Part shown: in pieces, positions 1 through 64,000 of the stretch
How positions within the stretch are numbered: the stretch's first letter is position 1
Layout: each line of letters begins with the position of its first letter
Source: Butyrivibrio sp.
GTDB lineage: Bacteria; Bacillota; Clostridia; Lachnospirales; Lachnospiraceae
Assembly (NCBI GenBank): GCA_015056495.1
Contig: SVGC01000005.1
Location: 74,982-138,981, forward strand
DNA: 64,000 bases
Direction of reading: 5' to 3'
Made by a program: the position numbers and the translations under genes
The notes under the pieces: model-generated
What the model saw: the letters and a program-made list of their open reading frames with translations, nothing else
Told to the model about the DNA's origin: nothing
Database searches by the model: none

Positions 1-21
1 GAAAAACAGTAATCTATAATA

Positions 22-675
22 CTACAAGCGGGTGGCTTCATATCTCTGTTTCATGACAAGGCATGTCTTGAGATCATCAAATCTCTGGTAAACATCACCT
101 TCATCAATCTGGACATCAATAGCCATAGCCATAATATCTATCATATCATTGGTAATGATCTGGCTCATCTGGCTGAGTATTGATAGCCTGTCCGCTGTTT
201 CACTAGCATCAAGAAATTTTACAACAAGTGGATGCAGATTAAGTGTCTCTGCTTCCTCTTCGATGGATTTGTCAGTGTTGTCGTAAACGACGTCTTCGCT
301 AATGCTGTCAACGCTAGCTGTCTTACTTATGTCAGGTTGTCTGACAGACTGTGAAGCTTCACCTACTCTATCAACATCAGGAGTGCCTGTTTTCTTATCA
401 CAACTTAAATCATTTTCCTGACTGATCTTATCATCTTTTTCAGGCAGACTTGATACTAACTCAAATCTATATTCTTGTGCTACATCCGGATATTTTGTTC
501 TATCAACTTTTGATGTGAACATATCCAGAGGTCTGCAATACACCTTGAAGTCACCATACAGCGCCTGATAAACAACAAGTTCTTCACCTGTCTCAGAATG
601 CTGAGCTATAGTCACTATCTGATACAGCTTGCCCTTAAAATGTCTATAAATTTCCTGTGGAATAGGTCTTCTCAA
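22..675 (-). CDS. DUF1653-domain protein with acidic C-terminal region
   Basis: The ORF 22..717 contains an IYRHFKGKLYQIV...ELVVYQALYGD block that matches the DUF1653 signature from memory. The likely start is the TTG at 675, preceded by GGGGAGG with 8 nt spacing. The longest-ORF start at 717 is also TTG but has no RBS. Confidence 0.55.
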   Translation of the reverse strand: MRRPIPQEIYRHFKGKLYQIVTIAQHSETGEELVVYQALYGDFKVYCRPLDMFTSKVDRTKYPDVAQEYRFELVSSLPEKDDKISQENDLSCDKKTGTPDVDRVGEASQSVRQPDISKTASVDSISEDVVYDNTDKSIEEEAETLNLHPLVVKFLDASETADRLSILSQMSQIITNDMIDIMAMAIDVQIDEGDVYQRFDDLKTCLVMKQRYEATRL

Positions 676-752
676 GTGTATTACCTCCCCAATAAATAAA
701 CTAACCGTACCTATCAAGTATAAACGTTATGGACTATTATTTCAAATCACTG

Positions 753-1808
753 TTATTTACATTTCTTAACCATTTTTATGCAGTTACTAATATATGCCAC
801 ACAAGGCTTTTCAATATATTGGGTTAGCACTATTCCAGTTATTAGCGATTCTGCAGTAACTATCATCATTCTCAAAATTGCATTAAGCCTTATATCTGAC
901 AAAGTAAAACCGAATTTATCATAATACCTGATAAAAATCCCAAAATGAAATAAATATATAGCATATGAGTATTTCCCAAGTAATTTGACTATTGGATTAT
1001 TTAATATCCAAATAGGATAAATTTTCTGGCTGATAAACCACAATGCATACGCAATTCCCCAAAGTGTAAAACCAGAAAGCATATATACATTTGTTCCACG
1101 ATATATTAATCCATATTGCAATACTATACTTAAAAATATAATCACAAATGACAATACCTTTTTATGATTAACCATGCTCTCTAAATCAATAGCTTGCATT
1201 AGTCTGTATAATGCAATTCCAATGAGCATAACAGGTAGCTGATTCCAAAATCCAAAATCGGAAATATACGTATTCCATATATGTAAATCATCTGCAGGGA
1301 GTATTCTTAATTCCTGCAGATAGGGTAATCCAAAATGTAATACTATATTAGTTCCTACAATCCAAGATATAGCGGCAGATGTTGAATGAATTGCCTTGTA
1401 TAATAGTGGCATCATTACTATAAGAATTGCAATATCTCCCACATACCATTCAACTGAAATTACTGAATCCATGTAATAGGGAAAAAGACCATGTATAAAA
1501 AGAAGATGCGAAATAATGTTACTAAAAGTTACATGACCTTGACTTCCAAGCCAGTATCTACTATATCCTCCGGTTAACATATGAACTATTATTGATAGAT
1601 AGAACAAAGGAATTAAACGAATGAATCTCTTTAGAATCCAATAAAAAATGTCACGTAATTCTACATTACCATTCTTAATAATCACAACACGATCATAAGA
1701 TGAATACATTAAAAATGCACTTACTACAAAGAACATTTGACACATTCTTGCTCCTGATCCTGCAAACTGAGCTACTCTTCCTTCTCCCCACAATCCGGAA
1801 TGCACCAT
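753..1808 (-). CDS. Acyltransferase family 3 (membrane O-acyltransferase), body of a frame-interrupted gene
   Basis: The 351-aa polytopic membrane ORF is markedly AT-rich. In the same frame, upstream of the internal ATG, it reads DYIDALKGWAILGTIMVHSG, the canonical acyltransferase-3 N-terminal motif. That frame has no start codon and stops at 1905-1907 inside the repeat. The RBS+ATG at 1917 is in a different frame. Confidence 0.8.
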   Translation of the reverse strand: MVHSGLWGEGRVAQFAGSGARMCQMFFVVSAFLMYSSYDRVVIIKNGNVELRDIFYWILKRFIRLIPLFYLSIIVHMLTGGYSRYWLGSQGHVTFSNIISHLLFIHGLFPYYMDSVISVEWYVGDIAILIVMMPLLYKAIHSTSAAISWIVGTNIVLHFGLPYLQELRILPADDLHIWNTYISDFGFWNQLPVMLIGIALYRLMQAIDLESMVNHKKVLSFVIIFLSIVLQYGLIYRGTNVYMLSGFTLWGIAYALWFISQKIYPIWILNNPIVKLLGKYSYAIYLFHFGIFIRYYDKFGFTLSDIRLNAILRMMIVTAESLITGIVLTQYIEKPCVAYISNCIKMVKKCK

Positions 1809-1853
1809 TATCGTACCTAAAATAGCCCACCCTTTTAATGCATCAATATAGTC

Positions 1854-1906
<53 letters not shown>

Positions 1907-2018
1907 AACATTGTCATTTTGACTGCTCCTTGTCAACTATATCTTTAATAATATATTCATATTTTGAAAGCTATCAGCATTTCAAAAAAAACAGATTTTA
2001 ATCTAATCTCTCATTTTT

Positions 2019-2296
2019 AATCCGTAATAATTTATGACTGTTATCGGATCTTTTTTAACTTCAGCTATTTTAATCCGAAATTTTAATACCTCTTCTTCGG
2101 CTCATTTTATGCATTCCCTATTTAAATCCGTAATGCTACTACTTTTTCTTAGGCCCTTTTGAGTTTTTTTATATTTGAATCCGTAATACCACTACTTTTT
2201 CTTAGGATCTTTTGAGTTTTTTCATATTTGAATCCGTAATACCACTACTTTTTCTTAGGCTCTTTTGAGGTTTTTACTATTTGAATCCGTAATATT
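2019..2296. repeat. Tandem array with exact 53-bp period, about 5.3 units, degenerating leftward
   Basis: The core AATCCG(T/A)AAT begins at 2019, 2072, 2125, 2178, 2231 and 2284, each spaced exactly 53 bp. Units 3-5 are about 90% identical over the whole unit. Units 1-2 keep mainly the core. Confidence 0.9.
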
Positions 2297-2349
2297 CATT
2301 TTTCAGCTTGAAAGCCAAACCAATTTAAGACTGTAACATAATGCCTTTC

Positions 2350-3360
2350 TCACGCCGTAGAACTGATTATGATCATCTCCAGGCTGATACCCGCATCTAG
2401 CTTGCCGCTCTTTACTGCCTCGTCATTGGAAACGCATAATTCCAGGGTATTTTTTAATTCCTCCATGCTATATCGCTGTGCCCAGTTGATGTACTTGGAC
2501 GCGATGAATGGAGGCAGTTTGATCACAGAAGCAATTGTCTGCCTATCCTTGGAATTAGTGACCATCTCTTTTACCTGAAGCATGATATTGAACTGCCTGA
2601 TAATAAGCGCCTGAATCTTTGGTGCAGGCTCTTTAAGTGCTAGCAGGTCATAATACAGATCGATGGCTTTTTTCTGATTTTTTTCTACTATGGCATCTGT
2701 CATATCAAATATACGACTGGTAAGCCAGTTTGCACAAACCGCGTCTACATCTTCTTTTGATATCTCATCTTTATCAATGCAGTAGCAGATTAGTTTTTCA
2801 ACTTCGTTGACAATATTGGCCATATCAGTACCAACTCTGTCTATTAGATAGGCAAGTGCCATAGGTGATATGTTTTTGCCTTCTTTTCTGACATTCATTG
2901 CCACCCATTTTTTCAAAGTCTCTTCATCCTGCTTGTCACAACTGATATCAAGGCCTTTGGCATGGACAGCTTTATACATATCTTTTCTTTTATCTACGTC
3001 TGTTTCCACAAAAATAAAACTGGTAGTCTCAGACTGATTTTTGATGTATTCCGCAAGCTCCGGACAGCCACTTTTAAACAGTCCACTGTTCTCAATGATT
3101 ATGACTCTTCTTTCAGCAAAAAAAGGCATAGTCTCAGCCATGTCGATCACTTCCAGAGGATTGATACCACTGCCTTCATAGTGATGTAAATTCATCTTAT
3201 CAGCTCCTGCCATCATTGCATTGGCAAGCTTATCTCTGTTCTGAAGCCTTAGATAAACTTCTTCTCCAAATATAAGGTAGCAAGGCTTAAAGTTTCCTGT
3301 TTTAACATCATCATTGATCTGTCGTTGCTTAACCGGATAGTCAGTTGTCTTATCTGCCAT
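2350..3360 (-). CDS. holA: DNA polymerase III delta subunit
   Basis: 336-aa ORF with a typical HolA N-terminus (CYLIFGEEVYL) and size. It sits in the conserved Firmicutes position after comEC. Confidence 0.8.
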   Translation of the reverse strand: MADKTTDYPVKQRQINDDVKTGNFKPCYLIFGEEVYLRLQNRDKLANAMMAGADKMNLHHYEGSGINPLEVIDMAETMPFFAERRVIIIENSGLFKSGCPELAEYIKNQSETTSFIFVETDVDKRKDMYKAVHAKGLDISCDKQDEETLKKWVAMNVRKEGKNISPMALAYLIDRVGTDMANIVNEVEKLICYCIDKDEISKEDVDAVCANWLTSRIFDMTDAIVEKNQKKAIDLYYDLLALKEPAPKIQALIIRQFNIMLQVKEMVTNSKDRQTIASVIKLPPFIASKYINWAQRYSMEELKNTLELCVSNDEAVKSGKLDAGISLEMIIISSTA

Positions 3361-3424
3361 AATATGTTCCTTTTACGCATTAAGCAGTGACTACCTTAAT
3401 AGCCACTGCTTAACTAAAATAATC

Positions 3425-4900
3425 TTAATTCAATTTTAAACTATCATAGAAAGATTTGCACGCAGGATATAATTTTTTGAATGCCTGATATCTGTTTTCA
3501 TATTTTGCTGTAAGTTCTTTATCAGGTTCTTCGCTTCCTACTATCTCTACTATTGCCTTGCAAGCTTCTTCAACTGATGAATATACTCCGCATGCTACCA
3601 TTGCAAGCATTGCACCGCCCATACTTGGACCTTCCTCTGTCTTTGGAATATCAACAGTAACATTAAGGATATTTGCTACCATTTTTCTCCAGAGAGGGCT
3701 CTTAGCACCGCCGCCGCAAAGAGTTGTGCGATTGATCACTATTCCCTGCTTTCTTGCAACTTCAAGAGAATCACGAAGACCAAATACAACGCCTTCAAGC
3801 ACTGCCTGTGTCATATCTTCTCTTGTTGTATCCATTGACATACCAATAAATGCTGCTCTTGCATCCGGGTTGTTATGTGGTGAACGCTCACCCATCAGAT
3901 ATGGCATATAGAAAACAGTGTTTTCACCAAGCTTTTCTATTCCCTTCTGTTCTGCAGCGTAGTCCTTGGTACGGATTATTTCATCCATCCACCATTTATT
4001 GCAGGAAGCTGCACTGAGCATGCATCCCATAAGGTGATAGCCTCCATCTGCATGGTCAAAAGAATGGAGTGCATTGTTGTCATCAACGCTGAATGTATCT
4101 GATGAAATAAAGATTGTTCCACTGGTTCCAAGGGAAATATTACATTTTCCGTTTCCAACTGTTCCTGTACCAACAGCTGCTGCCGCATTGTCACCAGCAC
4201 CTGCTGCGATAACTGTTTCTTCTGAAAGTCCCAGCTCTGCAGCAATTTCAGGTTTTAATGTGCCAACCTTTTCATAACTTTCAAACAGCTGTGGAAGCAT
4301 ATCTTCTGTGATTCCACAGATATCAAGCATTTCCTTAGACCACTTTCTATTCTTAACATCCAGGAGCAGCATTCCTGAAGCATCTGAAAGGTCAGTAGCA
4401 AATGTTCCTGAGAGTTTGTATGCAAGATAGTCCTTTGGAAGCATTATCTTTTTGATGCGAGCAAAGTTTTCTGGCTCGTTGTTTTTTACCCAGAGGATCT
4501 TAGGTGCTGTAAATCCTGCAAATGCAATGTTTGCAGTGTACTCAGAGAGTTTATCCTTGCCAATTTCTGTATTGAGATATTCTGTTTCTTTAGTTGTTCT
4601 TCCGTCATTCCAGAGAATTGCAGGTCTTATAACCTGGTCATTTTCATCAAGGATAACAAGGCCGTGCATCTGTCCGCCAAAGCTGATTCCTTTGATTTCT
4701 TCCTTAGGGAAGTCTTTTATAAGTTCTTTTAATCCTGCAATTGACTGTGTGTACCAGTCTTCAGGCTTTTGTTCTGACCATCCTGAGTGTGGAAAATAGA
4801 GTTCATATTCCTTTGAAACAATATTCTTAATATTTCCTTTTTCATCTGTAAGCAGCAGCTTCACAGATGATGTTCCCAAATCAATACCTACAAATAACAT
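3425..4900 (-). CDS. xylB: Xylulokinase (FGGY carbohydrate kinase)
   Basis: Motifs present: GIDLGTSSVK, FGGQMHGLV and GAGDNAAAAVGTG. The start is taken at M21 (ATG 4900), preceded by GGAGGAG. The longer ORF to 4960 has no RBS. Confidence 0.75.
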   Translation of the reverse strand: MLFVGIDLGTSSVKLLLTDEKGNIKNIVSKEYELYFPHSGWSEQKPEDWYTQSIAGLKELIKDFPKEEIKGISFGGQMHGLVILDENDQVIRPAILWNDGRTTKETEYLNTEIGKDKLSEYTANIAFAGFTAPKILWVKNNEPENFARIKKIMLPKDYLAYKLSGTFATDLSDASGMLLLDVKNRKWSKEMLDICGITEDMLPQLFESYEKVGTLKPEIAAELGLSEETVIAAGAGDNAAAAVGTGTVGNGKCNISLGTSGTIFISSDTFSVDDNNALHSFDHADGGYHLMGCMLSAASCNKWWMDEIIRTKDYAAEQKGIEKLGENTVFYMPYLMGERSPHNNPDARAAFIGMSMDTTREDMTQAVLEGVVFGLRDSLEVARKQGIVINRTTLCGGGAKSPLWRKMVANILNVTVDIPKTEEGPSMGGAMLAMVACGVYSSVEEACKAIVEIVGSEEPDKELTAKYENRYQAFKKLYPACKSFYDSLKLN

Positions 4901-5215
4901 ACGTACTCCTCCAATATTTTTCGTTAATTCACACTGTGGATTTGGGGACGGCTGATGCATATTGTATTCAGCCCTGTTCTCCGATTTTGTGTGAGTTTAA
5001 GATAATGATTAACTGTTTTTTGTGTTAGGATTTTGTCAGGCTTTCTTCGCTGCGCTGGAAAGCCATCTTATAGGTTATTATAATGCATATTCGAGCTATT
5101 TTACTATTGAATTATTGCTATTTGGTTATTAGATTTTGGTGAGATTTTTGGGTGCAGTGCATCTTTTTGTTGTATTTACCTGTTGCTTTTTGCATTTTTC
5201 AATTTCTCAACAGGC

Positions 5216-7621
5216 TTAATTAGTGTTTTGGGTAATAAAAGTTTTACATGTGATCCGTTGGGTATCAAATTTGTCTACGGTTATTGTTATGCAGCCTTGC
5301 TGGTCTGTGCGATAGATTTTGGAACCTATGGAATCCAGTCGATCTAATACTTCCTGATGGGGATGTCCGTAAGTGTTGTTTTTACCGCAACTGATGATGG
5401 CTATCTGCGGATCTACAAGATTCAGAAATTCCTGATCTGTGGTGTATCTGCTGCCGTGGTGAGCTACTTTCAGGAGGGTGACTTGTGCAGGAAGGGAATG
5501 AATATCAGATATCTCTACATCTGAAGCTCTCGAAGCCGCAGTCAACGACCGATCCTGGCCTAAACTGCTTTCTTTGATATATTCGGTCAGTTCTTCCTGT
5601 CCTTGTCCTTCTACATCGCCTGTGAGGAGGGCTGTGAAGGATCTGTATTTTACATAGAGTATTGTGGAATAGGCATTAGGTTCGTCTGTATACATATCTC
5701 TTACCGGACCAAGGCAGGAGATGGACAGGTCTTTATTTCCGGTCTTAATGGTATCTTCCCGGCTAATGTATGAGACAGGGATGTGATACAGAGCTGCTGC
5801 CTGCTCAAGTTTTCTATAATTTTCCTTCTTGGCTTTGTCTGATATGTCAGGAAGGATCAGGTTGTCTATCCTGATCCCGTCATTGACTGTATCCTCCATA
5901 AGCTCCATCATTCCGCTCATGTGGTCTTCATCTTCATGGGTCAATATGACTGCATTTAAATGTCCTATGCCTTCATAGGCAAGAAAAGGCTTTAACTGAT
6001 ATTTTCCAACTTCTTTTTTGCTGGTACTTCCTCCGTCAATAAGATAAGCCTCCCTGCCTGATTCAATCACTATCCCATCTCCCTGACCCACATCAAGAAA
6101 TGATATCTTAAGGCCATAGCTGGGTCTGTAAAAGATAATGATAAGCCCTGCAATAATGAGAGCGCTTCTGATCACGAAAAGCTGCGTTTCTTTGCAGTTT
6201 CTGTATTTCATTTTTATCATTTTATTATGTAAAGCAAAGAGTCTTTGTGTAATATGGACATCATGCAAAATTACATATGCTGCTATCAATAGCAGATATA
6301 TCACCACCTGCCATAGCTCTGCATGACCAACATATGCAGTTCCACCCGGAAGTCTGCCTGTTCCTTTGCAGCTGTATTCGTAGAATTTCAAGATCAAATG
6401 TATGACAAATCCAGGCAGAAGCCCTGCAACTTCCCATATAAGTCCAAGTAAGATGCACAGGATCCCTGCGATCATCAGTACCGGCATCAGAGGTAATACT
6501 ATTATGTTTAAGACTGACGCATATATAGGAACTGAGTAATAGTAATTCATATAAACGGGAAGAGTCACAAGCAATATAGCTACAGAGCCTGTCAAAGATC
6601 TTATTACTATCCTCATTAACCTTACAGTCCAGGTCACCGCTGCATTTTTCTCAATAATATACACATGATCAAATACTGTTACCACATCGCTCTGTAAAGC
6701 AGGAAGCACATAACCTAAGGCACAGACTGCTCCAAAAGACATAAGGAATCCGCTGTGATGAAGGTAAAGTGGATTACCCAACACAAGGAGTACTCCGGGA
6801 ACAGCCATGGCTGTCATCATATCATAGGTTCTGTTTAGCATATGGGAAAAAATATTTATGGCAAACATAAGTATTGCTCTATAAGCAGAAGGACTCATGC
6901 CACACATCACACCATAGGACCACATAATAAACACTGATATAACAAAAGCAGCGCTCTTATTAACACCTGATTTCCTCAACAGCTTGTAGATTCCCATACC
7001 GATAATTGATATATGGAGTCCGCTTACTGCAAGAATATGTATGATTCCACTCTTTTTATATAGCTCATTTGTTTCATCATCCATAAAAGCCTTATCTCCA
7101 AGCAGTACTGCTTTCATGATGGCAGCATCTCTGTATTCAAGGCAGTTATCTAATACCTTTTCCAGTCTGCACCTGAGCTTCCACAAAGACTCTCTATATA
7201 GATCCGCTTTTCCACCACTGGCTGTGATATGGGCCTTTTGTATACGATATGAAATTTTCAATATGCGATAATATTCTAAGCTGTCAAACTCTCCGGGATT
7301 GGTGGCATTTGAGAATGGCCAGTATGTGCCTTCCACCTCTACATAAGAACCGATGGAGGATATCTTTTTTGCCAGAATATCCTCCGTCGTATCAAGATAA
7401 CACTGAACCTTCAGTTCCTTATCTTCAACAGATTGCAGATACAGTATCTGACTGATCTGCCCTCTGCTATTTAACTTATATTCCTTTTGATATATTTTCC
7501 CTGTGAAACTAATTTTAGAACCGCCAGGGTCTGCAACTGCAGTTTCCGGCGGAAAGATCAGTAAGAAAAAATAGACAGCCACCACAAATAAAATGGATAT
7601 ATTTAATAGTGGGCGTTTCAT
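5216..7621 (-). CDS. comEC: DNA internalization competence protein ComEC/Rec2 (competence domain plus metallo-beta-lactamase domain)
   Basis: 801-aa polytopic protein. The C-terminus carries LTHEDEDHMSG and VAHHGS beta-lactamase-fold motifs. Synteny with holA and comEA supports the call. Confidence 0.85.
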   Translation of the reverse strand: MKRPLLNISILFVVAVYFFLLIFPPETAVADPGGSKISFTGKIYQKEYKLNSRGQISQILYLQSVEDKELKVQCYLDTTEDILAKKISSIGSYVEVEGTYWPFSNATNPGEFDSLEYYRILKISYRIQKAHITASGGKADLYRESLWKLRCRLEKVLDNCLEYRDAAIMKAVLLGDKAFMDDETNELYKKSGIIHILAVSGLHISIIGMGIYKLLRKSGVNKSAAFVISVFIMWSYGVMCGMSPSAYRAILMFAINIFSHMLNRTYDMMTAMAVPGVLLVLGNPLYLHHSGFLMSFGAVCALGYVLPALQSDVVTVFDHVYIIEKNAAVTWTVRLMRIVIRSLTGSVAILLVTLPVYMNYYYSVPIYASVLNIIVLPLMPVLMIAGILCILLGLIWEVAGLLPGFVIHLILKFYEYSCKGTGRLPGGTAYVGHAELWQVVIYLLLIAAYVILHDVHITQRLFALHNKMIKMKYRNCKETQLFVIRSALIIAGLIIIFYRPSYGLKISFLDVGQGDGIVIESGREAYLIDGGSTSKKEVGKYQLKPFLAYEGIGHLNAVILTHEDEDHMSGMMELMEDTVNDGIRIDNLILPDISDKAKKENYRKLEQAAALYHIPVSYISREDTIKTGNKDLSISCLGPVRDMYTDEPNAYSTILYVKYRSFTALLTGDVEGQGQEELTEYIKESSLGQDRSLTAASRASDVEISDIHSLPAQVTLLKVAHHGSRYTTDQEFLNLVDPQIAIISCGKNNTYGHPHQEVLDRLDSIGSKIYRTDQQGCITITVDKFDTQRITCKTFITQNTN

Positions 7622-7694
7622 ATTACTCCAATTTGATCATCTAAATCATAAATACACATGAAATGCTTTTGGCATATCATAAAAAATCACTTTA

Positions 7695-8633
7695 TTACTG
7701 CACAATATCGAGATTGCGCTCAAACATGGTGCTAAGATTCATGTTCTCCATAAATGTTACATTGGTTTCTCCATTTATGGATATCTGAACCTTGTTTACT
7801 TCAGTTATATTGACCAGAGTGTTAACCAGTGAATATATGGCAACTTCTGATGTGACATTATTGGGCTGTGTGAGGAAACTAGTGTCAAAATCCACATAGC
7901 ACACACCGTCCCTTACAGTTATGCTGTTTAATTTGGCATCCGGATTGAGGGTTGCAAAAGCTATGTCTGTATTTGGTCCCTTAAGCAGCTGTTCAACAGC
8001 AAGTCTCTCCATAGAGATATTACTGTTATAAACCACTTCTCTATAAACCGGCTGCAGGGCTGTTCCATCTTCATTGGCAAAATAAAGCATCAGCTCAACT
8101 TTTTCATAAGTATTGATCTCGTTACCGGCATTATAAATAAAAGTATCTGCTGTCATGGTGCCTATTACACTGCCCTTTGAATCAGAAAGAGGCAGACCAT
8201 CTACCAAAAATGCTACACTTGTGACTTCATCAAGCTGAGTAAAAGTTCTGACCAAAGATGCCCTTACCAGGATTTCTTTTGTAGTACTGAGATTGTTGTA
8301 TCTTTTTTCAAAATTAAGGGTAAGAAGTCCTTCATTTATCGTATAGCCAATGAGACTTACTTCTCCGGAAATAGGTGCTTCATATTCAAGCTTGGAGGGA
8401 ATTGTCTCCAACTGTGTCAGAAGCTCATTGATCACAGCATCTGTATCAGTGATATCGCTCTGTATCTCGTAATCCTGTGAAACAATCCCTGTCTCTGCCT
8501 TATTGACATAGTAGACCTGCTTGATCTTAGGATTATCAGCGTTGCCATCATTACTGCATGAAGAGATGCTGCCCATTACAAGTATAGCAACAAGGAACAA
8601 TATTAAGTTTTTCATCTTTGCTACACTTTTCAT
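7695..8633 (-). CDS. GerMN-domain lipoprotein
   Basis: Lipobox LVMGSISSC is followed by two GerMN-like repeats. A GGAG RBS precedes the ATG at 8633. It lies downstream of the histidine kinase. Confidence 0.6.
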   Translation of the reverse strand: MKSVAKMKNLILFLVAILVMGSISSCSNDGNADNPKIKQVYYVNKAETGIVSQDYEIQSDITDTDAVINELLTQLETIPSKLEYEAPISGEVSLIGYTINEGLLTLNFEKRYNNLSTTKEILVRASLVRTFTQLDEVTSVAFLVDGLPLSDSKGSVIGTMTADTFIYNAGNEINTYEKVELMLYFANEDGTALQPVYREVVYNSNISMERLAVEQLLKGPNTDIAFATLNPDAKLNSITVRDGVCYVDFDTSFLTQPNNVTSEVAIYSLVNTLVNITEVNKVQISINGETNVTFMENMNLSTMFERNLDIVQ

Positions 8634-8676
8634 GCTCAGTCTCCGATCATTTAGCTATTGCATAATTCATGGCTGG

Positions 8677-10206
8677 TCATTTCTTAGCCTGATTATCATT
8701 TACAACATAAGTTAAAGGAATTCTGACTGTAAAGGTCGTTCCCTTATCAAGTTCACTTTCAACATTGATAGAACCACGATGCATAAGTACTGCACTTCTG
8801 GCAATGGCAAGTCCAAGACCTGTACCTCCGATCTCTCTGGAGCGTGATTTATCAACTCTGTAAAATCTCTCGTAAATATGTTCAATGGATTCCTGAGGTA
8901 TGCCCGTTCCGGAATCACTTACTGTTACTGTAAAGAACTGGTGATCAGCATCCAATATTACCTTGACCCATCCACCATCCTTATTATATTTGATGGCGTT
9001 TTCCACAAGATTCATGATAACAAGGGATAACTTTACTTCATCCACTTCAGCAGTGATCTGACGTCTACTTTCGAGGGTGAGATCAATATTTTGCTTTCTG
9101 GCTATTGGTCTGAGTCTCTTCATGATAACTTCTGTCATCTGCTCAATATCAACTGAAGTTATGTTCAGGTCTGTAGATTTCTTATCCATCTTGACCAGAG
9201 CCAGCAAGTCATTGATTATCTTATCTTCTCTATCAATTTCCTGATCGATATCAACCATGAATTCTCTATAGACCTCATTTGGTATATTTTCCTCTGCCAA
9301 AAGAGATCCAGCCAAAACCTTCATTGATGTTATAGGAGTTTTTAACTCATGTGATACATTAGAAACAAACTCATTTCTTGAATCATCCAGAGTCTTCATC
9401 CTTGCCTGCAACTGGTTAAATGCATCTACAATATGCTCTGTCTCCGTATAATGCGAAGCCTGGATAGGTTTGTCTGAATAGCCTGACTTCATATCATTGA
9501 TTGCCTTTGTTATCTTTTCAAAAGGCACCATGAGCCGATTTGAAGCCCATATAGCAAAAACAAATATCACAATGATCAATATGATCTCGATAGTAAGAGC
9601 TCTTCTGGACAATATACTAAGCGTATTGCCTATATAGTCTGTGGATACGCTTATAAGAAGAACGCCTTTAACTACATCTACAGTACTGGTATTGTTCAGG
9701 ACATCTCCATCCTCAAGACTCTGCGTCTGAGTAATAGGTGTAGTCATCTCGATATATCCATTCTGGCTATCGTATTTGGACGTAGCACCTGCAGTTCCTG
9801 ATTTCAGACAGCTGACAACTTCTTCTGAAATAATAGTCTTACCTGCACTGATATTGTAAGTATCCTTTACTATCTGCAGATTGTCGTTAATGACCATTAC
9901 ACGCCCGTCATACAGATTGGCCAATAATTCAAGCTCAGCATTAATAACCTCTGATGAGGTGTCTGATAAATAATTATACGTAATAAGGTGATTTGCCAGA
10001 ATCTTCATCTGTGTTGAGACTTCACTTGTTCTGACATCGATTGCACGATTTTCATAGTTTTCAAGGATATTGACCCTCATTACTTCACAGGATATTATTC
10101 CTGCAAAAAAGACAACTATGAAAATACGCGCTCTTAGACTTTTGATAAAATCGATAATTTTATGTCGTCCCGTAATTTCAAATACACTACGACTACTTAC
10201 ACTCAT
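8677..10206 (-). CDS. Sensor histidine kinase (2 TM, HAMP, HisKA, HATPase)
   Basis: H-box SHELKTPITSM and the N/G boxes NAIKYN and GTGLGLAIA are present. Confidence 0.85.
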   Translation of the reverse strand: MSVSSRSVFEITGRHKIIDFIKSLRARIFIVVFFAGIISCEVMRVNILENYENRAIDVRTSEVSTQMKILANHLITYNYLSDTSSEVINAELELLANLYDGRVMVINDNLQIVKDTYNISAGKTIISEEVVSCLKSGTAGATSKYDSQNGYIEMTTPITQTQSLEDGDVLNNTSTVDVVKGVLLISVSTDYIGNTLSILSRRALTIEIILIIVIFVFAIWASNRLMVPFEKITKAINDMKSGYSDKPIQASHYTETEHIVDAFNQLQARMKTLDDSRNEFVSNVSHELKTPITSMKVLAGSLLAEENIPNEVYREFMVDIDQEIDREDKIINDLLALVKMDKKSTDLNITSVDIEQMTEVIMKRLRPIARKQNIDLTLESRRQITAEVDEVKLSLVIMNLVENAIKYNKDGGWVKVILDADHQFFTVTVSDSGTGIPQESIEHIYERFYRVDKSRSREIGGTGLGLAIARSAVLMHRGSINVESELDKGTTFTVRIPLTYVVNDNQAKK

Positions 10207-10221
10207 AACATACTACCTGAT

Positions 10222-10902
10222 CTATACCTGAAAATAATAACCAGAACCCCATTTTGTCTTAACATATCTTGGTTCACTTGGATTGCTTTCAAGCTTCTCT
10301 CTAAGCCTTCTGACATGAACATCTACAGTTCTCTCATCTCCAGGATACTCATCGCCCCAGATTGTCTTAAGCAATTCTTCTCTGCCATAAATCTTGCCAG
10401 GTGTAGATACCAGGAGTTCAAGTACTTCATACTCTCTACTGGTAAGATTGATCTCTTTATCTTTAACGTACACTCTTCTATATTCAGAATTTAATTGAAG
10501 ATCACCATATTTGATCACTGAAGGACTTGAATCTGACTTGCTTGTCCTACGCATGATTGCTTTGATACGAGCCTTTACCTCCAATATATTGAAAGGTTTA
10601 GTGATATAATCATCAGCTCCATATTCAAGACCCAGGATTTTGTCCATATCATCGCCTTTTGCAGTCAGCATGATGATAGGAACATTTGAAAAATCTCTGA
10701 TCTGCTGGCATACTTCAAAACCTGTAAGTTTTGGAAGCATCACATCTAATAGAATAATGTCATAGCTATTCTTTTTAGCAAGTTCTACTGCCTCTTCTCC
10801 ATCATATGCAGTATCAACTTCCAGATCATCCTGTTCCAAACTGAACTTCAGACCTTTTACGATAATTTTTTCATCATCAACAACCAATGCTCTTCTGGCC
10901 AT
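10222..10902 (-). CDS. OmpR/PhoB-family response regulator
   Basis: Receiver motifs (VVDDE, LLDVMLP, LTAK) plus a winged-helix C-terminus (VDVHVRRLREKL). Confidence 0.9.
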   Translation of the reverse strand: MARRALVVDDEKIIVKGLKFSLEQDDLEVDTAYDGEEAVELAKKNSYDIILLDVMLPKLTGFEVCQQIRDFSNVPIIMLTAKGDDMDKILGLEYGADDYITKPFNILEVKARIKAIMRRTSKSDSSPSVIKYGDLQLNSEYRRVYVKDKEINLTSREYEVLELLVSTPGKIYGREELLKTIWGDEYPGDERTVDVHVRRLREKLESNPSEPRYVKTKWGSGYYFQV

Positions 10903-10934
10903 TTCTTTTCCTCATTCTTGCCCGGCAAGAAAAC

Positions 10935-11666
10935 TTAAACTGTAATCAAATCTTTTATCTGGGAAAAAAGTTTGTCTTTTATCCCTTTAACTTTCATAAT
11001 ATCCTCAATAGTTTTAAAGGAGCCTTCCTCTTGTCTGTAACTGATTATGCGCTGTGCATAGCCTTCTCCAATCCCGGGAAGTTCACATAATTCCTCGCTG
11101 GTAGCTGTATTGATATCCAGAAGTCCACTCTTTTTATGATCCTGAGATAAAACGCCATCTACAGGCGAAATATCCTGAGACATAGTCTCGATACCTGTTG
11201 CAGAAGCCCCAAGAGACTCGGTCTCTCTTTTATAGGGAATACGTATCTTTAATCCGTCGGAAACCTCTGCTGCCTGATTAACATACTCAGTATCAGCCTC
11301 CGGATCAAATCCGCCAGCTGCATTTACTGCATCGATCACGCGAGAACCGGCCTGCAGCTCGTAAACACCTTCATTTACAACTGCTCCGCATACGTGAACG
11401 TATACATTATTGGATGCATTATCATTGGCATCGCTCTCAGCAGAACTACCATTATCAGCAGATTCAACTGTCGTACTATCGTCATTACCGGATAAAGGAG
11501 CATTGTCAATCGACATGTCCTTAGACTCAGCTGTGGCATCTACCGGAGTAAGAACTATTTCTTCGCCTTTTTTAGTGCATCCCACAAGCATTGCAGCCAC
11601 AAGAAATGTAGCCATTATCAACTTTATACTATGTGATATTACGAATATTCTTTTATATTTTTGCAT
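10935..11666 (-). CDS. comEA: Competence protein ComEA (membrane anchor, SLBB-like region, helix-hairpin-helix)
   Basis: The C-terminus LDINTATSEELCELPGIGEGYAQRIISYR is the ComEA HhH signature. Confidence 0.8.
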   Translation of the reverse strand: MQKYKRIFVISHSIKLIMATFLVAAMLVGCTKKGEEIVLTPVDATAESKDMSIDNAPLSGNDDSTTVESADNGSSAESDANDNASNNVYVHVCGAVVNEGVYELQAGSRVIDAVNAAGGFDPEADTEYVNQAAEVSDGLKIRIPYKRETESLGASATGIETMSQDISPVDGVLSQDHKKSGLLDINTATSEELCELPGIGEGYAQRIISYRQEEGSFKTIEDIMKVKGIKDKLFSQIKDLITV

Positions 11667-11768
11667 AGATTCCTCCTAAGAGGATCCCGCCATGCTTTTT
11701 TATTTTATACGATTTAAAAATATATAGCAAGTAATTTGTAATATTTCTGTAACATTTATTGCTACTGC

Positions 11769-13283
11769 TTAATCGGCATTCTCACTATCCGGTGTGATGC
11801 TCACTGCCTCCGGATCAGGTAATGCTTCCTCTGTGTACTGTTCCCCATGTACCTGCTTCATGATCTGCTCGGAAACAGCCTTTAATGTGGCATTGGCATC
11901 TTCGCCCTCCCAGATCTTGGTAAATGCAATCTCCATCTGAACCCAGTAATCACTCATTACCATCATCTTAGGAAGTGGGACTGATGAATCATATACTTCA
12001 AGAAATGTATTAATGGATTCATTTTCATGAACTACATTATTTCTTGCTGCCACTTTACCTGACTTGGAATACAGCTCATCTGTGTAATCATTGCAAAGAT
12101 ATTTTGCAAACATATTGGCCTCTGTCTGATGCTCTGAATAACCATTGATCACAAGACAGTTAGTAACTGACATTGTTCTTGAATTGTATTCATCTGTAAG
12201 ACTAGGCATCTTGTATGCTCCAAATTCATATGGAGTCTCGCCTGCTTCCTGAGCTGCTTCTATTCTGGCAATAGCATCTGTAGTAGCAACAGTAAATACG
12301 ATCTTACCATTTATAAAATCATCCATGACACTGTCATATGTAATGTTTTCAGAATCTATAGCAAAGAACTGATTAAGCTGCTGATAGATGTTCATACATC
12401 TGATAGCATCTGAATTGTAAATATCGATTTGTGAAGGATCATCACCAGCCGCTCCACCGATATTGATATATCCGCCTACAAAGAAATAGTTGTAGAAAAT
12501 ATCATTAACATCCCATTTAAATACGGCCTCTACTGCTTCCGGAGCATTATAGCTGTCAGCAAAGCTCAGTATATCTGAAAGCTTGTTTGGAAGCATCTCT
12601 CGTAGCTGAGCATCTATCTGTGCCTGAGTTATTGTGTCTTCTTCCTCAGTAGAGCTTCCTTCTGTAGAAGCATCTGAAGAACCTTCAGCGCTGTCATCAG
12701 ATGGCTCCTGAGCATCTGCCTGGGCCTGAGCCTGCTCACCTGCAGCAGCGTCTAGCTCAGCCTGTATCCTTGCTCTGGCCTCATCTTCAAGATATGTCTT
12801 GTTATACAAAAGAGTACTTGTCTCAAAGTAAAATGGATAAGCGATCACTTTTCCATCGTAAGTAACTGCATTGATCGCAGCAGTTGGATAATCTTCATCA
12901 TTGATAAGGATGTTTCCATTATCGATCTCGCTGGCAAGTCCTGCCAGATAAGCCTTTTCCAAAGAATCATTAGTAGCAACAAAAATATCAGGATATGCGT
13001 TTTCTTCAATAGAAGCCTGATTGATAGTCTCAAGATATTCAAGTCCTGATACAAGAGTAGGCTCTATCCTGACTTTTTTGCTGCTCTCATTATATGCAAC
13101 TGCCTTACTGTTTATATAATCGGAAAGTGCACTGTCTGTGTACCATATACGTACTGTAGTCTTGGAGCTGTCAAAAATAGAATCTTTTCCAAGACTGCTC
13201 TGTCCTGAAAAAGCATAATACAAGCATGAACCCACAAGACATGCCATAAGCGCCACTGAAATCAATCTAATTCTTACCTTCAT
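11769..13283 (-). CDS. Extracellular solute-binding lipoprotein (ABC SBP family 1-like), orphan
   Basis: A lipobox-like LVGSC is present with sugar-SBP-like sequence. There is an internal acidic low-complexity insert (EQAQAQADAQEPSDDSAEGSSDASTEGSSTEEED). No permease or ATPase genes are adjacent. Confidence 0.55.
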   Translation of the reverse strand: MKVRIRLISVALMACLVGSCLYYAFSGQSSLGKDSIFDSSKTTVRIWYTDSALSDYINSKAVAYNESSKKVRIEPTLVSGLEYLETINQASIEENAYPDIFVATNDSLEKAYLAGLASEIDNGNILINDEDYPTAAINAVTYDGKVIAYPFYFETSTLLYNKTYLEDEARARIQAELDAAAGEQAQAQADAQEPSDDSAEGSSDASTEGSSTEEEDTITQAQIDAQLREMLPNKLSDILSFADSYNAPEAVEAVFKWDVNDIFYNYFFVGGYINIGGAAGDDPSQIDIYNSDAIRCMNIYQQLNQFFAIDSENITYDSVMDDFINGKIVFTVATTDAIARIEAAQEAGETPYEFGAYKMPSLTDEYNSRTMSVTNCLVINGYSEHQTEANMFAKYLCNDYTDELYSKSGKVAARNNVVHENESINTFLEVYDSSVPLPKMMVMSDYWVQMEIAFTKIWEGEDANATLKAVSEQIMKQVHGEQYTEEALPDPEAVSITPDSENAD

Positions 13284-13320
13284 TAAATACTCCCTTAAAA
13301 CCCGTTACTAACCACTGACT

Positions 13321-13362
13321 AAAAAAATGGTGGCCTGTCACAATTAACGTGACGACCACCCA
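13321..13362 (-). terminator. Rho-independent terminator after argD
   Basis: On the minus strand, a GGTGGTCGTCAC / GTGACAGGCCACC stem is followed by a T7 run. Confidence 0.7.
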
Positions 13363-13411
13363 TTATTCTAACACATACATTTGAATTATTGAACTACTGT
13401 TAATCCGAAGA

Positions 13412-14605
13412 TCAGCCAAGCACTTTATCAAGTATTGCTATCATTTCATCCACGTTTTCTTTTGAGATAACAAGAGATGGAACAAACCTTATGATGTTGG
13501 CACCTGCGTTGATCAGGATCAGTCCATTTTCAAGAGCCTTGTTAATATACTCTCCTACAGGCTTGTTAAATACAAGTCCCTGCATGAGTCCGCTTCCACG
13601 TCTTGTTTCGATAAAATCATATTTATCCACAAGCTCATCCAGCTTTTCTTCAAGATATGGTGCAACACTGTTTACATTCTCAAGGATATGCTGTTTTTCA
13701 TAAAGATCCAGAACCTTACTGATAGCTGCACAGGCAAGTGGATTGCCTCCATAGGTTGTGCCATGATCACCTGCAACAAGTGAATTCTGACCTACCTTCT
13801 CAGTCATCATAAATGCACCAACAGGCACTCCGCATCCAAGTGCTTTGGCAGTAGTCATGATATCAGGCTTTACGCCATATTTCTGCCATGCATACATATA
13901 GCCGGTCCTACCCATTCCGCACTGGATCTCATCCAATATGAGCAGGATATCCTTTTCATCACAGATGGCTCTGATTCCCTCAAGGAATTCTTTTGTAGCA
14001 GGGTAAATACCGCCTTCTCCCTGTACTGTTTCAAGAATGATGGCACAGGTCTTGTCATTTACAAGGGCCTTGACGCTGTCTAGATCATTCATGTCAGCAA
14101 ATTTAATATTACCTATCATAGGTTCAAAAGGCTCACGATACTTAGGATTGCCTGTAACTGAGAGTGCACCAAAGGTTCTGCCGTGGAAGGAATGATTCAT
14201 TGCAATTATCTCATGATCATTTTTGCCATCCTTTAAAAATGCATATTTTCTCGCAGCTTTGAGAGCTCCTTCAATCGCTTCTGCTCCTGAATTGGTAAAA
14301 AAGACTCTGTCCATGCCTGAGACTTTCTTAAGCTTTTTAGCAGCTTCAATTGCAGGTACATTGTAATAATAGTTGGAGGTATGGATAACCTTGTCAATCT
14401 GTGCCTTTAAGGCATCATTGTATTCTTTATTGTTATATCCAAGAGCAAATACTGCGATACCTGACACAAAATCAAGGTATTTTTTGCCATTTATATCATA
14501 CAGATATACTCCATCACCTTTATCAAGAACCACCTGATAGCGGTTATATGTATGGAGCAGATCCTTTTCAGCTTCATCTATATATTCTTTCATCAAGTCT
14601 GACAT
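13412..14605 (-). CDS. argD: Acetylornithine aminotransferase
   Basis: Class-III aminotransferase with 397 aa, located in an arg operon. Confidence 0.85.
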   Translation of the reverse strand: MSDLMKEYIDEAEKDLLHTYNRYQVVLDKGDGVYLYDINGKKYLDFVSGIAVFALGYNNKEYNDALKAQIDKVIHTSNYYYNVPAIEAAKKLKKVSGMDRVFFTNSGAEAIEGALKAARKYAFLKDGKNDHEIIAMNHSFHGRTFGALSVTGNPKYREPFEPMIGNIKFADMNDLDSVKALVNDKTCAIILETVQGEGGIYPATKEFLEGIRAICDEKDILLILDEIQCGMGRTGYMYAWQKYGVKPDIMTTAKALGCGVPVGAFMMTEKVGQNSLVAGDHGTTYGGNPLACAAISKVLDLYEKQHILENVNSVAPYLEEKLDELVDKYDFIETRRGSGLMQGLVFNKPVGEYINKALENGLILINAGANIIRFVPSLVISKENVDEMIAILDKVLG

Positions 14606-14665
14606 ATTTTCTCTCCTTGTTGCTTTTGATCTGTAACGCCCGATACAACTTCTGTTGTCAACAGC

Positions 14666-15580
14666 TTAGCGCTGGCTGCTGACTGAATTGTCACTATCGT
14701 TCTCATCACTGTCATCAATAAAAACTGTTCCAACACCTTTATTAGTAAATATCTCAAGCAGTAGGCAATGAGGAATACGTCCATCAAGAATATGGACACT
14801 CTTTACGCCTTCTCTTACAGCAGATGTGCAGTTTCCAAGCTTTGGCAACATTCCGCCGCCAACTGTACCTGATTTAATGAGTTCGTCAGCCTCTGAGCAT
14901 GTGATCCTTGATATAAAAGAGCTCTTATCATTGATATCTCTGTACAGACCTTCAATATCAGTAAGGAATACAAGCTTATCAGCGTGGACAGCCTTGGCTA
15001 TTGCGCAGGCAGCATCATCAGCATTGATGTTAAATGTATCAAAATTATCATCAAGTCCTGTTGGTGCGATTATTGGCAGGTAGTCCTCTTCAAGAAGGTC
15101 ATAAAGGATCTTTGGATCCACCTTATCAACATCACCTACGTATCCGATGTCCTTACCATCTGAGTATTTCTTCTGAACATGCAAAAGACCGCTATCCTTG
15201 CCACTTATACCAATGGCCTTTACTCCCAATTCCTGTACCATAGTAACAAGCTGCTTATTTACTCTGCTAAGGACCATCTCAGCTATCTCCATGGTCTCGT
15301 TGTCAGTAACTCTGAGTCCGTTGACAAATTCTGCCTGTTTACCCACTTTTGAAACCCAATTGCTGATAGCTTTTCCACCACCGTGAACGATGATAGGTTT
15401 AAAACCAACCAGTTTTAATAAAGTAACGTCTTTGATGACATTTCTCTGAAGTTCTTCGTTGCTCATGGCACTTCCGCCATATTTGACAACGATGATCTTG
15501 CGATTGAATTTCTGAATATAAGGAAGCGCCTCAACCAGCACCTCTGCTTTTTTTAATACTTCCTGCATAGAATCGTCCAT
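14666..15580 (-). CDS. argB: Acetylglutamate kinase
   Basis: VVKYGGSAM and HGGG motifs in operon context. A short acidic C-terminal tail is present. Confidence 0.9.
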
Positions 15581-15599
15581 TTTTAATTGCTCCTTTTTA

Positions 15600-16823
15600 T
15601 CATGATCTGTAATCAGCGTTTATTTTTACATAATCATAAGTGAGGTCACATCCCCAGGCTGTTGCTTCTTCAGTACCGGCCTGCATGTCAACAAAGGCTG
15701 TAACTTCTTTTTCAGACAGTATCTTAGTTGCTGCTTCTTCATCAAAATCTATTGGAGTGCCTTCTTTATATACATTCACACTGCCGGCCTTACTCTCAAG
15801 GCTCAATATTACTTTGTCCGGATCAAAATCAACTCCGCTATAGCCCAGAGCACACAGTATTCTTCCAAAATTGGCATCATGTCCAAATATTGCTGCTTTG
15901 GTCAGACTTGAGCAGATAACAGATTTTGCAAGGATCCTTGCATTCTGCTTGGTATCTGCATTTATAACATGGCATTCAAAAAGTGCTGTTGCACCTTCGC
16001 CATCTGCAGCATGTTTTTTGGCCATCTCTGTGCAAAGAGTATTTAATGCTTCATAGAAGGAATCGTAATCTGCTCCCTCTGCTGTGATCTCAGGATTTTC
16101 TGACATTCCGTTGGCAAGGATCATCAGTGAATCATTGGTAGACATGTCTCCATCTACAGAGATCATGTTGTAAGTATCAACAACTACGGAGCTAAGTGCT
16201 TTCTGAAGCATGTCATGAGAGATGGCAACATCAGTAGTCACAAAACACAGCATTGTGCACATATTTGGATGTATCATGCCAGAACCCTTGGCCATGGCGC
16301 CTATGTGGCAGGTCTTCCCGCCAACTTCAAACTCAAGAGCTATCTCTTTTGAATAGGTATCTGTAGTCATGATTGCCTTGGCTGCTTCAGTTCCTGCTTC
16401 TTTAGTATCAGCAATGATGCCTGCAAGAGCTTCAACACCCTTTTGTACTCTATCCATAGGCATCTGCATACCTATAACACCAGTAGAGGCGATAAGTACT
16501 GTATCATATGGGATGCCCAGTTCTTTGCCGGCTACTTCTGCAGTCTTTCTGCATATATCTTCACCCTGCTTACCAGTGCAGGCATTGGCAATGCCAGAAT
16601 TAACAACTACCGCCTGAGCTACACCTTTTTCTCTTGTGATCACTTTATCCCACATTACAGGTGCAGCTTTTACCACATTACTTGTAAATACACCTGCTGT
16701 TGAACATGGCACCTGACTAAATATCATAGCCATGTCATTTCTGTTTTTATATTTGATCTCTGCGCCGTAGCCTGCTGCCTTGAAACCTTTAGCAGTTGTG
16801 ACTCCGCCTTCAATAATTTTCAT
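15600..16823 (-). CDS. argJ: Glutamate N-acetyltransferase / ornithine acetyltransferase
   Basis: 407 aa, with the ArgJ autoprocessing region (MLCFVTTDV) recognisable. Confidence 0.9.
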
Positions 16824-16880
16824 ATATGGCCTCCTGGTTTCACATTCTTACTATTATTTTTTCTTCTTGTGCCTGCCTGA

Positions 16881-17324
16881 TCATTTGTTAAAAACTGTCA
16901 AGTTATCCGGATTCAGCGGATGATCGTAATAATTCATATCATCTCTGAGGGTCCAGCCCATTTTTTTCCAAAAAGCATTACCAACCTGATTGGTAACAAA
17001 AGCGTTAAGACAAACTTTATTTATATGTTCCTTTTTTAACTGTTCTTCACAGAAAGCAACCATCTTCTTGCCTATGCCGTGTCTTCTATACTCTTCACTA
17101 ACGCATACGTGATAGAGACATGCTCGTCTTCCATCATGTCCACACAATATAGCCCCTACTATCTTGTCGTCCATCACTGCTACAGCACAGGTTGTTGGAT
17201 TACGCCTGATAAACATCTCTATTCCTTCTCTGGAATCATCCAGACTGCGGATGCCAAAGCCTTTGATAGACATCCAGAGTGCATAGACCTGGTCGTAATC
17301 TTCAATTGTCATTGTTCTAACCAA
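16881..17324 (-). CDS. Small GNAT-family N-acetyltransferase embedded in the arg operon
   Basis: 147 aa with the GNAT acetyl-CoA motif RRHGIGKKM. It sits between argC and argJ with short spacers. Confidence 0.75.
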   Translation of the reverse strand: MVRTMTIEDYDQVYALWMSIKGFGIRSLDDSREGIEMFIRRNPTTCAVAVMDDKIVGAILCGHDGRRACLYHVCVSEEYRRHGIGKKMVAFCEEQLKKEHINKVCLNAFVTNQVGNAFWKKMGWTLRDDMNYYDHPLNPDNLTVFNK

Positions 17325-17359
17325 AATATATTCCTCCTAAATCCTGCCATGGAATATCC

Positions 17360-18412
17360 TCAAGGGAAGCATGGTGCAAAAAGTAATCCCTCTTCTTCAG
17401 GGAGACCAAACATGATATTCATGTTCTGGACTGCCTGTCCTGCAGCACCCTTTACCAGATTATCAAGGGCACCCATCATGATGATCCTGCCTGTTCTCTC
17501 GTCGATCTTAAAGCCGATGTCTACAAAGTTACTGTTTTCTACCCATCTTGTTTCAGGATAAACATCTTTATCTAAAAGTCTTATGAATTTCTCTTTTGCA
17601 TAATACTTCTCGTATGCAGCCCTTACTTCTTCGTAGGTTGGAAGCTTTCCATCCTTTTTTACAAGTGTGGCATACTCAGTTGCAAGGATGCCTCTGTTCA
17701 TTGGTGCAAGATGTGGTGTGAAGTTGATCTTGATCTCCTGTCCTGCTGCATATCCCAGCTGCTCTTCGATCTCAGGAGTATGTCTGTGAGTTGCAACTCC
17801 ATATGGCTTGGCGCTTTCATTTACTTCACAGTACAGATTAGCTACCTTGGCTCCTCTACCGGCACCGGATACACCACTAAGTGCATCTACGATAAGTGTG
17901 TTTGGATCTATAAGTCCTTCTTTTACAAGAGGATAAGCAGTCAGTATAGATGTTGTAGTATAGCATCCCGGGTTAGCAAGGATCCTTGTGTTCTTGATCT
18001 TATCTCTGTTGATCTCACACAATCCATAAACTGCTTCTTCTATATATTGAGGTGCCTTATGCTCGATCTTGTACCACTGCTCATATACTTTGACATCCTT
18101 AAGTCTAAAGTCAGCACTCAGATCGATGATCTTAACCTTGGATAAAACTTCTTCATTTACAAGGCTGGCGCATAGTCCCTGTGGTGTTGCTGTAAAAATA
18201 ACATCAACTGCCTTGGACAGCTCATCCATGTTGTCATCCATGCATTTAGCATCTACAAGCTTGAACATGTTGCCGTATATGTCACTATATTTCTGATCAA
18301 TAAAGCTTCTTGATCCGTACCATACTATTTCAGCATCCTTATGTCCCATAAGGAGTCTTACAATTTCTGCTCCAGCATAACCTGTAGCACCGATGATTCC
18401 TACCTTTATCAT
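17360..18412 (-). CDS. argC: N-acetyl-gamma-glutamyl-phosphate reductase
   Basis: GATGYAG Rossmann motif and the catalytic-Cys region NPGCYTT, 350 aa. Confidence 0.9.
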   Translation of the reverse strand: MIKVGIIGATGYAGAEIVRLLMGHKDAEIVWYGSRSFIDQKYSDIYGNMFKLVDAKCMDDNMDELSKAVDVIFTATPQGLCASLVNEEVLSKVKIIDLSADFRLKDVKVYEQWYKIEHKAPQYIEEAVYGLCEINRDKIKNTRILANPGCYTTTSILTAYPLVKEGLIDPNTLIVDALSGVSGAGRGAKVANLYCEVNESAKPYGVATHRHTPEIEEQLGYAAGQEIKINFTPHLAPMNRGILATEYATLVKKDGKLPTYEEVRAAYEKYYAKEKFIRLLDKDVYPETRWVENSNFVDIGFKIDERTGRIIMMGALDNLVKGAAGQAVQNMNIMFGLPEEEGLLFAPCFP

Positions 18413-18749
18413 TTTCTATGCCTTTCTTATATGTAAAGTTTTTTATGTGCGCTGCATTTTAAAGATCATTTTTATTGATCTTTATTTATCAAAAAACATC
18501 ACCTCACTATTATAATACATTAAAGTGTGACAGTGATACTTTTTGATCAAGTCAATTTTAATTAAGCACTGATAACTGTGCTATAAGTATATTTTCCATC
18601 CATTTCTATTAATTTATAGAAATAAAAAACATGTATTTTTCCTGACTTATTGATAAATATTCAAAATACATTTCATATAAATAATTATGTATAAAAATAC
18701 GTTATCAAAGAAATAATAAAATGTTAACTTAGATAAAATACCTTGTCGT

Positions 18750-18866
18750 GATTATTGCATAAGTATAACCTCATTGTTTTTTCTATGCAAGTACTATTTT
18801 ATATTTATGCATAGAATTTTATATTTTTTGTAATTTTATGCATTTTTCTATTGCATTATTCATTCG
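18750..18866. promoter_or_regulatory. Cluster of five (A/T)T(A/T)TGCA(T/A) half-site motifs; candidate ArgR (ARG box) operators in the argC/argG divergent region
   Basis: TGCA cores occur at 18756, 18786, 18808, 18839 and 18852 in very AT-rich DNA. Spacings of 22 and 31 bp are about 2 and 3 helical turns. They lie just upstream of the putative argG -35. Confidence 0.35.
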
Positions 18867-18867
18867 A

Positions 18868-18897
18868 TTGATGTATATTAACATTCAAGCGTATAAT
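18868..18897 (+). promoter_or_regulatory. Putative sigma-A promoter of argG
   Basis: TTGATG, 18 nt, TATAAT, about 100 nt upstream of the argG ATG. Confidence 0.45.
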
Positions 18898-18998
18898 TAG
18901 TAGTGTGAATCGATGCTACATTACCGCTTTAAATAATGTAAAAAAAAGAGAATGTGCTTATTTTTTTCACATTCCCATATATAATCAGGAGGACAATC

Positions 18999-20222
18999 AT
19001 GGCTAAAGAAAAGGTAATACTTGCATATTCAGGTGGACTTGATACAACTGCTATCATCCCATGGCTGAAGGAGAATTTTGATTACGAGGTAGTATGCGTA
19101 TGCATAGACTGCGGACAGGAAGAAGAACTGGACGGACTTGAAGAGAGAGCAACATCTTGCGGCGCTTCCAAGCTCTATATCCTTGATGTAGTTGATGAAT
19201 TCTGTGACGAATATATCGTTCCATGTGTTCAGGCACATGCTGTATATGAAAACAAATATTTACTTGGTACTTCTATGGCTAGACCTCTTATTGCCAAGAA
19301 GCTTGTTGAGATTGCAAGAAAAGAAGGTGCTGTAGCAATCTGCCATGGCGCTACCGGTAAAGGTAACGACCAGATCAGATTTGAGCTGGGTATCAAAGCT
19401 CTTGCTCCTGACATCAAGATCATTGCTGCCTGGAGAAATGACAAGTGGACCATGGATTCTCGTGAATCTGAAATTGAATACTGCAAACAGCACGGAATCA
19501 ATCTGCCATTCTCAGCTGACAGCAGCTATAGCCGTGATCGTAACATCTGGCACATCTCTCATGAAGGTCTTGAACTGGAAGATCCTTCACTTGAGCCAAA
19601 CTATAAGCACCTGTTAGTACTGGGCGTAACTCCGGAAGAAGCTCCTGACAAGGCTACTACTGTTACTATGACTTTTGAAGGTGGTGTTCCAAAGTCTGTT
19701 AACGGCAAGGAAATGAAGGTATCTGATATCATCCGCACACTTAACAAGCTGGGCGGCGAAAATGGTATCGGTATTGTTGATATTGTTGAAAACCGTGTAG
19801 TTGGTATGAAGAGCCGTGGTGTATACGAGACTCCTGGCGGAACAATCCTGTATGAAGCTCACCAGCAACTTGAGGAGTTGATTTTAGACCGTGATACATA
19901 TACAATGAAGAAGGATATGGGCAATAAGTTTGCTGATATCGTCTATGAGGGAAAATGGTTCACACCTCTGCGTGAGGCAGAGCAGGCATTCATTCAGTCT
20001 ACACAAAAGTATGTAACTGGAGAAGTAACTTTCAAGCTGTATAAAGGAAATATTATCAAGGCTGGAACAAAATCACCTTATTCTCTTTACAATGAGAGCA
20101 TTGCTTCATTTAAGACTGGTGATTTATATGACCACCACGATGCTGAAGGCTTCATTAATCTGTTCGGACTCTCAAGCAAAGTTCGTGCTATGAAGATGCA
20201 GGAAGTTAATGGTAAGAACTGA
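18999..20222 (+). CDS. argG: Argininosuccinate synthase
   Basis: The N-terminus reads MAKEKVILAYSGGLDTT. The ATG at 18999 is preceded by AGGAGG. The longer ORF from 18954 starts at GTG without an RBS. Confidence 0.95.
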   Translation: MAKEKVILAYSGGLDTTAIIPWLKENFDYEVVCVCIDCGQEEELDGLEERATSCGASKLYILDVVDEFCDEYIVPCVQAHAVYENKYLLGTSMARPLIAKKLVEIARKEGAVAICHGATGKGNDQIRFELGIKALAPDIKIIAAWRNDKWTMDSRESEIEYCKQHGINLPFSADSSYSRDRNIWHISHEGLELEDPSLEPNYKHLLVLGVTPEEAPDKATTVTMTFEGGVPKSVNGKEMKVSDIIRTLNKLGGENGIGIVDIVENRVVGMKSRGVYETPGGTILYEAHQQLEELILDRDTYTMKKDMGNKFADIVYEGKWFTPLREAEQAFIQSTQKYVTGEVTFKLYKGNIIKAGTKSPYSLYNESIASFKTGDLYDHHDAEGFINLFGLSSKVRAMKMQEVNGKN

Positions 20223-20357
20223 TTTTTGTATTTTGGTCGTTTCATGCCATAAATACTAAAACAACAATCTATTTTTAATTTTCTTTAAACTATATGAGCT
20301 ATTAAATTTACTATCCTTTACATACCAAAGAGTTGACCGATCATCATAGAGGTTTTT

Positions 20358-20651
20358 ATGAATTCGATTTTATTTTTGGTTTTGTACTTAGGTACAGTAA
20401 ATTTAATAGCTTTTTCATTAATGGGAATTGATAAGAGAAAGGCTCGTATGCGTGCATTCCGCATTCCTGAGATAACACTTTTTTCTTCTGCTATTATTGG
20501 CGGCAGTATTGGTGCTATAATTGGAATGTATTTTTTCAGACACAAGACTAAACACTGGTATTTCGTCTACGGAATGCCTTTGATACTGATATTACAGATT
20601 GCTTTGGTAGTCGTACTTATTAAGATGCCAATACAGATCAGTTTTATGTAA
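20358..20651 (+). CDS. DUF1294-family small membrane protein
   Basis: GIDKRKA...RIPE...GGSIGA...FRHKT pattern, 97 aa. Confidence 0.65.
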   Translation: MNSILFLVLYLGTVNLIAFSLMGIDKRKARMRAFRIPEITLFSSAIIGGSIGAIIGMYFFRHKTKHWYFVYGMPLILILQIALVVVLIKMPIQISFM

Positions 20652-20743
20652 AAAATATTTTTGGGGAACTATGAAAATGTTTTGAATGAGGCTATCAGAA
20701 GCATTAGGGAGCTTGGATCGATAGCTGATTGGGGAGGTTTATC

Positions 20744-21460
20744 ATGCATATTGCTGTATGTGATGATAATATTGCTGAAAGAAAGCAGACTGAACGTCTA
20801 CTGGGGAGACAGTCTGATAAACGTAAAAATGCCGGAGAAGAAGGATTTTTCATCGATTCTTATGGAAACATTCCTGCTTTTATGAGCGTTGCACAGATGT
20901 ATGATGCTCTTTTTGTAGATATGCAGGAAACAAAAGAAAACGGTCTGGATGTTGGATACATGCTATTAAAAGCTGGCGTTGTAGCTCCTATCATCCTCCT
21001 GAATAATGACAAATACAATTACAAAGAGATGGCTGGTGAAAATGCTGATAAATTCTATTTTCTTGATAAGCCTATCCGTGTAAAAGAGCTTGAAGCCATT
21101 TTAGAAATCTGTGTAGAATATTCTAAAAACAGAATTCCAACTATTGAACTTCGAAACGATGCTGAAACCATCTACGCTCAAGGCGATGACATTATCTCTG
21201 TTGTTCAGGATGGTTCTTACCTAAAATTCACTTTAACCGAAGGCAGGAGCATCAAAACTCTCGACACCTTATATAATTTCTGCGACGGACTTGCAGCATT
21301 CCCAATGCTCTGCCCTATCTCAGATTTTGTTCTGATCAATATCAACCACATAAAAAAAGCCGGTCTTTTATCCGTATCTCTGGACAACGGTGAAAAGCAC
21401 AGCTTTGGTATTGGCTATCGCAAAAATATTGAAGAAGCTAGGAAAATGATGAAAAAATAA
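20744..21460 (+). CDS. Orphan response regulator, REC plus LytTR DNA-binding domain
   Basis: The N-terminus MHIAVCDDN (acidic pair), FVDMQ (candidate phospho-Asp) and LDKP (conserved Lys) support a receiver. The C-terminus is LytTR-like (ISVVQDGSYLKF...ININHIKK). GGGGAGG precedes the ATG at 20744. Confidence 0.7.
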   Translation: MHIAVCDDNIAERKQTERLLGRQSDKRKNAGEEGFFIDSYGNIPAFMSVAQMYDALFVDMQETKENGLDVGYMLLKAGVVAPIILLNNDKYNYKEMAGENADKFYFLDKPIRVKELEAILEICVEYSKNRIPTIELRNDAETIYAQGDDIISVVQDGSYLKFTLTEGRSIKTLDTLYNFCDGLAAFPMLCPISDFVLININHIKKAGLLSVSLDNGEKHSFGIGYRKNIEEARKMMKK

Positions 21461-21466
21461 ATTAAA

Positions 21467-21538
21467 AGAGTCACTGGGGACGTATCAGATTGACTCATTG
21501 CATACAATGAGTCAATCTGATACGTCCCCAGCGACTCT
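21467..21538. repeat. 72-bp near-perfect palindrome (34-bp arms, 1 mismatch) with GGGGACG core; probable bidirectional terminator
   Basis: AGAGTCACTGGGGACGTATCAGATTGACTCATTG cata CAATGAGTCAATCTGATACGTCCCCAGCGACTCT, followed by a T-run. It lies between convergent genes. Confidence 0.85.
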
Positions 21539-21554
21539 TTTTCCTATATTAAGA

Positions 21555-23369
21555 TCATTCTGCACTTTCAAGAATCCACAACTGGCAGTCTCCGCCCCAA
21601 TATGTCCATTGAGCTATATTACCACCATTTTCTGTACTCCATCCATATACATCCATACATGATAAGCTAGAAGAGATTCTAGTTTTGATGGCATATACTC
21701 CATCAGAAACCTCCACAATTTCAAATTGCTGATTGCTACCACCATTATAGGTATACTGTGCAATATTTGCTCCGTCAGCACTACTCTTTTTTGCCACATC
21801 AAGAACTTTTTCATACCCTGTTATGCCCGTATAAATATAGTAGTAGCCGTCATCATTTTTTACCAGTTTGAATTTCTGATTATCACCACCATTATAGCTA
21901 TACTGTATCAGATTGGCATTGTTCTCTGTTGATTTCCCACTGATATCCAGATATTTACCGTTGTAAAAGCTTTTTATATAATATACGCCTTCTAGTGAAT
22001 CCGATGTAGTTGATGAGCTATTTCCTGAGGATGTTGTACTTGCTGTTCCACTTATGTCATTAAATACATATAATGAGCTCATTGCCTGTCCATTACTATC
22101 AAAAAGAGTCATGTTATCCCATGATGAACCTTTATCTGTTGTTGAATAGTAATTAACAGAATTGCTAAATAACAGTTCATAATTACCTGAAGTTGAACTA
22201 GCCCAACCGGATCCATATGTGCCTGCCGAACTTGTATCTACGCCGACCCATTCCGGCTCCCAATAAAAAGCTCCTAGGCCATAGCCTGACTTGTAATTAG
22301 AATTGACCTGATTTACAGCAGCAAATACGTCTCTTAATGCATTTGCCTGTCCTGAAACACTTATATCATAATCCTGATAATTGAGGCTGGATGTGGAAGA
22401 AACAGTATTGGATGTTCCATCAGAATCGCTCATAGTATAAGGATAAGCGACTTCCGCTACCATCACCTTTTTATCATAAGTTCTAGCTATGTTTGTCAAT
22501 GTAGCTGCCAGGTCACTAGCACTTCCATGCCACATAGGATAATATGATGTAGAAAAAATATCATAATCTATTCCCTGCTCATATGCACATTGCGCATACC
22601 ATTCGCCGTTAGTTAACAGGTCCGTAAAATGCAGTGCTTTTAATATGCTTGTTCCATATGCTGAATTGATATCGTCTACAGCATAGCATCCCTGCTGCAT
22701 CATTGCTCCGACTCCAGTACTTAAATTCCAAGTACCATCATAAAGACCTCCGACACCACACATAGATCCGTTAGTCTCATTACCGATCTGCACTATTCCA
22801 ATATCTACGCCATAATCAAGGAGTTCTCCAAGTGCCCAATATGTGTAGTTATATACTGCATCTTTTTTCTCTGATAAAGAATAGTCAGCCCATTCCTTTG
22901 GTGCATACTGCTTTTCAGGGTCAGCCCAAAAATCAGAATAATGAAAGTCAATAAATACTTTCATACCAGCATCTGTGGCTCTTTTTCCCAGTACTTTGGC
23001 ATTATAAAGGTCACAATTTCCACCTCCATAGCCTTTATATGGAGATGTTGAATCATAAGGATTATTCCAAATACGTATTCTGACATAGTTAACACCCGCA
23101 CCACTTAAAATATCAAAAAAATCTCCTGATGTGCCATCCAGATAACTGAATGAAATACCGCTGTTCTCTAAGGAAGTGAGTGCTGATACATCAACTCCTT
23201 TAATGAAATCACTGGAAAGATTGGAAATTGTCGAAACACCAGAAACCGAAGAAGCAGCTTTTACATCAGGCATACTTTGCCCTGGCAGAACACTTCCTAT
23301 CAGGATAGCTGCAGTGGTAATTCCCCCTAAAATCAGTTTTTTTAATTTAGAATTAAACCTATTCCCCAT
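21555..23369 (-). CDS. Secreted arabinogalactan endo-beta-1,4-galactanase (GH53) with two C-terminal ricin-type (CBM13-like) repeats
   Basis: A signal peptide is present. GH53-like blocks are VNYVRIRIWNNP, DFHYSDFWADP and IGNE. The C-terminus has repeated QxF/QxW trefoil motifs (NQKFKL, NQQFEI, CQLWIL). Confidence 0.75.
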   Translation of the reverse strand: MGNRFNSKLKKLILGGITTAAILIGSVLPGQSMPDVKAASSVSGVSTISNLSSDFIKGVDVSALTSLENSGISFSYLDGTSGDFFDILSGAGVNYVRIRIWNNPYDSTSPYKGYGGGNCDLYNAKVLGKRATDAGMKVFIDFHYSDFWADPEKQYAPKEWADYSLSEKKDAVYNYTYWALGELLDYGVDIGIVQIGNETNGSMCGVGGLYDGTWNLSTGVGAMMQQGCYAVDDINSAYGTSILKALHFTDLLTNGEWYAQCAYEQGIDYDIFSTSYYPMWHGSASDLAATLTNIARTYDKKVMVAEVAYPYTMSDSDGTSNTVSSTSSLNYQDYDISVSGQANALRDVFAAVNQVNSNYKSGYGLGAFYWEPEWVGVDTSSAGTYGSGWASSTSGNYELLFSNSVNYYSTTDKGSSWDNMTLFDSNGQAMSSLYVFNDISGTASTTSSGNSSSTTSDSLEGVYYIKSFYNGKYLDISGKSTENNANLIQYSYNGGDNQKFKLVKNDDGYYYIYTGITGYEKVLDVAKKSSADGANIAQYTYNGGSNQQFEIVEVSDGVYAIKTRISSSLSCMDVYGWSTENGGNIAQWTYWGGDCQLWILESAE

Positions 23370-23445
23370 ACTGACCTCCTACAATATGAAATTATTATGC
23401 GCAATATTTCAGATGGTTGCGCAGCCATCTTTTCTATGCATTTTG

Positions 23446-23475
23446 ATTCTAGCATACTGATTTTCATTGATTCAA
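23446..23475 (-). promoter_or_regulatory. Putative sigma-A promoter of the GH53 gene
   Basis: Minus strand reads TTGAAT, 18 nt, TAGAAT. Confidence 0.4.
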
Positions 23476-23569
23476 TTGATAAAGGGCTTGAAAAAAAGAT
23501 AAGCAATTGGTGCAATTTGCATAAAAAATAGACCTGATTGCGTAAATTTATGCGCAACATTGCGCTAAT

Positions 23570-23616
23570 CACAAAAATAAAAATGCTCCTGTGATGAATT
23601 TAAAAATCACAGGAGC
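23570..23616 (-). terminator. Rho-independent terminator downstream of degV
   Basis: On the minus strand, a GCTCCTGTGAT / ATCACAGGAGC stem is followed by ATTTTTATTTTT. Confidence 0.7.
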
Positions 23617-23650
23617 AAACATGTATTTTTTTATCTGCTATTAAATGATC

Positions 23651-23687
23651 AAATGAGTCACTTTGATACGTCCCCGGTGACTCATTT
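23651..23687. repeat. Palindromic repeat related to 21467..21538 and 51182..51209
   Basis: AAATGAGTCAC ... GTGACTCATTT arms enclose GATACGTCCCC. It is followed by TAGCGGAGCGTTTT, a word also found inside the 137-bp repeats. Confidence 0.7.
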
Positions 23688-23706
23688 GCATAGCGGAGCG
23701 TTTTGA

Positions 23707-24546
23707 TCAGCAGGTTACAACTATTCCGCCATCATTGGCATACATTGTACTAAGGCCTGCAGCATCAACAATGACTACTTTCTTAAATTCTGTCTTGGCA
23801 AGAATCATTCCTTTGACAACTTCTGCTCTTTCGTAGCAATTACAATGGGTGATCATAAGTGTTTTTTCAGCAGGATCCTTTACCTCTGCCACGCAAAGGT
23901 CTGTCATTCTCATCAGTGCTTTCTTGATGCCGATTCCCTGACCACGCTGAGCTATTGATCCCTGGATGCCACACATTACAGGTTTAATGCTCAGAGTAGA
24001 TGCTACAAGGGCTTTTACGCCTGACAATCTACCATTTTTTCTAAGAGTTTCAAGGTTATCAAGAACGAAATATGTATTCATACCATCACGGTAATTTTCT
24101 ACATCTTCAACGATTTCTTCAAATGTCTTGCCCTGCTCGGCGAGCTCCATTACTCTAAATGCAATCTGAGTCTCACCGCAACATGCAGAACGAGAATCAA
24201 ATACATGTATTTTTTTCTTGCCTTCATTATCTTCTTCGTACATGCTCTTGGCTAAAATAGCACTATTATAGCAGCCACTGAGCTTTGAAGATATTGTTAC
24301 AACATAGATATCATCTGCGTCTGTATCAAAAGCCTTCATGAATAAATCCGGAGAAGGACATGCTGACTTAGGGCACTCTTCTGATTCAGCTACACTTTTA
24401 ATAAAATCAAGCTGATCAAAAGTATCATCATCTATAATATGTCTATCTTTTATCTGTAGTACAAAAGGTATTCTCTGTATTCTGGAATCGTTTTTAAGCT
24501 CCTCTGGAAGATCACAGCAGCTGTCGACTACTAATTTATAACTCAT
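23707..24546 (-). CDS. DegV-family fatty-acid-binding protein
   Basis: 279 aa with a typical DegV N-terminus (VVDSCCDLP). Confidence 0.8.
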   Translation of the reverse strand: MSYKLVVDSCCDLPEELKNDSRIQRIPFVLQIKDRHIIDDDTFDQLDFIKSVAESEECPKSACPSPDLFMKAFDTDADDIYVVTISSKLSGCYNSAILAKSMYEEDNEGKKKIHVFDSRSACCGETQIAFRVMELAEQGKTFEEIVEDVENYRDGMNTYFVLDNLETLRKNGRLSGVKALVASTLSIKPVMCGIQGSIAQRGQGIGIKKALMRMTDLCVAEVKDPAEKTLMITHCNCYERAEVVKGMILAKTEFKKVVIVDAAGLSTMYANDGGIVVTC

Positions 24547-24688
24547 TGCGCCTCCAATCTGAATATGCTACCATGTTACTGTTTAATGTAAACTTAATAC
24601 TTCAAAGCATATCAGACGTAGTTTTTGATACTACTTATGATACCATCTAAAAAAAAATGCGTCTATAGTTATAGTAAGGAATTTATAC

Positions 24689-25183
24689 ATGGTAGAATTA
24701 AAAATATTACATACAAAAGAATTTATGGTCAATCTTTTGACCGGAAAGCTTTTTTCAGATTATCTTTTGGAAAACGCGGTTATAGAGACATTTAATACTT
24801 TTGACATTGATGGACATCTCCATAAGGAGTTTTATGGTGAGGATCTGGAAAATGATCCTGCACTTGCAAAATATGCAATGTCCCAGTGGAACGATATCCA
24901 GCCTATAGCTTTTAATCTGATCAAGGGTAAGCATACTCCACTTTCATTCAAATTCATACTACATCTAAAGCCTGATGTTGCTACTACATCCCTTGAAGAT
25001 GAGAATGTAGCGCAGCCCACTGCAGACTATGTGGTAAGGATCAGCTTTAGTGAGGGATGCATCAAACTCACTACAGGAATATCCATTAAGGTCTTTAGTC
25101 TTGATAATAGCGCTTCCGCAAAATGGGATACCTATTTCAAGAAATTTCTGTCTGATAACCAGATTGATTTTGAAGAAGAATAA
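24689..25183 (+). CDS. Hypothetical protein
   Basis: 164-aa ORF with an AAGGAA RBS. No motif was recognised. Confidence 0.5.
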   Translation: MVELKILHTKEFMVNLLTGKLFSDYLLENAVIETFNTFDIDGHLHKEFYGEDLENDPALAKYAMSQWNDIQPIAFNLIKGKHTPLSFKFILHLKPDVATTSLEDENVAQPTADYVVRISFSEGCIKLTTGISIKVFSLDNSASAKWDTYFKKFLSDNQIDFEEE

Positions 25184-25202
25184 ACAAAAAATATAACGAT
25201 GA

Positions 25203-25243
25203 AAATCCCCCTGCAACCAGCGATCGCCAGTTACAGGGGGATT
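25203..25243. terminator. Bidirectional hairpin terminator
   Basis: AAATCCCCCTG ... CAGGGGGATTT lies between convergent genes. Confidence 0.6.
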
Positions 25244-25304
25244 TATATGATGTCATTTTTTATTCATCGAGTAACTTCCATTTAAACTCGAATTATCATA
25301 TTTA

Positions 25305-25670
25305 TCACGGGTTTGGATTATATTTATTCAATATATCCATAAGTTTCTCATATTTATCTTTTATCAGTTCATACTGAACCCGAGCGCCTTCCATAGAACC
25401 AGCTCTTGTGATCTCTGTAAGATTCACCACCGGTTCCAGCATTGCCTTGAATCCCAGATTTCCAGACACGCCTTTTAGTGTATGAACTGCTTTAAATGCA
25501 TCTGTAACATTACCAGCTTCCATAGCAACTGTAAGTTCATTAAAACTCTGATCTTTCAGAAACTTAAACATAAACTTAGCTATAAGGTCATCGTTGTTCA
25601 TAAATCTTGCTGACAGGTCGTCCCAATCAACTCCCCATGTGATCAGCTCTGATTTCATATTAGCATCCAT
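25305..25670 (-). CDS. Stand-alone histidine phosphotransfer (Hpt) domain protein
   Basis: The Hpt signature AVHTLKGVSGNLGF is present. The start is taken at M11 (ATG 25670), preceded by GGGAGTG. Confidence 0.7.
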   Translation of the reverse strand: MDANMKSELITWGVDWDDLSARFMNNDDLIAKFMFKFLKDQSFNELTVAMEAGNVTDAFKAVHTLKGVSGNLGFKAMLEPVVNLTEITRAGSMEGARVQYELIKDKYEKLMDILNKYNPNP

Positions 25671-25761
25671 ATATTCACTCCCAAAACCGTACCCTATCAA
25701 TAATGCTATATGAGAATTATAACGCTTTTACGTGTATTTTTCAACGATTATTCTTAGCTAT

Positions 25762-26838
25762 TTAGAGTTCCTGAAGTTCTGCAAGTTTTTCTGCCTGGCT
25801 AGCTGCAGTAAGGCTATCCAGCAATTCATCAAGGTCCCCGTCCATGATCGAATCGATCTTGTACAGTGTCAGATTGATCCTATGGTCAGTTACTCTTCCC
25901 TGATGGAAATTGTAGGTACGGATCTTTTCTGATCTGTCTCCGCTTCCTACCTGGCTCTTACGAAGTGCTGCCTCGCTATCATGCTGTTTCTGTCTCTCCA
26001 GATCAAAGAGCTTGGCTCTAAGTACTTTTAAAGCCTTGGCTTTATTCTTGATCTGACTCTTTTCATCCTGACAGGATATTACGATTCCTGTAGGCAAGTG
26101 AGTAAGCCTAACAGCTGAATCTGTTGTATTAACGCACTGTCCACCGTTTCCGGACGCTCTAAATACGTCAAATTTACAGTCGTTCATATCGATCTCAACT
26201 TCAACATCCTCTACTTCCGGCATGATAGCCACAGTACAAGTCGATGTATGGATACGACCACCAGATTCAGTAACAGGTACTCTCTGAACTCTGTGAACTC
26301 CACTTTCAAACTTAAGTCTGGAGTATGCTCCCTGACCGTTTATCATGAAGCTTACAGATTTCATACCTCCAATACCTATTTCTTCTACATCCATAGTTTC
26401 TACGCGCCAGTTCTGTCTTTCAGCATATCTGACATATACTCTGTACATGTCTGCTGCAAATAGAGCTGCCTCATCGCCACCAACGCCTGCCCTGATCTCA
26501 ACGATAACGTTTTTATCATCATTTGGATCCTTAGGCAAAAGAAGTATCTTCAGTTCCTGCTCAAGCTCAGGAATTGCCTTTTTGGCATCGGCCAGCTCTT
26601 CTCTGAGCATCTGTCTCATTTCCTCATCAGACTCGCCTTCAAGCATCATCTCGCTGTCTTCTATCGCCTGCTTGGCTTTTCTATATTTCTCATAGCACTC
26701 TATAAGCGGTGTCAGATCGCTCTGCTGCTTCATAAGGCTTCTAAAACGATTCTGATCAGCTACTGTGCCTGGTTCATTCAATTCTCTGGTAATGTCTTCG
26801 TATTTAAGTACCAGATCTTCCAGCTTATCAAACATCAA
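25762..26838 (-). CDS. prfA: Peptide chain release factor 1
   Basis: GGQ motif ([11 protein letters not shown]) and an RF1-type tripeptide region (RVPVTES). Confidence 0.95.
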
Positions 26839-26911
26839 TAAAATCTCCTTGTTCTAATCCTTCTAAATCTTTGTCTTACAAATAGTCAGCGTTCTTTCAT
26901 CGTGATCATCG

Positions 26912-27772
26912 CTAATAGTAGCATCCCAGAACTACTCTATCATTGCCACCAAGATCTTTGACAATTTCCACTTCTTTAAAGCCCTTGTTTTCCATAAGAG
27001 CTTTTACACTTTCACCCTGATCGTATCCTATCTCCATTAGTAACCATCCATTTGAAAGGAGATACTTATCCACATTCTCAACTATTTTTCTATAGAAAAA
27101 CAGTCCATCCTCCTTGCCATCCAAAGCAATAAAAGGCTCGTGGACACGCACTTCAGGCTCAAGGGTATCTATTACTTTGGTCGGGATATAAGGTGGATTC
27201 GATACTATGATATCAAATTTCCCAAGTTCTGCATCACCCAAAGCTCCTTTTAGCTCATAAAGATCTGCATGATGGGCTGTATACCGGTCCTGCAAGCCAA
27301 GTCTTTCTGCATTTTTACCTGCAATCTCAAGAGCCTTTTCAGAAATATCCGTTGCAACAGCTGTAGTTCCATTGGAATAGTTCAATATACTAAGGGCAAT
27401 ACAGCCTGAACCTGTACACAAGTCAAGAATACGCATGCCCTCACTTACATATCTCAGAGCTTCCTCTACCAGCACTTCCGTATCCTGGTTAGGTATAAGC
27501 ACGTCCTCAGATACTGTAAAATCCAGCCCCATAAATTCCTGCTCACCAAGAATATATGCAAGGGGCTCTCTGGCTGCCCTTTTAGATATCAGTTCCATAT
27601 AACGCTCTGCTTTATCATCCTCAACAGGCATATCACCATGTACAAGCAATGTATTGTGATCAGTACCACATATATATTCAAGAAGGAGCCTGGCATCTAG
27701 ACTCGCATCTGCGATACCGGCTCCTACTAAAGCTTCGCTACCTTTTTTATATAAATCCAAATAATTAATCAT
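26912..27772 (-). CDS. prmC: Release-factor glutamine N5-methyltransferase
   Basis: NPPY motif (VSNPPY) and SAM motif (LDLCTGSG), directly upstream of prfA. The start is ambiguous among ATGs at 27772, 27781 and 27820. Confidence 0.85.
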   Translation of the reverse strand: MINYLDLYKKGSEALVGAGIADASLDARLLLEYICGTDHNTLLVHGDMPVEDDKAERYMELISKRAAREPLAYILGEQEFMGLDFTVSEDVLIPNQDTEVLVEEALRYVSEGMRILDLCTGSGCIALSILNYSNGTTAVATDISEKALEIAGKNAERLGLQDRYTAHHADLYELKGALGDAELGKFDIIVSNPPYIPTKVIDTLEPEVRVHEPFIALDGKEDGLFFYRKIVENVDKYLLSNGWLLMEIGYDQGESVKALMENKGFKEVEIVKDLGGNDRVVLGCYY

Positions 27773-28757
27773 CTTCTCCATAAGCGCCAGCTTCATCTTC
27801 TTCTTCAAACTCAAGTCCAAAGGTATCCTTTAGGTATTCTTTCCAGTCAAAAACAGCCTCGACTGACTTGATGGCAACCTCTATCATTGTTTCATCAGGC
27901 TCCTTGGTTGTCAGCTTCTGCATCCAAAGGCCAGGAGCTGAAATGATCCTGACAACAATATTATCTGTTCTACCTGCAAGTCTTATAAGCTCATAAGAAA
28001 TACCTGAAATAACCGGGATAAGGACTATACGGTATACAACTCTCAAAAGCATTGAATCTGTTCTGATAAAGAAAAACAGCACAATACTTACAAACATTAC
28101 AAAGAGAACAAAACTACTTCCACATCTTCTGTGAAGACGACTGCTGCGCATTGCATTCTGAACTGTAAGAGGTCTGCCTCTTTCAATACAGTTGATACAT
28201 TTGTGCTCAGCACCATGATACATGAATAATCTCTTTATATCATCCATAAGGGATATTGCAAGTATATATAATATAAAGATCAATATTCTGATGATACCTT
28301 CAATAATAGTCAAAAGAGACTGATTTCTAACATAATTCTCAAAGATGGAAGAAATAAAATATGGAAGGACCATGAATATTCCTATAGCAAGCGCTATTGA
28401 AACAATGTAGGTCAAACCCATATAAAACTTCTCTTTGACATCGCTATTAGTAGCCTTGGTGTTGATTGACTTATCCTTATGAGGTTTCTCTTCCTCTTCA
28501 TAGAATGATGAAGAATGATTTAAAGCCTTCATTCCCAGAATGATGGAATCCAGGAAAATAAAAATACCACGAATAAACGGAATTCTAAGCAGTACACTTC
28601 CTGAAACGATGCCATGATACTCATCAACTTCAACATCGATCTCTCCATCAGGCTTGCGAACTGCAACTGCATACATATCTTTATTGCGCATCATAACGCC
28701 TTCAAGAACTGCCTGTCCGCCAATTCCTGAATAATGTCTTATCTTCTGCTTCTTCAT
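27765..28757 (-). CDS. DUF1385-family membrane protein (YqhQ-like)
   Basis: The N-terminal GGQAVLEGVMMRN signature is present. The position next to prmC/prfA is conserved. Confidence 0.7.
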   Translation of the reverse strand: MKKQKIRHYSGIGGQAVLEGVMMRNKDMYAVAVRKPDGEIDVEVDEYHGIVSGSVLLRIPFIRGIFIFLDSIILGMKALNHSSSFYEEEEKPHKDKSINTKATNSDVKEKFYMGLTYIVSIALAIGIFMVLPYFISSIFENYVRNQSLLTIIEGIIRILIFILYILAISLMDDIKRLFMYHGAEHKCINCIERGRPLTVQNAMRSSRLHRRCGSSFVLFVMFVSIVLFFFIRTDSMLLRVVYRIVLIPVISGISYELIRLAGRTDNIVVRIISAPGLWMQKLTTKEPDETMIEVAIKSVEAVFDWKEYLKDTFGLEFEEEDEAGAYGEDD

Positions 28758-28778
28758 ATGGCTGCTCCTCCAAAATAC

Positions 28779-28811
28779 GAAAAAAGGTTGAGGCTAATTG
28801 CCTCAACCTCT
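28779..28811 (-). terminator. Rho-independent terminator after rpmE
   Basis: On the minus strand, a GGTTGAGGC / GCCTCAACC stem is followed by a T6 run. Confidence 0.75.
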
Positions 28812-28828
28812 TATCATTCTTTTTAATA

Positions 28829-29038
28829 TCAATCGTTAGACTGAATGCCGTATTTCTTATTGAACTTATCAATACGACCACGAGCTGATGTAGCCTTCTG
28901 CTGTCCTGTGTAGAATGGATGGCATTTTGAGCAAATCTCGACGTGGATTTCTGACTTTGTAGAACCAACTACAAATGTGTTACCGCAGTTACATGTAACT
29001 GTTGCCTGATAGTATTGTGGCTGAATATCCTGCTTCAT
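28829..29038 (-). CDS. rpmE: 50S ribosomal protein L31
   Basis: 69 aa with CxxC...CxxCHPFYTG. Confidence 0.95.
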
Positions 29039-29124
29039 TCTTTCTCACCTCTCTATATCAATAATTCTTCTTTTTAACAATAGTTACTCGCTATCTACAA
29101 ACCCAATTCATAAACAGCTTAGTC

Positions 29125-29153
29125 ATTATAACATAGGAAAATTTGCTATGCAA
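29125..29153 (-). promoter_or_regulatory. Putative sigma-A promoter of rpmE
   Basis: Minus strand reads TTGCAT, 17 nt, TATAAT. Confidence 0.5.
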
Positions 29154-29163
29154 GTAAAAATTC

Positions 29164-29787
29164 TTATTTTTCCAATCCCTTGCGCAGCTTGATTTTCGTG
29201 CGTTGCAATGCATTATCGGTAGATTTTTCATCTTTATTTAGTACTTTTGCAATTTCTGTATAGCTCATTCCGGTCATGTAGAGATCAAGTACTTCTCTTT
29301 CAAAACTGCTAAGCTCTGTTTCAATAAGCTTTTCAAGATGATCAACATTTTCCTGGTCTATGATCTGTTCCTCCGGATTTCGCTCTGAAAGAGCTTCTGC
29401 CTCAAGATTACTTACCAGTTCAGCATCCTGAGAGCTTGTTTCTCCATCCATCCTGCTATACAAAGATATATAGGAATTTAAAGGAATATGTTTTTTCCTG
29501 TTGGAAGCCTGTATGGCTGAATACATCTGTCTGGATATACACAGATCGGCAAAGGTGTAAAAGCTGGCATCTCTTCCGCTATCGTAGTCTCGTATAGCTT
29601 TAAAGAGCCCTATCATTCCCTCTTGGATCAGGTCATCTCTGTCAGCACCAAGTATAAACATTGTAGCTGCCTTTTTTCTGACAAGATTCTTGTACTTATC
29701 CATGATGTAATCAGTTATGTCATTTTCACCATCTCGAAGCCTTCTGATCAGCACTTCGTCATTTTCAGATTCGTATTGACTGTTCAT
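29164..29787 (-). CDS. sigH: RNA polymerase sigma-H factor
   Basis: Sigma-70 regions 2 and 4 are present (DLIQEGMIGLFKA; SYTEIAKVL). Firmicutes synteny cysS-mrnC-rlmB-sigH supports the call. The start is either ATG 29787 or GTG 29805. Confidence 0.75.
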   Translation of the reverse strand: MNSQYESENDEVLIRRLRDGENDITDYIMDKYKNLVRKKAATMFILGADRDDLIQEGMIGLFKAIRDYDSGRDASFYTFADLCISRQMYSAIQASNRKKHIPLNSYISLYSRMDGETSSQDAELVSNLEAEALSERNPEEQIIDQENVDHLEKLIETELSSFEREVLDLYMTGMSYTEIAKVLNKDEKSTDNALQRTKIKLRKGLEK

Positions 29788-29847
29788 ATTTGGTCCCTGA
29801 ATCACCTTCTGTAATTCATTACTTTGATCATTCTACAGTTCAAGATC

Positions 29848-30819
29848 TCATGATAAACGCTGTCTTACAATTTCGTATGCAAGTACGCCTGCTGCCACAG
29901 ATGCATTAAGTGAATTGATCTCACCCTTCATAGGTATTGTAGCTATCATGTCGCACTTTTCAGAAACAAGTCTGCTGACTCCTGAGCCTTCATTACCTAT
30001 TACAAGTCCGATAGGTCCTGTAAGATCAAGCTCATACATTGACTGTCCATCCATATCAGCACATACAAACCATACCCCGCGCTTTTTAAGCTCTTCGATG
30101 GTCTGAGCTATGTTAGTGACCTTTACAACAGGTGTATAGTTAAGAGCTCCGGCAGATGCCTTGGCAACAGTAGCTGTAAGTCCTACAGCCCTGTTCTTTG
30201 GTATGATGACACCATGTGCTCCTGCTATATTGGCAGTTCTGATAATAGCTCCAAGATTATGAGGATCTTCTATATTATCAAGAAGTATAATAAATGGCTT
30301 CTCATTTCTTTTTTCTGCCAAGGCAAAAATATCATCGATCTCAGCATAGTCATAGGCTGCAGCATATGCGATGACTCCCTGATGCTTGCCTGTATCTGAA
30401 ATCTGGTCAAGACGTTCTCTTGAGACAAATTTCATCATGATACCCATCTTGGTGGCTTCTCTTCTGATAGTTGATACAGGTCCATCCTGGCATCCATCAA
30501 GAATAAAGAGCTTATCTATTGTCTTTCCGGATCTGATAGCCTCAAGAACAGCGTTTCTGCCCTCAATAGTAAGGCTGTGGATATCTGTATCCACCTCATT
30601 TTCTTCTCTTCTTGCGCCTTCAAGATCAAGGCCATGGCGTCTCATATCTTCATCTGTAAGATCCTTGACCTGTCCTGCTACATAATCTGCCTTGTAGTTG
30701 TCTTTTCCAGTCTTATCACCATCATATTTGTGAGTGACTTTTTTGGCTGCATCAGCTTTCCTGTTTTCTCGATTCTGCTCTCTCTGAGCTTTCTTATAAA
30801 AATTTCTGTTTGTACTCAT
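29848..30819 (-). CDS. rlmB: 23S rRNA (guanosine-2'-O)-methyltransferase RlmB/YacO (SpoU/TrmH family) with a basic N-terminal extension
   Basis: SpoU motifs are present (LDNIEDPHNLGAIIRT, GNEGSGVS, SLNASVA). Confidence 0.85.
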   Translation of the reverse strand: MSTNRNFYKKAQREQNRENRKADAAKKVTHKYDGDKTGKDNYKADYVAGQVKDLTDEDMRRHGLDLEGARREENEVDTDIHSLTIEGRNAVLEAIRSGKTIDKLFILDGCQDGPVSTIRREATKMGIMMKFVSRERLDQISDTGKHQGVIAYAAAYDYAEIDDIFALAEKRNEKPFIILLDNIEDPHNLGAIIRTANIAGAHGVIIPKNRAVGLTATVAKASAGALNYTPVVKVTNIAQTIEELKKRGVWFVCADMDGQSMYELDLTGPIGLVIGNEGSGVSRLVSEKCDMIATIPMKGEINSLNASVAAGVLAYEIVRQRLS

Positions 30820-30846
30820 ATTTCACCTTGTACTTTTATCTGGTAT

Positions 30847-30915
30847 GACCCTAGGGGACGGGGACAAGGGGTCATTTTGAAAAAATGACCCGCTATCCCC
30901 GTCCCCTAGGGTCAA
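30847..30915. repeat. 69-bp GC-rich palindromic element (TGACCCTAGGGGACGGGGA ... TCCCCGTCCCCTAGGGTCA)
   Basis: The outer arms are perfect over 19 bp, with an inner second stem (GGGTCATTTT / AAAATGACCC). It lies between the mrnC stop and the rlmB start. It is a reverse-complement relative of 41123..41199. Confidence 0.9.
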
Positions 30916-30919
30916 AAAA

Positions 30920-31351
30920 TCAAATGTGCTCAATACCATATTTGACAAGTTCGACTACTCTGTCCATTTTGCCTTGCATATATAGGTATCCGCACAACGC
31001 TTCAAAACCTGTGGCCTTGCGGTAATCATTAACTGACTGATTTTTGGCAACAGTGCCGCCTTTTGCATTTCGACCTTTTTTGTATATACCAATCTCTTCT
31101 TCCGAGAGAATGTCCATACATACATCTATCATAGCAGATTGTGCAGCAGCATTGACATATTTTACTTTCATCTTGTTAAGTTCATTAACCGGCCTGTTAC
31201 CCTGAGATAAAACATAGGTCCTGATAGCAAGCTCATAAACACAATCTCCTATAAAGGAAAATGAAAGAGGGCTGTATTCTCTTATATCTTTTTTCTTAAT
31301 ATCAAAGGTCTCCCTGATATGCTCAGGGAGATCAAAAAAGTTATCCAACAT
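30920..31351 (-). CDS. mrnC: Mini-ribonuclease III
   Basis: 143 aa with FIGDCVYEL and KATGFEAL motifs. Confidence 0.85.
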   Translation of the reverse strand: MLDNFFDLPEHIRETFDIKKKDIREYSPLSFSFIGDCVYELAIRTYVLSQGNRPVNELNKMKVKYVNAAAQSAMIDVCMDILSEEEIGIYKKGRNAKGGTVAKNQSVNDYRKATGFEALCGYLYMQGKMDRVVELVKYGIEHI

Positions 31352-31369
31352 TTTTTGTTACCTTTTCAT

Positions 31370-32779
31370 TCAGGCCTTTTTCCACTTAACGCCTTCTCTT
31401 GTATCCTCAAGGATAATGCCCTTTTCAAGAAGTTCATTTCTGATCTCATCGGCTCTTGCAAAATTCTTGTCTTTACGAGCCTGCTGTCTCTCAGCTATGA
31501 GCTTTTCGATATCAGCATCACCAAGTTCCTGTTTTACTTCTACAATAAGTCCAAGAATATCTGAAAGCTCTACGATTTCCTTTTTGACTGCTTCTATAAA
31601 TGCTGCTGATGAAGCTCCGCTTACGTTGGTATTGGCAAACTTAACTGCATCAAATACTGCTGTGATTGCATCTGCAGTATTGAAGTCATCCTCCATAACG
31701 CTCTCAAACTTGCGTCTGAATCCTTCAAGTTCTGTCATAAGAGCCTTTTCAGCCTCTGTAAGATCAGCTGCTCTCTCTCCTTCAAGGAGGAAATTAAGGT
31801 TGCTTACGCTATTTACAATACGCTCATATCCAGCCTTAGCTGATTCCATAAGCTCGTCTGAGAAATTCAGTGGGCTTCTGTAATGAGCAGAGAGCATGAA
31901 CATTCTAAGTACCATAGCATCGTATTTTTCAAGAATATCTCTAACTGTAAAGAAGTTTCCTGCAGACTTGGACATCTTGTGGTTATTGATGTTCAGGAAT
32001 GCATTGTGCATCCAGTAACGTGAGAACTCGTGTCCGGAGCAGCCTTCTGACTGTGCTATCTCATTTTCATGATGTGGGAAAACAAGGTCTTCTCCGCCGC
32101 CATGGATGTCGATTTCTTCACCAAGGTATTTTTTACTCATAACTGAGCACTCAATGTGCCATCCAGGACGTCCCTGGCACCATGGTGATTCCCAGAAAGG
32201 CTCACCTTCTTTTTTAGGTTTCCAGAGAACGAAGTCCAGTGGATCTTCCTTCTGATCTTCACCAGATACTTTAAGAGCTCTTTCTCCACTTCTAAGGTCA
32301 TCAAGATTCTTGTGTGACAGCTTACCATATTCAGCAAACTTACGTGTTCTGTAATATACAGTTCCATCAGCTGCAGGATATGCATAGCCTTTTTCTATAA
32401 GTGTCTTGATCATATCGATCATGCCATCAATCTCCTGAGTAGCAAGAGGATGTGTTGTTGCAGGCATGATGTTCATTGAAGCCATGTCTTTTTTGCATTC
32501 TGCGATATATCTCTCTGAGATTACATTGGAATCAACGCCTTCTTCAATGGCCCTTTTGATGATCTTGTCATCTACGTCTGTAAAGTTAGATACGTAATTT
32601 ACTTCGAAGCCCTTATAGAGCATGTATCTTCTAACTGTATCAAAAAAGATCATAGGACGTGCATTTCCAATATGGATCAGGTTGTATACAGTAGGTCCGC
32701 ATACGTACATTCTGACCTTTCCTTCCTCAATAGGAACAAAGTCTTCTTTCTTTTTTGACATTGTGTTGTAAATCTGCAT
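31370..32779 (-). CDS. cysS: Cysteine--tRNA ligase
   Basis: HIGN (HIGH-class) and KMSKS motifs, 469 aa. Confidence 0.95.
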   Translation of the reverse strand: MQIYNTMSKKKEDFVPIEEGKVRMYVCGPTVYNLIHIGNARPMIFFDTVRRYMLYKGFEVNYVSNFTDVDDKIIKRAIEEGVDSNVISERYIAECKKDMASMNIMPATTHPLATQEIDGMIDMIKTLIEKGYAYPAADGTVYYRTRKFAEYGKLSHKNLDDLRSGERALKVSGEDQKEDPLDFVLWKPKKEGEPFWESPWCQGRPGWHIECSVMSKKYLGEEIDIHGGGEDLVFPHHENEIAQSEGCSGHEFSRYWMHNAFLNINNHKMSKSAGNFFTVRDILEKYDAMVLRMFMLSAHYRSPLNFSDELMESAKAGYERIVNSVSNLNFLLEGERAADLTEAEKALMTELEGFRRKFESVMEDDFNTADAITAVFDAVKFANTNVSGASSAAFIEAVKKEIVELSDILGLIVEVKQELGDADIEKLIAERQQARKDKNFARADEIRNELLEKGIILEDTREGVKWKKA

Positions 32780-32801
32780 ATATTTTTCCCTTTTCTATGA
32801 T

Positions 32802-33563
32802 TTAATAATCTTTATTTTCTGATTGTTCTTTCATAAGCTCTTCATTGGCTTTTTCCGGATCAAACTGTCCATTTGCAAAATACTGGCAACGCTTGTTAAG
32901 TTCAAGTTGTACAAATTTGAGTTCTCTCTGAAGATCTATGATCCTGCTGGTAAGCTCGCTCTGCTCATGAGCAAGATTGGAAATATCCTCTTTGACAGGA
33001 TCCGGCATGTGTATCTGGTCAAGTTCCTTCTGCGGACAATCCGGACAGACTCTCTTGACTACACGGCCAGGAACGCCTACTACAGTTGATCCTGGCGGAA
33101 CCTCTGAAAGTACAACGCTTCCAGCTCCGATCTTGGAATTATCCCCTATTGTAAATGAACCAAGTACTTTAGCACCTGTGCTTATCATTACATTATTTCC
33201 AATGGTCGGATGTCTCTTGCCTTTTTCCTTACCTGTACCACCAAGGGTAACGCCCTGATAAACAGTAACATTATCACCTATAACAGTTGTCTCACCTATT
33301 ATAACACCTGCACCGTGATCGATGAAAAATCCTTTTCCTATCACAGCTCCCGGATGTATCTCAATGCCGGTTTTTCTGCGTGCTCTCTGTGAAATAAGTC
33401 TTGCCAGAAAGTAGTGTTTTTTCAGATATAGCTTATGCGCAATCCTGTAAGATCTCATAACCTGATAACTAGGATACAAAAAAACTTCCCAGTCAGAATG
33501 TATAGCAGGATCTCTTTCCCTGATCAAAGCTATCTCTTCTTTAATATCAGCAATATATCCCAT
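32802..33563 (-). CDS. cysE: Serine O-acetyltransferase
   Basis: Hexapeptide-repeat core ([27 protein letters not shown]) plus a Firmicutes-type coiled-coil C-terminal tail. Confidence 0.9.
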   Translation of the reverse strand: [253 protein letters not shown]

Positions 33564-33593
33564 ACTAAAATAATCTCCTATATTTCCTATGAT

Positions 33594-33855
33594 ATAAAAA
33601 AATCTCTATCAGAAAAAATCTGACAGAGACGAATAATATCCGCGGTTCCACTCTAATTGATAAAAAACAATCCACTTTATGCATGTAACGAATGCCTACG
33701 TGTCAGGATACTGTTTTCACCTGACAAGCCAATGATCGCACTTCAAATGGTCATATGTCAGAACTGCTTACAGCCAATGACAGTTCTTCTCTGTGGCACT
33801 GCATCCATCCTACTCTTATCATTCATTGCTTTATCATATTCAGTTTGATTTCTTT
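33594..33855 (-). promoter_or_regulatory. T-box riboswitch leader, probable Cys (UGC) specifier, controlling cysE-cysS
   Basis: The minus strand carries the T-box sequence AATTAGAGTGGAACCGCGG (33659..33640). A terminator stem TCTCTGTCAG / CTGATAGAGA plus a T-run follows at 33631..33594. The Stem I base is CAATGA / TCATTG, with GAAGUGCGA just before the closing helix (UGC at 33740..33738). Confidence 0.85.
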
Positions 33856-33860
33856 AAATA

Positions 33861-33889
33861 AATATAGTAAAATAAGCCTCTTTTGTCAA
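33861..33889 (-). promoter_or_regulatory. Sigma-A promoter of the T-box/cysE operon
   Basis: Minus strand reads TTGACA (33889..33884), 17 nt, TATATT (33866..33861). Confidence 0.65.
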
Positions 33890-34071
33890 CAAAGCCTTAG
33901 ACCCTATTCCTATATCATACTCCACAAATATATAGGTATGCAAAAAAGAAAGTTTCCTTATCAAAACATATTTTTTAACATTTTACTACTTTTTGTACAT
34001 TTTATATTTTCCTTCGTATAACTATAATGGAACGAGTGATACAACTACCAAATATGAGGAGGAAATTGTTC

Positions 34072-35049
34072 ATGAAAAAAAATCTATTGAGAAATTGTGC
34101 TGTTCTGACAGCCAGCGTTACTCTTATGGCTGCTATTGTAACAGGTTGTGGTTCAACAGACAACAGTGCCGTAGCAGGTGCATCAAGAAGTGAAAGCTCT
34201 GCAGATGCATCAGAAGCTATTACATTAACAGATACAGATTCTGCCGAAAGCATAAATGATGTAAAAGTATCAGCACCATTTTTTACAAAAGGTGTCTATG
34301 TAAACTATGCTTCAGAAGCAGAGAATCCAACAAAAGACTACTTCTATGTATTCTCTGATGATTCATATGGATATACAGAGGATGGCTCGAACGGAGCTTC
34401 TGTTCCTTTCGACTGTGAACAAGAAGATGATACAGTAACATTTTATTTTGGAAGTACAACATCAAACTCATTTACGTCTGTCTTACACGTAAAATCTACC
34501 GATAATGGTGTAATTGTAGGTGAATTTGATGATGACGGCATTGAGCTTGTTTTTGAACCTGTTTCAGATGCTGATCCTGATTCATTCAGTGCAATGAACT
34601 ACATCAGTATAGATAATGAGTATGTATATGAAGATCCAAACGGCTGGAAGGTCAATTATCTTGGTGATAAATTTGAGATTACCCAGAAGGACAATCAGGT
34701 ATTTATGGTATATACCGGAGAGTCAGCCGGCACAAATATGATAACTGTTACTTATGAAATAAACATCACCGCAGAAGATGCAATTAACGAACTTGCTAAA
34801 TCATGGGGCGACAATGTTACTGTTACAAGAAGCATCTTCCCTAACACAGAAGTGGATGGCTATTGGGCAACACTTCCACCTGCAGAAAATGGCGTAGGCA
34901 TGTACCAGACAGCAATCTCCAGAGATTACATGGATGGCTGCCTTATATTTGAGGTAACCGGCCACAACAGCGGCGATGATGCTCTTGATATGGAAGTCGG
35001 CGACGCTTTAGCAATGATCATTGATTCCATCACATTCATTAACGAATAA
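34072..35049 (+). CDS. Hypothetical lipoprotein
   Basis: The ATG at 34072 follows GAGGAGG. Signal peptide and lipobox read LMAAIVTGC. No family was recognised. Confidence 0.6.
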   Translation: MKKNLLRNCAVLTASVTLMAAIVTGCGSTDNSAVAGASRSESSADASEAITLTDTDSAESINDVKVSAPFFTKGVYVNYASEAENPTKDYFYVFSDDSYGYTEDGSNGASVPFDCEQEDDTVTFYFGSTTSNSFTSVLHVKSTDNGVIVGEFDDDGIELVFEPVSDADPDSFSAMNYISIDNEYVYEDPNGWKVNYLGDKFEITQKDNQVFMVYTGESAGTNMITVTYEINITAEDAINELAKSWGDNVTVTRSIFPNTEVDGYWATLPPAENGVGMYQTAISRDYMDGCLIFEVTGHNSGDDALDMEVGDALAMIIDSITFINE

Positions 35050-35068
35050 CAGTACTCGGCAAAGTATT

Positions 35069-35113
35069 AAAAAAGAGCCTTTTTCCTTGCCACATAAGGA
35101 AAAAGGCTTTTTA
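35069..35113. terminator. Bidirectional rho-independent terminator
   Basis: An AGCCTTTTTCCTT / AAGGAAAAAGGCT stem is flanked by A- and T-runs. It lies between convergent genes. Confidence 0.75.
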
Positions 35114-35127
35114 ATTTAGTTATTCTT

Positions 35128-35688
35128 TTATTTTTGTTGACCTGCGCTGCAGCAGCAACCGCCTTTGGCAGTTGGTTCTCCTGCCTGGAAGGTCACATTT
35201 TTGCTGACCAGTTCTATTGGACTTGTAAGAAGACATATTGCCTGTGAGGATATGCCCTCTCCGGCACCTGTAAAGCCAAGTCCTTCTTCTGTTGTAGCTT
35301 TGACATTGACCTGCACAATATCGATATCAAGAGCATCAGCAATATTCTGACGCATCTGATCAATATGTGGTCTCATCTTTGGAGCTTGTGCAATAATGGT
35401 TGCATCAATATTTTCAATAAGAAAATGGTTCTCCAGCAGAAGCTCTTTTACATGCTTTAAAAGCTCAATAGAGTCTGCTCCCTTATACTTTGGATCTGTA
35501 TCAGGGAAATGCTTGCCAATATCTCCCAGTGCTGCTGCCCCAAGAAGAGCATCCATAATTGCGTGAAGGAGTACATCAGCATCTGAATGGCCAAGGAGGC
35601 CTTTTTCATAAGGAATATCAACTCCTCCGATTATGCATTTCCTGCCCTCTACCAGTTTATGAACATCATATCCCATGCCTATACGCAT
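35128..35688 (-). CDS. ispF: 2-C-methyl-D-erythritol 2,4-cyclodiphosphate synthase
   Basis: [23 protein letters not shown] and DIGKHFPD motifs are present. About 30 extra C-terminal residues end in [11 protein letters not shown]. Confidence 0.9.
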
Positions 35689-35808
35689 ATTTATCACCTA
35701 TAGTCCAGTCATTTTATGACGGATCATTCCTTTCTCTCAGATACACTGAGGCTTCTATATTATCTAACCATCTGCCACATCGAAACTCTAACCTGATATC
35801 ACCGTCTG

Positions 35809-38034
35809 TTATCTTGCCAATTCAATAATACAATATTTTCCAGCATTTTGAAGAGCAGTATCTATTGCCTCTTCAATACTGTCATCATAGAAATCTGCTT
35901 CCAGCATAGTTACTGCATCATCTGTTAATATGCACATGTAATTGCTGCCATAGTATCTTTCTTTTAGAGAATCCATTGTATCATCAGGATTGATAGTGCC
36001 TTCAACCACATCTGCTCTATAATATAGAGACCTGTAATCAAGGGTACTGAAGATCACAACACTGTGGTCAGGTATCTCTGCATAGTCTTCATCCCAGGAC
36101 ATCTGGATAATGTCATAATAGGACAGCTTATCTTTCATAATATGATCAGTAAGGTCGCTGCATATAAATATCAAAAACAGTAATGTAAATCCTGTAAGCA
36201 TATAGCCTGCAGCCTTTTTGCCTTTGATACCTTCAAATATCAGCTCAGCTATTCCCAAAGTAAATAAGAAGGTTGCCGGTGCAAAAAAGCGATAATAAAA
36301 GGTATCCATTGAAGAGAAGTATCTTATCACTATGAACATGCCATAATATATCACTGCAGTTGTCACGTAAACCGAAGCTCTGGTATGTCTCCTGCACTTT
36401 TTTACTACAAATAAAGCAAGCAATGCAACTATGAGTATCACCAGCAATGTGGCTTTGTCATATGAAAGCCCACTTACAAATGATGGTGTATCTATATGAA
36501 ATACATCAAAGAACTCAGCCAGCAAAGCCTTTATGAGATCATTGGTAAGGCTCTGATAGTCATCCCACCACATTGATCTGCTGACACCTGAAGGCATGCC
36601 GTTCTGTATCTTGTTGTTGATCAGATATCCCAGGCAAATAAGACCTGATACAACAGATGTTATGATCAATGCTATTATCTGCTTTGAAAAAAGTCTTGTA
36701 AGGAAAGGTCTGCTCTGAAGGTCTTTATCACATAATCTTGTAAGCATAAGCTCTAAAATATAAAAGCCCATGACTCCGAAACAGAACATTCCAAAATATC
36801 TTGTCAAAAAGCAGCCTGCAATTGTCAGTCCAAGGAATACGTAATTTCTTATTTTAGCATTGGCATCCTTAATAACTGAAGAAAGGCTTATAACAAACAG
36901 TACCATAAATACAATAAATGGCAGCTCACTCCAAGAATACCAATACAGGTACATCAGTCCCAGATTGGACATAAACAGTGCATAGAACCAGGCATCTTTT
37001 TTGTATACACATCTGATGATCAGGATCAAAACACCTACAAGTATCATTGAAAGGATCTTGGATGCTAAATATACTTCTGCGCCTGTGATCTTCATGACGA
37101 TTGCTATGAGCATCGGATATAGAATAGGCCAGTTGGCAAACCAGGTATCACTATATCCAGCCAGTCCATCATATCTGAATCCGTTGCCGGCAGCCATATT
37201 GACAGCCTCTCTCAGATAACCGGCAGAATCCGCACTGATATTGATTCCTTCAAGATATCCGTTTACCCATATTGAAAAACATATTGAAACAAACAGTACC
37301 ACAAGGAATATCTCATTTCCTGCCGCCACTATGAATCGATCAAAAGCCACCTTAGACAACAGCTCTTTAGATCCTTCTACTCCAAACAAAACCAAAAGGA
37401 TCAGGACCATGGCAAAAATGATCACCAGCGGAATTGAAAAATAGAATATCTCTCCATAGGTCAATACTTCGTCAGTAACAATAGAGGTTCCAATAGATAT
37501 ACCATTATCAAGTTCTTCTGAAATATCACTCTCTGCATCGGCTTCCAATGTATAAACCGTTTCAGAGAATGGTAAAACCTTATTTGTAGCTTCTTTTTGC
37601 GTCTTGATAAAATAAGGATCACAGCCATTGGCGGTAATAAACAGCTTATAGCTCTCGCCCTGGGCCATATCAAAATCAGGTGTTCCAAGTTCAGTCCACT
37701 CTCCTACGGATACAGCCGATTCCTGGACTGTCTGATCAAATATCACCTCTCCACTTGCTGTAGTAAGCAAAAACTCAATAGTACCAGTACCTTCAGTATC
37801 TGTATTGACCAGTACTGCTGTAAAGCTGCCCAATCTGCAGTCAGTATCCGCTGTCAGAGCGACAAGTATCGTCTCACCATCATTTAATTCAATATAAGAT
37901 GGAGTATCAAAAAGCGGAGGCTTTACGTTCTCCGCTTTATTTTTTAATCCTGACTGTCTTGATAATCCAAAAATGATCCCGCATGAAAGCAATACTATGA
38001 TCATGCAGGCCACAATTTTCTTAACGTTTTTCAT
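35809..38034 (-). CDS. Large polytopic membrane protein, GT-C-type (ArnT/PMT-like) glycosyltransferase candidate
   Basis: 741 aa. The order is an N-terminal TM, an extracytoplasmic domain of about 170 aa, at least 12 predicted TM helices, and a soluble C-terminal domain of about 100 aa. Family assignment rests on architecture and context only. Confidence 0.5.
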   Translation of the reverse strand: MKNVKKIVACMIIVLLSCGIIFGLSRQSGLKNKAENVKPPLFDTPSYIELNDGETILVALTADTDCRLGSFTAVLVNTDTEGTGTIEFLLTTASGEVIFDQTVQESAVSVGEWTELGTPDFDMAQGESYKLFITANGCDPYFIKTQKEATNKVLPFSETVYTLEADAESDISEELDNGISIGTSIVTDEVLTYGEIFYFSIPLVIIFAMVLILLVLFGVEGSKELLSKVAFDRFIVAAGNEIFLVVLFVSICFSIWVNGYLEGINISADSAGYLREAVNMAAGNGFRYDGLAGYSDTWFANWPILYPMLIAIVMKITGAEVYLASKILSMILVGVLILIIRCVYKKDAWFYALFMSNLGLMYLYWYSWSELPFIVFMVLFVISLSSVIKDANAKIRNYVFLGLTIAGCFLTRYFGMFCFGVMGFYILELMLTRLCDKDLQSRPFLTRLFSKQIIALIITSVVSGLICLGYLINNKIQNGMPSGVSRSMWWDDYQSLTNDLIKALLAEFFDVFHIDTPSFVSGLSYDKATLLVILIVALLALFVVKKCRRHTRASVYVTTAVIYYGMFIVIRYFSSMDTFYYRFFAPATFLFTLGIAELIFEGIKGKKAAGYMLTGFTLLFLIFICSDLTDHIMKDKLSYYDIIQMSWDEDYAEIPDHSVVIFSTLDYRSLYYRADVVEGTINPDDTMDSLKERYYGSNYMCILTDDAVTMLEADFYDDSIEEAIDTALQNAGKYCIIELAR

Positions 38035-38064
38035 ATATATCTGCCTTTTCTTATATACTCGTGA

Positions 38065-39279
38065 TCAAAGCTCTTCGGCAAGCTTCATGGCTTTTTCAAT
38101 AACTACGTCAGAATTGTAATGCTCATGTTCTCCCCAGCGTCCAAGGCCTATAACATTGTGATCACGAGCCTCATCTAATATTACCTCCATGCACTGTCTC
38201 TTATTGATAGTGTTCAGAGGGTATGCATACTCATTCATGTAGGCAAAATTATCACTGATATCTGAGCCTGCATAGGCCTCAGCTCTCTTCTTAACAGTTT
38301 CAACCCAATATCCGTTACTATCAGGAAGGAAATTACATCTGCAAAGTATCCTGTGATAAGGTATTTCAGGATCTGGTATGTATATCCAGTGTGCCTTGCT
38401 GCCAGGATCTTTTGGTACATACCTGATCTCTACTGATGAATGCTTGAGCTGACCTATAGCTTTGGTCATATCCTCAGAAGCATCGCTTATTTTAAGTGAC
38501 TCCCATGGAACTGTAGTTATGATCTTGTCTGCACAATACTCTTCTCCATTTACATCAGTTACAGTCCTTGTCTTTAATGACAGAGAAGAAGCACCTGCAT
38601 AGACAATATTGTCAGACATGCTCTCTGCCATTCTCAGGAAAGGCTCTCCATAACCATATTCCTTTGGATAATAAAATCTGGCATGGCCAGGCTGCTGCCC
38701 AAGACTCTTATGCTCTTTGCAGGATTTTAATGTTTCTTCAAAGCTAACGTTTGGAAGCTTTTCAAGCCAGTATGTGCCTAGTTCATCCAAGGTCTCAGAG
38801 AACATTTTTCTGTTATATGGAAGCATATAGTTATCTGCTATCTCATCTCCAAGCTTCCATCTGATCCAGTCAGTAAATTTCTCCGGCTTTTCCTCGCCAG
38901 TAATGCAACCTGCACGTTTTATAGAATCCAGATATTTTTCCTGAATGCTCTCAGGAAGCTGCCATATATTAGCTTCAAAAGGATGATCTATCTCACAGCC
39001 TTCCACTCTGATCTTGGAATCTCTGTCAAAAATATTCCACTGATCTTCCGGAAGAAATCTGAACATAAACTCACATACTTTTGGCCTTCTGACATCAAGG
39101 AAATGGCCTCCGCCTATATCCAGCGGCTTACCATCTACATCCTCAGACCTGCATAGACCGCCAGCCTGATCTTCTTTTTCCAAAATAACAAAATCATCTA
39201 TTCCCTTATCCTTGAGGCATCTGCCAAGAGTAAGTCCTGAAGGTCCTGCGCCAAGGATCAAATATTTAACTTTAACCAT
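38065..39279 (-). CDS. FAD-dependent UDP-galactopyranose mutase-like flavoprotein (eukaryote-type UGM architecture)
   Basis: GAGPSGL dinucleotide fold is present. The blocks IGGGHF, DHPFEANIW, FTDWI...LGDEIADNYMLPYNRKMF, RFYYP, HWIYIPD..PYHR and GLGRWGEHEHYNSD are colinear with long-form UGMs as I recall them. The ATG at 39279 lies 1 nt after the upstream stop. Confidence 0.55.
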   Translation of the reverse strand: MVKVKYLILGAGPSGLTLGRCLKDKGIDDFVILEKEDQAGGLCRSEDVDGKPLDIGGGHFLDVRRPKVCEFMFRFLPEDQWNIFDRDSKIRVEGCEIDHPFEANIWQLPESIQEKYLDSIKRAGCITGEEKPEKFTDWIRWKLGDEIADNYMLPYNRKMFSETLDELGTYWLEKLPNVSFEETLKSCKEHKSLGQQPGHARFYYPKEYGYGEPFLRMAESMSDNIVYAGASSLSLKTRTVTDVNGEEYCADKIITTVPWESLKISDASEDMTKAIGQLKHSSVEIRYVPKDPGSKAHWIYIPDPEIPYHRILCRCNFLPDSNGYWVETVKKRAEAYAGSDISDNFAYMNEYAYPLNTINKRQCMEVILDEARDHNVIGLGRWGEHEHYNSDVVIEKAMKLAEEL

Positions 39280-39280
39280 A

Positions 39281-40006
39281 TTATTGATTTCTCCAAACAC
39301 ATTTCTCGTGCTTTTTTAATTTAAAAAGAATGGAGAGCGCCTCCAATACTGTTGAGAATTTCAGTCCTGTAGAAGAACCAACATAGTGGATCGGAACTTC
39401 AATACAGTTTAATTTTCTACAGTAAAAACGCATTTCTGTCTGATACATATGTCCTGTAGACATGATCTGATCAAGGTTCATGGATTCAAGAACATGTCTC
39501 TGAAAAGCTTCATAGCCACTGGTCATATCCTTGAGTTTTGTACCAAGAACAATATTAGAAAGCAATGTGCCGCCACCGCTAAGCATTCTTCTATATAGAG
39601 GAAGGTCGCTCACTCCACCACCCTTGGTGAATCTTGAGCCCCAAACGCAATCATATCCTTCGTCAAGTTTTTCCATGAACTGGGGAAGCTGCTTTGGATC
39701 ATGGCTCATTCCTCCGTCCATCTCAATTATCCTGTCAGCTCCATCAGCCAATGCCTGTCTGTATCCTTCAAGATAACAGCTTATTACACCTCTGGATTCT
39801 TTATAATAGATCAGTTTGATATAAGGATTGGTCTCAGCCTTTTTCCTAATTATCTGTTCTGTATCATCCTTGGAAAAATCATCAATGACCGGATAATAGT
39901 ACAGATTCTCATACCCATGTGCAAAAATCTCATCAATTACCTGCTCCATGGTATCTGCTTCATTTGCCACCGGCATAACGATGATAGTTTTTAAATTACA
40001 ATTCAC
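39281..40006 (-). CDS. GT2-family polyprenyl-phosphate glycosyltransferase (DPM1/GtrB/ArnC-like, soluble form)
   Basis: KTIIVMPVANE, DDFSKDDT and IEMDGGMSHDP (the DxD region) are present. The start is probably GTG at 40006. The longest ORF reaches TTG at 40048 without an RBS. Confidence 0.65.
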   Translation of the reverse strand: MNCNLKTIIVMPVANEADTMEQVIDEIFAHGYENLYYYPVIDDFSKDDTEQIIRKKAETNPYIKLIYYKESRGVISCYLEGYRQALADGADRIIEMDGGMSHDPKQLPQFMEKLDEGYDCVWGSRFTKGGGVSDLPLYRRMLSGGGTLLSNIVLGTKLKDMTSGYEAFQRHVLESMNLDQIMSTGHMYQTEMRFYCRKLNCIEVPIHYVGSSTGLKFSTVLEALSILFKLKKHEKCVWRNQ

Positions 40007-40060
40007 TTTTTCAATAACTCCAATCCATCCAGGAAACCTATATCCCAAAATATATTAGTA

Positions 40061-40372
40061 TTACATTAACTGTATTATCAATTCAACAATAAATACGGCT
40101 ATGCAACCACTGGCTGCTACTGTTAAAAGACTCTTATTCCTGATTGCAAGAACAAGTGCCACAATAAAGCCCACTAATGATGATACCATATAATCCGATG
40201 CATTCAAAATCGCCGGAAAAGTCATGGCTGCAAGGGTTGCAAAAGGCACATAATATAAAAATGATTTTACAAACTTATTAGTTATCTCTTTTCTGATAAG
40301 AGTAAGAGGCAAAACTCGTATAAGGTAGGTAACTATTGCCATGACAGCAATATACATATATGGACTACGCAT
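40061..40372 (-). CDS. azlD: Branched-chain amino acid transport protein AzlD
   Basis: 103-aa hydrophobic protein that overlaps the azlC stop. Confidence 0.7.
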   Translation of the reverse strand: MRSPYMYIAVMAIVTYLIRVLPLTLIRKEITNKFVKSFLYYVPFATLAAMTFPAILNASDYMVSSLVGFIVALVLAIRNKSLLTVAASGCIAVFIVELIIQLM

Positions 40373-41093
40373 CTGCTTCCACCTCCTCTTTATCAGAATC
40401 CTTTACTGGCGCTATGATTGCTGCAAGGGTTGCTATGACAACTGTCACAATTATGATCCTGAATCCGGATGAAATGCTGCTTAAAACAGGTGCATAAGTA
40501 AATACCGAGCTTAAAAGCATAGCGGATATTACAACTATCATCACACTCTTCTTGGCCTTGGCTTCAGGAATGATTATAGCCAGAAACATTCCGTATATTG
40601 CCATTCCCAATGCGCTGATAATGCGTCCCGGCATGATCTGACCGGCAACAGCACCAAGAAATGTGCCCAGCACCCAGCCAAAAACTGACAAAAAGATAAG
40701 TCCATATGAAAAGGCAGGTCTTAGCTCTCCGCCTTTTAATATGCTTACTCCAAATATCTCATCAGTCACACCATAAGCTATGCCCATTCTATGTATTGTA
40801 GGCACGTCACTCTTTAGCTTCTGCGTCAACGCTGTAGACATGAGCATATATCGCAGATTGATAATTAATTGCAAAAGTGCCATCTCAGCAAAACTGGCCT
40901 GTGCAGTGATAAGTGACAGTGACGAAAACTGGCCCGCACTTGTCACATTGGTAAGTGACATTATTACTGCCTGTAATGTTGTTAGTCCTGCCTCAGATGC
41001 CTGTATTCCAAAGGCAAAAGACACTGCTATATACCCAAGGCATATGGGAATAGCATTTTGCATTCCGAGTTTAAAATCTTCTAGTTTTTCCAT
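40365..41093 (-). CDS. azlC: AzlC-family branched-chain amino acid permease subunit
   Basis: The start is taken at M26 (MEKLEDFKLG). The upstream 25 codons of the ORF are translation of the palindromic repeat. Confidence 0.7.
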   Translation of the reverse strand: MEKLEDFKLGMQNAIPICLGYIAVSFAFGIQASEAGLTTLQAVIMSLTNVTSAGQFSSLSLITAQASFAEMALLQLIINLRYMLMSTALTQKLKSDVPTIHRMGIAYGVTDEIFGVSILKGGELRPAFSYGLIFLSVFGWVLGTFLGAVAGQIMPGRIISALGMAIYGMFLAIIIPEAKAKKSVMIVVISAMLLSSVFTYAPVLSSISSGFRIIIVTVVIATLAAIIAPVKDSDKEEVEADA

Positions 41094-41122
41094 TATCTCA
41101 TCCCTGCTACTTTTTTCATTTT

Positions 41123-41199
41123 TGACCCTAGGGGACGGGGATAGTGGGTCATTCTGACCAATGGTCAAAATGTCCCCTTAACCCCGTCCCCTAGGGTCA
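41123..41199. repeat. 77-bp GC-rich palindromic element, same family as 30847..30915
   Basis: The element reads TGACCCTAGGGGACGGGG ... CCCCGTCCCCTAGGGTCA. It overlaps the last 10 codons and the stop of the alaX-like gene. Confidence 0.9.
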
Positions 41200-42424
41200 T
41201 ATCTTCAATAGTTTTTTTCAGTGTATCCTTGTCTGCTCCAGACAATGATCCCTGGATCATCTGTGCAGTGCCGCCGCCCTTGGCCTGACAAAGTTGTTTT
41301 AATGTTTCAAGTGCCACTCTGGCATCACCGTTCTTTATACCAAGAATATACCTATAACCTTTTTCATCATCGCCTGCAAAAACAGCGCAGTAGCCACTAT
41401 GCTTTTCTACTAGAGAGTTGACCATATTACGCATCTGGTTCTGATCCATCTCTTCTGCAAAAAAGGCTACATTCTGCTGATCATCAGGAATCTTGGCAAG
41501 TTCAACTTCCATCAGCTCTGCTCTGGCCTGGATCAGTGACTGCTTTACACTGGACAATTCAGTCTGAAGTTTGGCAATACTGCCTTTAATATTATCTGCA
41601 GAAGTTGAAAAGCCTGCTGCAATATCTGTAACCAGTTCGTGGTCATATCTAAATAGCTCCAGTGCCCTAAAGCCACATAGGATGCTGATCCTCACGCCGC
41701 CCTTATAATTTTGAGCTGATACAACCTTCAGGATACCTACTTCTCCGGTTCTATGGACATGTGGCGCACAGCAGGCGCATATATCAATTCCCGGGATAGT
41801 CACAAGGCGTACCTGCCCATTTATCTCTTTTTTACTTCTATAATCTATCTGCTCAAGCTCTTCATCTGTTGGAAAGGAAGGTACGATCTCAATATTGGCA
41901 TAGATTGCCTGATTGACTCTGGTCTCAATATCTGCAATCTGCTGAGCAGTCAATGGTTCATTAAAGTCCATGGTCACAACGGAATCACTCAAATGAAATC
42001 CCACATTATCATATCCATAAGTGTTGTGCACAAGTCCGGAAAAAATATGCTCTCCGGAATGCTGCTGCATGTTGTTATATCTATGCTTCCAATCGATTAC
42101 GCCTATACATTCAATGCCTTCTGCAAGCGAAACCCCAGATGGGTTGGCAACAATATGATATATGCAGTCCTCTTTTATCTGCACATCCACAACTTCAAGT
42201 TCTACCGTACTTCCAGACTTTTCCTCAGCCTTTATTGTTCCTTTATCAGGAGTCTGTCCTCCCTCTTCCGGAAAAAAGAGCGTCTTATCAAGTACAAGTA
42301 CATACAGATCATCTCTCTTAAGGGATGTGAGTTTATGTGTTTCATCATCTATTGGTCCAAAAGATACTATTGTAGCCGTAAACTCTGTGGCATAAGCATC
42401 TTTATCATATAATTTTTCAGTCAT
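41165..42424 (-). CDS. alaX: Alanyl-tRNA editing protein (AlaX-L type: editing domain plus DHHA1-like C-terminal domain)
   Basis: Zinc-binding motifs HSGEHIFSG and CACCAPHV are typical of Ala/Thr-tRNA synthetase editing (SAD) domains. Length is 419 aa. Confidence 0.7.
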   Translation of the reverse strand: MTEKLYDKDAYATEFTATIVSFGPIDDETHKLTSLKRDDLYVLVLDKTLFFPEEGGQTPDKGTIKAEEKSGSTVELEVVDVQIKEDCIYHIVANPSGVSLAEGIECIGVIDWKHRYNNMQQHSGEHIFSGLVHNTYGYDNVGFHLSDSVVTMDFNEPLTAQQIADIETRVNQAIYANIEIVPSFPTDEELEQIDYRSKKEINGQVRLVTIPGIDICACCAPHVHRTGEVGILKVVSAQNYKGGVRISILCGFRALELFRYDHELVTDIAAGFSTSADNIKGSIAKLQTELSSVKQSLIQARAELMEVELAKIPDDQQNVAFFAEEMDQNQMRNMVNSLVEKHSGYCAVFAGDDEKGYRYILGIKNGDARVALETLKQLCQAKGGGTAQMIQGSLSGADKDTLKKTIEDMTLGDGVKGTF

Positions 42425-42528
42425 TTCATCTCCTTCAACAAGCCTTTATGCAACATTATATCGTTTTTAAAGCGAATTATAAACCTCTTCAGTAGTGCAT
42501 CTTAACAGACAACCAATTTATCATGAAA

Positions 42529-42565
42529 GAACAAAGAATGTCGATTTCCTATGATATAAAAAAGG
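42529..42565. repeat. Collapsed copy of the 137-bp repeat (left 15 nt joined to right 20 nt)
   Basis: GAACAAAGAATGTCG + ATTTCCTATGATATAAAAAA equals the two termini of 48331..48467 without the internal ~100 bp. Confidence 0.75.
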
Positions 42566-42588
42566 AACCAGAAATAAATCTGATTCCT
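42557..42588 (-). terminator. Rho-independent terminator after carD
   Basis: On the minus strand, an AGGAATCAG / CTGGTTCCT stem (one G-U pair) is followed by a T6 run. Confidence 0.6.
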
Positions 42589-42621
42589 AAATATGAATGC
42601 CTATCTACAAGTTGTATGTTA

Positions 42622-43140
42622 TTATGCTGTCTCCAATGGTAACTGATCTAATTCATCAATGATGCGGTCCTTGATTGCTGATGGCTCTGCATCAAGTGAA
42701 TAAGCCAGCTCATTATAAAGAAGCTTTTCAGCCATGCCAAGATACTTTTCATCCATAGAAGCAAATTTCTTGCCTTCCATCTCACGAATAGCCTTGATTC
42801 TGCGTAATGTCTTGACCAGACGCAGCATCTCACTTGTAACATTATTCTTTATAAATTCCAAAATAACAGCTTCAGCCTTTTTGCCAGCAGGCAAATTGAC
42901 TATTTCAAGTTCATCAAGCTCATCTATAAGCCCCTGTGCATCATCAGCGCCTATGACTTCACGCATCTTATCTTCAGCACCTTCAACTGGAACATAAAGT
43001 GTGCCATTGATATCTGTCACTGAAACCATTAAGTAATACAGTTTCTCTTTTCCCCTCTCAAGAAACGGTGGTACTAAAATATCGTGCACCTTGCATAATC
43101 CATGACTTCCATACACAACACAATCGCCTTTGTTTAACAT
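42622..43140 (-). CDS. carD: CarD/CdnL-family transcriptional regulator
   Basis: The N-terminus reads MLNKGDCVVYGSHGLCKV (CarD_TRCF-type RNAP-interaction domain). AGGAGG precedes the ATG at 43140. Confidence 0.75.
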   Translation of the reverse strand: MLNKGDCVVYGSHGLCKVHDILVPPFLERGKEKLYYLMVSVTDINGTLYVPVEGAEDKMREVIGADDAQGLIDELDELEIVNLPAGKKAEAVILEFIKNNVTSEMLRLVKTLRRIKAIREMEGKKFASMDEKYLGMAEKLLYNELAYSLDAEPSAIKDRIIDELDQLPLETA

Positions 43141-43196
43141 AACTGTTCCTCCTTTGGAAAAAACTGCCACAAGAGCAGTACAAACAATCCGGACAA

Positions 43197-43210
43197 TGTA
43201 AGCGCTTTCA
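43197..43210. promoter_or_regulatory. cre-like (CcpA) site
   Basis: TGTAAGCGCTTTCA fits TGWAANCGNTNWCA at every constrained position. Confidence 0.45.
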
Positions 43211-43221
43211 AATATAAGGGC

Positions 43222-43262
43222 AAAAAAAGCGTAGTTCGGTGTTTTTAGTCCCCCTACTACGC
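43222..43262 (-). terminator. Rho-independent terminator after the DUF1846-GNAT operon
   Basis: On the minus strand, a GCGTAGT ... ACTACGC stem is followed by a T7 run. Confidence 0.6.
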
Positions 43263-43363
43263 CGCTTGATATTTAATATATTAACACATTATAAACAAAA
43301 TTGCACATCTAAAATTCCGAAAGGAGTGCTTTGAGTATTTGAGTAAATGCATAATTATAAGTG

Positions 43364-43918
43364 CTATGACCGTGTATTCCACATTTCATAAGTAATGTAA
43401 TTGACGTGTTCTGTTCGAACCTCGTGCAGCATTGGAATGTGTGATTCATAATTAGTATGATGCCCCATAAAACCACACTTTTCCTGAACTCTCTTAGACC
43501 TGTTATTACCATCAAAATATGCACAATATATCTTGGTAAGTTTCAGATCTTCAAATCCATGTCTGACAACTTCGCTTAAAGCCTCAGTAGCATAGCCTCT
43601 ATTCCAAAATGGCATGCCGATCCAGTAGCCTATCTCGCCTTCACCTTCTACTCTACCTCGCTCGGTATTTTCTCCAAGATTAAGACTTATGCTCCCGATT
43701 GGCTTATCTGTACCACCTTTTTCCACAATGGCATAATCTTCTTCGCCATTTAATATGGTACGGATAATGGCTCTGCTATAGGCAACATTTTCATGAGGCA
43801 GCCACCCTGCCTTTCTTCCAATTTCAGGATTCCTTGCAAGAAAGTACAGGGATGCTGCGTCTTGATCATTCCATTTTCTAAGTATCAGTCTGTCAGTCTC
43901 TAATATCATATGGTTCAA
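43364..43918 (-). CDS. GNAT N-acetyltransferase (RimJ/RimL-like)
   Basis: The N-terminal region LETDRLILRKW is present. The 4-nt overlap (ATGA) with the upstream gene suggests translational coupling. Confidence 0.7.
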   Translation of the reverse strand: MNHMILETDRLILRKWNDQDAASLYFLARNPEIGRKAGWLPHENVAYSRAIIRTILNGEEDYAIVEKGGTDKPIGSISLNLGENTERGRVEGEGEIGYWIGMPFWNRGYATEALSEVVRHGFEDLKLTKIYCAYFDGNNRSKRVQEKCGFMGHHTNYESHIPMLHEVRTEHVNYITYEMWNTRS

Positions 43919-45396
43919 CCGTGGAATAACTTACTGGTCTGATAACGTGGTTCACATGTAAGGTTGATTCCCAGCTTGTGAAGTGTATTTTCATCTGTCT
44001 GTGAGAGGATAACTGAAGAATGTACTTCACATCCTCTAAGGGCATCAAGCTGTGCAAGAGCTTTTGCAGCAGCTTCATCAGTGCCGGCACAGATTGTCAG
44101 GGCAATAAGGATCTCATTGATATGAAGATGTGGGTTATTATTGCCAAGGTAATCTATTTTTAACTTCTGAATAGGCTCAATGATAGTAGGCGCAATGAGA
44201 TCGATTCCATCATCAACTCCGCCAAGGGTCTTAAGGGCATTAAGAAGCATAGCAGAAGTAGCACCCATAAGAGGTGATGTCTTTCCTGTTATGACTCTTC
44301 CATCTGCAAGCTCAATAGCTGCTGCAGGCTCTCCTGTAACCTCTGCCTTGAGATTAGCTGCTGCCACAACAGGTCTGTCCTGAATAGAAGTCTCAGCCTT
44401 TTTCATCAGAAGCTCTAATTTATCAACTGTTTCCTGAGTACTCTCTCCGTTTCTAAGAGCAACTTTTTCTCTATAATAACGTCTGATTATCTCGCCTCTT
44501 GCAGCTGCTTTAACTGCTTCATCATCAAAGATGCAGTTTCCTGCCATGTTTACACCCATATCTGTTGGTGACTGATAAGGTGATTTGCCATATATCTCTT
44601 TAAACATAGCATTAAGAACAGGGAATACATCTACATCTCTATTGTAGTTAACTGTAGTCTCACCATATGCCTCAAGGTGGAATGGGTCGATCATGTTAAC
44701 ATCATTAAGGTCTGCTGTAGCTGCTTCATAAGCAAGATTTACAGGGTGCTGAAGTGGGAGATTCCAAATAGGGAATGTCTCAAACTTGGCGTATCCGGCT
44801 TTTACGCCATGTTGATTTTCATGATATAGCTGTGACAGGCACACTGCCATCTTACCGCTTCCTGGTCCTGGAGCAGTAACAACAACAAGAGAATGACTTG
44901 TTTCAATGTAGTCATTTTTGCCATAACCTTTATCACTGATAATAAGAGGAATATTTCCGGGATAACCTTCAATTGAATAGTGTCTGTAGACCCTGACGCC
45001 CAGTGCTTCAAGCTTGTGCTGATAAGCCACTGCGCTTTCCTGACCTTCATACCTAGTAAGAACTACGCTTCCTACATACAGGCCATAGTCTCTGAAAGCG
45101 TCAATAAGACGAAGAACGTCCATGTCATAAGTGATACCGAGATCACCACGAACTTTGTTTTTCTCAATGTCGCCTGCGTTAATAACGATAACTATTTCGA
45201 CATCTTCCCTGATCTGCATAAGCATTCTGATCTTACTGTCAGGTTGAAAACCTGGCAAAACTCTAGATGCATGATAATCATCAAATAGTTTTCCGCCAAA
45301 TTCCATGTAAAGTTTTCCGCCGAACTGCGATATACGCTCTTTAATACGTTCGGACTGCATTTTCAGGTATTTGTCATTATCAAATCCGTATTTCAT
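43915..45396 (-). CDS. DUF1846 / UPF0371-family protein
   Basis: The N-terminus FDNDKYLKMQSERIKERI...GGKLFDDYHASRVLPGF is typical of UPF0371. Length is 493 aa. Confidence 0.75.
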   Translation of the reverse strand: MKYGFDNDKYLKMQSERIKERISQFGGKLYMEFGGKLFDDYHASRVLPGFQPDSKIRMLMQIREDVEIVIVINAGDIEKNKVRGDLGITYDMDVLRLIDAFRDYGLYVGSVVLTRYEGQESAVAYQHKLEALGVRVYRHYSIEGYPGNIPLIISDKGYGKNDYIETSHSLVVVTAPGPGSGKMAVCLSQLYHENQHGVKAGYAKFETFPIWNLPLQHPVNLAYEAATADLNDVNMIDPFHLEAYGETTVNYNRDVDVFPVLNAMFKEIYGKSPYQSPTDMGVNMAGNCIFDDEAVKAAARGEIIRRYYREKVALRNGESTQETVDKLELLMKKAETSIQDRPVVAAANLKAEVTGEPAAAIELADGRVITGKTSPLMGATSAMLLNALKTLGGVDDGIDLIAPTIIEPIQKLKIDYLGNNNPHLHINEILIALTICAGTDEAAAKALAQLDALRGCEVHSSVILSQTDENTLHKLGINLTCEPRYQTSKLFHG

Positions 45397-45606
45397 ATTA
45401 TCCCCTGTTCCTTATTCATTTTAAAACGTGTCTCTATTACAATTAGATATAATAAAATAATTTTACTACTATTTTCAATGCTCTAATATAAAAATAATCA
45501 ATCTTTTTTCCTCTAATAAAAATGAAAAATGAAAATAATGACTTAATTTACTTAAATGGCTTTTTATAGCCTTTTCTAATATCATTTGCTTAACTTACTA
45601 AAAATT

Positions 45607-45620
45607 TGTAAGCGTTTTCA
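45607..45620. promoter_or_regulatory. cre-like (CcpA) site upstream of the DUF1846 operon
   Basis: TGTAAGCGTTTTCA matches the cre consensus. Confidence 0.45.
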
Positions 45621-45696
45621 CAATTTATTCACACATTTTTGCAAAATTTGTGTATAATAATACTTACGAAGTGTTTATCACTTCTCCCCCTCATAT

Positions 45697-45732
45697 GAAA
45701 AATGCCCGACATTTGATTGTCGGGCATTTTTC
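45697..45732 (-). terminator. Rho-independent terminator after the 45820..46131 gene
   Basis: A GAAAAATGCCCGACA / TGTCGGGCATTTTTC perfect 15-bp stem with T-runs on both sides. Confidence 0.8.
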
Positions 45733-45819
45733 ATATCTAAATATATCTATTTCATTTTTCACTTTTTACCAAGAAACTGTGTAAGCGCTTTCCATTTTTC
45801 CGTAGAATTTGAAATTATA

Positions 45820-46131
45820 TCAACCTTCATCCTTGATAACGACAGTACCACCACTCTTAACAGAATCTTTTTGTATAAGTTCAATTGCTGCTGCAGCGAT
45901 CCTCATCATGTTAGCTGCATTATCTCCATAGCTTTCAAATTTTTCAGCCGCCTGAAGACAGTACTGTCTGGCAGATTCAATTTCAGCACCTGTAAACATC
46001 TTACCATTGCAATAAACAGTTCCAGTTGCAGGATCGTATCTTGAAGGATCAGATTTTTTCTCCCCGGCAAAACCCATGCTCTGTGCTAACTGTGAAACAA
46101 GATCTTTTTTTAGATTGTCATTAACTGCCAT
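45820..46131 (-). CDS. Hypothetical small protein
   Basis: The ATG at 46131 follows GGAGG. Length is 103 aa and no family was recognised. Confidence 0.5.
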   Translation of the reverse strand: MAVNDNLKKDLVSQLAQSMGFAGEKKSDPSRYDPATGTVYCNGKMFTGAEIESARQYCLQAAEKFESYGDNAANMMRIAAAAIELIQKDSVKSGGTVVIKDEG

Positions 46132-46311
46132 GCTATCAACCTCCAAATTATATTGAAAACAATATTTTTTACATTATTCACGCAATAATATATTACCATT
46201 TTCAGGCGAAAAAATATTCGTTTTTACATATTCTTTATACTTTTTTAAAGTTTACTATTTGTTGGTTTTTATAATTGTTTTTACGATTATAAAAAAGTAG
46301 TAAAAAAGTTG

Positions 46312-46341
46312 TTGACAATTACAGGCAATCAGTAGTATATT
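46312..46341 (+). promoter_or_regulatory. Sigma-A promoter of tRNA-Met
   Basis: TTGACA, 18 nt, TATATT, about 40 nt upstream of the tRNA. Confidence 0.6.
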
Positions 46342-46383
46342 AACATGGTCGGTTGCGGAAAGCACTGATACAGATAACCTTGT

Positions 46384-46457
46384 GGCGAGATAGCTCAGTT
46401 GGCTAGAGCACGCGGTTCATACCCGCGGTGTCGAGGGTTCGAATCCCCCTCTCGCTA
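46384..46457 (+). tRNA. tRNA-Met (anticodon CAT), elongator-like; a lysidine-modified Ile2 cannot be excluded
   Basis: Hand-folded cloverleaf. The acceptor is GGCGAGA / TCTCGCT, the D arm GCTC-AGTTGGCTA-GAGC, and the anticodon arm CGCGG-TTCATAC-CCGCG. The T arm is GAGGG-TTCGAAT-CCCCC with one mismatch. CCA is not encoded. Confidence 0.85.
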
Positions 46458-46460
46458 CTA

Positions 46461-46497
46461 TAAAGCTCTGAAAAGTAAATCTTTTCAGAGCTTTTTT
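46461..46497. terminator. Rho-independent terminator (bidirectional)
   Basis: AAAGCTCTGAAAAG taaat CTTTTCAGAGCTTT followed by a T-run. Confidence 0.8.
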
Positions 46498-46545
46498 GTT
46501 ACTACGTTAAATAGCGGGAATGCCTCTCAGCATCCCCGCCACCTA

Positions 46546-48228
46546 TCATATCTCATATTTTCTGTTTTTCAGTTTTTCTTCAAAAACATCATGCTGCAAT
46601 GCTTCGTCAAATATGAAGCCCTGCACGATCTTACATTCAGTGTTTTTCAGGAAATTAAGCTGTTTTTGAGTTTCAACACCTTCAGCTACTACATCAACAT
46701 TAATTTCCGTCAGCATCTTCACTATGTTTTTAATTATGACTTCATCCTTTGTTATATCATTTTCAATATTATCTACAAAGGACTTATCCAGCTTGATGAC
46801 GTCAAAATCAAAGTCCTTGAAGATATTGAGTGATGAGTAACCCGTTCCAAAATCATCCATGGCTACATTAACGCCTATCTCATGCATCTGCTTGACAAAC
46901 ATGGCAAGAGCCTTCATATCCTCGTAACCAGAGGTCTCTGTCAGCTCAATCTCCAGATACTTAGGATTGATATTATATTTTGACAGGATCGTCACTGTAT
47001 CGTCTCCAAGATTGGGATTCTGCAGATTCATTTTAGAGAAATTGATGGAAACCCTCACAGGCTCTATTCCTCTATCCAGCCAATCCCTTATATCTGCACA
47101 CACCCTCTCCAGCATGTACATGTCCAGTTCTCTTATGATGCTATCTGATTCAATCGCAGGTAGAAATTCTTCAGATATTATTATTTCTCCATCCCTGTTC
47201 CATCTGACAAGTGCTTCGCAGCCACACAGCTCATTAGTCTCAATATTGACCTTTGGCTGATAATATGGAACCATCTCTCCATCTCTAAGGAGCTTAGGAA
47301 AAGAAGCGATCAAGTGCTTTTTATCCATAATGGACTGCAGCATTTCCTCTGTAAAAGTAACCATATCATTATGGGTTCTTCTTGCCATGACAAAGGCTGC
47401 AGTAGCATTTTCCATAACACTGTCCGGTCTGTCAGATTCGCGGATATCATATATTCCAAATCTGGCTCTTATAGCCACTGGTATAACCCTATCCTGATAG
47501 TGAACATCTATATTAACTTCAGCAAGGTATTGCAGAAATTCCTCCAGTCTGGATTTCAATATAAGAACTATGAAATTGTCACCACCCAGCCTGCTCACAT
47601 ATTCTCTATCTGTTGCAAACCTGTATATATACAGTGCAAACTGGCAGATAATATTATCGCCATTTCTCACTCCATATTTTTTATTGATATATTGAAAATT
47701 TTTCAGATTAAAATATACTGCAGTATAGTTCTTTAATTCACCATTTTCATACAGGTTGTTTCCAACTCTTCTGATTCCCTGACTGTTGATAAGTCCTGTC
47801 AGGACATCGATGTATGGTGTATTCTGCAGTATTTTAGCAAGAGAGCCATTGGTCATAAAAGTGGATATGATGCTGGAGATCAGTCTGATAGATCGCTCTT
47901 CTTCCTTGGTCCACACATGTCCTTCTATGGGGTAAAAAGTAGCTTCGATATGCTGATTGCGGATAAGCTCATGATGTATCTGTATAGAATGTTCAAAATC
48001 CCATGGCTTTGAATCATACGTGTACTTATAACGTTTATTCAGGCCAGCCAAAGAAAACACATTGGGTATTACTACCAAATGCACTTCTGTCATTGCTAAA
48101 TGCAGTTTCACGGCTAATTTTTGAAGATTACTGCTAAACCGAACAAAATCCGCATCAGAATCAGTTTTAGACATATCTACTGACTCAATAACTTTAGAAA
48201 GTTCTTCCCAAATACTGAAATCTTCCAT
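46546..48228 (-). CDS. Signalling protein: unknown N-terminal domain, degenerate GGDEF (GGDNF), and intact EAL phosphodiesterase domain
   Basis: The GGDEF site reads RLGGDNFIVL. The EAL set is complete: CEALVRW, INFS, EIELTE, DDFGTGYSSL, KLDKSF, EGVETQ, QGF. Confidence 0.85.
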   Translation of the reverse strand: MEDFSIWEELSKVIESVDMSKTDSDADFVRFSSNLQKLAVKLHLAMTEVHLVVIPNVFSLAGLNKRYKYTYDSKPWDFEHSIQIHHELIRNQHIEATFYPIEGHVWTKEEERSIRLISSIISTFMTNGSLAKILQNTPYIDVLTGLINSQGIRRVGNNLYENGELKNYTAVYFNLKNFQYINKKYGVRNGDNIICQFALYIYRFATDREYVSRLGGDNFIVLILKSRLEEFLQYLAEVNIDVHYQDRVIPVAIRARFGIYDIRESDRPDSVMENATAAFVMARRTHNDMVTFTEEMLQSIMDKKHLIASFPKLLRDGEMVPYYQPKVNIETNELCGCEALVRWNRDGEIIISEEFLPAIESDSIIRELDMYMLERVCADIRDWLDRGIEPVRVSINFSKMNLQNPNLGDDTVTILSKYNINPKYLEIELTETSGYEDMKALAMFVKQMHEIGVNVAMDDFGTGYSSLNIFKDFDFDVIKLDKSFVDNIENDITKDEVIIKNIVKMLTEINVDVVAEGVETQKQLNFLKNTECKIVQGFIFDEALQHDVFEEKLKNRKYEI

Positions 48229-48330
48229 AAAACAATCCTCTTAAAAATGAGTTATTTGAGATAATTTTATCACAATTTTGTTTGTTAAACTATGGATTTT
48301 TGAACGATATGTTTTAGTGATCAAATTTTA

Positions 48331-48467
48331 GAACAAAGAATGTCGCTTGCGACATTCTCGCGCCGAGCGCGGTTGCATTTATGCAACATTTACCTATCGC
48401 GCGAGTGCGCATCCTTAGCGGAGCGTTTTTTATATCATAGGAAAGCAATTTCCTATGATATAAAAAA
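48331..48467. repeat. 137-bp GC-rich multi-hairpin intergenic repeat, copy A
   Basis: It is 135/137 identical to the reverse complement of 51225..51361. It contains 5 consecutive hairpins: GAATGTCG/CGACATTC, CGCGC/GCGCG, GTTGCAT/ATGCAAC, GCGC/GCGC and TATATCATAGGAAA/TTTCCTATGATATA. Confidence 0.95.
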
Positions 48468-48519
48468 CAAGCCGCCTATAAAATATAAGCGACTTGTCCG
48501 ATTTTAATTATTCAGAATA

Positions 48520-50289
48520 TTACATTCTCTCAGGAGCATCGAAACCAAGCAGATCAATACCAGTTTCAAGTACTTTAAGTGTTGTAGCAAGAAGAGCAAT
48601 ATAGCTCTGCTTTTTATCAGCATCCTGCTCAGCAAGAATCTTGGTCTCATGGTAGAAGCTGTTAAAGTCATTAGCAAGTTCATAAATATATGCACAGATC
48701 CTGTTAGGCATAAGATCTCTTGCTGCGCTCTCTACAGCATCTGCAAACCTTGTAACCTGAAGCATAAGTGCTTTCTGATTGTCTGTATCTGCATCTGCCA
48801 GAAGCGCGTCCTTGACTACTCCACCTTCCTGCTCGTATCTGTTAAGGATAGACTTGATCCTTACGATAGTGTACAGGATATATGGGCCAGTATCTCCTTC
48901 AAATGAAGTAAATTTATCAATATCAAAGATATAATCTTTTGATGGCTGGTTAGAAAGATCACCATACTTGATTGCAGCAAGAGCAACCTTATGTGCTGTC
49001 TGTCTTGCTTCATCATCACTGATGTCTGGTGTACCTTCTTTAATACGGCTATACATCTGCTCATCTATTTCAGCGATGAGTTTCTCAAGACGCATAACTC
49101 CGCCTTCTCTTGTCTTGAAAGGCTTACCATCTTTGCCGTTCATTGTACCAAATCCAACAAAGTGAAGCTCTGTCTCAGGAAGAACAAGCTTGGTCTTTCT
49201 TGCACATCTGAATACCTGTGTGAAGTAAAGCTCCTGTCTCTTATCAACAACGTAAACAAGGCCGTTTGGATGGAACTCTTTCATACGTGTATCAATTGTT
49301 GCAAGGTCTGTTGTATTGTAAAGAGAAGCACCATCTGACTTAAGAATCATGCATGGTGGGATTTCTTTTGTATCAGTCTCTTCAGCAACATCAACGACCA
49401 AAGCTCCCTGACTTTCATGAGCATATCCATGGCTCTTCATATAATCAACCATTCCAGGAATAACTTCATGTACGTCAGACTCACCTCTCCAAAGATCAAA
49501 ATCAACATTGAGGTTTTTATAGTTTTTCTTAAGATCAGCTATAGAAACATTCATGATGTGATGCCACAGTGCTCTGTAGCCCTTGTCACCATCCTGAAGT
49601 AATTTGGTAGCTTCCATAGCCTTAGCCTTAAACTCTTCATCCTCTTTTGAACGGGCACTTGCCTTAGGATAGATAGTCTCAAGCTCTGAAATAGTAAATG
49701 GTGCTTCCTTAGGATATGCACCTGTATGCTCGGGATCAAAATATGGAAGGTCTGGCTGTTCTTCTTTTAACTGGGAGATGATAAGTCCCATCTGAAGTCC
49801 CCAGTCACCCATATGTATATCACCGGTAACATCATTTCCTGTATATTTAAGGATACGTTTAATACTCTCACCGATAACAGCTGAACGAAGATGTCCTACA
49901 TGCAGAGGCTTGGCTACGTTTGGTCCGCCGTAATCAATGATGATCTTTGGCTGATGACCTGGCATAGATACACCAAATCTCTTCTCATGAAGCATCTTAA
50001 CAATATACTCTCTGATAAAAGTCTTGCTAAGCTTTAAATTCAAAAAGCCCGGCTTAACAGATTCTACAGCTTCAAAAGCAGCATTGTCCTGAAGGCACTC
50101 TGCTACTGCATCTGCAATGATGAAAGGTGCTTTGCCATATTTCTTGGCACCTGCCATGGCACCGTTGCACTGATATTCACAAAGGTCAGGTCTGTTAGAA
50201 ATAGTAACCTTTCCAAGTTCCTTATCGTAACCGGCTTTTTCAAAGGCAGCTGATACTTCTTTTGAGATTAAATCAATTAATTTATCCAA
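48520..50289 (-). CDS. argS: Arginine--tRNA ligase
   Basis: HVGH (HIGH-class) motif and a typical ArgS C-terminal anticodon-binding domain are present. The only plausible start is TTG at 50289, preceded by AAGAGGA. The ORF upstream of it is read-through across a tRNA gene. Confidence 0.9.
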   Translation of the reverse strand: MDKLIDLISKEVSAAFEKAGYDKELGKVTISNRPDLCEYQCNGAMAGAKKYGKAPFIIADAVAECLQDNAAFEAVESVKPGFLNLKLSKTFIREYIVKMLHEKRFGVSMPGHQPKIIIDYGGPNVAKPLHVGHLRSAVIGESIKRILKYTGNDVTGDIHMGDWGLQMGLIISQLKEEQPDLPYFDPEHTGAYPKEAPFTISELETIYPKASARSKEDEEFKAKAMEATKLLQDGDKGYRALWHHIMNVSIADLKKNYKNLNVDFDLWRGESDVHEVIPGMVDYMKSHGYAHESQGALVVDVAEETDTKEIPPCMILKSDGASLYNTTDLATIDTRMKEFHPNGLVYVVDKRQELYFTQVFRCARKTKLVLPETELHFVGFGTMNGKDGKPFKTREGGVMRLEKLIAEIDEQMYSRIKEGTPDISDDEARQTAHKVALAAIKYGDLSNQPSKDYIFDIDKFTSFEGDTGPYILYTIVRIKSILNRYEQEGGVVKDALLADADTDNQKALMLQVTRFADAVESAARDLMPNRICAYIYELANDFNSFYHETKILAEQDADKKQSYIALLATTLKVLETGIDLLGFDAPERM

Positions 50290-50318
50290 TTTAATTCCTC
50301 TTTCTATTAAAACTAAAC

Positions 50319-50390
50319 AGCACCTGAAGGGAGTCGAACCCTCATCACCAGCTTGGGAAGCTGGTGTATTAGCCGTTATACGACAAGTGC
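50319..50390 (-). tRNA. tRNA-Gly (anticodon CCC)
   Basis: Hand-folded cloverleaf. The acceptor is GCACTTG / CAGGTGC (one G-U pair), the D arm GTAT-AACGGCTA-ATAC, and the anticodon arm CCAGC-TTCCCAA-GCTGG. The T arm is GAGGG-TTCGACT-CCCTT and the discriminator is U. Confidence 0.85.
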
Positions 50391-50490
50391 ATTTACAATA
50401 CATTTTAATGCCTGATAATATAAAACGCAATATTCATTTATATGATATAATACTTAGTCAAAGTACGACAAAATTAGAAAGAATTGGAAG

Positions 50491-51183
50491 ATGGCAAATA
50501 AAGAAAACTATTCAAAAAAGCTTGAAGCTTATATAGATGAACAGCAGAAAAACGGAGTGTATCCTAAACTGTTATTACATGCTTGCTGTGCCCCTTGTTC
50601 TTCATATTGTCTTGAATATCTGAGACAATATTTTGACATTACTGTTTTTTATTACAATCCTAATATTATGCGACAGGAGGAATATAAAAAACGTGTGGAA
50701 GAAGAAAAAAGGCTTATAGCAGCGTACAATCAGCAGGTCGAAAAATCTGATTTCACAGGAATGAACTCCAGTGTAGGCGCCAGAAAGATCGAGATCATTG
50801 AAGGCGATTATGATCCTTCCTATTTTCTGAGCAAAGTAAAGGGATATGAAAGCTGCCCGGAAGGTGGCGAGAGATGTACCATATGTTTTGCAATGCGACT
50901 GGAAGAATCTGCGTTGATAGCCAAGAAGTACGGCTTTGACTGTTTTACCACCACTCTTACTATCAGCCCTTTAAAAGATGCTGAAAGGCTCAACAGGATT
51001 GGTCGTGTAATGGGCGAAAAGCATGGCGTGATGTTCCTTCCATCTGATTTCAAAAAGAAAAACGGATATAAAAGATCAATCGAATTGTCACATATGTTTG
51101 ATCTTTATCGTCAGGATTTTTGCGGATGCGAGTTCTCAAGGCTTCAAAGAGAACGTGAAAAGCAGGCTCTGGCGGAAAAATGA
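50491..51183 (+). CDS. queH: Epoxyqueuosine reductase QueH (DUF208)
   Basis: LLLHACCAPCSSY and the C-terminal CGCEFS Cys motifs are present. Length is 230 aa. Confidence 0.8.
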   Translation: MANKENYSKKLEAYIDEQQKNGVYPKLLLHACCAPCSSYCLEYLRQYFDITVFYYNPNIMRQEEYKKRVEEEKRLIAAYNQQVEKSDFTGMNSSVGARKIEIIEGDYDPSYFLSKVKGYESCPEGGERCTICFAMRLEESALIAKKYGFDCFTTTLTISPLKDAERLNRIGRVMGEKHGVMFLPSDFKKKNGYKRSIELSHMFDLYRQDFCGCEFSRLQREREKQALAEK

Positions 51184-51209
51184 GTCATTGGGGACGTCCC
51201 CAATGACTC
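51182..51209. repeat. Perfect 28-bp palindrome GAGTCATTGGGGAC/GTCCCCAATGACTC
   Basis: It starts inside the queH stop codon. It shares GAGTCA(C/T)TGGGGACGT with 21467..21538. Confidence 0.9.
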
Positions 51210-51224
51210 CATAGCTCATTTGCC

Positions 51225-51361
51225 TTTTTTATATCATAGGAAATTGCTTTCCTATGATATAAAAAACGCTCCGCTAAGGATGCGCACTCGCGCGATAGGA
51301 ATATGTTGCATAAATGCAACCGCGCTCGGCGCGAGAATGTCGCAAGCGACATTCTTTGTTC
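51225..51361. repeat. 137-bp GC-rich multi-hairpin intergenic repeat, copy B (inverted relative to copy A)
   Basis: A hand alignment shows 2 mismatches over 137 bp against the reverse complement of copy A. It abuts the leuA-fusion stop codon at 51362. Confidence 0.95.
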
Positions 51362-53356
51362 TTACTGTACGCTACTTCTATACTGTACAGGTGTCATACC
51401 ATATTTTTTCTTAAATAATCTGTTGAAATGCTCAACATTCTGATAACCGGAAGCTTCTGCAACTCTTTCAACTTTCATGTTGCCATTTCTCAAAAGAGTG
51501 CTGGCTTTCTTAAGTCTGATCTTCTTAACGTTCTCACCAAATGTAGCGCCGGATTTTTCTTTAATATACTTGGACAGATAAGGCTTGGAGAGATAAAACT
51601 CTCTTGAAAGATCATCCAATGTAACTGTCTGGTAGTTCTCCTGAATATAATTGATGATGGAATTGATCCTCTCATCCTTGCCATTAAGGTCATTTCTGAC
51701 ACTTTCAATCTGGTTTACAGCTACACACAGAGCATTTATTGAAGATTTGATGATATCTTCATCGATACCTACTCCCCAAAGCTTAACACCATTACAGGTG
51801 ATTCCAACATAGGCAACAGCTTTGGATGATGATCCGCGGCTAAGAGCGTGCTCTTCATAGGTAGATAGTTCATAGCTGATATTAAAGTACTGCTTGAAGG
51901 CATTACTTACTGCATCAAGACGTCCATTACCGTTGGCTGCAATAATATGCTGTTTTCCTGCATGCTGTATTGTCATCTCAGCAAGGATTCCGTCTATCTG
52001 CTTGAAGTGGCAGTCAACAACCTGGAATACAACATCATTATGAACATACTTATCTTCAAATATCTGATAAATACGTGTTGGAGCAAGCTCTGCATGCTCT
52101 CTGTCTGAGATATCCTTGATGGTGTAGCTAAGGTCTGCCTGCATATCCTTTGGAACCATCATTCCATAATTGGTCTTAAGGATATAACTTACGCCGCCCT
52201 TACCAGACTGTGAGTTGATACGTATAACGTCGCCATCGTACTCTCTTCCGATATCCTTTGGATCGATAGGAAGATATGGAACGCTCCAGATTCCATTGTC
52301 TTTTCCTGCTTCATGCCAGGCAAAGCCTTTTGAAATGGCATCCTGATGTGATCCTGAAAAAGCAGTAAATACAAGATTTCCAGCATATGGCTGACGATCA
52401 TATATAGTCATTCTGGTAAGTCTCTCATAGGTTCTGGCAATTGTATTGATGTCAGAGAAATCCAGTTTAGGATCTACGCCATGAGAATACATGTTGATCG
52501 CAAGAGTTACGATATCAACGTTACCGGTTCTCTCTCCATTTCCAAAAAGAGTACCCTCGATTCTGTCTGCTCCTGCAAGGCATCCCAGTTCTGCATCTGA
52601 TATGCCGCATCCTCTGTCATTGTGAGGATGAAGTGAGAGTGTAACTGAATCTCTGTATTTCATATTTTTGCTAAGGTATTCAACCTGAGTCGCAAAAACA
52701 TGAGGCATAGCAATCTGCACTGTTGTAGGGATATTTATGATCACCTTATGATCCGGAGTTGGTTTCCAAACATCCAAAACAGCGTTGCATACTTCAAGAG
52801 CATAATCAACTTCAGTTCCCGGGAAGCTTTCAGGTGAATACTCAAATGAGAAATTACCGTTAGTCTCTTTTGCAAGCTTATCAAGAAGCTTAGCTCCATC
52901 AACAGCTATCTTTTTAATTTCTTCCTTGTCCTTTTTGAACACCTGCTCTCTCTGAGCAACAGATGTGGAATTGTAGAGGTGGATTATTGCATGAGGTGCA
53001 CCCTTTACAGCTTCAAAGGTTCTCTTGATGATATGCTCTCTTGCCTGAGTAAGTACCTGAACAGTTACATCGTCCGGTATCATATTCTTCTCAATAAGTG
53101 TTCTGGCAAATTCATATTCTGTCTCAGAAGCTGCAGGAAATCCTATCTCTATTTCTTTAAAACCTATATCTACAAGCATCTTGAAGAACTCAAGTTTTTC
53201 ATCAAGGCTCATAGGCTCGATCAATGCCTGATTGCCATCTCTAAGATCAACGCTGCACCAGATTGGAGGATGATCAATGTAATCCTTCTTTACCCAATCA
53301 TAAGTACATTTAGGTGGCATATAATATTGTCTTTGATACTTCTCGAAATTCTGCAT
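51362..53356 (-). CDS. leuA: 2-isopropylmalate synthase (long, LeuA2-type) fused to a C-terminal AraC-family HTH domain
   Basis: LeuA motifs are SVDLRDGNQA, LHPHNDRGCG and GNGERTGN, plus a regulatory domain up to about INALCVAVNQ. The last ~100 aa (51365..51694) carry the AraC signature LSKPYLSKYIKEKSG ... VAEASGYQNVEHFNRLFKKKYGMTPVQYR. The ATG at 53356 follows GGGAGGA. Confidence 0.8.
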   Translation of the reverse strand: MQNFEKYQRQYYMPPKCTYDWVKKDYIDHPPIWCSVDLRDGNQALIEPMSLDEKLEFFKMLVDIGFKEIEIGFPAASETEYEFARTLIEKNMIPDDVTVQVLTQAREHIIKRTFEAVKGAPHAIIHLYNSTSVAQREQVFKKDKEEIKKIAVDGAKLLDKLAKETNGNFSFEYSPESFPGTEVDYALEVCNAVLDVWKPTPDHKVIINIPTTVQIAMPHVFATQVEYLSKNMKYRDSVTLSLHPHNDRGCGISDAELGCLAGADRIEGTLFGNGERTGNVDIVTLAINMYSHGVDPKLDFSDINTIARTYERLTRMTIYDRQPYAGNLVFTAFSGSHQDAISKGFAWHEAGKDNGIWSVPYLPIDPKDIGREYDGDVIRINSQSGKGGVSYILKTNYGMMVPKDMQADLSYTIKDISDREHAELAPTRIYQIFEDKYVHNDVVFQVVDCHFKQIDGILAEMTIQHAGKQHIIAANGNGRLDAVSNAFKQYFNISYELSTYEEHALSRGSSSKAVAYVGITCNGVKLWGVGIDEDIIKSSINALCVAVNQIESVRNDLNGKDERINSIINYIQENYQTVTLDDLSREFYLSKPYLSKYIKEKSGATFGENVKKIRLKKASTLLRNGNMKVERVAEASGYQNVEHFNRLFKKKYGMTPVQYRSSVQ

Positions 53357-53595
53357 AAAAAAGTCCTCCCAACGGTAGATACTAATACACATTCAATTAA
53401 AATATATCAATCATCACAATAAAATATATCAATTTCTCTTGATGTATATTAGCATATCACGATTGAGCCGAAATAGCATTGATATTTTTAATCATTTTTA
53501 TTGATGTTTTTTATGCTTTTTTAATTTAATTCAATAAAGTGTCTTGTGCAACAAAAAAGAAGACGCCAAACCTGGTCTGACGCCTTCCAAAAATA

Positions 53596-53697
53596 TTACA
53601 TTGCCCTATAAATAAGCATATATGCGACTGCTAATATCAGTAAAATTCCTATAAAAACAAGTCTTTTGTACTTTTCTTCGGGAGTATTTGCTTTCAT
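53596..53697 (-). CDS. Candidate 33-aa single-TM micro-protein
   Basis: Translation: MKANTPEEKYKRLVFIGILLILAVAYMLIYRAM. The ATG lies 4 nt after the upstream stop, with AAGGA 9 nt upstream. It is below the ORF-track size cutoff. Confidence 0.35.
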   Translation of the reverse strand: MKANTPEEKYKRLVFIGILLILAVAYMLIYRAM

Positions 53698-53701
53698 ATT
53701 T

Positions 53702-55741
53702 TTATTCCTTATCTGGCTCTGCCTTTGGAGCTGCCTGTGGAGCTGGCTGAACCGGCTGCTGTGTTACTGATTGCTGCATCTGTGGAGCTGTCTGTGCCTG
53801 CATATTCTGCTGCATTCCTGCACCTGCTTTAGCCTGCTTTTTTGCTTTAATGTTCTTTATAATATTAAGAACTATCTGAACTAATAGATTTATTATAGCA
53901 AGTCCAAGAAGAATATAAACTACAATCGCAAGGATATTTGTTCTTGTTCCCACAAGATTTACTGACAGATATCCATTTGAAGGATCGATCTCATTGCTAT
54001 ATTCAACTACAAAATTATTCTTCTCATTAACTCCTGTAAGATCACCAAGACCTGATACTTCGCTATAATTTACTGTTCCTATACCTTTAACAGTATAAGT
54101 AAGGTTGCTGAATGACTTACTTGTATATATATTAAAGAATAACTTATCAACTAAAGAATAAGTATTTTTAAGTGGAAGCATTGCCTTTGACTGAGAACAC
54201 AAAATAAGGCTGTCATTACTTCCAAATACTTCTTCCCAAGCATCTTCCACTTCATATGAAGATCCTGAAGCCTTAAGGTCCACAATAATACCTTCATCTG
54301 TCTTGGCAACATTGACAACGTTAAGATCAGTGCCTTCAGCAGCTGCATTTAAAGCATCAGAAAGTGCTGTTACACCTTCATCACTCATATCATCTTCATA
54401 TAATACTTTTACTTCTTTTGAAATTTCATTCTTGTTACCAATTGTAACGATCACATCAATGTTCTTTACAGTATGACTTATCTTGGCTGTATATTCCATT
54501 GTGTTCAAATATGAAGATGAAGAAAACATCTGGTACTTTCCAGGATATGTTTCAGACTCTCCTCCTAAATAAATAGAATTAGTTGCTTCATATCCACCTA
54601 CTCCAAAACTGCCTGTATACTCTGCATTATTTCCAACATAAAATGCCACATTAACTTCTCCCTGGCTGTTGGAAATGTAGTTTTCAAGATTGATCTCTTC
54701 TTTTATATCTTTAAATACAAAGAGAAGATCTGGATTTCCAAGATTTTCTTCAACTGCAAGTTCTTCATCAGTCTCTGCATCAACATCAGAGTCCGTTGTC
54801 TCTTCTGTAGATCCAGCTGAAGTTGATGCTGCAGAATCAGCTTCTCCAGCTTCATCTACTGCTTCTGTCGGTTCAGACACTTCTGTAAAGGCTTCAAGTC
54901 CTTCAACGCCACAGAAAGCTTTAGTCACATCATTGATCTGATCCTTGGTCAGATTAGTTCCTTCAAGAGTGTAGTAATTAATTCCACTATCAGTTGTCCA
55001 TGTTCCTGTAGCAATTGATGTTTCGTGATCAGACATGAATGCTTTGATCTCATCCCCATTACTATCCATAGTGCTCTGAGGAATCTTCAATACGATTGTT
55101 CTGTTATATGTACCGTCTGTATTAACGTCTGTAATAAAATCAATTCCTGTGATAGGTAAAAATTCAATATTGTTAAGGCTTATAGAACCATAGGATGCTG
55201 TACCCTCAGATCCAATAATATTATAGTTAGTAGATGATTCATTGAAGATATATGATCTGTTACTGGAGTCAACATATCCCGCATCTACCATCAGATTCTC
55301 AAACCAGCTAAGAAGTTCCTGGCTTGTAAATTCTTCTTCATAACTTACGCCCTTAGCAAAAACTGAATTAGGAGCTACATAAGTAATGAGATTATCATAA
55401 TATTCACTATCCTCAATGAGCGATTCAACCTTGGTCTGATAATCCTCTAATGAAGTAAAATTGATATCAAAATTAAGTGTTACTACATCATCAGTATTGT
55501 CACTTGAAAAAGTGATCTCTTCCGGGCAATTCTGTTCAATAGTTGCAGTAATATTCTCAGCATCACCATTGATATACTGTGAGTTTTCACTCATATCAAC
55601 GGAAAGAGCCATGTGTCTTGTTCCGCTAAGGTCTTCATTTACTGTTAAATCTGTTTCAAGCTTACCACCGCATCCTGTCAGTATGAGCACTGCAGCAAAT
55701 ATAAGAGATGGTAAAATAACCTTTTTTATCTTATTCAGCAT
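53702..55741 (-). CDS. Hypothetical 679-aa lipoprotein with C-terminal TM helix and Q/P-rich tail
   Basis: Lipobox LILTGC and an acidic low-complexity linker are present. The C-terminal TM is followed by QQNMQAQTAPQMQQ...PQAAPK. No family was recognised. Confidence 0.6.
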   Translation of the reverse strand: MLNKIKKVILPSLIFAAVLILTGCGGKLETDLTVNEDLSGTRHMALSVDMSENSQYINGDAENITATIEQNCPEEITFSSDNTDDVVTLNFDINFTSLEDYQTKVESLIEDSEYYDNLITYVAPNSVFAKGVSYEEEFTSQELLSWFENLMVDAGYVDSSNRSYIFNESSTNYNIIGSEGTASYGSISLNNIEFLPITGIDFITDVNTDGTYNRTIVLKIPQSTMDSNGDEIKAFMSDHETSIATGTWTTDSGINYYTLEGTNLTKDQINDVTKAFCGVEGLEAFTEVSEPTEAVDEAGEADSAASTSAGSTEETTDSDVDAETDEELAVEENLGNPDLLFVFKDIKEEINLENYISNSQGEVNVAFYVGNNAEYTGSFGVGGYEATNSIYLGGESETYPGKYQMFSSSSYLNTMEYTAKISHTVKNIDVIVTIGNKNEISKEVKVLYEDDMSDEGVTALSDALNAAAEGTDLNVVNVAKTDEGIIVDLKASGSSYEVEDAWEEVFGSNDSLILCSQSKAMLPLKNTYSLVDKLFFNIYTSKSFSNLTYTVKGIGTVNYSEVSGLGDLTGVNEKNNFVVEYSNEIDPSNGYLSVNLVGTRTNILAIVVYILLGLAIINLLVQIVLNIIKNIKAKKQAKAGAGMQQNMQAQTAPQMQQSVTQQPVQPAPQAAPKAEPDKE

Positions 55742-55745
55742 TCTC

Positions 55746-56159
55746 TTATTCCTCCACTAACCATCTTCCGTCTTCAAGAACCAGTGAGAGTGACTCACTT
55801 TCCATTCCTTCTGTTTCAAAATAAAGAGTACAATATACAGTAGCTCTTTGTTCATCTTCTGAAATAACAGCATCTGAAATGTATAGTTCTACATCAGAAA
55901 CAGATACTCCAAGTCCGGTTAAAAGAGAATACTCAAGCTGAGCTTCTTCTACATACTCATCAACTGTCATATTATTCTTGGCAGTTGACAAGGCATAAGC
56001 CTTCTTATAGTTACCTTTAAGGAAACTATTCATATAATTCCTGGCAACTTTTTCTGGTGTGCTATAGCTATTCTGTGAAGTCAGAACTGCAACTACGATC
56101 ATGACTATCACAAATACTATAGACAAGATGTTTTTAATACTTTTAAAAAACCCTTTCAT
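55746..56159 (-). CDS. Hypothetical membrane-anchored protein
   Basis: The ATG at 56159 follows GGGAGG. It has an N-terminal TM and is 137 aa. Confidence 0.55.
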   Translation of the reverse strand: MKGFFKSIKNILSIVFVIVMIVVAVLTSQNSYSTPEKVARNYMNSFLKGNYKKAYALSTAKNNMTVDEYVEEAQLEYSLLTGLGVSVSDVELYISDAVISEDEQRATVYCTLYFETEGMESESLSLVLEDGRWLVEE

Positions 56160-56265
56160 TACTACCTCCCTATTTGTAATAAAAATCAACTAAAACAGTA
56201 TATCATAATACTCAATTTTGATATTTAAAAATTTTTAAAAATTCAAATTTTATATTTTTTTGCTC

Positions 56266-56294
56266 TTGATAAATTGTATGCAATATATTATAAT
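56266..56294 (+). promoter_or_regulatory. Sigma-A promoter of the SDR gene
   Basis: TTGATA, 17 nt, TATAAT. Confidence 0.6.
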
Positions 56295-56390
56295 TCACTC
56301 AATCAGTTAGCACATGCTTACTGTTTTTACAGATAACTACTGTATTTTCTTGAATTATATAAGCTCAAATTGAAAGGAGACACAGGAATT

Positions 56391-57164
56391 ATGAAAAATT
56401 ATTTTGATCTATCAGGTAAGGTTGCATTGGTAACAGGTTGTTCAACAGGACTTGGCGTACAGATGGCAAAAGCACTTGCCAATCAAGGAGCAGCTATTAT
56501 TGCAGTAGCAAGAAGACAGGAACTTATTGATAAAGTAGCTGAAGAAATCCACAATGAGTTTGATGTAGATACACTGGCTATAAAATGTGATATCACAGAT
56601 ACAGCACAGGTTGAAAAAGCAGTTGCTACAGCACTTGACCATTTTGGCAGGATCGACATACTCATCAATAACGCTGGAACAGGTGCAGTAGCCCCTGCTG
56701 AAGATATTACAGATGAGCAGTTTAGCAACGAACTTAATATTGATCTGTTTGGAACATTTAAGATGGCCAGAGAAGTAGCTAAGAAGGCTATGATCCCTGC
56801 CGGCACAGGACGTATCATCAATATCGCTTCAATGTACGGCCTTGTTGGTAACAAGCAGGCTCCAGCATCTCCATATCACGCAGCAAAAGGCGGAGTTGTA
56901 AACCTTACAAGAGCTCTTGCATGCGAATGGGGTAAGCACGGCATCACTGTTAATGCGATCTGCCCTGGATATTTCTACACACCACTTACTAAGGACACTC
57001 TTGATACAGAAGAATTTCAGGCTTACGCTAAGAGTGCAATCCCTATGGAGCGTTATGGCGTCGAGGGTGAGCTTGATTCAGCAGCTATCTTCCTTGCTTC
57101 TGATGCATCAAGCTATGTAACCGGCATAATGGTTCCGGTTGATGGCGGATATACTTCAATGTAA
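56391..57164 (+). CDS. SDR-family oxidoreductase (gluconate-5-dehydrogenase/KduD-like)
   Basis: TGCSTGLG cofactor motif, NNAG, and the YxxxK catalytic motif (YHAAK) are present. AAGGAG precedes the ATG at 56391. Confidence 0.8.
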   Translation: MKNYFDLSGKVALVTGCSTGLGVQMAKALANQGAAIIAVARRQELIDKVAEEIHNEFDVDTLAIKCDITDTAQVEKAVATALDHFGRIDILINNAGTGAVAPAEDITDEQFSNELNIDLFGTFKMAREVAKKAMIPAGTGRIINIASMYGLVGNKQAPASPYHAAKGGVVNLTRALACEWGKHGITVNAICPGYFYTPLTKDTLDTEEFQAYAKSAIPMERYGVEGELDSAAIFLASDASSYVTGIMVPVDGGYTSM

Positions 57165-57203
57165 TCAGAACCATAATTAAATATCTTTCTTCTCTATATT
57201 ATA

Positions 57204-57244
57204 AAAGCCACCATCCGGTTGTGTACTGCAACGGATAGTGGCTT
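57204..57244. terminator. Imperfect bidirectional hairpin terminator
   Basis: AAAGCCACCATCCGGTTG / GCAACGGATAGTGGCTTT lies between convergent genes. Confidence 0.5.
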
Positions 57245-57283
57245 TATGTGTATGATCACTTTGCCACTTCGTGTCAAAGTGAC

Positions 57284-57772
57284 TCATACTCTTTTATATT
57301 CTCTAAAAGAATAGGTTGTATCGAAATAAACCTGTTCCTCACTCTCAGATACAAGCTCCCATTCAGGAGATTCATCCAGATTTGGGAAAAATGCATCTGC
57401 AACATATTCTCTATCAAGATATGTTACGATAGCTGTATCGCACAGATCGAGGAACTGCTCATAAACACTTGCTCCACCTATGAGATATACATCATCAGGA
57501 TCATATCCTTCAATTGCCTTGAGAAGCTCTTCTCTGTCATGTACGACTACAGCGTTTCGCACATTGTAGTCTTTTTTTCTTGATAAGATAATATTGGTCC
57601 TGCTATCAAGTGGAATGCTCTGTGGGAATGTCTCTAATGTCTTTCTACCATATATAACTACTTTACCAAGTGTTTCCTTACGGAAATTCTTATGGTCTGC
57701 CGGAATGCTTATAAGAAGCTGTCCTTTATTACCGATTGCCCAGTTTGAATCTACAGCAACAATTACTTTCAT
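57284..57772 (-). CDS. folA: Dihydrofolate reductase
   Basis: The N-terminus reads MKVIVAVDSNWAIGNKGQLL and GRKT is present. It lies downstream of thyA. Confidence 0.9.
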   Translation of the reverse strand: MKVIVAVDSNWAIGNKGQLLISIPADHKNFRKETLGKVVIYGRKTLETFPQSIPLDSRTNIILSRKKDYNVRNAVVVHDREELLKAIEGYDPDDVYLIGGASVYEQFLDLCDTAIVTYLDREYVADAFFPNLDESPEWELVSESEEQVYFDTTYSFREYKRV

Positions 57773-57809
57773 CTTTGTCTCCTCGCTCTGCAAGTATTTT
57801 AATATATGA

Positions 57810-58661
57810 TCAGATAGCTATTGGAATATCCTTGATCTGCTCTCCGGCTACTTCATAGCCTTCCAGACTTACGTCATTTCTGTCAAATTCATAGAAATCT
57901 TTTTTTTCAGGATTAAGAATAAACTTAGGTGCATCCTTTGGGGTACGCTTGATGAGCTCTTTGATGATCGGAACATGTCTGTCATAAATATGAGCATCTG
58001 CGATCACATGTACCAGTTCACCAACATTCATATCACAGGTTCTTGCCAGCATATGTACTAAAACTGCGTACTGAACAACATTCCAGTTATTGGCTGCAAG
58101 CACATCCTGAGAACGCTGGTTAAGGATAGCGTTAAGTGTGAGCTTATCTTCTCCTTTTTTCTGTGTAACATTGAAAGTCATACTATATGCACATGGATAC
58201 AGGTTCATCTCGTGAAGATCCTGATGTACATATATATTAGTCATGATCCTTCTACTAAATGGATTATTCTTAAGATCATAGATCACACGATCCACCTGAT
58301 CGAACATGCCCTCTTTATACTGATGCTTAACGCCCAGCTGATATCCGTAGGCTTTACCGATGGATCCTTCCTCGTCAGCCCATTCATCCCAGATGTGGCT
58401 GTGAAGATCATGAATATTGTTGGATTTCTGCTGCCATATCCACAGCATCTCATCTGTAGCACTCTTCAATGCAGTCTTACGAAGAGTCATGATCGGAAAC
58501 TCTTTTGAAAGATCATAACGATTTACTACACCAAATTTTTTGATAGTATATGCAGGAGTACCATCTTCCCAATGCGGGCGTACCTTTTCACCCTCTGTAG
58601 AAGTGCCGTTCTCCAATATATCTTTGCACATATTTATAAATATTTCGTCTGCTTTACTCAT
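57810..58661 (-). CDS. thyA: Thymidylate synthase
   Basis: ThyA blocks are present (LWIWQQKSNN, the catalytic-Cys region LYPCAYS, QRSQDV). The ATG at 58661 follows AGGGGAG. Confidence 0.9.
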   Translation of the reverse strand: MSKADEIFINMCKDILENGTSTEGEKVRPHWEDGTPAYTIKKFGVVNRYDLSKEFPIMTLRKTALKSATDEMLWIWQQKSNNIHDLHSHIWDEWADEEGSIGKAYGYQLGVKHQYKEGMFDQVDRVIYDLKNNPFSRRIMTNIYVHQDLHEMNLYPCAYSMTFNVTQKKGEDKLTLNAILNQRSQDVLAANNWNVVQYAVLVHMLARTCDMNVGELVHVIADAHIYDRHVPIIKELIKRTPKDAPKFILNPEKKDFYEFDRNDVSLEGYEVAGEQIKDIPIAI

Positions 58662-58720
58662 GCTCTCCCCTTTCAAAATCTATTTGACCTAAATAATATA
58701 ATATCATTATAATTGTCATC

Positions 58721-59551
58721 ATGGAAAAAGAAATTAAGAGATACCCATTTCAAATTATAAGTTCAGACATTTTAAAGATCGTAGCCATAGTTTCAATGCT
58801 CATAGATCATGTAGCTGCTGGATTGATCCCTTTTCAGTATGCCACAAAAGTCTATCCATTTGGGCTTGATATAGACGGCATTACCATGCTTTATAATGTC
58901 ATGAGAAATATTGGAAGATTAGCCTTTCCTATCTTCTGCTTTCTTCTGGTAGAAGGTTTTATGTACACCAGAAGCAGATCTAAATACCTTAGGAATCTGT
59001 TGCTCTTTGCTATTATTTCTGAGATTCCATTTGACTTATGTTTAGTTGACTCATACAATGTCAGCTTTTTGACGTTATCTGATATACCAGGCAAAATGCA
59101 GGACTTTATGGCAGACCAGAATGTTTATTTTACCTTGGCTATTGGTCTGATCGCCATATGGGTAATGGACAGCTTCTGGGAAAAAGTGGTTCCGGGCTAT
59201 GACGTTGTATTATATGGAAAGCTCCGCAATATTGCCGTGATCACATCAGTTATTACAATCTGTGCAGCCTGTGCTGTTGCCATTTTACTTGGAACAGATT
59301 ATAGCTTTCACGGAGTGCTCCTGATATCCATATTCTATTTATTCAGGAGATTTCCTATTTTGCCAGAGGCCGCAGGTTATATAGAAATGATGGGACTCAA
59401 CCGTGAACAGTGGGCTCTTCCTTCATATATCTTAATGATCCTGTACAATGGCAAAAGAAGTATGACTATGAAAAGATTAAAATACTTCTTCTACGCCTTT
59501 TATCCTGTACATATACTGATCATTTATATTATCAGATGCATTATTTATTGA
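58721..59551 (+). CDS. TraX-family membrane protein
   Basis: The signature LKIVAIVSMLIDHV is present in a polytopic protein of 276 aa. Confidence 0.6.
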   Translation: MEKEIKRYPFQIISSDILKIVAIVSMLIDHVAAGLIPFQYATKVYPFGLDIDGITMLYNVMRNIGRLAFPIFCFLLVEGFMYTRSRSKYLRNLLLFAIISEIPFDLCLVDSYNVSFLTLSDIPGKMQDFMADQNVYFTLAIGLIAIWVMDSFWEKVVPGYDVVLYGKLRNIAVITSVITICAACAVAILLGTDYSFHGVLLISIFYLFRRFPILPEAAGYIEMMGLNREQWALPSYILMILYNGKRSMTMKRLKYFFYAFYPVHILIIYIIRCIIY

Positions 59552-59696
59552 TTTTCATTTTCTCCTGTATAGATTTGCATATTCCTAAATATTCAAAAAA
59601 GTGACTTTCATGTTTAAAAAAGTGTTTTAAAAGTGAAAATTTTGTGATAGAATTGTGAAAGTTTGATAAAGTTGTATTTTTTTAGGGATTTTTCTT

Positions 59697-60305
59697 ATGT
59701 TTAAAAAGGGAATAAAAATAAAGTATTTTTCTATCATTTTAGGAACTGTAGTCGCAGTTGCCTTTGCAATCTGTGGAATGCTTACATCTACTTGTTCTTA
59801 TGCTGATAGTAACGATGACTCTATTGTTATCAGAAACATCAATACTTCTGATGATAGTAGTATGAAGGAAAGTGAGAAGTCAGAAAGTGGCTCTTCTGCT
59901 TCTAAAGGCAAGTCAGACAGGATAAAACCGTCATCAAAATCAAATAACGTATCCATCAGACTTATGGATGAAGATATTTCTATCAATGATTATCAGCTTG
60001 CCGGACATCTTATAAAATATAATAGTAAATTATATCCTGATACTTACAGACTGATATTTGATTATAATCAGATCATACCTGGAAGTGCTGAGGTAACAAT
60101 TGACCTCGGCTCATTCAAGCAGGATCAGATCTCAGATCACTACTACATCTTCACTATGGATGATCAGGACAATTTTACTTACTATTGTGAAACTGACATG
60201 TCTGAGGATGGTACGATCAGCTTCAAGGCATCTGTTTTGCAGGATTATTATATTTCCTATATTGATCTTGAAAGCGCCCAAAAGCTATTATCTTCAATTA
60301 AATAA
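59697..60305 (+). CDS. Hypothetical secreted protein
   Basis: Signal peptide followed by a Ser/Asp/Lys-rich linker. No family was recognised. Confidence 0.5.
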   Translation: MFKKGIKIKYFSIILGTVVAVAFAICGMLTSTCSYADSNDDSIVIRNINTSDDSSMKESEKSESGSSASKGKSDRIKPSSKSNNVSIRLMDEDISINDYQLAGHLIKYNSKLYPDTYRLIFDYNQIIPGSAEVTIDLGSFKQDQISDHYYIFTMDDQDNFTYYCETDMSEDGTISFKASVLQDYYISYIDLESAQKLLSSIK

Positions 60306-60331
60306 ACCCAGACATATAGAAATGCAAGAAA

Positions 60332-60373
60332 AAAGGATATGACATCTTAAATACACAAGATGTTATATCCTTT
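60332..60373. terminator. Bidirectional hairpin terminator
   Basis: AAAGGATATGACATCTT / AAGATGTTATATCCTTT lies between convergent genes. Confidence 0.7.
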
Positions 60374-60414
60374 CTTATTACCCTATTTTCATCAAAAGCT
60401 CAAATAGCTCTAAA

Positions 60415-61860
60415 TCACTTTTTCCATGTTCTTACTGATAACAGAATAAGCATTGGTAACAGCTCAAGTCTTCCTGCCAGCATATCAAACATCATTACTA
60501 TCTTGGAAAAGGCAGAGAACTGAGAGAAATTACCAGTTGTACCAACCATTCCAAGGCCTGGACCTACGTTGTTAAGTGTTGCTGCAACAGCTGTTACATT
60601 GGTTTCAAAACTGAAGCCATCCAAAGATATCAGTAATACTGAAACCAGCATGATCAGTATGTATATACCAAGATAATTAAATACTGATTTAACTGTTGTA
60701 CTTTCAACTGAATGTCCATCCATATATACTCTTTTAACTGACTTTGGATGGATAACAAATGACAACTCATTTTTTACTGTCCTACATACAATGAGGATTC
60801 TGGAGAACTTGAAACCACCACCGGTGGAACCTGCGCAGGCACCTAAAAGTGTAAGTATAAACAGTAGTGTTCGTGAAAACTCCGGCCATACATTAAAATC
60901 CAAAGTACCAAAACCGGTAGTTGTCATGATTGAAGATACTGTAAACAGTGCATGATGGAATGCCAAAAATGGTGTGCTTGTAATTCCTGCTCTGTAAATA
61001 TTTATAGCTATAAGAGATGCGGAAATAAGCATTACTCCGAAATACCATCTCATCTCGTCGCATCTGACAGCTTCTTTGGGCCTCCTGGTCAGGAGGAAAT
61101 AATATACACTGAAATTCACACCGCATAGAGCCATAAAGATTATTATGATCACCTGCGATGCTATTTTGTATCCACCGATACCTGCGTTAGTAATAGCAAA
61201 TCCTCCGGTACCAACTGTGGAAAAAGTAAGTGTCAAAGCTTCATACAGGTTCATCCCGGAAATCATGAGCAGGATTGCTTCTACAAGAGTAAATCCAAAA
61301 TAGATTCCATATAGGATCTTAGCTGTATCTTTTACCTTAGGAACAAACTTACCAACAACAGGACCCGGAGACTCAGCTCTCATAAGGTGCATGCTGTAGC
61401 CGTCTGCCATAGGAACAACAGCTATCATGAATACCAGAACTCCCATTCCGCCGATCCAGTGTGAAAAGGTACGCCAGAATTGAACGGATTTCTCCATTCC
61501 ATCAACACCGGTCAGGATACTTGCTCCGGTTGTTGTAAAACCTGAAATTGTCTCAAACAGTGCGTCTACATAGTTCGGTATTGTGCCTGTAAGCACAAAT
61601 GGAAATGCACCTATCACTGATAAAAGTATCCAGGAAAGTGAAGTAACAACAAAACCTTCTTTTGCATAAAAAACCATCTTTTCAGGTCTCTTGCGGCTTC
61701 CAAGGCTTCCAACAACTACACAGCCAAGGATAAGTCCAAGAAAAACGCTGAAACTGTCTGTTTCACCATAAATTACTGCAACAATAGCAGGAAGGATCAT
61801 AAGGATTCCTTCCAATGTGATTACTTTAAATAAAATATATCTGATTGCCTTGTGATTCAT
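60415..61860 (-). CDS. trkH: TrkH/KtrB-family potassium transporter membrane subunit
   Basis: 481-aa polytopic protein with repeated selectivity-filter-like GFTTTG / TTTGFG motifs. Confidence 0.85.
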   Translation of the reverse strand: MNHKAIRYILFKVITLEGILMILPAIVAVIYGETDSFSVFLGLILGCVVVGSLGSRKRPEKMVFYAKEGFVVTSLSWILLSVIGAFPFVLTGTIPNYVDALFETISGFTTTGASILTGVDGMEKSVQFWRTFSHWIGGMGVLVFMIAVVPMADGYSMHLMRAESPGPVVGKFVPKVKDTAKILYGIYFGFTLVEAILLMISGMNLYEALTLTFSTVGTGGFAITNAGIGGYKIASQVIIIIFMALCGVNFSVYYFLLTRRPKEAVRCDEMRWYFGVMLISASLIAINIYRAGITSTPFLAFHHALFTVSSIMTTTGFGTLDFNVWPEFSRTLLFILTLLGACAGSTGGGFKFSRILIVCRTVKNELSFVIHPKSVKRVYMDGHSVESTTVKSVFNYLGIYILIMLVSVLLISLDGFSFETNVTAVAATLNNVGPGLGMVGTTGNFSQFSAFSKIVMMFDMLAGRLELLPMLILLSVRTWKK

Positions 61861-61875
61861 TACTCTTCTCCGCTA

Positions 61876-63234
61876 TTACTCCAGTATATCCTTGATATCT
61901 CTAAAGCCTGTATTGGTTGTAACCACAATAACAGTATCTCCAGGAGAGATTATACTTGTACCGCTTGGTGTGATGATATCACCCTTGTGGTTGATACATG
62001 CGATCAGGATACCTTTCTTTAGCTTAAGATCTTTCAATGGCTTATTTATAACAGGTGCATTGGCTGTAACTAAGAATTCAAGGACTTCTACTTTACCTCC
62101 GTTGATCCTGTAAAGAGCCTCGATATTGCTATCAAGAGAATTGGACATTCCTCTTACGTACTGAACGATTCGCTCGGCAGTAATGTTTTTAGGATATATA
62201 ACTGTTCCGATGTCCATGGCACCAATGATCTCATTGTAATTAACTCTGTGGACCTTGGTGATAAGTCTTGCCTTTGGCGCAATATTATGAACATAAAGAG
62301 AAAGCATGATGTTCTCTTCATCAATATTTGTAAGGGCTACGAAAGACTCTACTTCTGAGATGCCTTCCTCAAGGAGCTGATCTCTGTCAGTAGCATCTGC
62401 ATTGATAACAAGTGCTTCAGGCAAAAGCTCTGTAAGTTCCTTGGCTCTGTCTCTGTCTTTTTCAAATATCTTAACTGCGATTCCTGCGGAAATAAGCTGT
62501 GAAGCCAGGTAATATCCTGTTTCTCCGCCGCCCACAATAACTGAAGAATGTACCCTTGCAGTAGGTATTCCCAGGCGCTTGAAAAAAGCTACAGTATTAC
62601 GGCTTGAGCCTATTATTGATATTTCATCTTTTGCTCTAAGGATAAAATTACCATCGGGGATAAATACACCGTTATCACGGGAAACTATTGAAATAAGCAC
62701 TTTTCCCTTAAGCTCAGCCTGAAGATTCTTAAGTGTCTTATCGCACAATTTGGAATTGGCATCTATTGTAGTACGTACAAGCTCTGCACGGCCTCTTGCA
62801 AGAGACTCGATCTTGGTTGCTGAAGGGAATTTAAGAAGCCTACTCATTTCAAGAGCAGCTGCTTCTTCCGGATTGACTATCATTGACAGTCCAAGTTCAT
62901 CTTTAATAAATTCAATTTCTTTTTTATAAATAGGATTACGAACTCTTGCTATGGTATGGCAACCACCTGCCTTCTTGGCAATAAGGCAGCACAAGAGATT
63001 CTGTTCATCCGAATCTGTCACGGCTATCATCAGGTTTGATGATTCAATTCCAGCATCCTTCATGATCTGAAAACTTGTTCCATTGCCTACGATACCCATT
63101 ACATCGTAGTTGTTTACTACTGTCTGAAGAACACTACTCTGTTCTTCAATAACTGTTATATTGTGGCCCTCTTCACTAAGCTGCTCGACAAGAGTCTGTC
63201 CGACATTGCCACATCCAACAATAATGATCTGCAT
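61876..63234 (-). CDS. trkA: Trk system potassium uptake protein TrkA (two RCK N/C modules)
   Basis: The N-terminus reads MQIIIVGCGNVG and a second GGGETG Rossmann motif is present. Length is about 452 aa. Confidence 0.85.
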   Translation of the reverse strand: MQIIIVGCGNVGQTLVEQLSEEGHNITVIEEQSSVLQTVVNNYDVMGIVGNGTSFQIMKDAGIESSNLMIAVTDSDEQNLLCCLIAKKAGGCHTIARVRNPIYKKEIEFIKDELGLSMIVNPEEAAALEMSRLLKFPSATKIESLARGRAELVRTTIDANSKLCDKTLKNLQAELKGKVLISIVSRDNGVFIPDGNFILRAKDEISIIGSSRNTVAFFKRLGIPTARVHSSVIVGGGETGYYLASQLISAGIAVKIFEKDRDRAKELTELLPEALVINADATDRDQLLEEGISEVESFVALTNIDEENIMLSLYVHNIAPKARLITKVHRVNYNEIIGAMDIGTVIYPKNITAERIVQYVRGMSNSLDSNIEALYRINGGKVEVLEFLVTANAPVINKPLKDLKLKKGILIACINHKGDIITPSGTSIISPGDTVIVVTTNTGFRDIKDILE

Positions 63235-63554
63235 AAAAAACCTCAAACACTTTTACTTTTTGTTAATAATTCTTTTAACTAGAATTAAGTCACCTTTGTT
63301 ATTATACTCCAAAAGTAAGATAAACAAAAATATAATAAAAGTTCATCTATTACTAGTGTTGCGGTTGTCAGTCTAGGCTAACAACTTGCCAAAAGTATAA
63401 TTTGTGAACATTCTGTGAAAACACCATGCCCCAAAGCCGCACTATTTATGGTTTTTTAAGATTTATTTATTATCTGTTCATTGTATTTATTAGCTTTGCA
63501 AATTACAATAAGTGGTATAGATGAGGGGAAACTGTTAGAGGAGTGTGATCTATT

Positions 63555-63965
63555 ATGAAAATGAGAAACTTTTTGACTCAATTTTTTGCCGGCAGATATG
63601 GTGCATACGGCGCCGATCAATTATCAAAATTTCTATTGGTGATAGTTGCAGTCTGCCTTGTTCTATCCTATGTAACACCTTTACATATGTTGTATTGGCT
63701 TGCTTTTGCAATACTTGGTGTTTCTTACTTCAGACTTTTTTCCAAGAATATCCCAAAAAGATATCATGAAAATGAAGCCTACATGAAATTGCAGAACAAA
63801 GTAACCGGATTTTTCAAAACAACAAAATACAATATTGAGCAGCGAAAGGTATACCACATTTACAAGTGTCCTTCATGTGCCCAGAAGATCCGCATTCCAC
63901 GCGGCAAAGGCAACATAATGGTGCGCTGTCCTAAATGTCATACTGAATTCAAAAAAAGGTCGTAA
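63555..63965 (+). CDS. Membrane protein with C-terminal zinc-ribbon (CPSC...CPKC)
   Basis: 136 aa with two TM segments, then CPSCAQKIRIPRGKGNIMVRCPKCH. Confidence 0.55.
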   Translation: MKMRNFLTQFFAGRYGAYGADQLSKFLLVIVAVCLVLSYVTPLHMLYWLAFAILGVSYFRLFSKNIPKRYHENEAYMKLQNKVTGFFKTTKYNIEQRKVYHIYKCPSCAQKIRIPRGKGNIMVRCPKCHTEFKKRS

Positions 63966-64000
63966 GTTGTTCTATGTTTGGATATATTGCTGTAAACAAG

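Follow-up and report, generated by a model that had tools for sequence, protein, structure and literature searches.

PutA, BirA and NadR are each an enzyme and a DNA-binding regulator of their own pathway, their own gene included, within one polypeptide; they bind DNA through RHH or winged-helix folds and take their signal via the active site or an intermediate. Enzyme-derived domains are likewise carried on HTH modules in MocR/GabR, in the DJ-1-type AraC regulators (GlxA/FtrA, AdpA) and in Ada. Two further systems resemble parts of the protein described here. Mycobacterium tuberculosis LeuA (1SR9, 3FIG) consists of a TIM barrel, two subdomains and a regulatory domain built from a pair of beta-beta-beta-alpha units. 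Escherichia coli AraC is a dimer with a cupin sensor and flexible C-terminal two-HTH domains, which uses a composite site abutting the -35 element and a distant second site. In Firmicutes, leu genes are controlled by Leu T-box elements or attenuation, the T-box sensing tRNA charging.

Here we describe LeuA-HTH, encoded in a 64-kb stretch of a Butyrivibrio sp. contig (hereafter the window). It belongs to the same family as M. tuberculosis LeuA and has the same domain order, but the mycobacterial enzyme ends at the point from which LeuA-HTH is extended by a linker plus an AraC domain of 100 aa, and has a VNTR insertion that LeuA-HTH lacks. Like PutA, BirA and NadR, it appears to combine an enzyme with a regulator of that enzyme's pathway, and at the sequence level both components of this trigger-enzyme trait are intact. 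Its DNA-binding fold is instead the AraC two-HTH type, however, and its proposed signal would come through a dedicated end-product feedback domain. Unlike the MocR/GabR and GlxA types, its enzyme, carried by some 80 or more species, looks fully active and would catalyse the committed step of the pathway. Whereas the sensor of AraC is a cupin, sensing and dimerisation would here fall to an entire biosynthetic enzyme together with its allosteric domain. Control at the LeuA-HTH operator would govern the same leu genes as the T-box, but would act at transcription initiation and sense free leucine. Neither a LeuA-HTH fusion nor a LeuA trigger enzyme was found described in the searchable literature. 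Our best reading, to which we give a probability of about 0.62, is that LeuA-HTH is a leucine-sensing trigger enzyme autoregulating leuA and leuCD; we infer that the fused HTH binds the operator and that leucine is the effector, and likewise the sign of regulation.

Results

The gene and its enzyme part

The gene lies between two hairpins, and its frame is preceded by a clear ribosome-binding site:

51362..53356, minus strand: leuA-HTH, 664 aa (the span takes in the stop codon), 2-isopropylmalate synthase with an AraC-type DNA-binding domain
53364..53370, minus strand: RBS GGGAGGA, 7-nt spacer to ATG 53356
53558..53588, minus strand: terminator-like hairpin belonging to the upstream gene, where the promoter region of leuA-HTH has its upstream limit
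51333..51356, unstranded: hairpin in the gap where leuA-HTH and queH converge, a probable bidirectional terminator

A single open reading frame (51362..53392, minus strand) runs uninterrupted. The likely start is ATG 53356, since the RBS stands ahead of it and orthologues share this first residue (MKNFEKY...); the in-frame ATG at 53392 has no RBS, lies inside the promoter region and was discarded as a start. The first-pass annotation had described a single intact frame with an RBS and an ATG at 53356, and both the reading frame and the sequence bear it out, with neither a stop nor a frameshift at the junction between the LeuA and HTH parts. It had also described a gene standing alone, away from leuBCD. 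This is true in the window, where leu and ilv genes are absent from about 10 kb around leuA-HTH, and likewise in 80 other species.

The enzyme part comprises three domains:

52433..53263, minus strand: HMGL-like TIM barrel, aa 32-308 (PF00682, E 2.6e-69), with DLRDGNQ, HPHNDRG and GNGERTGN
52175..52378, minus strand: IPMS_D2 post-catalytic subdomain, aa 327-394 (PF22615, 110 bits; 1SR9 alignment)
51707..52090, minus strand: LeuA_dimer regulatory domain, aa 423-550 (PF08502, 83 bits; AF2 secondary structure)

That this is a complete long-form LeuA, a DRE-TIM metallolyase with catalytic motifs and a regulatory domain, as first proposed, is confirmed by Pfam, by alignment to 1SR9 and by the long-form LeuA subfamily model PRK03739 (NCBIfam; 811 bits against a cut-off of 455); the score against the stricter equivalog TIGR00970 falls slightly under its cut-off (681 against 697). 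Among solved structures, that of M. tuberculosis LeuA comes closest (1SR9/3FIG, E 4e-157). The barrel, which can be aligned to 1SR9, has a mean identity of 82.5% over 77 species, and the PYLP tyrosine at aa 361, equivalent to Tyr410 of the mycobacterial enzyme in the 1SR9 alignment, is conserved. The LeuA_dimer region is modelled by AF2 with a pLDDT of about 86-94 and contains invariant columns in the fusion-family alignment. Metal and substrate residues are intact, among them the Arg-Asp pair in DLRDGNQ and the HxH in HPHNDRG. So are both helix-start motifs of the leucine pocket, which are invariant throughout the fusion family; the role of this pocket has been described (PMC11057210). LeuA-HTH is thus predicted to be the cell's active, leucine-feedback-inhibited 2-isopropylmalate synthase, which would condense acetyl-CoA with 2-oxoisovalerate.

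The DNA-binding domain and conservation of the fusion

Beyond the regulatory domain the protein continues as follows:

51674..51706, minus strand: variable linker, aa about 551-561, where the M. tuberculosis LeuA C-terminus falls
51374..51673, minus strand: AraC/XylS DNA-binding domain, aa 562-661, seven helices with two HTH motifs (Pfam, PDB matches, AF2)

A linker of about 10 aa had been proposed at this position, and one of about 13 aa is present; its mean identity over 77 species is 27.9%, with zero invariant columns. The C-terminal 100 aa or so score far above the cut-offs of AraC HTH profiles (HTH_18 over aa 583-661, 70.8 bits against 33.6; HTH_AraC, 54.1 bits against 26.6; both Pfam). 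Together with structural matches in the PDB (YesN, GadX, XylR, MarA, SoxS and RamA) and an AF2 model that places seven helices across aa 562-661, these scores uphold the first-pass assignment of a canonical two-HTH AraC/XylS module, whose recognition helices are SKPYLSKYIKEK and NVEHFNRLFKK. An AlphaFold model had been suggested as a check on the domain arrangement. It gives confident individual domains, but a pTM of 0.53 makes the docking of the HTH and the inter-domain geometry unreadable.

AraC modules had been said to sit normally on small domains rather than on a whole enzyme. The usual companions (the PF02311 cupin or a receiver), a typical but not a defining feature of AraC/XylS factors, are indeed not matched in LeuA-HTH, where the companion is a complete LeuA. 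AraC domains joined to enzyme-like folds do have precedents in Ada and the DJ-1-type GlxA/FtrA.

The fusion is widely conserved among Lachnospiraceae of gut and rumen. Among the matches listed, all 120 homologue clusters have the five-domain architecture, and in each of the 80 best species-representative loci the alignment extends across at least residues 1-661, with identities of 68-88%; full-length orthologues are 70-96% identical. The 80 best species-representative genomes cover Sporomusa as well as 12 or more named genera of Lachnospiraceae, and carriers include independent assemblies, isolates and the complete genome of B. proteoclasticus B316. The LeuA+HTH_18 architecture is therefore not unique to this assembly, a question raised by the first-pass annotation, and on this comparative evidence the fusion of LeuA to an AraC-type domain is real and ancient. 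Over 77 species the HTH domain has a mean identity of 70%, the same as the regulatory domain, and its recognition helices are 87-92% conserved. Judged by this pattern, the fused HTH, and above all its recognition helices, is under strong purifying selection.

These data weigh heavily on the reading that the HTH is a non-regulatory appendage (structural, for localisation, or a decaying remnant) or that the fusion is an artefact. Recurrence in every listed cluster and best genome locus, the complete B316 genome among them, excludes an assembly artefact; recognition helices that are held while the linker drifts, together with Pfam scores so far over their cut-offs, argue against an appendage. We found no observation in its favour, and consider this reading very improbable and, as far as sequence comparison goes, effectively refuted.

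The promoter and putative operator

Upstream of the gene we identified a candidate operator and associated promoter elements:

53486..53513, minus strand: operator site 1, TAAAAAACATCAATAAAAATGATTAAAA (PWM 36.1 bits), upstream of and abutting the -35 element
53478..53485, minus strand: third ATCA element, ATATCAAT, an extension of site 1 in the direction of the -35 that keeps an 11-bp phase with ATCAA and TGAT
53446..53454, minus strand: probable extended -10, TGcTAATAT, read from the sequence and homologous to the -10 before T-box leaders in class-B relatives
53424..53451, minus strand: weak site-2-like element, TAATATACATCAAGAGAAATTGATATAT (PWM 6.5 bits), which overlaps both the -10 and the region of the transcription start
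53398..53425, plus strand: inverted half-operator, TAAAATATATCAATCATCAC (PWM 9.3 bits), between promoter and RBS

A consensus promoter scan did not list the -10 at 53446..53454, because the -35 is weak. Site 1 is the sole strong PWM match in the window and follows a consensus of about 28 bp, TAAAAwAnATCAAnnAAAnTGATTAAA; an equivalent of the third ATCA element (ATCAC/ATCAT) occurs in most orthologue promoters. The operator matched in 77 of 81 loci and, as two of the four without a match have no upstream sequence, it abuts the -35 of the fusion gene in 77 of the 79 genomes that have it. When 1.44 Mb was scanned on both strands, every one of 116 matches of at least 14 bits lay upstream of a fusion gene and no more than 700 nt from it; shuffled sequence gave zero matches at this threshold. 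A strong site 2, repeating site 1 directly, covers the transcription start 73-74 bp further downstream in 24 of 26 other loci, as against a spacing of 62 bp to the site-2-like element in the window.

An exact-pattern scan of metagenomes returned 120 stretches, 95 of them with leuA immediately downstream. One precedes a hydrolase gene followed by leuA-HTH, one precedes leuCD, 15 are truncated by contig ends and eight look like chance matches in AT-rich DNA. In Sporomusa acidovorans, a distant lineage, fusion and operator are both present and the gene again stands apart from other leu genes. A CodY box was considered as an identity for the operator; in an informal comparison its consensus, AATTTTCWGAAAATT, does not fit, and this identity was rejected.

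Since the conserved fusion nearly always stands behind one conserved operator, LeuA-HTH probably controls its own pathway genes, on the evidence of this arrangement. An alternative is that the fused HTH is functional but a separate regulator binds the operator, LeuA-HTH having other targets or binding DNA non-specifically. The link between HTH and operator is one that we infer, and the two can part company: in L127, a metagenome contig of low coverage, the operator is intact and stands before a 554-aa LeuA lacking an HTH, and a search downstream of this short gene for a decayed HTH remnant detected none. In a further contig (L169) the LeuA has an unrelated C-terminal tail. Conversely, the degenerate derivatives discussed below keep the HTH despite a weak or absent operator, which points to other targets in those lineages at least. 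In the window a palindrome at the promoter of argC also contains the operator core ATCAATAAAAATGAT (10.9 bits), so similar AT-rich palindromes may serve other regulators. Against this stand the joint occurrence of operator and fusion in 77 of 79 testable species, Sporomusa included, and the lack of any further operator copy within the 1.44 Mb. The geometry also speaks for the fused domain, as two boxes spaced by 11 bp and a position abutting the -35 are typical of AraC/XylS sites such as those of MarA and AraC. Nor do the neighbours offer a candidate: clustering of about 1160 ORFs from 80 loci gave no conserved leu, ilv, BCAA or regulator gene, and the commonest neighbours (PBP5-type carboxypeptidase, scpA/scpB, oxaloacetate-decarboxylase subunits and guaA) each occur at no more than 17 of the 80 loci. 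We regard a separate operator-binding regulator as unlikely, though it is the strongest of the alternatives.

leuCD promoters and the Leu T-box

The same operator occurs in the leuCD promoters of four loci, a comparison covering Butyrivibrio only. It scores 27-36 bits there, stands some 106 nt ahead of the ATG in an identical layout, and so appears to mark a leucine-biosynthesis regulon. On the same four contigs no PWM match of at least 8 bits was found near ilvN-ilvC or ilvE.

The first-pass annotation saw no Leu T-box ahead of the gene. For the window this holds, since the 5' region contains no T-box or other Rfam element, but it does not extend to all relatives: a Leu T-box, its specifier being CUC or CUG, shares the leader downstream of the same operator in about 16 of the 80 related species. 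In those 16 species the T-box leader begins just past the -10 and so gives an independent fix on the promoter, which puts site 1 upstream of the -35 and identifies the operator as a non-transcribed DNA element; an RNA element was rejected, since the -10 ahead of the T-box leaders lies downstream of site 1. As read from these leaders, the operator and T-box controls coexist rather than replace each other.

Derivatives that have lost the catalytic domain

In some positional orthologues (P0133, P0136 and P0131) the catalytic motifs are destroyed or the N-terminus is deleted, and what remains is the regulatory domain with the HTH. Their identity is 21-41% in the N-terminal part and 47-58% in the C-terminal part, the opposite of the trend in normal orthologues (81-89% and 69-84%). 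The derivatives are rare metagenomic singletons, with one to four members per 90%-identity cluster, and their upstream operator is weak or absent. Their sequences indicate that catalysis can go while sensor and HTH stay.

They also bear on the possibility that LeuA-HTH is an autoregulator answering to a signal other than leucine, either the catalytic state (2-oxoisovalerate, acetyl-CoA or CoA) or another branched-chain metabolite. The catalytic domain is intact and, in characterised LeuA, allosterically coupled to the regulatory domain, and among relatives there are LeuA_dimer domains with other ligands, that of CimA sensing isoleucine (PMC13381585). Yet derivatives without catalytic residues or barrel retain the regulatory domain along with the HTH, so that this domain appears to be the sensor for DNA control. 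Moreover, the leucine-pocket motifs do not vary within the fusion family, and the apparent regulon is leucine-specific, comprising leuA and leuCD without the ilvN-ilvC of the same contigs. A non-leucine signal therefore seems improbable to us, and we retain leucine as the proposed effector.

Discussion

The prediction of the first-pass annotation, a trigger enzyme whose ligand occupancy gates DNA binding, is supported by a conserved operator restricted to the fusion-gene and leuCD promoters, by strong purifying selection on the recognition helices and by derivatives that lack catalysis but retain sensor and HTH. We propose the following mechanism for leucine-sensing autoregulation. A short, flexible linker would hold the AraC/XylS domain at the end of the allosteric domain that serves dimerisation. 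LeuA being homodimeric, with leucine pockets made by its regulatory domains, two DNA-binding domains would then sit just past the leucine sites. This dimer could bind the composite operator, with its ATCAA, TGAT and ATCA elements in 11-bp phase, at the -35 of the leuA-HTH and leuCD promoters and, in many species, a second copy 73-74 bp downstream. Leucine occupancy of the regulatory domain would alter the presentation of both DNA-binding domains, such that plentiful leucine lowers leu gene expression, either because activation from the -35-proximal site is lost or because sites 1 and 2 are brought together in an AraC-like loop. The same leucine-binding domain would thereby govern the activity of the enzyme as well as pathway transcription.

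The AraC-like site layout makes a ligand-dependent switch between activation from adjacent sites and repression by looping a natural model, with sites 210 bp apart in E. coli AraC and 73-74 bp apart in the relatives of leuA-HTH. A fuller version, which we rate at somewhat short of even odds, is that one end-product domain would drive both allosteric inhibition and leuA/leuCD transcription through an AraC-like switch, the start-site copy lying seven helical turns off, and that the rare catalytically dead descendants would be dedicated leucine-sensing transcription factors.

If the model holds, major gut and rumen commensals, including Roseburia, Dorea, Coprococcus, Mediterraneibacter, Butyrivibrio and others, would possess a LeuA acting as its own transcription factor, in which fast allosteric and slow transcriptional control share one leucine site. 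No such compact design is known to have been described in amino-acid biosynthesis, and thousands of entries named just '2-isopropylmalate synthase' would gain a regulator role, an operator and a regulon. It would also offer biosensor engineering a leucine-specific transcription factor of natural origin, where engineered sensors based on LeuA-type regulatory domains are just beginning to be built (PMC13381585).

Finally, the catalytically dead derivatives P0133, P0136 and P0131 parallel the pseudoenzyme sensors of the MocR/GabR and GlxA/FtrA type, and form a concrete series from enzyme domain to sensor domain. If our reading is correct, the ligand domain of a transcription factor would here be caught evolving out of a working enzyme. 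P0187 (732 aa), an apparent distant fusion from the representative search, proved to be an ordinary AraC protein and was left out.

The fusion protein

The window gene (51362..53356, minus strand) encodes a complete LeuA followed by an AraC-type module in a single uninterrupted reading frame of 664 codons, as the first-pass annotation had proposed. GGGAGGA at 53364..53370 precedes the ATG at 53356 with 7-nt spacing, and orthologues begin at the same residue; the alternative in-frame start at 53392, which would lengthen the protein, lacks a ribosome-binding site.

Pfam matches of the window protein
aa 32-308, HMGL-like (E 2.6e-69)
aa 327-394, IPMS_D2
aa 423-550, LeuA_dimer, the regulatory domain
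aa 583-661, HTH_18 (70.8 bits, cut-off 33.6)
HTH_AraC, also matched

The protein scores 811 bits against NCBIfam PRK03739 (cut-off 455), and among solved structures M. tuberculosis LeuA (1SR9/3FIG, E 4e-157) is the closest to it. The window protein runs on from the exact point at which that enzyme ends, in a segment resembling the DNA-binding domains of YesN, GadX, XylR, MarA, SoxS and RamA. The catalytic motifs are found, and the PYLP tyrosine is kept; this is the counterpart of M. tuberculosis Tyr410, whose mutation abolishes leucine sensitivity (review PMC10464499). The predicted structure has a pTM of 0.53, too low for the inter-domain arrangement to be read.

Distribution and conservation

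The fusion is widespread and not an artefact. The first-pass annotation had raised the question of whether relatives share the architecture: the same five Pfam domains recur in all 120 homologue clusters listed (76-96% identity, about 663-667 aa). Isolates are among the members, for instance Butyrivibrio proteoclasticus B316, and database sources label these proteins only as '2-isopropylmalate synthase'. A query made of the last 264 residues (from the regulatory domain through the linker to the HTH), run against 1.84 billion cluster representatives, aligned in one unbroken stretch with about 24 of them, counted at the 50% identity level. A species-level scan, with one genome per species, returned at least 553 relatives; among the best 80 the junction is covered in every case, and residues 1-661 or more are aligned in 78 (68-88% identity). 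Named genera among these 80 loci are Butyrivibrio, Dorea, Roseburia, Coprococcus, Mediterraneibacter, Merdimonas, Schaedlerella, Faecalicatena, Eisenbergiella, Agathobacter, Lachnospira and Blautia, joined by the Negativicute Sporomusa acidovorans.

Mean identity to the window protein across 77 species
TIM barrel, 82.5%
Regulatory domain, 67.7%
HTH domain, 70.0%
Two recognition helices, 87-92%
Linker, 27.9%

With recognition helices this well kept and a linker this variable, the DNA-binding surface is under purifying selection.

Catalytic residues have been lost in several divergent family members. The corresponding motifs read DLKDENQ and QPFDEDRRG in protein P0133 and RPGNARG and GNGPGAGL in P0123; P0136 no longer matches HMGL-like, and most of the N-terminus is missing from P0131.

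Catalytically dead or N-terminally deleted derivatives
Loci L209, L210, L211, L212
Proteins P0133, P0132, P0136, P0131

These derivatives occupy the genomic slot of normal orthologues. For P0133 and P0136 the shared synteny consists of scpA/scpB upstream; the P0133 locus additionally has a gene for a PBP5-type carboxypeptidase on the upstream side and decarboxylase genes on the downstream side. Normal orthologues are more conserved over the N-terminal 400 residues (81-89% identity) than over the C-terminal 264 (69-84%), a pattern that the derivatives reverse (21-41% versus 47-58%). Evidently it can pay to retain the regulatory domain and HTH even when the enzyme is lost. The derivatives are rare (1-4 members per cluster), with weak or absent operators upstream; they may have become regulators devoted to sensing, perhaps in hosts auxotrophic for leucine.

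Gene neighbourhood

The gene was also said to stand alone, and this holds both in the window and across the family. In the window it is flanked by queH (convergent) and a gene for a 679-aa protein, with no leu or ilv genes nearby. Clustering of some 1160 neighbouring ORFs from 80 loci revealed no leu, ilv or regulator gene as a conserved neighbour; the most frequent neighbours, cell-wall, scpAB and decarboxylase genes, each occur in at most 17 of the 80. The fusion gene is a stand-alone unit throughout the family.

Genes near the fusion gene
53702..55741, minus strand: 679-aa upstream neighbour; lipoprotein-like N-terminus, acidic middle, C-terminal transmembrane segment, Gln/Pro-rich tail; no Pfam match
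55746..56189, minus strand: 147-aa membrane-anchored protein, upstream; no Pfam match
40365..41168, minus strand: AzlC-family gene (branched-chain amino-acid export), about 10 kb away; no operator match nearby

B. proteoclasticus B316 (L002, 9344..9793) and two rumen contigs have, directly upstream of the fusion gene, a gene for a small ACT-domain protein (134-149 aa, ACT_8); this position has no such gene in the window or in strain MC2013.

A putative operator at the leuA-HTH promoter

Upstream regions of the fusion gene fall into two classes. In the majority class, which includes the window, a putative operator (site 1, TAAAAwAnATCAAnnAAAnTGATTAAA) is followed in order by an additional ATCA element, a weak -35 and an extended -10. 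Many loci carry a second direct copy over the transcription start (site 2, TAAAAaAnrACAAnnAAATTGATnAtTAT), and the distance between the two is 73-74 bp in 24 of the 26 loci having both.

A weight matrix for this element was scanned over both strands of 1.44 Mb (80 loci and the whole window) at a threshold of at least 14 bits. All 116 matches lie upstream of a fusion gene, at a distance of no more than 700 nt, and shuffled sequences gave none. A match was found at 77 of 81 loci, two of the other four lacking upstream sequence.

Site 1 in the window
53486..53513, minus strand: 36.1 bits, the sole strong match in 64 kb

The window -10 is overlapped by a weak site-2-like element, with an inverted half-site further downstream. 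In the distant lineage of Sporomusa, fusion and operator occur together, again apart from other leu genes, which gives the mechanism proposed below support beyond co-occurrence.

In 16 species a T-box leader with a Leu specifier (CUC or CUG) lies between the promoter and the fusion gene; that of Sporomusa scores 121 bits in Rfam. Site 1 is retained at these loci, immediately before the promoter driving the leader. The leader fixes the promoter independently, which shows site 1 to be an element of the DNA, located upstream of the -35 and not part of the transcript. The window leuA has no Leu T-box, as the first-pass annotation had noted; the organism does use a T-box elsewhere in the window, presumably Cys-type because of the genes that follow it.

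The window T-box and its downstream genes
33622..33835, minus strand: T-box leader, 115 bits
32802..33563: hexapeptide acyltransferase, serine-acetyltransferase-like
31370..32779: cysS

The operator at leuCD

Metagenome contigs scanned for the exact pattern yielded 120 stretches. In 95 leuA lies directly downstream in the correct orientation, in one a hydrolase gene intervenes before leuA-HTH, and in 15 the contig ends too soon; another 8, in AT-rich, partly eukaryote-like DNA, are plausibly chance matches. The last (L130) has the operator ahead of leuC-leuD. Three further Butyrivibrio leuCD loci (those of B. hungatei, of strain AE2032 and of a contig whose LeuC is identical to the B316 protein) all carry it, at 27-36 bits and about 106 nt ahead of the leuC ATG. 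The promoter layout at leuCD, seen in Butyrivibrio, is that found at leuA-HTH. Since the adjacent ilvN-ilvC and ilvE have no match, the element is specific for leucine-committed genes, with the leuCD evidence coming from Butyrivibrio. In AE2032 an ordinary AraC_binding+HTH_18 regulator (L208, 14348..15208, minus strand) adjoins ilvE, beyond the downstream end of the leuCD cluster; the other three leuCD loci do not share it.

Two metagenome contigs have an intact operator ahead of a LeuA without HTH, and may represent recent loss, recombination or misassembly. On the low-coverage L127 (812..2476, minus strand) the 554-aa protein stops after the regulatory domain, and the roughly 800 nt of AT-rich non-coding DNA beyond it hold no HTH remnant; on L169 (269..2386, plus strand) LeuA ends in an unrelated low-complexity tail.

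A related palindrome in the window
18460..18487, minus strand: AAAGATCAATAAAAATGATCTTT, 10.9 bits, upstream of argC (17360..18412)

This perfect palindrome, possibly a box of the ArgR type, lies just downstream of a TATAAT-like box, ahead of the argC-argJ-argB-argD cluster. The 15-mer ATCAATAAAAATGAT is common to it and the core of the leu operator, showing that AT-rich palindromes of this sort are used at other promoters as well.

Proposed mechanism

Site 1, with its boxes in 11-bp phase, abuts the -35, and seven helical turns separate it from site 2 over the start site. This layout recalls AraC-family activator sites and AraC looping. On the most economical reading, a LeuA dimer would use its two appended AraC domains to bind the operator copies in front of its own gene and of leuCD. 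Leucine at the regulatory-domain interface, where loops close on ligand (PMC11057210), would alter this binding.

Enzyme-regulator fusions are known (PutA, BirA, NadR), as are AraC domains on enzyme-like folds (Ada, DJ-1-type regulators). The literature searched describes no committed-step biosynthetic enzyme, complete and apparently active, with its end-product feedback domain wired to an AraC domain, nor a conserved operator of such a LeuA-AraC fusion.

Two tRNA genes were also recorded in the window.

tRNA genes
50319..50390, minus strand: tRNA-Gly(CCC), followed directly by argS on the same strand, within the mechanically listed long ORF 48520..50430
46384..46458, plus strand: tRNA-Met(CAT)
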